Positions 1 to 12,402 of a DNA stretch of 12,402 nt are shown here, in pieces. Source of the stretch: a virus (Duplodnaviria; Heunggongvirae; Uroviricota; Caudoviricetes). The DNA lies in IMG/VR virus record IMGVR_UViG_3300032167_000069; one strand, given 5' to 3'. Position 1 is the stretch's first letter; each line of letters starts with the position of its first letter. The translations under genes and the position numbers were made by a program. The notes below the pieces were generated by a model that was not told the DNA's origin, made no database searches, and was given only the letters and a program-made list of their open reading frames with translations.

Positions 1-1321
1 TAAAACCAAAAGCCTCAATTACTTCATACAAGCCGAGAATGCCCATTGTACAATACTGCTTATCCATTTCAATCGCACCGTCTTGATAATTAGGTAATAA
101 ACCTTTTTCAACATTGCGCTTGATAATATGTCTTACAACATCAAGTGTTTTACAGCACAATGAAGCACGCTTTCTAAGCAAAGCCAAGTACTTTTTCTCA
201 TCACACTCTGTCTCAAGAGCAATACGCATAAGGTTGATTGTATTAACCTTTACAGAGCCAATAGATAAAGCTGTTCCGCCAATTGAATTAATAAATGCAT
301 TCAGCTTAGTTGTATCTGATAATAACCTACAACAATTGGATAAAGTTCCGACATCTCCGCTTACAAAGAAATTGCTGTCATTCCAAGTCGTGTTATGATC
401 TGAACACCAGCGAGCAAAAGGTTCATCAACAAATTTGCCGTTCTGATATAAGAGCGAATATGTTAATACGGGGAACGTAAACATATTTTCACTTCTTATT
501 TCTGACACAACTTCCATAAATATCTTTTGATGTTCAATTAAAGCTTCAATTTCATCAATGACATATGTTCCATCTGGATATTTAACCCCACCGAACAATG
601 ACTCAATGTAATTTCTGTCAAATATCGAAACATTAACAAAAGCCGTCTGGTCAATTCTCATAAATGGCTGATTAAGTCTGTATATCAACTTTTGGAATGT
701 TTGTCTTATGTAATACTCTGGAGATTTAATAACATATCCTGTTTCACAGTCTTTTTTCCAGAAGTAATATGTCCAAATTAAAATATTTGGAATGCCAACT
801 GCACCGGAGCTTCTGTTACTCATATAACTGATATATTCAATTACATCATCTACGAATGTTGTAAGGTGTTTCGGTGGCTGATTATTATAATTAGGCAAAA
901 AGAAAAGACCATCTGTTGCGAGTCTTGTTAAGTCGTATGCGTAGCAATATGGGAGATACGTTGTTGACGGAGCATCGTGTAAGTAAAAACCTCCATTGTA
1001 CTCTGTTTCCAACCACTCTTTCGCAATACGTAAATTGTATTTCTTTTTGAGTTCATAAAATATCTTATTAAATGCAAATAACTTATCGTGAGATTTACCT
1101 TTTTCGCTTAACAGGCTTCTAATGTCCTTGCTTGAAGCATTTGCATTTGCATCTATGGTTACATCTGCTACGTTTTTATCTACAAAACTGTCAATAAAAT
1201 CTGAAAAGTTTAATTGTGATTCGTGTATGCCATTAAGAATTTCAAAATCCTCTCCATACTTTTCATTCATCACAAGCATAGCCTTTTCAAAATCTTTGTT
1301 CATTTTTAACGGTATATTCAT
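1..1321 (-). CDS. nrdD: Class III (anaerobic) ribonucleoside-triphosphate reductase, N-terminal ~440 aa, truncated by the window edge
   Basis: Not in the ORF track because there is no stop in the window. Manual translation from ATG at 1321 gives MNIPLKMNKDFEKAM...GFYLHDAPSTTYLPYCYAYDL...PPKHLTTF...SNRSSGAVG...RLNQPFMR...FTFPVLT...LSNCCRL...GSVKVNTINLMRIA...TMGILGLYE, open to position 2. These match NrdD motifs. No N-terminal ATP cone is evident. RBS AGGAG upstream; the start abuts the redoxin stop (TAA ATG). Confidence 0.93.
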   Translation of the reverse strand, partial: MNIPLKMNKDFEKAMLVMNEKYGEDFEILNGIHESQLNFSDFIDSFVDKNVADVTIDANANASSKDIRSLLSEKGKSHDKLFAFNKIFYELKKKYNLRIAKEWLETEYNGGFYLHDAPSTTYLPYCYAYDLTRLATDGLFFLPNYNNQPPKHLTTFVDDVIEYISYMSNRSSGAVGIPNILIWTYYFWKKDCETGYVIKSPEYYIRQTFQKLIYRLNQPFMRIDQTAFVNVSIFDRNYIESLFGGVKYPDGTYVIDEIEALIEHQKIFMEVVSEIRSENMFTFPVLTYSLLYQNGKFVDEPFARWCSDHNTTWNDSNFFVSGDVGTLSNCCRLLSDTTKLNAFINSIGGTALSIGSVKVNTINLMRIALETECDEKKYLALLRKRASLCCKTLDVVRHIIKRNVEKGLLPNYQDGAIEMDKQYCTMGILGLYEVIEAFGF

Positions 1322-1528
1322 TTATCGTACACTCCTGTTCTTTAGCCATTCTACTGCTGTTGAAAAACTCATCTTAATGTCATTGACCTGTAGAACAGGC
1401 ACAGCATCAATTCCTTGTGCTGCAATCTTCTCAACGTCATCCACTTCGCAATAGTCAATATTGGCAGCGTCTAACTTCTCTTTTAAAACATTGCATTTCG
1501 GACAATGTGTAGTATATAAAATGTTCAT
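1322..1528 (-). CDS. Glutaredoxin/NrdH-like redoxin (68 aa)
   Basis: CPKC active site near the N-terminus (LYTTHCPKC), cis-Pro motif AVPVL, correct size, and position directly upstream of nrdD. Confidence 0.88.
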   Translation of the reverse strand: MNILYTTHCPKCNVLKEKLDAANIDYCEVDDVEKIAAQGIDAVPVLQVNDIKMSFSTAVEWLKNRSVR

Positions 1529-1546
1529 TTTATTAACATTCTCCTT

Positions 1547-2107
1547 TCAACAAAATTGCGATTTCACCACATTATAAATTTCTTCCCAATTGTAAACACG
1601 CAACATTCCGTTCTTTTCTGCATCATAACTACGATTATGAGGTGCATCCATAAGAATTTTTATATATTTTCCACCCTCAAGGTTATGCACTCCATCATCA
1701 ATCAAAATATCACCGTTTACTAATTGCTTGTTTGAAGTAATGATTACATTCTTCCAAGAAATAAACGGGAAGTGTTTTTCTAAAACATTTTCAATTTTAC
1801 TCTTTATATCTGTATAATGTGATGTTGTAACAATATAAATATTGTGTCCATCATCAATGAGCCTTTTTATGTACTCAACGCTTCCCGGAAGAGGTTGCAC
1901 CTTACTCCAAAAATTAGGATTATGTAATGGAGCGTATATCTCTGTTTTTGTTAAAGATGGAAATACTTTAGTCATATCCCAAACAAAAACCTCATCATAT
2001 TTAACATCCGTTCCATAAGCCTTGTTTAATTCGTTAACCCAACATTCTAATAAATTTTCAATTGTATCATCCATATCAATCAGAATGGTAAGCTTTTTCT
2101 TATTCAT
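1547..2107 (-). CDS. 5'(3')-deoxyribonucleotidase (NT5C-like, HAD superfamily)
   Basis: HAD motif I ILIDMDDT, IVTT, K, and motif IV LIDDGVHNL. Start reassigned to ATG at 2107 (MNKKKLTILIDMD, RBS AAGGTG, 8-nt overlap with the upstream stop) instead of the track's 2206, which lies deep inside the upstream gene. Confidence 0.88.
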   Translation of the reverse strand: MNKKKLTILIDMDDTIENLLECWVNELNKAYGTDVKYDEVFVWDMTKVFPSLTKTEIYAPLHNPNFWSKVQPLPGSVEYIKRLIDDGHNIYIVTTSHYTDIKSKIENVLEKHFPFISWKNVIITSNKQLVNGDILIDDGVHNLEGGKYIKILMDAPHNRSYDAEKNGMLRVYNWEEIYNVVKSQFC

Positions 2108-2474
2108 TTTCTTCACCTTTGATGTAATGAGGCATATCATCCAGCTCCCACATACCAAGCTCTTGATAGTGCATAATTGCGAAAATATTCCAAGCCGCTG
2201 CTGCAAGATGGTCTTCGTCTGTCATACCCATTACATACTTATCCAAATGTCTTTTAGCTGAGTCTACACATCTTGAAAAAGGTATTCCCTTTTCCCAATT
2301 ACGATCTGCATACTTTTGAGCACCAAGCTCATACCACTCTGCTAATCTACGAACAGCAAAAGGTGAGATTAAATCATATCTTCCCTTGCCTATTGATGGT
2401 TCTCTGATGGCTTTGTTTTCACCGTATGAAATACGCTCTCCGCCGTCATTAATCTTATTTTTTAAATCTTCCAT
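2100..2474 (-). CDS. DUF5664-type dATP/dGTP diphosphohydrolase domain protein (124 aa)
   Basis: Recognisable pattern KGRYDLI...GAQKYADRNWEKGIP.SR..DSAKRHL....DEDHLAAAAWN. RBS AAGGAG upstream. Substrate specificity is not established from sequence. Confidence 0.82.
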   Translation of the reverse strand: MEDLKNKINDGGERISYGENKAIREPSIGKGRYDLISPFAVRRLAEWYELGAQKYADRNWEKGIPFSRCVDSAKRHLDKYVMGMTDEDHLAAAAWNIFAIMHYQELGMWELDDMPHYIKGEENE

Positions 2475-2495
2475 CTGTGTTCTCCTTATATGTAT

Positions 2496-3143
2496 TTAAT
2501 TTATCCACTTAATTGTTGTGTCGCCTGCATACCCCTTTGTCCATACAAACCAAGCGTAACATTTAGCAGATGACATTCTCTTTGGACTACCATCTCTATT
2601 GTAAATTGTGTTACCCTCTTTGTCTTTTGCTGTAAAATCACCATTCATACCGCAAAGAACTCGATTAACACAAACATATACCGTCTCAGGTGGTGTAGCA
2701 ATAAAAAGCTCTCTTCTTGAATCACTTTCTAAAAACTGAATAGGAAGAAATAAAGCTAATTTATTACCATCGTCCAATAACTTCAAAGAATGTTCAACCC
2801 ATTCTTTCGCATATTTATATGGCGGATTTGTAACGATGTTTGGTGCGAGAGCTTTATCGCATTCAAAGAAATCAACTCCACCGACACCGTAACCTCTATC
2901 AATCAAATCTGTGTCAACAACATCGTATCCAAGCTCCTTAAACCTTTTGGATAAATGTCCTTCACCGCAACAATTTTCCCAAATACCACCTTCAAACTTT
3001 TCTACACTACATATTAAATCAGCCGCTAATGGCTCAGTTGCATAATAGTCGTGCTCTGCTCTTTCGTGGTCTGTATGATTGCTCGCTCCTAATGTAGCAA
3101 ACGTAGTTTTCTTGTTGCCTGTCCAATCTTGTTCTTTTCTCAT
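2496..3143 (-). CDS. Orphan amino-DNA methyltransferase (N6-adenine or N4-cytosine), phage type
   Basis: SAM-binding motif I (IWENCCGEGHLS), then DLID.GYG, VDFF and catalytic NPPY; also DYYATEP and YAWFVW. ATGA overlap with the upstream gene. No cognate restriction enzyme in the window. Confidence 0.88.
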   Translation of the reverse strand: MRKEQDWTGNKKTTFATLGASNHTDHERAEHDYYATEPLAADLICSVEKFEGGIWENCCGEGHLSKRFKELGYDVVDTDLIDRGYGVGGVDFFECDKALAPNIVTNPPYKYAKEWVEHSLKLLDDGNKLALFLPIQFLESDSRRELFIATPPETVYVCVNRVLCGMNGDFTAKDKEGNTIYNRDGSPKRMSSAKCYAWFVWTKGYAGDTTIKWIN

Positions 3144-3910
3144 GCGCTCTCACCAACCTCATCTATGAAGATAAACTCTTGTGAATAAGGCAATGTGCGA
3201 GCCCAAGAAATAAAATTTGACAAATTAACATCATCTATGCCCGACCACTCGTTAAGTTTATGAAAACGTCTTTGACCTTTACTACACATAGCAAGTAAAT
3301 TTTCATAATTCATTGTTACTGTTCTGGTCTGCAACCAACTTTCTGGCAACCATCGAATTAACTCTTTCCAGTAATACTTTGCCTGTGCCTTACAATGCTT
3401 TCTCTCTGCTTCTGATAAGTGTTCAAGTTTTGATTTTTCAACATAAGTCAAATAATATTTTCTCAACTCTTCTAATCCATCAATTAATTTATGAACACCG
3501 TCATTATTAAGAGAAAATTCTGGCTGATAGTCATCAATTTCAAAACAATCAATTGTTATAGGATTGCTTGTGATTTTGTGCATCGTGCTTGTTGAATTGG
3601 CAACTGTACCAACCTTATATGTATCAAATTCTTTCCACCAATATAGTGGAGCTGTAATATCAACAGAAACAAATATCTGCCTCATAAATTTTCTATGTTC
3701 GCTACCTGCACGGATAAGTGTTTGTGCAAGCCTTAAATCATTTTCACCAATGAAAAATCCGTATTCTCCACACATAATAGCTGGCTCGTGGTTTTCATTT
3801 GCAATATCTTTTGTCCATCCGCTGTCGCTCTTATCCCAACTATTTTTTGGATTTCTCATACCTCTAAGTGCGTGTTCAAATCCCCACACTTCTGTATTTT
3901 CAAATTTCAC
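3140..3910 (-). CDS. ThyX/Thy1-like protein (FAD-dependent thymidylate synthase-like, divergent active-site motif)
   Basis: Start reassigned to GTG at 3910 (GGAGGT at 3916-3921; MKFENTEVWGFEHALRGMRNPKNSWDKSDS). AGSEHRKFMRQI.VSVDITAPLYWWKEFDTYKVGTVANSTSTMHKI and C-terminal LPESWLQTRTVTMNYENL align by eye with the ThyX layout, but the canonical RHR motif is absent. Confidence 0.65.
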   Translation of the reverse strand: MKFENTEVWGFEHALRGMRNPKNSWDKSDSGWTKDIANENHEPAIMCGEYGFFIGENDLRLAQTLIRAGSEHRKFMRQIFVSVDITAPLYWWKEFDTYKVGTVANSTSTMHKITSNPITIDCFEIDDYQPEFSLNNDGVHKLIDGLEELRKYYLTYVEKSKLEHLSEAERKHCKAQAKYYWKELIRWLPESWLQTRTVTMNYENLLAMCSKGQRRFHKLNEWSGIDDVNLSNFISWARTLPYSQEFIFIDEVGESA

Positions 3911-4430
3911 CGTAAACCTCCAGCAATGCTTTTTGCGGTGCAAAATCCTTAAAAAGCTCAATCTCTTTAAATAACCTTGCCCGTATAGCATCTTCCTTTA
4001 ATTCAAACCTTCCGATAAATAATTTTTTACAGTTATATGTAATACTTGCCGTCCATTTATTTCTTTGTTTATCATAATGAACTCCCGTAATACCCGATTT
4101 GTTTGTAGAGAGCAAACCTCTATTTCGCATATTTTCAGAACGCTTACAGGTTCTTAGATTGGATTTTCGATTGTCTGCTCTATTCTTGTTGATGTGGTCA
4201 ACAAACTCATTTGGTTTTGCATTTATAACAATCCTATGAAACCTTGCAAAACATAGCTTTCCGGCATAAAAATAGTTATGTGTTAAATAACCATCTTTGT
4301 CCTTATACCACACTCTGCTCTCTACAATATCAAGGTCGTCTAAATCAAAGTAAAACGGTGTATTTTGGACATAAATAATGCCATAGTTATCGAATAGTTC
4401 TATCGTATTATCGTTGTGCAAAAGCATCAT
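3900..4430 (-). CDS. Free-standing HNH endonuclease with C-terminal AP2 DNA-binding domain (putative homing endonuclease)
   Basis: HNH motif VDHINKNRADNRKSNLRTCKRSENMRN, followed by AP2 signature NKSGITGVHYDKQRNKWTASI...IGRF...EDAIRAR. ATGA overlap upstream and 11-nt overlap with the thyX-like gene. Confidence 0.92.
   Translation of the reverse strand: MMLLHNDNTIELFDNYGIIYVQNTPFYFDLDDLDIVESRVWYKDKDGYLTHNYFYAGKLCFARFHRIVINAKPNEFVDHINKNRADNRKSNLRTCKRSENMRNRGLLSTNKSGITGVHYDKQRNKWTASITYNCKKLFIGRFELKEDAIRARLFKEIELFKDFAPQKALLEVYGEI
3916..3921 (-). promoter_or_regulatory. Shine-Dalgarno GGAGGT for the thyX-like gene, embedded in the HNH 3' end
   Basis: GGAGGT 5 nt upstream of GTG at 3910. Confidence 0.8.
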
Positions 4431-4439
4431 CCCTTTTGC
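4418..4439 (-). repeat. Inverted repeat / mRNA hairpin over the HNH start codon
   Basis: The mRNA reads GCAAAAG-GGAUGAUG-CUUUUGC: a perfect 7-bp stem with both candidate AUGs in the 8-nt loop. Confidence 0.55.
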
Positions 4440-4636
4440 TTTTTATTTCCCAAAGATACTTCGCAGAATTTAACAATATCAGCAATTCTTTCTTCAGGAG
4501 ATTTCTTTGTGTTTGTTGCTTTATCGTGAATTACTTTGCATATTGCTCTTCCAGCTTGCAACATTCCATCGTTAAAGCTTTTTTGAAAACCTTCTTCAAA
4601 AGTTTTCTTGAGCATTTTTTCATCTTGCTTATTCAT
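4427..4636 (-). CDS. Hypothetical protein (69 aa)
   Basis: RBS AGAGGT; packed 2 nt after the upstream stop and overlapping the downstream start. No recognisable motif. Confidence 0.7.
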   Translation of the reverse strand: MNKQDEKMLKKTFEEGFQKSFNDGMLQAGRAICKVIHDKATNTKKSPEERIADIVKFCEVSLGNKKQKG

Positions 4637-4638
4637 AA

Positions 4639-4884
4639 TTAACCTCTGCTTAATACTCTTTCAAATTCATCAATATCGACTTCTTCTGGCTCAACATCAA
4701 CTATTGCCTTAACAAAACAATTTTCAGACCAATTACTACTCACATAAGTTAATGTATCCTTGAAATCAAAAGGCTCGTACTTATTCATAAATGGGGTTAG
4801 TATGTCTTCCCATCTTGTATCAGTATTTCGTGTCCAATATATTTTGCCAGTATCAACAAGTTTGTCAAAGAAATCTTCTCTCAT
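4639..4884 (-). CDS. Hypothetical protein (81 aa, acidic C-terminus)
   Basis: RBS GAGGT with a TAA-ATG junction to the upstream gene. No recognisable motif. Confidence 0.7.
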   Translation of the reverse strand: MREDFFDKLVDTGKIYWTRNTDTRWEDILTPFMNKYEPFDFKDTLTYVSSNWSENCFVKAIVDVEPEEVDIDEFERVLSRG

Positions 4885-5085
4885 TTATTCTACCTCTGTA
4901 ATTGGATTGATTTTACACATTGGCAAAATCATATCCATTGTTTTATCAAAACAATCGCAACAAAGATTTAGGGAAACTTTGCTTCCGTCGTGGATTGAGC
5001 CATATCCAACATTTCGTTCAAGAGAAAAATCTTCTTGAGTGTCCCAAAAATCAAAATCCTTGCCGCACATATTGCATTTTTTCAA
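4885..5085 (-). CDS. Small putative zinc-binding protein (CxxC...CCxC), ~66 aa
   Basis: CNMC near the N-terminus and LCCDC near the C-terminus, with GYGSIHDG between. Start reassigned to TTG at 5085 (GGAGGT at 5093-5098); the track start at 5112 overlaps the upstream gene. Confidence 0.75.
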   Translation of the reverse strand: MKKCNMCGKDFDFWDTQEDFSLERNVGYGSIHDGSKVSLNLCCDCFDKTMDMILPMCKINPITEVE

Positions 5086-5090
5086 AACTT

Positions 5091-5333
5091 TTACCTCCGA
5101 ATTCTCAAACAAGCTTTTATCTTGTTTAATATTTTTGAGATTTTTGAAGGCTTTTCCCGATCAATTACTTGCCACAAATCTCCTACTGATTCATCCACCA
5201 AAGCCTCTGCTTTGATGTCAATAACCACTCTTGGCAACTTCAATACGCTATCCTTGCCGATTGGCTGATAAACGGTATATGTATTATCCGCATTTTTAAT
5301 AAATTTGGCAGTTTCAAGATTTAAGTTCAGCAC
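5091..5333 (-). CDS. Hypothetical protein (~80 aa, basic C-terminus)
   Basis: Fills the gap after dnaE. AGGAG sits 8 nt upstream of the in-frame GTG at 5333; the track's GTG at 5342 overlaps that RBS. Confidence 0.65.
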   Translation of the reverse strand: MLNLNLETAKFIKNADNTYTVYQPIGKDSVLKLPRVVIDIKAEALVDESVGDLWQVIDREKPSKISKILNKIKACLRIRR

Positions 5334-5344
5334 TAATATCACTC

Positions 5345-8300
5345 CTATTCATAAATGTGTGAATAGGCTGTTAGAGTAAAGTATGAGCCGTCTTTATCAT
5401 AATTTGTACACAATATAATATCGTCTTTTTTAATAGGATCGTTATTATATATTTTGTTAAATACTGTAAAACGGCTTTCTACTCCACTGCCTATTGACTG
5501 TGTTATAATGCTATAACCAAATTGAACGCCATCTCTTTTTCTTTTTAGAGGATAAACCTCTTTTACAAAAAGTTTTCTGCGGTCATTATCTTTGCCGGAC
5601 ACATATCCTGTATAACCCATAATATCCGAAAAATTTTTGACCTTTAATATATCGCTTAAATCTGGCATATTTGTATCTTTCAGCATTTGCTCACATTCTC
5701 GCATTATTGCAACAACATCCAAAAGAATATAACTTTTTGATTCAGCTCCACTCTTTGTTTTGTCATTTGCATATTTTTTTACAATGCTATCAATTGGTGT
5801 ATCTGCAATACTTTCTTTTTTAATCTGTTTTGCAGAACCTTTTTTAAACATTTCAAATATATCGCATATTCTTAAAAGCTCTCTTTGATTTCCAAACTCC
5901 GTAAAATAATCAATCTTAATCAAGATATCAATTTGTCTGGAATTTGCTGATGTTTTGCTATAAATATCGCTTAATAAATCAATAAAATATGTATATTTTT
6001 TGCTCTTTGACAGTTTATAAATTTCATCTGCAATGGATTCGCTCATAAATTTAACAGATGTTAAACCTTTTGCAATTATGTTTTGTTCCTTGTCAAAGAA
6101 ATAATCTCCTTTTGAATATCCAAATTTGGGAGATGTTATTTTTACCCCAACCTTTTTTGCATACTTAACTATTGCCGCCGTTTTCTCTGCGTTATCTTTA
6201 AAAATGTTTAAAGCGGCAGTAATAAACTCAATAGGATGATAGTAACGCAAATATCCACAAATATAACCAATTAGACTGTAGGCATCACTATGATTCCAAG
6301 AAAATGCATAATCACTCGCATCCAAAATGCCCTGTTTAATTGGTGGGAAAATTTCTTCAAGCTTCTCTGTTAGTACGTTAAATGTAACATTTGAAAAATC
6401 AAGAAATCTATCGTGAATTTCTCCGATGAATTGCTCTGTGCCTTTTTTCTTGGCAATTCCTCGTCTTACCGTATCACTTTCGGCATCTGAGTAACCACAG
6501 AAATTTTTACAGAAACGCATAATATCTTCCTGCATTGTAATGCGTCCAAAGGTCATAGCCAACGCATCGTCTAACTCTTTAAAACCTGTAACATTCACAT
6601 TACCATTGGCAATATCATCACGGAAACTTGCACATCCGGGGCGAATTAATCCGTTACCAAAAGATAGCCACTTAATATACGAGAAATCTTTATTGACCTC
6701 TTTAGCTTTTGCTATAGTGGAGTCCGACATAAACTTTTTTAAGTATGCTTGCGCTGAGTTTGACTCCCATTGGAAAATCAGCGTCGTATCGTCACGAATG
6801 CTCTTCCACACTGCTTCGTCATCCAAATCAACATTATCAGGATCGAGTCTATCAATACCAAGAATTTTACAGGTCTCATTGATAACGCCTATATTATCTA
6901 ACCCCAGAATATCCAGCTTAACATACATCAGGTCGTCAAGCTCTTTCATATTTATCATTGATACAGGATAGTCAGATGTTGAAATACTGCAAAGACCAAC
7001 TGTTTCATCTATTGGCAAATCACTAATTAATACACCGCTTGGATGAGTTCCTATAGATACAATTGTTCCATCAACGATGTCCACATAAGTGAAAACCTCT
7101 GGGTATTCCTTACGCCATTTTTCATCAATTTCCCACTTCTTTTTATCATTTAAGAAAACTGCATTACTAAGTTGTTGTGCTTCATTGAGTGATACATTTA
7201 AAGCTCTGCAAACATCCTTAATGGCACCTTTCATCGCTATAGTATTAAATGTAATAATTTCTGCCGACCTAATCTCTGGTAGGTTCATTTTATCTCTTAA
7301 TAAAAACTGTTTTACTGTGTCTCTGTCTTTACCAGAATAGTCCGTATCAATATCAGCATTGGTGACACGAGAGGGGTTCATAAAACGGAAAAAGTTAAGG
7401 TCGAATTTCAAACTATCCATCTTTGTAATACCTAAAATGTAAGCTATCATACTGCCTGAGACAGAACCTCTACCATATCCGCATTGAATACCATTTGCCG
7501 CTTCCCATTCACGAAGATACGTTTGTAATAACATAAAGTCGATTGATTGGGTTTTTTCATAAACCTCAAACTCTTCTTCAATTACTTTGTTGATACGTTC
7601 TTCCGAATAACGTTCTTTAATATATGGATTTTTTTCTTTTGCTTCCATAACTTTTTGTCTAAAAGTTTCCTTTGGATTGTCGTATATATGCGGATATTTT
7701 GTGTTGGTATCAAGTGTAAACTCTTCAACCATATCAGCAAGACGATTTGTGTTGTCTATCGCTTGCATATAATCCTCTTTGGGTAGTGAATTCTGAATTT
7801 TATATGCTTCAACTATTTCTTGAAAGCTGTGGAACTTTAAATCCCACTTATCTTCACCTTCAAAATAAATGTTTTTTGAGCGTTGCAAGATACTCCTTCC
7901 CTTTTCGTGTACCTCGTTCAATACGTGAGTGTCAGTACCGGCAATGAGTGGAATACCATATTCTTCCGATAAACCTTTAAGATATTGATTATATTTAACT
8001 TGTTTTTCATCAATGTGATGTCCAACTTCAAAGAAACATCTCTCTTTGTTTTTGGACATAAAATTCAAAAACCTCGTCTTGGTTTTTTCCTCAGCTTTAT
8101 GTAAAACTCCGCCAATACAGGCAGTAGTGAAAATAATATTATTGCTTGTATTAAAAAGCTCCTCAAAAGAAATTCGAGGAACATAATAAAAATGATTGTC
8201 TTTTCTGTTAAAAGAGTTGGATACAAGCTTATTAAGCTCCTTAAACCCTTCGTAATTTCGTGCAATTAAAACGCAGTGGTAATTGTCTCTTATTTTTTCA

Positions 8301-8536
8301 TCAAGTGTTTCAGTTAAATAAACTTCTGCTGCGTGAATGTATTTCATACCAGCCGCTTCTATTGCTTGCTTTTTATGATACCATTCAAATACCGAGCCGT
8401 GTTCTGAAAAAGCTAATGCTTTCATTCCACATTCTTTTGCAGCCTCAATATATTCCTTAAACTTTGTAACTGAATCTATGTTTGTTACACCATTAGACAA
8501 ATCACTATGTAAATGATAAATAACGTAATTACTCAA
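5345..8536 (-). CDS. dnaE: DNA polymerase III alpha subunit (DnaE-type, family C)
   Basis: PHP domain (HLHSD, SEHG, GTDTH), GYGRGSVSGS, catalytic ADIDTD, GTHPSGV, KLDILGL, YAFSWNHSDAY. Start reassigned to TTG at 8536 (AGGAGGT at 8544-8550, 7-nt spacer, TTGA overlap with the primase stop), giving ~1063 aa. Confidence 0.96.
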   Translation of the reverse strand: MSNYVIYHLHSDLSNGVTNIDSVTKFKEYIEAAKECGMKALAFSEHGSVFEWYHKKQAIEAAGMKYIHAAEVYLTETLDEKIRDNYHCVLIARNYEGFKELNKLVSNSFNRKDNHFYYVPRISFEELFNTSNNIIFTTACIGGVLHKAEEKTKTRFLNFMSKNKERCFFEVGHHIDEKQVKYNQYLKGLSEEYGIPLIAGTDTHVLNEVHEKGRSILQRSKNIYFEGEDKWDLKFHSFQEIVEAYKIQNSLPKEDYMQAIDNTNRLADMVEEFTLDTNTKYPHIYDNPKETFRQKVMEAKEKNPYIKERYSEERINKVIEEEFEVYEKTQSIDFMLLQTYLREWEAANGIQCGYGRGSVSGSMIAYILGITKMDSLKFDLNFFRFMNPSRVTNADIDTDYSGKDRDTVKQFLLRDKMNLPEIRSAEIITFNTIAMKGAIKDVCRALNVSLNEAQQLSNAVFLNDKKKWEIDEKWRKEYPEVFTYVDIVDGTIVSIGTHPSGVLISDLPIDETVGLCSISTSDYPVSMINMKELDDLMYVKLDILGLDNIGVINETCKILGIDRLDPDNVDLDDEAVWKSIRDDTTLIFQWESNSAQAYLKKFMSDSTIAKAKEVNKDFSYIKWLSFGNGLIRPGCASFRDDIANGNVNVTGFKELDDALAMTFGRITMQEDIMRFCKNFCGYSDAESDTVRRGIAKKKGTEQFIGEIHDRFLDFSNVTFNVLTEKLEEIFPPIKQGILDASDYAFSWNHSDAYSLIGYICGYLRYYHPIEFITAALNIFKDNAEKTAAIVKYAKKVGVKITSPKFGYSKGDYFFDKEQNIIAKGLTSVKFMSESIADEIYKLSKSKKYTYFIDLLSDIYSKTSANSRQIDILIKIDYFTEFGNQRELLRICDIFEMFKKGSAKQIKKESIADTPIDSIVKKYANDKTKSGAESKSYILLDVVAIMRECEQMLKDTNMPDLSDILKVKNFSDIMGYTGYVSGKDNDRRKLFVKEVYPLKRKRDGVQFGYSIITQSIGSGVESRFTVFNKIYNNDPIKKDDIILCTNYDKDGSYFTLTAYSHIYE

Positions 8537-9516
8537 TTTATTGACCTCCTCCTCTCGTATAATTTCTTCCAAACCTCAAAACCTGCATCAACTGGAGCCA
8601 TTTTAGGCGATAGGAGATTGTCAAAATTCTTTACCCATTCAATTCTTACATATCTTTTCAATCTCTGTATATTATCATCATCTCTTATATTCACATCTTC
8701 ATCCAAAGCAAAAACCACTCTAATGCCAAGCTTTATTAAAAAGATAAGCTGTTGTGGGTTTAAGTGAGATGTTAAAATTGCACATGAATTCTTAATTCCC
8801 CATTCGTCTGCAAGCATAACTGACTTACAGCCTTCAAAAATTATTATCTCTTTCTTTTCCAGTATGGCTTGCACATTATCTGAAAACCCATATAAGGTAT
8901 CCAGATAACCAAGCGGTTTGAAATATGTGTACTTTCTTATTTCTTTTTCTTTGAAATCTTTGTCTAAAGTACGTCCACATACATTGATGATATCCCCTGA
9001 ATAATTTTTGATAGGAAAAACTATTCTGTTTGAAAAAGAGTCATAATGAACACCGAACTTCCTCATCGTTTCCAAGCTAATACCTTCATTGACCCATTCC
9101 TGTAGTTTATCAGTATTAAACTCATATCTCTCCATATAGTTAGTTGGTAGTATCACACTTTTTGATTCTTTTTCGGCAGGTGATTTCTTTTTAAACCTCT
9201 TTGCAATTTTTGTGCTTTCAAGCCGACCGACAACCTGCCCAGAACTCTCTGTGATATTGGCATATTTCTTTAAAATATTTAATGCCTCTATAAAACCACA
9301 GTCGTTATACCTTTGAATAAAAGATATCAGGTTGCCGCCCGCACCCGAACTAAAATCATAAAATTTCTGCTTGTCCGTATTCACGGAAAACGATGGGGTC
9401 TTTTCGTCTTTGAATGGAGATAGTGCCCACCACTCTCCATTTTTTTCTTCAAAATCACAGTATTGCGATATATATTCTAAAATATCAACCTGTTCTAAAA
9501 TATCATCAACTTCCAT
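8533..9516 (-). CDS. dnaG: DnaG-like DNA primase (degenerate CHC2-type N-domain plus TOPRIM)
   Basis: PFKDEKTPSFSV and GAGGNLISFI (CHC2-like), RIVFPI, GR, KY, TOPRIM IIFEG and ALDED. Located between the helicase and the polymerase. RBS GGAGGT. Confidence 0.9.
   Translation of the reverse strand: MEVDDILEQVDILEYISQYCDFEEKNGEWWALSPFKDEKTPSFSVNTDKQKFYDFSSGAGGNLISFIQRYNDCGFIEALNILKKYANITESSGQVVGRLESTKIAKRFKKKSPAEKESKSVILPTNYMERYEFNTDKLQEWVNEGISLETMRKFGVHYDSFSNRIVFPIKNYSGDIINVCGRTLDKDFKEKEIRKYTYFKPLGYLDTLYGFSDNVQAILEKKEIIIFEGCKSVMLADEWGIKNSCAILTSHLNPQQLIFLIKLGIRVVFALDEDVNIRDDDNIQRLKRYVRIEWVKNFDNLLSPKMAPVDAGFEVWKKLYERRRSIN
8544..8550 (-). promoter_or_regulatory. Shine-Dalgarno AGGAGGT for dnaE, embedded in the primase 3' end
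   Basis: Perfect anti-SD complement 7 nt upstream of TTG at 8536. Confidence 0.8.
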
Positions 9517-9530
9517 AAAAGACCTCCGGT

Positions 9531-10859
9531 TTAATATGGGGTAATTGGTATATGTTGTTTTGCTTCCTCGTAACTTATTACATTACCGTTAAAAAATAAA
9601 TCTATGTATTCATCTGGTGACATCTGAGCACCATTTCTATTAAGGCATATACGAAGTTTTTTATTACCACATTCAACTCCGTCTGCCTCAACTTCTTCAG
9701 GTGTTTTATCTTGTATAAGTGCTATAGTTGAAGCATTTCGTCCAATCTTTGCACTGTCTGCAACCTTCCCTGAAGCAGTTGCCTGTGCTGCTCCTATACC
9801 AGCAATATTCATATCACCGCAAATCTGATTTTTTACCATATCGACAAACCTTCCCAATTCTTGGTAAGAGTCGAATGCATCTCCTTCGCCTTTGCCTTTA
9901 AAGTAATCAACGATTAAAACATCTAAACCCTGTGTATGTTTTACCTTTTTTACTGCGGTATATATGCTTTGAGCATCAAACATTGGCATATATAAATGGG
10001 TGAATTTTTTTGTTTTTAACCAACCAATTGCCTGTTCAATCCTCACCTTTTCTTCTTGGGTATATCTTCCCGCTTTTAACCGATTAAATTCGATCCCTGT
10101 CAAATGAGCTATCAATCGACAAGTAAACATACGTGAATTTAATTCGCTATCAATGTAGAGGACTGCTACATCTCGTTTTAATAAATCAACCGCACAGTTC
10201 AAAAGCATCATACTTTTGCCTTGTTTTGCTTCCGCCGCAAAGATGAATAGCTCGCCACGTTCAATTGTTGCATATGTATTTAAGGTATCAAATTTAAAAG
10301 GTATTCCAGCCATTCCGCTGTCCTGTCTGGCTTCAATCTCACCCCACAGAGAATCGACCACATCTTTATATTGCGGAACTTCAGTAGTTGTAGAAAATTC
10401 CATCATAACGTCATCAAGTGCTGAATAAATTTTTTGTTCAATATCACTTTCTGAACTGTTAAAACATAATCGCTCACATTCTACAAGTTTGTTATATGTA
10501 TCCCTTCTAAAAGCCGCATCCAGTACATTTGCGACCAGAAGTTTATATTCTTCAACAGACTCTCTCGCAATAACCTTTGCGACGTCTATAAGGTCATTTA
10601 GTGCCTGAATTGTAATTGTTTCTGTTTGCTTTTTCGTAGCTTCTTTCATATTCAAAATATTTGTAATGTTGTAAGAGTCCACCTTTTCAATTCCTCGCTT
10701 TGCAAGCTCGCAAACAGCATAATATATATAGGCGTTTTGAGTGTCTGAAAAATGATTTGGTTTTAATTGTTCTGAGTAAAATGTGAATTCTGGCTTCATA
10801 ACAATAGATGCTATAATTCCAGCTTCACTTTCAATGTTTTTAATGTCGCATACATTCAA
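9531..10859 (-). CDS. dnaB: Replicative DnaB-like (SF4) helicase
   Basis: N-terminal ESEAGIIASI..P....F, then GIPFKFDTLN, Walker A AEAKQGKS, YIDSEL, Walker B LIVDY, and NRNG. TTG start with GGAGGTG RBS directly after the upstream stop. Confidence 0.92.
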   Translation of the reverse strand: MNVCDIKNIESEAGIIASIVMKPEFTFYSEQLKPNHFSDTQNAYIYYAVCELAKRGIEKVDSYNITNILNMKEATKKQTETITIQALNDLIDVAKVIARESVEEYKLLVANVLDAAFRRDTYNKLVECERLCFNSSESDIEQKIYSALDDVMMEFSTTTEVPQYKDVVDSLWGEIEARQDSGMAGIPFKFDTLNTYATIERGELFIFAAEAKQGKSMMLLNCAVDLLKRDVAVLYIDSELNSRMFTCRLIAHLTGIEFNRLKAGRYTQEEKVRIEQAIGWLKTKKFTHLYMPMFDAQSIYTAVKKVKHTQGLDVLIVDYFKGKGEGDAFDSYQELGRFVDMVKNQICGDMNIAGIGAAQATASGKVADSAKIGRNASTIALIQDKTPEEVEADGVECGNKKLRICLNRNGAQMSPDEYIDLFFNGNVISYEEAKQHIPITPY

Positions 10860-11660
10860 TTAAGCATCACCTCCGATACTTTTTGCTTTATCTCCAAACA
10901 TTTGGTAGTATTCACATTGATTGCATACGTCACATAAATACTTGCATTTAAACCATTCAACATTAGGATTCCACTCCGTTTCATTAGAAATGTCACTTAT
11001 TGTTTTGAGCGCCCATTCTTTAGTTCTTTCGTATTCATCCATATTGAATGGTTCATTAATAACCTTTTGTGTTCTAAAACAATTGAATTCCAATTCTTTG
11101 GGCAAAACACCGTATTTTTGTTCTATTGCCATTGAGTATATATAAAGTTGCCGCAGATATTTATCAAGCTCTTTATCGGATTTGGTTGGCTTAGCTTTGC
11201 CTGTTCTTTCTTTTAAATCTCTTGATTTATTATCGGTTATAACAACTCCACCACGCTCCGAAATTTTGTCAATAAATCCTATAAAGTTTTTATCGTCCAA
11301 ATTAAACAAAACCTCTTCTTCAACACCTATAATCTCCTCTTCTGGAAATTCTATGTTTTTCAAATAATCTATTCCTTGCTTGAAGTAATTTTGAAAAATT
11401 GAATATGTAGGAGCTTTGCCGACTACATTTTCTCGAAAATGCAAAAGATAGTAGCCGACAAGCTCGTCCTTTTTTAACTCGCCAGTAAGATATTTTTGAA
11501 TGATAAGGTGCATAAAAGAGCCGTAATCAGCGAAAAACTTTCTCTCTTGCCCTTTTAGCTTTTTTATGTATTTTAATAGAAATCCATAATGGCAATCTTC
11601 AAATGTAGTGATACGAGAGTAGCTCCAAAGCATATTATCAATGATGTGAGAATAGTTCAT
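10860..11660 (-). CDS. PD-(D/E)xK nuclease, Cas4/AddB/RecB-like, probable Fe-S exonuclease
   Basis: WSYSRITTFEDC (N-terminal Cys), GSFMH, E, GFIDKI, ITDNKS, QLYIY, and C-terminal CKYLCDVCNQC cluster. Confidence 0.88.
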   Translation of the reverse strand: MNYSHIIDNMLWSYSRITTFEDCHYGFLLKYIKKLKGQERKFFADYGSFMHLIIQKYLTGELKKDELVGYYLLHFRENVVGKAPTYSIFQNYFKQGIDYLKNIEFPEEEIIGVEEEVLFNLDDKNFIGFIDKISERGGVVITDNKSRDLKERTGKAKPTKSDKELDKYLRQLYIYSMAIEQKYGVLPKELEFNCFRTQKVINEPFNMDEYERTKEWALKTISDISNETEWNPNVEWFKCKYLCDVCNQCEYYQMFGDKAKSIGGDA

Positions 11661-11683
11661 TATTGCTACCTCTTATCCATTAA

Positions 11684-12070
11684 TTAGAACGGTAAATCAT
11701 CCTCGTCAGACACACCATCAATTGGATTATCGTCTAATGCACCTGTCTTTACAGGCTTTGTATCATTATTCTGTCCAGTAGAGCCATTTGCCATTTCAAA
11801 GTCAAAAACCTTGTAATTCACGTATTCTCTACCCTTGTTACTATCAAACCAAGTTGTTACATCAACATCGCCAAGCTTGATTCTTTCCTTTGTTTTTAAC
11901 TTCTCAGCTTTTGCTTTTGCATTACCGATAAAAGTACAATATCCTGAGAAATCCTGTTCGTAATTACCCTCTTTATTCTTTCTGCTTATGGATAAACGTA
12001 CTGACATCGTATTTCCTCTGCCTTCTTTAACTTCCCATACGGAAGCATAAGCACCAGTTCTAAATCCCAT
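11684..12070 (-). CDS. ssb: Single-stranded DNA-binding protein
   Basis: Beta-rich, OB-fold-sized N-terminus, flexible linker, and acidic tail ending DEDDLPF. Lies next to the annealing protein and nuclease genes. Confidence 0.85.
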   Translation of the reverse strand: MGFRTGAYASVWEVKEGRGNTMSVRLSISRKNKEGNYEQDFSGYCTFIGNAKAKAEKLKTKERIKLGDVDVTTWFDSNKGREYVNYKVFDFEMANGSTGQNNDTKPVKTGALDDNPIDGVSDEDDLPF

Positions 12071-12075
12071 ATGTA

Positions 12076-12402
12076 TTATTTCTCCTTGTCAATAGAAAAT
12101 TTTTCTGTAATCTCTTTTAGAAGATTTCCAGCAACAACCGGGTCTTCTATGTCGTAATAATTTGCACTTGCTTTACCGTTCTTACTCTTAGCATACTTCT
12201 TAACAACAGTAGCAACAGTTGCCTTATCGTCGGGTTTTACTTCAAGATAATTAACAACTAACTCATGAACCTGTTCAATAATCTGTGCAGCTATTTCTCT
12301 GTTTTCAGAGTTTTCAGCACGCTTTTGTTCATTTCTCCAATTATCAGGATCGTCATCCGATGTAGCAACATTAAAATACTTGAGCATAAAATATCTTGAA
12401 GC
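12076..12402 (-). CDS. ERF-family single-strand annealing recombinase, C-terminal part (5' end outside the window)
   Basis: The frame stays open to the window edge: ASRYFMLKYFNVATSDDDPD resembles the ERF RY-L---F-I---DDPD motif, so the track's Met is probably internal. The SSAP-SSB-exonuclease order is typical of phages. Confidence 0.65.
   Translation of the reverse strand, partial: ASRYFMLKYFNVATSDDDPDNWRNEQKRAENSENREIAAQIIEQVHELVVNYLEVKPDDKATVATVVKKYAKSKNGKASANYYDIEDPVVAGNLLKEITEKFSIDKEK

Follow-up and report, generated by a model that had tools for sequence, protein, structure and literature searches.

The window analyzed here, i.e., the whole 12,402-nucleotide stretch of a Caudoviricetes virus (IMG/VR record IMGVR_UViG_3300032167_000069), contains a gene for a predicted ThyX-fold protein that lacks the RHR motif, referred to below as a member of the "T family". 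This gene and its neighbors are as follows:

3910..3140, minus: T family gene, encoding an RHR-less ThyX-fold protein of 256 aa (PHROG 6721; ORF and translation)
3917..3921, minus: GGAGG ribosome-binding site, read directly from the sequence
5345..8572, minus: DNA polymerase III alpha (Pfam; synteny in 64 related loci)
3900..4430, minus: free-standing HNH (HNH_3 + AP2-like) homing endonuclease (Pfam HNH_3 2.1e-08, PHROG 99 3.4e-37)
2496..3143, minus: small DNA methyltransferase with NPPY and a Gly-rich motif (PHROG 799 "DNA methyltransferase" 1.3e-60; motifs from translation)
2100..2474, minus: MazZ/MazG-like NTP diphosphohydrolase domain protein (PF18909; Pfam 9.2e-21, PHROG 801 5.2e-23)
1547..2206, minus: NT5C-type 5'-deoxyribonucleotidase (Pfam NT5C 3.8e-36; kept in sister phages)
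1322..1528, minus: glutaredoxin/thioredoxin-like small redoxin (weak Pfam matches; kept before NrdD in sister phages)
2..1321, minus: anaerobic ribonucleotide reductase NrdD, running off the window (Pfam NRDD 3.5e-48)

The T gene begins with GTG at 3910, with GGAGG 6 nt upstream; its start overlaps the stop of the HNH gene directly upstream by 11 nt, and the methyltransferase gene overlaps its stop by 4 nt. The same HNH-T pair is present in the closest relative (L106). A longer ATG frame reaching 3991 has no support from the homologues, which all start with an MKFENTEV-like sequence. The match to the PHROG 6721 profile (E 2.4e-58) covers its full length, residues 2-247 aligning with positions 9-215 of 218. 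The 26-residue peptide starting PLYWWKEFDTYK, from which the preliminary description had started, is encoded at 3572-3649, and that observation was confirmed as a whole, although the peptide lies on the minus strand and the plus strand has stops there.

Downstream, the true start of the NT5C gene is probably internal, since the ORF overlaps the previous gene and the Pfam match starts from residue 41. The T gene of the window is followed by the methyltransferase, the MazZ-like NTPase and the 5'-nucleotidase, an order that would also suit a base-replacement pathway, and that of the relatives by a dNMP kinase (DNMK). Neither a DNMK nor a match to PF00303 was detected in the window's record. The MazZ-like neighbor raised the idea of a Z-genome; the NT5C-Grx-NrdD run likewise occurs in ThyX-bearing sister phages.

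Predicted fold and active-site motifs

Sequence comparison linked the T family to ThyX only faintly. The window protein matched nothing in Pfam (even at E 10) or NCBIfam, and PDB sequence searches with the protein or a 50-sequence profile gave no meaningful match. The hhalign comparisons of the family profile with a nine-sequence ThyX alignment (probability <1%) and with D29 ThyX were not significant, the C-terminal LP..N..R motif alone being aligned. Pfam Thy1 is touched, below threshold, by 7 of 50 members and 12 of 40 phage copies; scores of relatives range from 11 to 23.4 bits, the latter for phiCTP1 gp68, and fall short of the gathering threshold of 24.8 bits. A search of AlphaFold DB clusters for a better-named relative yielded just ordinary entries for ThyX and one T family member with a fused NrdD.

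The structural model (AF2, pLDDT 92.2) gave a much clearer picture. The preliminary description had called the protein ThyX-like and proposed a Foldseek comparison of an AlphaFold model with ThyX structures; all of the 50 top matches listed were ThyX proteins with a probability of 1.00. VIA-align superposed model residues 1-252 on 189 of the 207 residues of Helicobacter pylori ThyX (Z 14.0, rmsd 2.6 Å), versus Z 6.6 for the best non-ThyX structure. The model thus fully supports a ThyX alpha/beta fold for the T family protein. A homotetramer was also predicted, with an ipSAE of 0.87 versus 0.00 for the best control. This value passes a mark attained by 20 of the 30 proteins whose solved structure is a one-chain pair and by 1 of the 23 whose solved structure is a single chain, although likeness to the ThyX tetramers whose structures have already been solved may be the cause of this pass. 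At least 83% of contacts agreed between prediction runs and the pLDDT of the partners was at least 84. The predicted interface takes in residues 16-20, 88-99, 109-110, 185-192 and 195-199, which would place the motifs at subunit interfaces.

The residue map was obtained by merging profiles in MAFFT with nine canonical ThyX sequences from phages (Thermotoga maritima, Tm, numbering). Three segments correspond to ThyX motifs:

3614..3622, minus: T97-Y98-K99, at the ThyX RHR position (T in 317, Y in 323 and K in 313 of 324 family members)
3578..3595, minus: S106-T-S108-T-M110-H111, at the ThyX E-x-S-x-R-Y position (Tm E86, S88, R90, Y91)
3260..3271, minus: R214-R-F-H217, where R214 equals the dUMP-binding Tm R174 and H217 lies at or beside Tm H178

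The merge places T97-Y98-K99 at Tm R78-H79-R80, in agreement with the replacement of RHR by TYK noticed at the outset, and the reported loss of the Arg after the Ser also holds (Tm R90 becomes M110). In addition, Y91 becomes H111 and R165 becomes E203, and Tm R174 (R214) and H53 (H72) are kept. The change from Gln to Glu, also listed as a departure, is real (Tm Q75 corresponds to E94), but it belongs to the normal variation of ThyX, since the enzymes of D29, P318 and one gut phage carry Glu as well. Aligning S108 with Tm S88 requires a one-residue gap, and the window protein therefore has TYK-x8-S instead of the ThyX motif RHRX7S (Myllykallio 2002, as applied in PMC2826268).

Among the dUMP contacts of Mycobacterium tuberculosis (Mtb) ThyX, namely R87, R95, S105, R107, R199 and the Y108 lid (PMC6514825), just two are kept, S105 as S108 and R199 as R214, and the others are substituted (R87 by P88, R95 by T97, R107 by M110 and Y108 by H111). 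The FAD contacts, i.e., RHR, Mtb S71 and Mtb R190 (PMC6514825), read TYK, K74 and E203. Six of the eight mappable FAD/dUMP contacts of that list are replaced, which leaves the earlier label of flavoenzyme unproven. With only Ser S108 and Arg R214 retained, the known ThyX mechanism cannot run unchanged.

These replacements are highly conserved. RHR was found in none of approximately 324 members, the S106-H111 segment consists of invariant columns in the family alignment (A1), and near-invariance extends across approximately 320 members to Y98 (323/324), S106 (323/324), S108 (322/324), M110 (323/325), H111 (321/325), R214 (308/308) and H217 (308/308), with D58 and E221 also among the nearly invariant polar residues. 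Such conservation shows that the protein is not a decaying copy.

Occurrence in phages and gut Clostridia

The T family (PHROG 6721) is a very large, unannotated and uncharacterized lineage, comprising 3,075 clusters at 50% identity and found in at least 595 bacterial species and very many gut phages. Phage isolates with a T gene include phiCTP1, phiCD211 and the Enterocloster phages CB457P1 to CB473P3. A literature search revealed no paper on it, returning studies of PolB and reviews instead. The T domain is fused to DNMK (dNMP kinase), a guanylate-kinase-like domain, NrdD, or a FolD-like methylene-tetrahydrofolate dehydrogenase domain (33 member sequences). In many phages, the gene lies among replication proteins (ligase, DnaB, primase, AAA_24) and not among metabolic genes. 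Homing endonuclease genes very often flank or interrupt it, including GIY-YIG genes upstream in approximately 34 loci and in-frame NUMOD4-HNH inserts; no Rfam intron family was detected in five loci with the T gene split into two ORFs (L030, L040, L042, L048 and L070).

In the window's own phage group, the gene occupies a conserved "thymidylate synthase slot" with PolIII-alpha as its upstream anchor, in the order PolIII-alpha - o75 - .. - [X] - DNMK - ClpP - PhoH - NT5C - Grx - NrdD. X is a canonical ThyX in 40 of 50 genomes and a T family gene in the window, L106, L137 and L165; no genome of the group has both, and ThyA is absent from all of them. In L137 and L165, the T gene takes the place of ThyX in an otherwise unchanged cassette. 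The content of the slot varies (two types of ThyX, a further family termed O, or nothing), and homing endonucleases that exchange cassettes could explain why ThyX and T share it. Some sister phages (L118 and L130) have an empty slot, which implies that thymidylate synthase is dispensable in them. Neither ThyA nor an above-cut-off ThyX was found in any of 40 other T-bearing phage genomes, 17 of which are at least 90% complete. No DHFR gene was present within approximately 8-10 kb of the T gene in approximately 150 phage loci, which indicates that the link to DHFR described below is bacterial only.

A similar replacement is observed in a sample of 115 genomes of one Clostridia order. ThyA is present in 71, ThyX in 36 and both in three, so that 104 have one or the other; the 11 that have neither all carry an intact T member and make up 11 of the 12 intact-copy genomes, although these 12 probably form two or three clades and the complementarity may represent few evolutionary events. 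ThyA occurs in none of the 12, and three genomes with a broken or fragmentary T copy have ThyA or ThyX. In approximately one-tenth of the sampled genomes of this order, and in many phages, the T family seems to provide the sole thymidylate synthase, although thymidine salvage could in principle sustain bacteria without ThyA or ThyX. In the multiple alignment, chromosomal copies share 68-70% identity with the window protein (tblastn gives 57-61%) and have identical motifs. In six of the intact-copy genomes, the sole DHFR gene lies either directly downstream of T (five genomes) or 2 kb away (one genome), a layout that mirrors thyA-folA in relatives; one of these loci is chromosomal, with YbiT and a PL11 lyase on its flanks. 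Half of the genomes relying on the T family lack DHFR, compared with 2 of the 71 ThyA genomes.

Proposed function and rival explanations

Considering these data together, we propose, with a probability of roughly three in four, that the T gene encodes the phage's thymidylate synthase, a homotetrameric ThyX-fold enzyme that would make dTMP from dUMP, with a folate as the one-carbon donor. Of the two alternatives offered in the preliminary description, comparative genomics favors the highly divergent thymidylate synthase, since T replaces ThyX in the slot of sister phages and ThyA/ThyX in gut Clostridia; a flavoenzyme with another substrate or product received no specific support. Most likely, thymidylate would be made in a manner not yet described. 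Most of the FAD/dUMP contacts of ThyX (RHR, R90, Y91 and R165) have been swapped for a different, equally invariant set, comprising D96-T-Y98-K99, S106, S108, M110-H111, R214 and H217 together with R19, K74, R77 and R196. The reaction itself, the use of methylene-tetrahydrofolate and the redox partner are what we infer. We lean toward an enzyme that still needs an external reductant, probably a flavin with a novel binding mode, and that releases tetrahydrofolate, since half of the T-reliant bacteria lack DHFR. A different chemistry would be provided by a third mechanistic class, a flavin-free ThyX-fold enzyme that, as in ThyA, takes both the carbon and the hydride from methylene-tetrahydrofolate and releases dihydrofolate. 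S106 or S108, both invariant Ser residues, might then replace the Cys nucleophile of ThyA, with H111 or H217 activating it. This would account for the loss of every FAD-binding residue and, in several Clostridia, for the close coupling of T to the only DHFR gene, and we regard it as a tentative and rather unlikely variant.

The rewritten active-site residues might instead signify a new product. An altered pocket (R90 to M, Y91 to H and R165 to E) could shift the substrate or halt the reaction before reduction, yielding a non-canonical pyrimidine nucleotide with which the phage would modify its DNA (e.g., hydroxymethyl-dUMP, methyl-dCMP or hydroxymethyl-dCMP). Base-replacing phages (SPO1, PBS2 and Z-genome phages) purge the canonical nucleotide with activities such as those of the MazZ-like NTP diphosphohydrolase and NT5C 5'-nucleotidase downstream of T in the window, and the DNMK fused to T is of the T4 gp1 type, the kinase that handles hydroxymethyl-dCMP in T4. 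However, sister phages with canonical ThyX have NT5C, Grx and NrdD just as well, two phages (L137 and L165) swap ThyX for T with no other change in the cassette, and lone copies occur in small phages (phiCTP1 and bajarodcaudo virus 5) with no purge enzymes annotated nearby. Considering also that the chromosomal copies are the only candidate thymidylate synthase in 11 Clostridia genomes that need ordinary dTMP, we judge such a product improbable.

Equally little weight is given to the idea that the T family catalyzes some other folate- or nucleotide-linked reaction, distinct from both thymidylate synthesis and base modification, and that it would be in the slot merely because recombination there is frequent among nucleotide-metabolism cassettes that homing endonucleases carry. 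The HNH gene upstream (window and L106), the GIY-YIG genes, the NUMOD4-HNH inserts and the variable slot content are all compatible with it, as is the retention of DHFR by only half of the T-carrying bacteria, but it leaves unexplained why T is present in exactly the genomes devoid of ThyA and ThyX and why it stands in the place of thyA before folA; moreover, the FolD and dNMP-kinase fusions best match thymidylate synthesis. The same fusions to enzymes of one pathway, together with the phyletic complementarity with real thymidylate synthases, speak against a non-catalytic ThyX-fold protein, e.g., a nucleotide-binding regulator or a scaffold for replication or dNTP synthesis. Residues held essential in ThyX (PMC6514825) are gone and T lies among replication rather than metabolic genes in many phages, as such a role would predict, but D58, Y98, S106, S108, H111, R214, H217 and E221 are nearly invariant and fall in motif segments at the modeled interfaces, which makes a purely structural or regulatory role very improbable.

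Two enzyme families, ThyA and ThyX, are generally regarded as the basis of thymidylate synthesis, the latter being identified by its RHR motif. Surveys have dropped sequences that deviate from this motif (PMC2826268). If a thymidylate synthase role of the T family is confirmed, genome annotation, metabolic models and calls of "thymidine auxotroph" would change for its carriers, and the ThyX mechanism would have to allow an active site without RHR, R90 or Y91. The family is also relevant to the action of antifolates and ThyX inhibitors on gut anaerobes.

Comparison with known systems

Among the closest known systems is ThyX/FDTS (PF02511), the flavin-dependent thymidylate synthase that forms dTMP and THF from dUMP, CH2-THF and NAD(P)H; its structures include 1O26 (T. 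maritima TM0449), 3AH5 (H. pylori) and 3GWC (M. tuberculosis). The modeled T protein shares the fold over its whole length (Z 12-14) and the predicted tetramer. The family retains H72 (from the GH pair), S108, the LP motif and the dUMP-binding R214, and it stands in the ThyX slot of sister phages. Unlike ThyX, it has TYK for RHR, M for R90, H for Y91 and E for R165, does not conserve R147, scores below the Pfam threshold and has new invariant residues of its own; in addition, the bacterial T gene adjoins DHFR, whereas DHFR occurs in 2 of 32 ThyX organisms of the same order. With ThyA (PF00303), the similarity is one of place: in five Clostridia genomes T directly precedes the sole DHFR gene, and the two synthase genes exclude each other, as ThyA occurs in 0 of the 12 genomes with an intact T copy. 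However, its predicted fold is unrelated, and it lacks a conserved Cys nucleophile, position 107 being T in 228 and C in 81 members.

Two further ThyX-like proteins are informative. PolB, the UMP/dUMP C5-methylase of polyoxin biosynthesis (4P5A/4P5B), shares the ThyX fold as a paralogue that has taken on another role (PMC5954106), and its structures align with the model of the window protein at Z 11.2-11.8 (VIA-align). PolB is reported to be a neofunctionalized ThyX that still methylates dUMP and UMP, whereas the T family no longer has the motif; PolB belongs to an antibiotic gene cluster and not to a thymidylate synthase slot. Family O, a 244-aa ThyX-like protein of sister phages (L110 and L112), resembles T in occupying the same slot directly upstream of DNMK, in being weakly Thy1-like (ESM Atlas neighbors with Thy1 in 12-52% of members) and in having DSH instead of RHR. 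Unlike T, it keeps S-x-R after the motif and represents a separate lineage that both the family and ThyX profiles miss.

Gene, family and fold

All genes of the window lie on the minus strand, and those that bear on the gene boundaries are as follows.

1547-2206, minus: NT5C (5'-deoxynucleotidase) reading frame as listed, overlapping the MazZ-like gene by 107 nt
2100-2474, minus: MazZ-like NTP diphosphohydrolase domain gene (PF18909)
3910-3140, minus: T family gene, GTG start at 3910 to stop at 3140, 256 amino acids
3900-4430, minus: free-standing HNH endonuclease gene, overlapping the start of the T family gene, as also in phage locus L106

The peptide reported at 3572-3649 in the preliminary description was correctly placed and belongs to the minus strand, the plus strand containing stops there. 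The GTG start has GGAGG 6 nt upstream and overlaps the stop of the HNH gene by 11 nt, and the window's protein shares a MKFENTEV-like N-terminus, the common start, with its homologues; the longer ATG frame, reaching 3991, is thus discarded. For NT5C, an internal codon near 2086 is the probable true start, since its Pfam match begins at residue 41.

The sole family match of the protein was PHROG 6721 (E 2.4e-58), whose function is unknown; Pfam and NCBIfam searches gave no match, PDB sequence searches with the single protein and with a profile gave nothing meaningful, and a literature search found no publication on the family. The T family comprises 3,075 clusters at 50% identity (E ≤1e-3); at 90% identity, a single search scored over 8,000. 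It is carried by at least 556 loci in IMG/VR and by the genomes of at least 595 bacterial species. Isolates among the carriers include Clostridium phage phiCTP1, the phiCD211 group of C. difficile phages and Enterocloster phages, in all of which the gene is annotated as hypothetical.

The ThyX fold proposed earlier was borne out by structural comparison. With the AlphaFold2 model (50-sequence alignment, mean pLDDT 92.2, pTM 0.86), the 50 top PDB matches listed by Foldseek were all ThyX (probability 1.00, E ~2e-6, 13-16% identity), and VIA-align superposed 189 residues on H. pylori ThyX (Z 14.0, rmsd 2.6 A, covering model residues 1-252), the highest score of a non-ThyX chain being Z 6.6. Weak Thy1 profile matches were given by 7 of 50 family members, by phiCTP1 gp68 (23.4 bits against a cut-off of 24.8) and by 12 of 40 phage copies, and nine canonical phage ThyX proteins gave no significant result in profile-profile comparison; homology to ThyX therefore rests mainly on structure. 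An assembly of four copies of residues 1-249 is predicted (ipSAE 0.87 versus 0.00 for the best control; contact agreement between runs at least 83%, partner pLDDT at least 84). The ipSAE mark was attained by 20 of the 30 proteins whose solved structures are pairs of one chain and by 1 of the 23 with single-chain structures; this pass may partly reflect likeness, as solved ThyX tetramers exist. The confident interface includes residues 16-20, 74-84, 88-99, 109-110, 185-192 and 195-199, which in the model are the conserved motifs of the family; an active site between subunits, the ThyX arrangement, would place them there.

Residues in place of the ThyX motif

Numbering of T. maritima ThyX was taken from a D29 ThyX-PDB alignment, and MAFFT was used to merge the alignment of the T family with that of ThyX.

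Table. Residues of T. maritima ThyX, their counterparts in the window's protein and their status.
H53; H72; kept
A68-P69; A87-P88; kept
Q75; E94; E found in several true ThyX too
R78-H79-R80; T97-Y98-K99; RHR lost
E86; S106; changed
S88; S108; kept
R90; M110; changed
Y91; H111; changed
R147; R186; Q in one third of the T family
N163; N201; variable within the T family
R165; E203; changed
R174; R214; kept
H178; H217 or K218; approximate

The replacement of RHR by TYK, the retention of the serine and the loss of the arginine after it, all noticed at first by eye, hold in the merged alignment. The change of Q to E is likewise present, and as a departure from ThyX it falls away. In ThyX, the RHR motif contacts the phosphates, ribityl and isoalloxazine of FAD as well as dUMP, and in the M. 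tuberculosis enzyme S71 and R190 bind FAD, R87, S105, R107 and R199 bind dUMP, and Y108 forms the lid (PMC6514825); of these contacts, the window's protein keeps only the serine and one arginine. The residues found instead are almost invariant in approximately 320 members (Y98 and S106, each 323/324; S108, 322/324; M110, 323/325; H111, 321/325; R214 and H217, each 308/308), as are R19, K74, R77, E94, D96, K99, R196, E221 and W222, a pattern that, judged from conservation, is that of a working site and not of decay.

Distribution in phages and bacteria

Phages related to the window by PolIII-alpha (42-90% identity, 64 loci) share the order o103 - o128 - PDDEXK - DnaB - DnaG - PolIII-alpha - o75 - .. 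- X - DNMK - ClpP - PhoH - NT5C - Grx - NrdD, DNMK being a T4-gp1-type dNMP kinase. The position X, directly before DNMK, holds, gene by gene, ThyX of two types, a T family gene (the window, L106, L137, L165), a third lineage that is ThyX-like and lacks RHR, or nothing (L118, L130); in L137 and L165 ThyX is replaced by the T family gene and the remaining cassette is unchanged. The third lineage (O, 244 amino acids; L110:15422-16156 and L112:15213-15947, directly upstream of DNMK) has DSH at the place of RHR followed by S-x-R, was detected by neither the T family nor the ThyX profile, and has ESM Atlas neighbours in which only 12-52% of members match Thy1. Whole-genome searches (n=50) found canonical ThyX above the Pfam cut-off in 40 and the T family in 2, with both in none and ThyA in none. 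Among 40 other phage genomes with the T family (17 at least 90% complete), none had ThyA or above-cut-off ThyX, and their weak Thy1 matches were the T family copy itself where checked by coordinates.

The order in the window is PD-(D/E)XK nuclease, DnaB, DnaG, PolIII-alpha, four small ORFs, HNH endonuclease, T family gene, NPPY methyltransferase, MazZ-like protein, NT5C, a small redoxin and NrdD. In comparison with sister phages L108, L113 and L137, the DNMK-ClpP-PhoH block that follows the synthase slot has been lost from the window, which carries the methyltransferase and MazZ-like genes in its place (2100-3143, minus); no DNMK was found in its 27-kb record. Four sister phages (G058, G070, G084, G087) have two canonical ThyX genes each (~107 and ~90 bits, ~28 kb apart). 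Three PolIII-alpha relatives (G074, G075, G088; L148, L149, L167) have one in-frame TAG each in the canonical ThyX frame, which may reflect TAG reassignment in a subgroup rather than broken genes. A gap of ~1 kb (11665 to 12680) breaks the PolIII-alpha match at L160:10001-14296 and may be an intein or endonuclease insertion.

In bacteria of several phyla, ThyA and canonical ThyX were both absent from 36 of 50 genomes bearing the T family. Four Clostridia or Lachnospiraceae MAGs lacking both have the T family gene translationally coupled to their only DHFR gene, and one such locus is chromosomal, given its flanking ABC-F factor YbiT and PL11 polysaccharide lyase. Chromosomal T proteins are 68-70% identical to the window's by multiple alignment (57-61% by tblastn); their core motifs are identical, and both have the same insertion of two residues ahead of R214. 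Among 115 genomes sampled from the same Clostridia order (completeness of at least 90% requested), ThyA was present in 71, ThyX in 36 and both in 3; the 11 genomes with neither were 11 of the 12 with an intact T family member, and the twelfth (G163) has in addition a ThyX that scores low (~101 bits) and is close to the phage type. Three genomes with a fragmentary or stop-containing copy have ThyA or ThyX. Besides salvage, no further route to dTMP is known in the 12 genomes, and this complementarity counts few displacement events because they probably represent few lineages. DHFR was present in 69 of 71 ThyA genomes, 2 of 32 ThyX-only genomes and 6 of the 12, directly after the T family gene in five and 2 kb away in one.

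Function and comparison with ThyX

The best explanation, to which we give a probability of about three in four, is that the gene encodes the phage's thymidylate synthase, one of a large and undescribed branch of the ThyX superfamily that lacks RHR. T domains are fused to DNMK (several clusters), to a guanylate-kinase-like domain, to NrdD, to an N-terminal FolD-like, NAD(P)-binding methylene-THF dehydrogenase domain (metagenomic proteins P0299, with 33 member sequences, and P0330) and, weakly in one protein of the P0299/P0330/P0292 set, to a C-terminal MetE-like domain (Meth_synt_2, E 5e-8). A synthase of a modified pyrimidine appears improbable, and we hold just as improbable that it is some other enzyme of folate or nucleotide metabolism, carried along by homing-endonuclease cassettes. 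The T family does attract homing endonucleases: in dozens of clusters NUMOD4-HNH-HTH is inserted in frame after residue ~130, which leaves no space for an intein splicing domain, and a GIY-YIG gene lies upstream in approximately 34 phage loci. Five loci (L030, L040, L042, L048, L070) have the gene divided between two ORFs, without an Rfam intron match in any; entries listed for this association are P0182, P0240, P0261, P0267 and P0274-P0290. A non-catalytic protein, to be set beside the near-invariant replacement residues, is the least probable alternative, and very improbable.

For the redox chemistry of a thymidylate synthase, two courses may be considered. The T family may have displaced thyA in situ within thyA-folA operons; the enzyme itself would then not need DHFR, folA would be in the process of being lost, as in ThyX organisms, and the stoichiometry would be ThyX-like with an external reductant, presumably through flavin bound by the new residues. 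Alternatively, it might release DHF as ThyA does, DHFR-less genomes using an unrecognised reductase. From these gene distributions we favour independence from DHFR, which seems slightly probable, over DHF release, which seems rather doubtful, because alternative reductases seem rare in the order, DHFR being missing from only 2 of 71 ThyA genomes. Compared to ThyX, the T family has the same fold, predicted oligomer and genomic role, whereas the window's protein departs from it in the Pfam threshold, the RHRX7S motif and the ligand contacts; since it differs by these sequence-defined tests and shares the rest, it is classed as not a ThyX.
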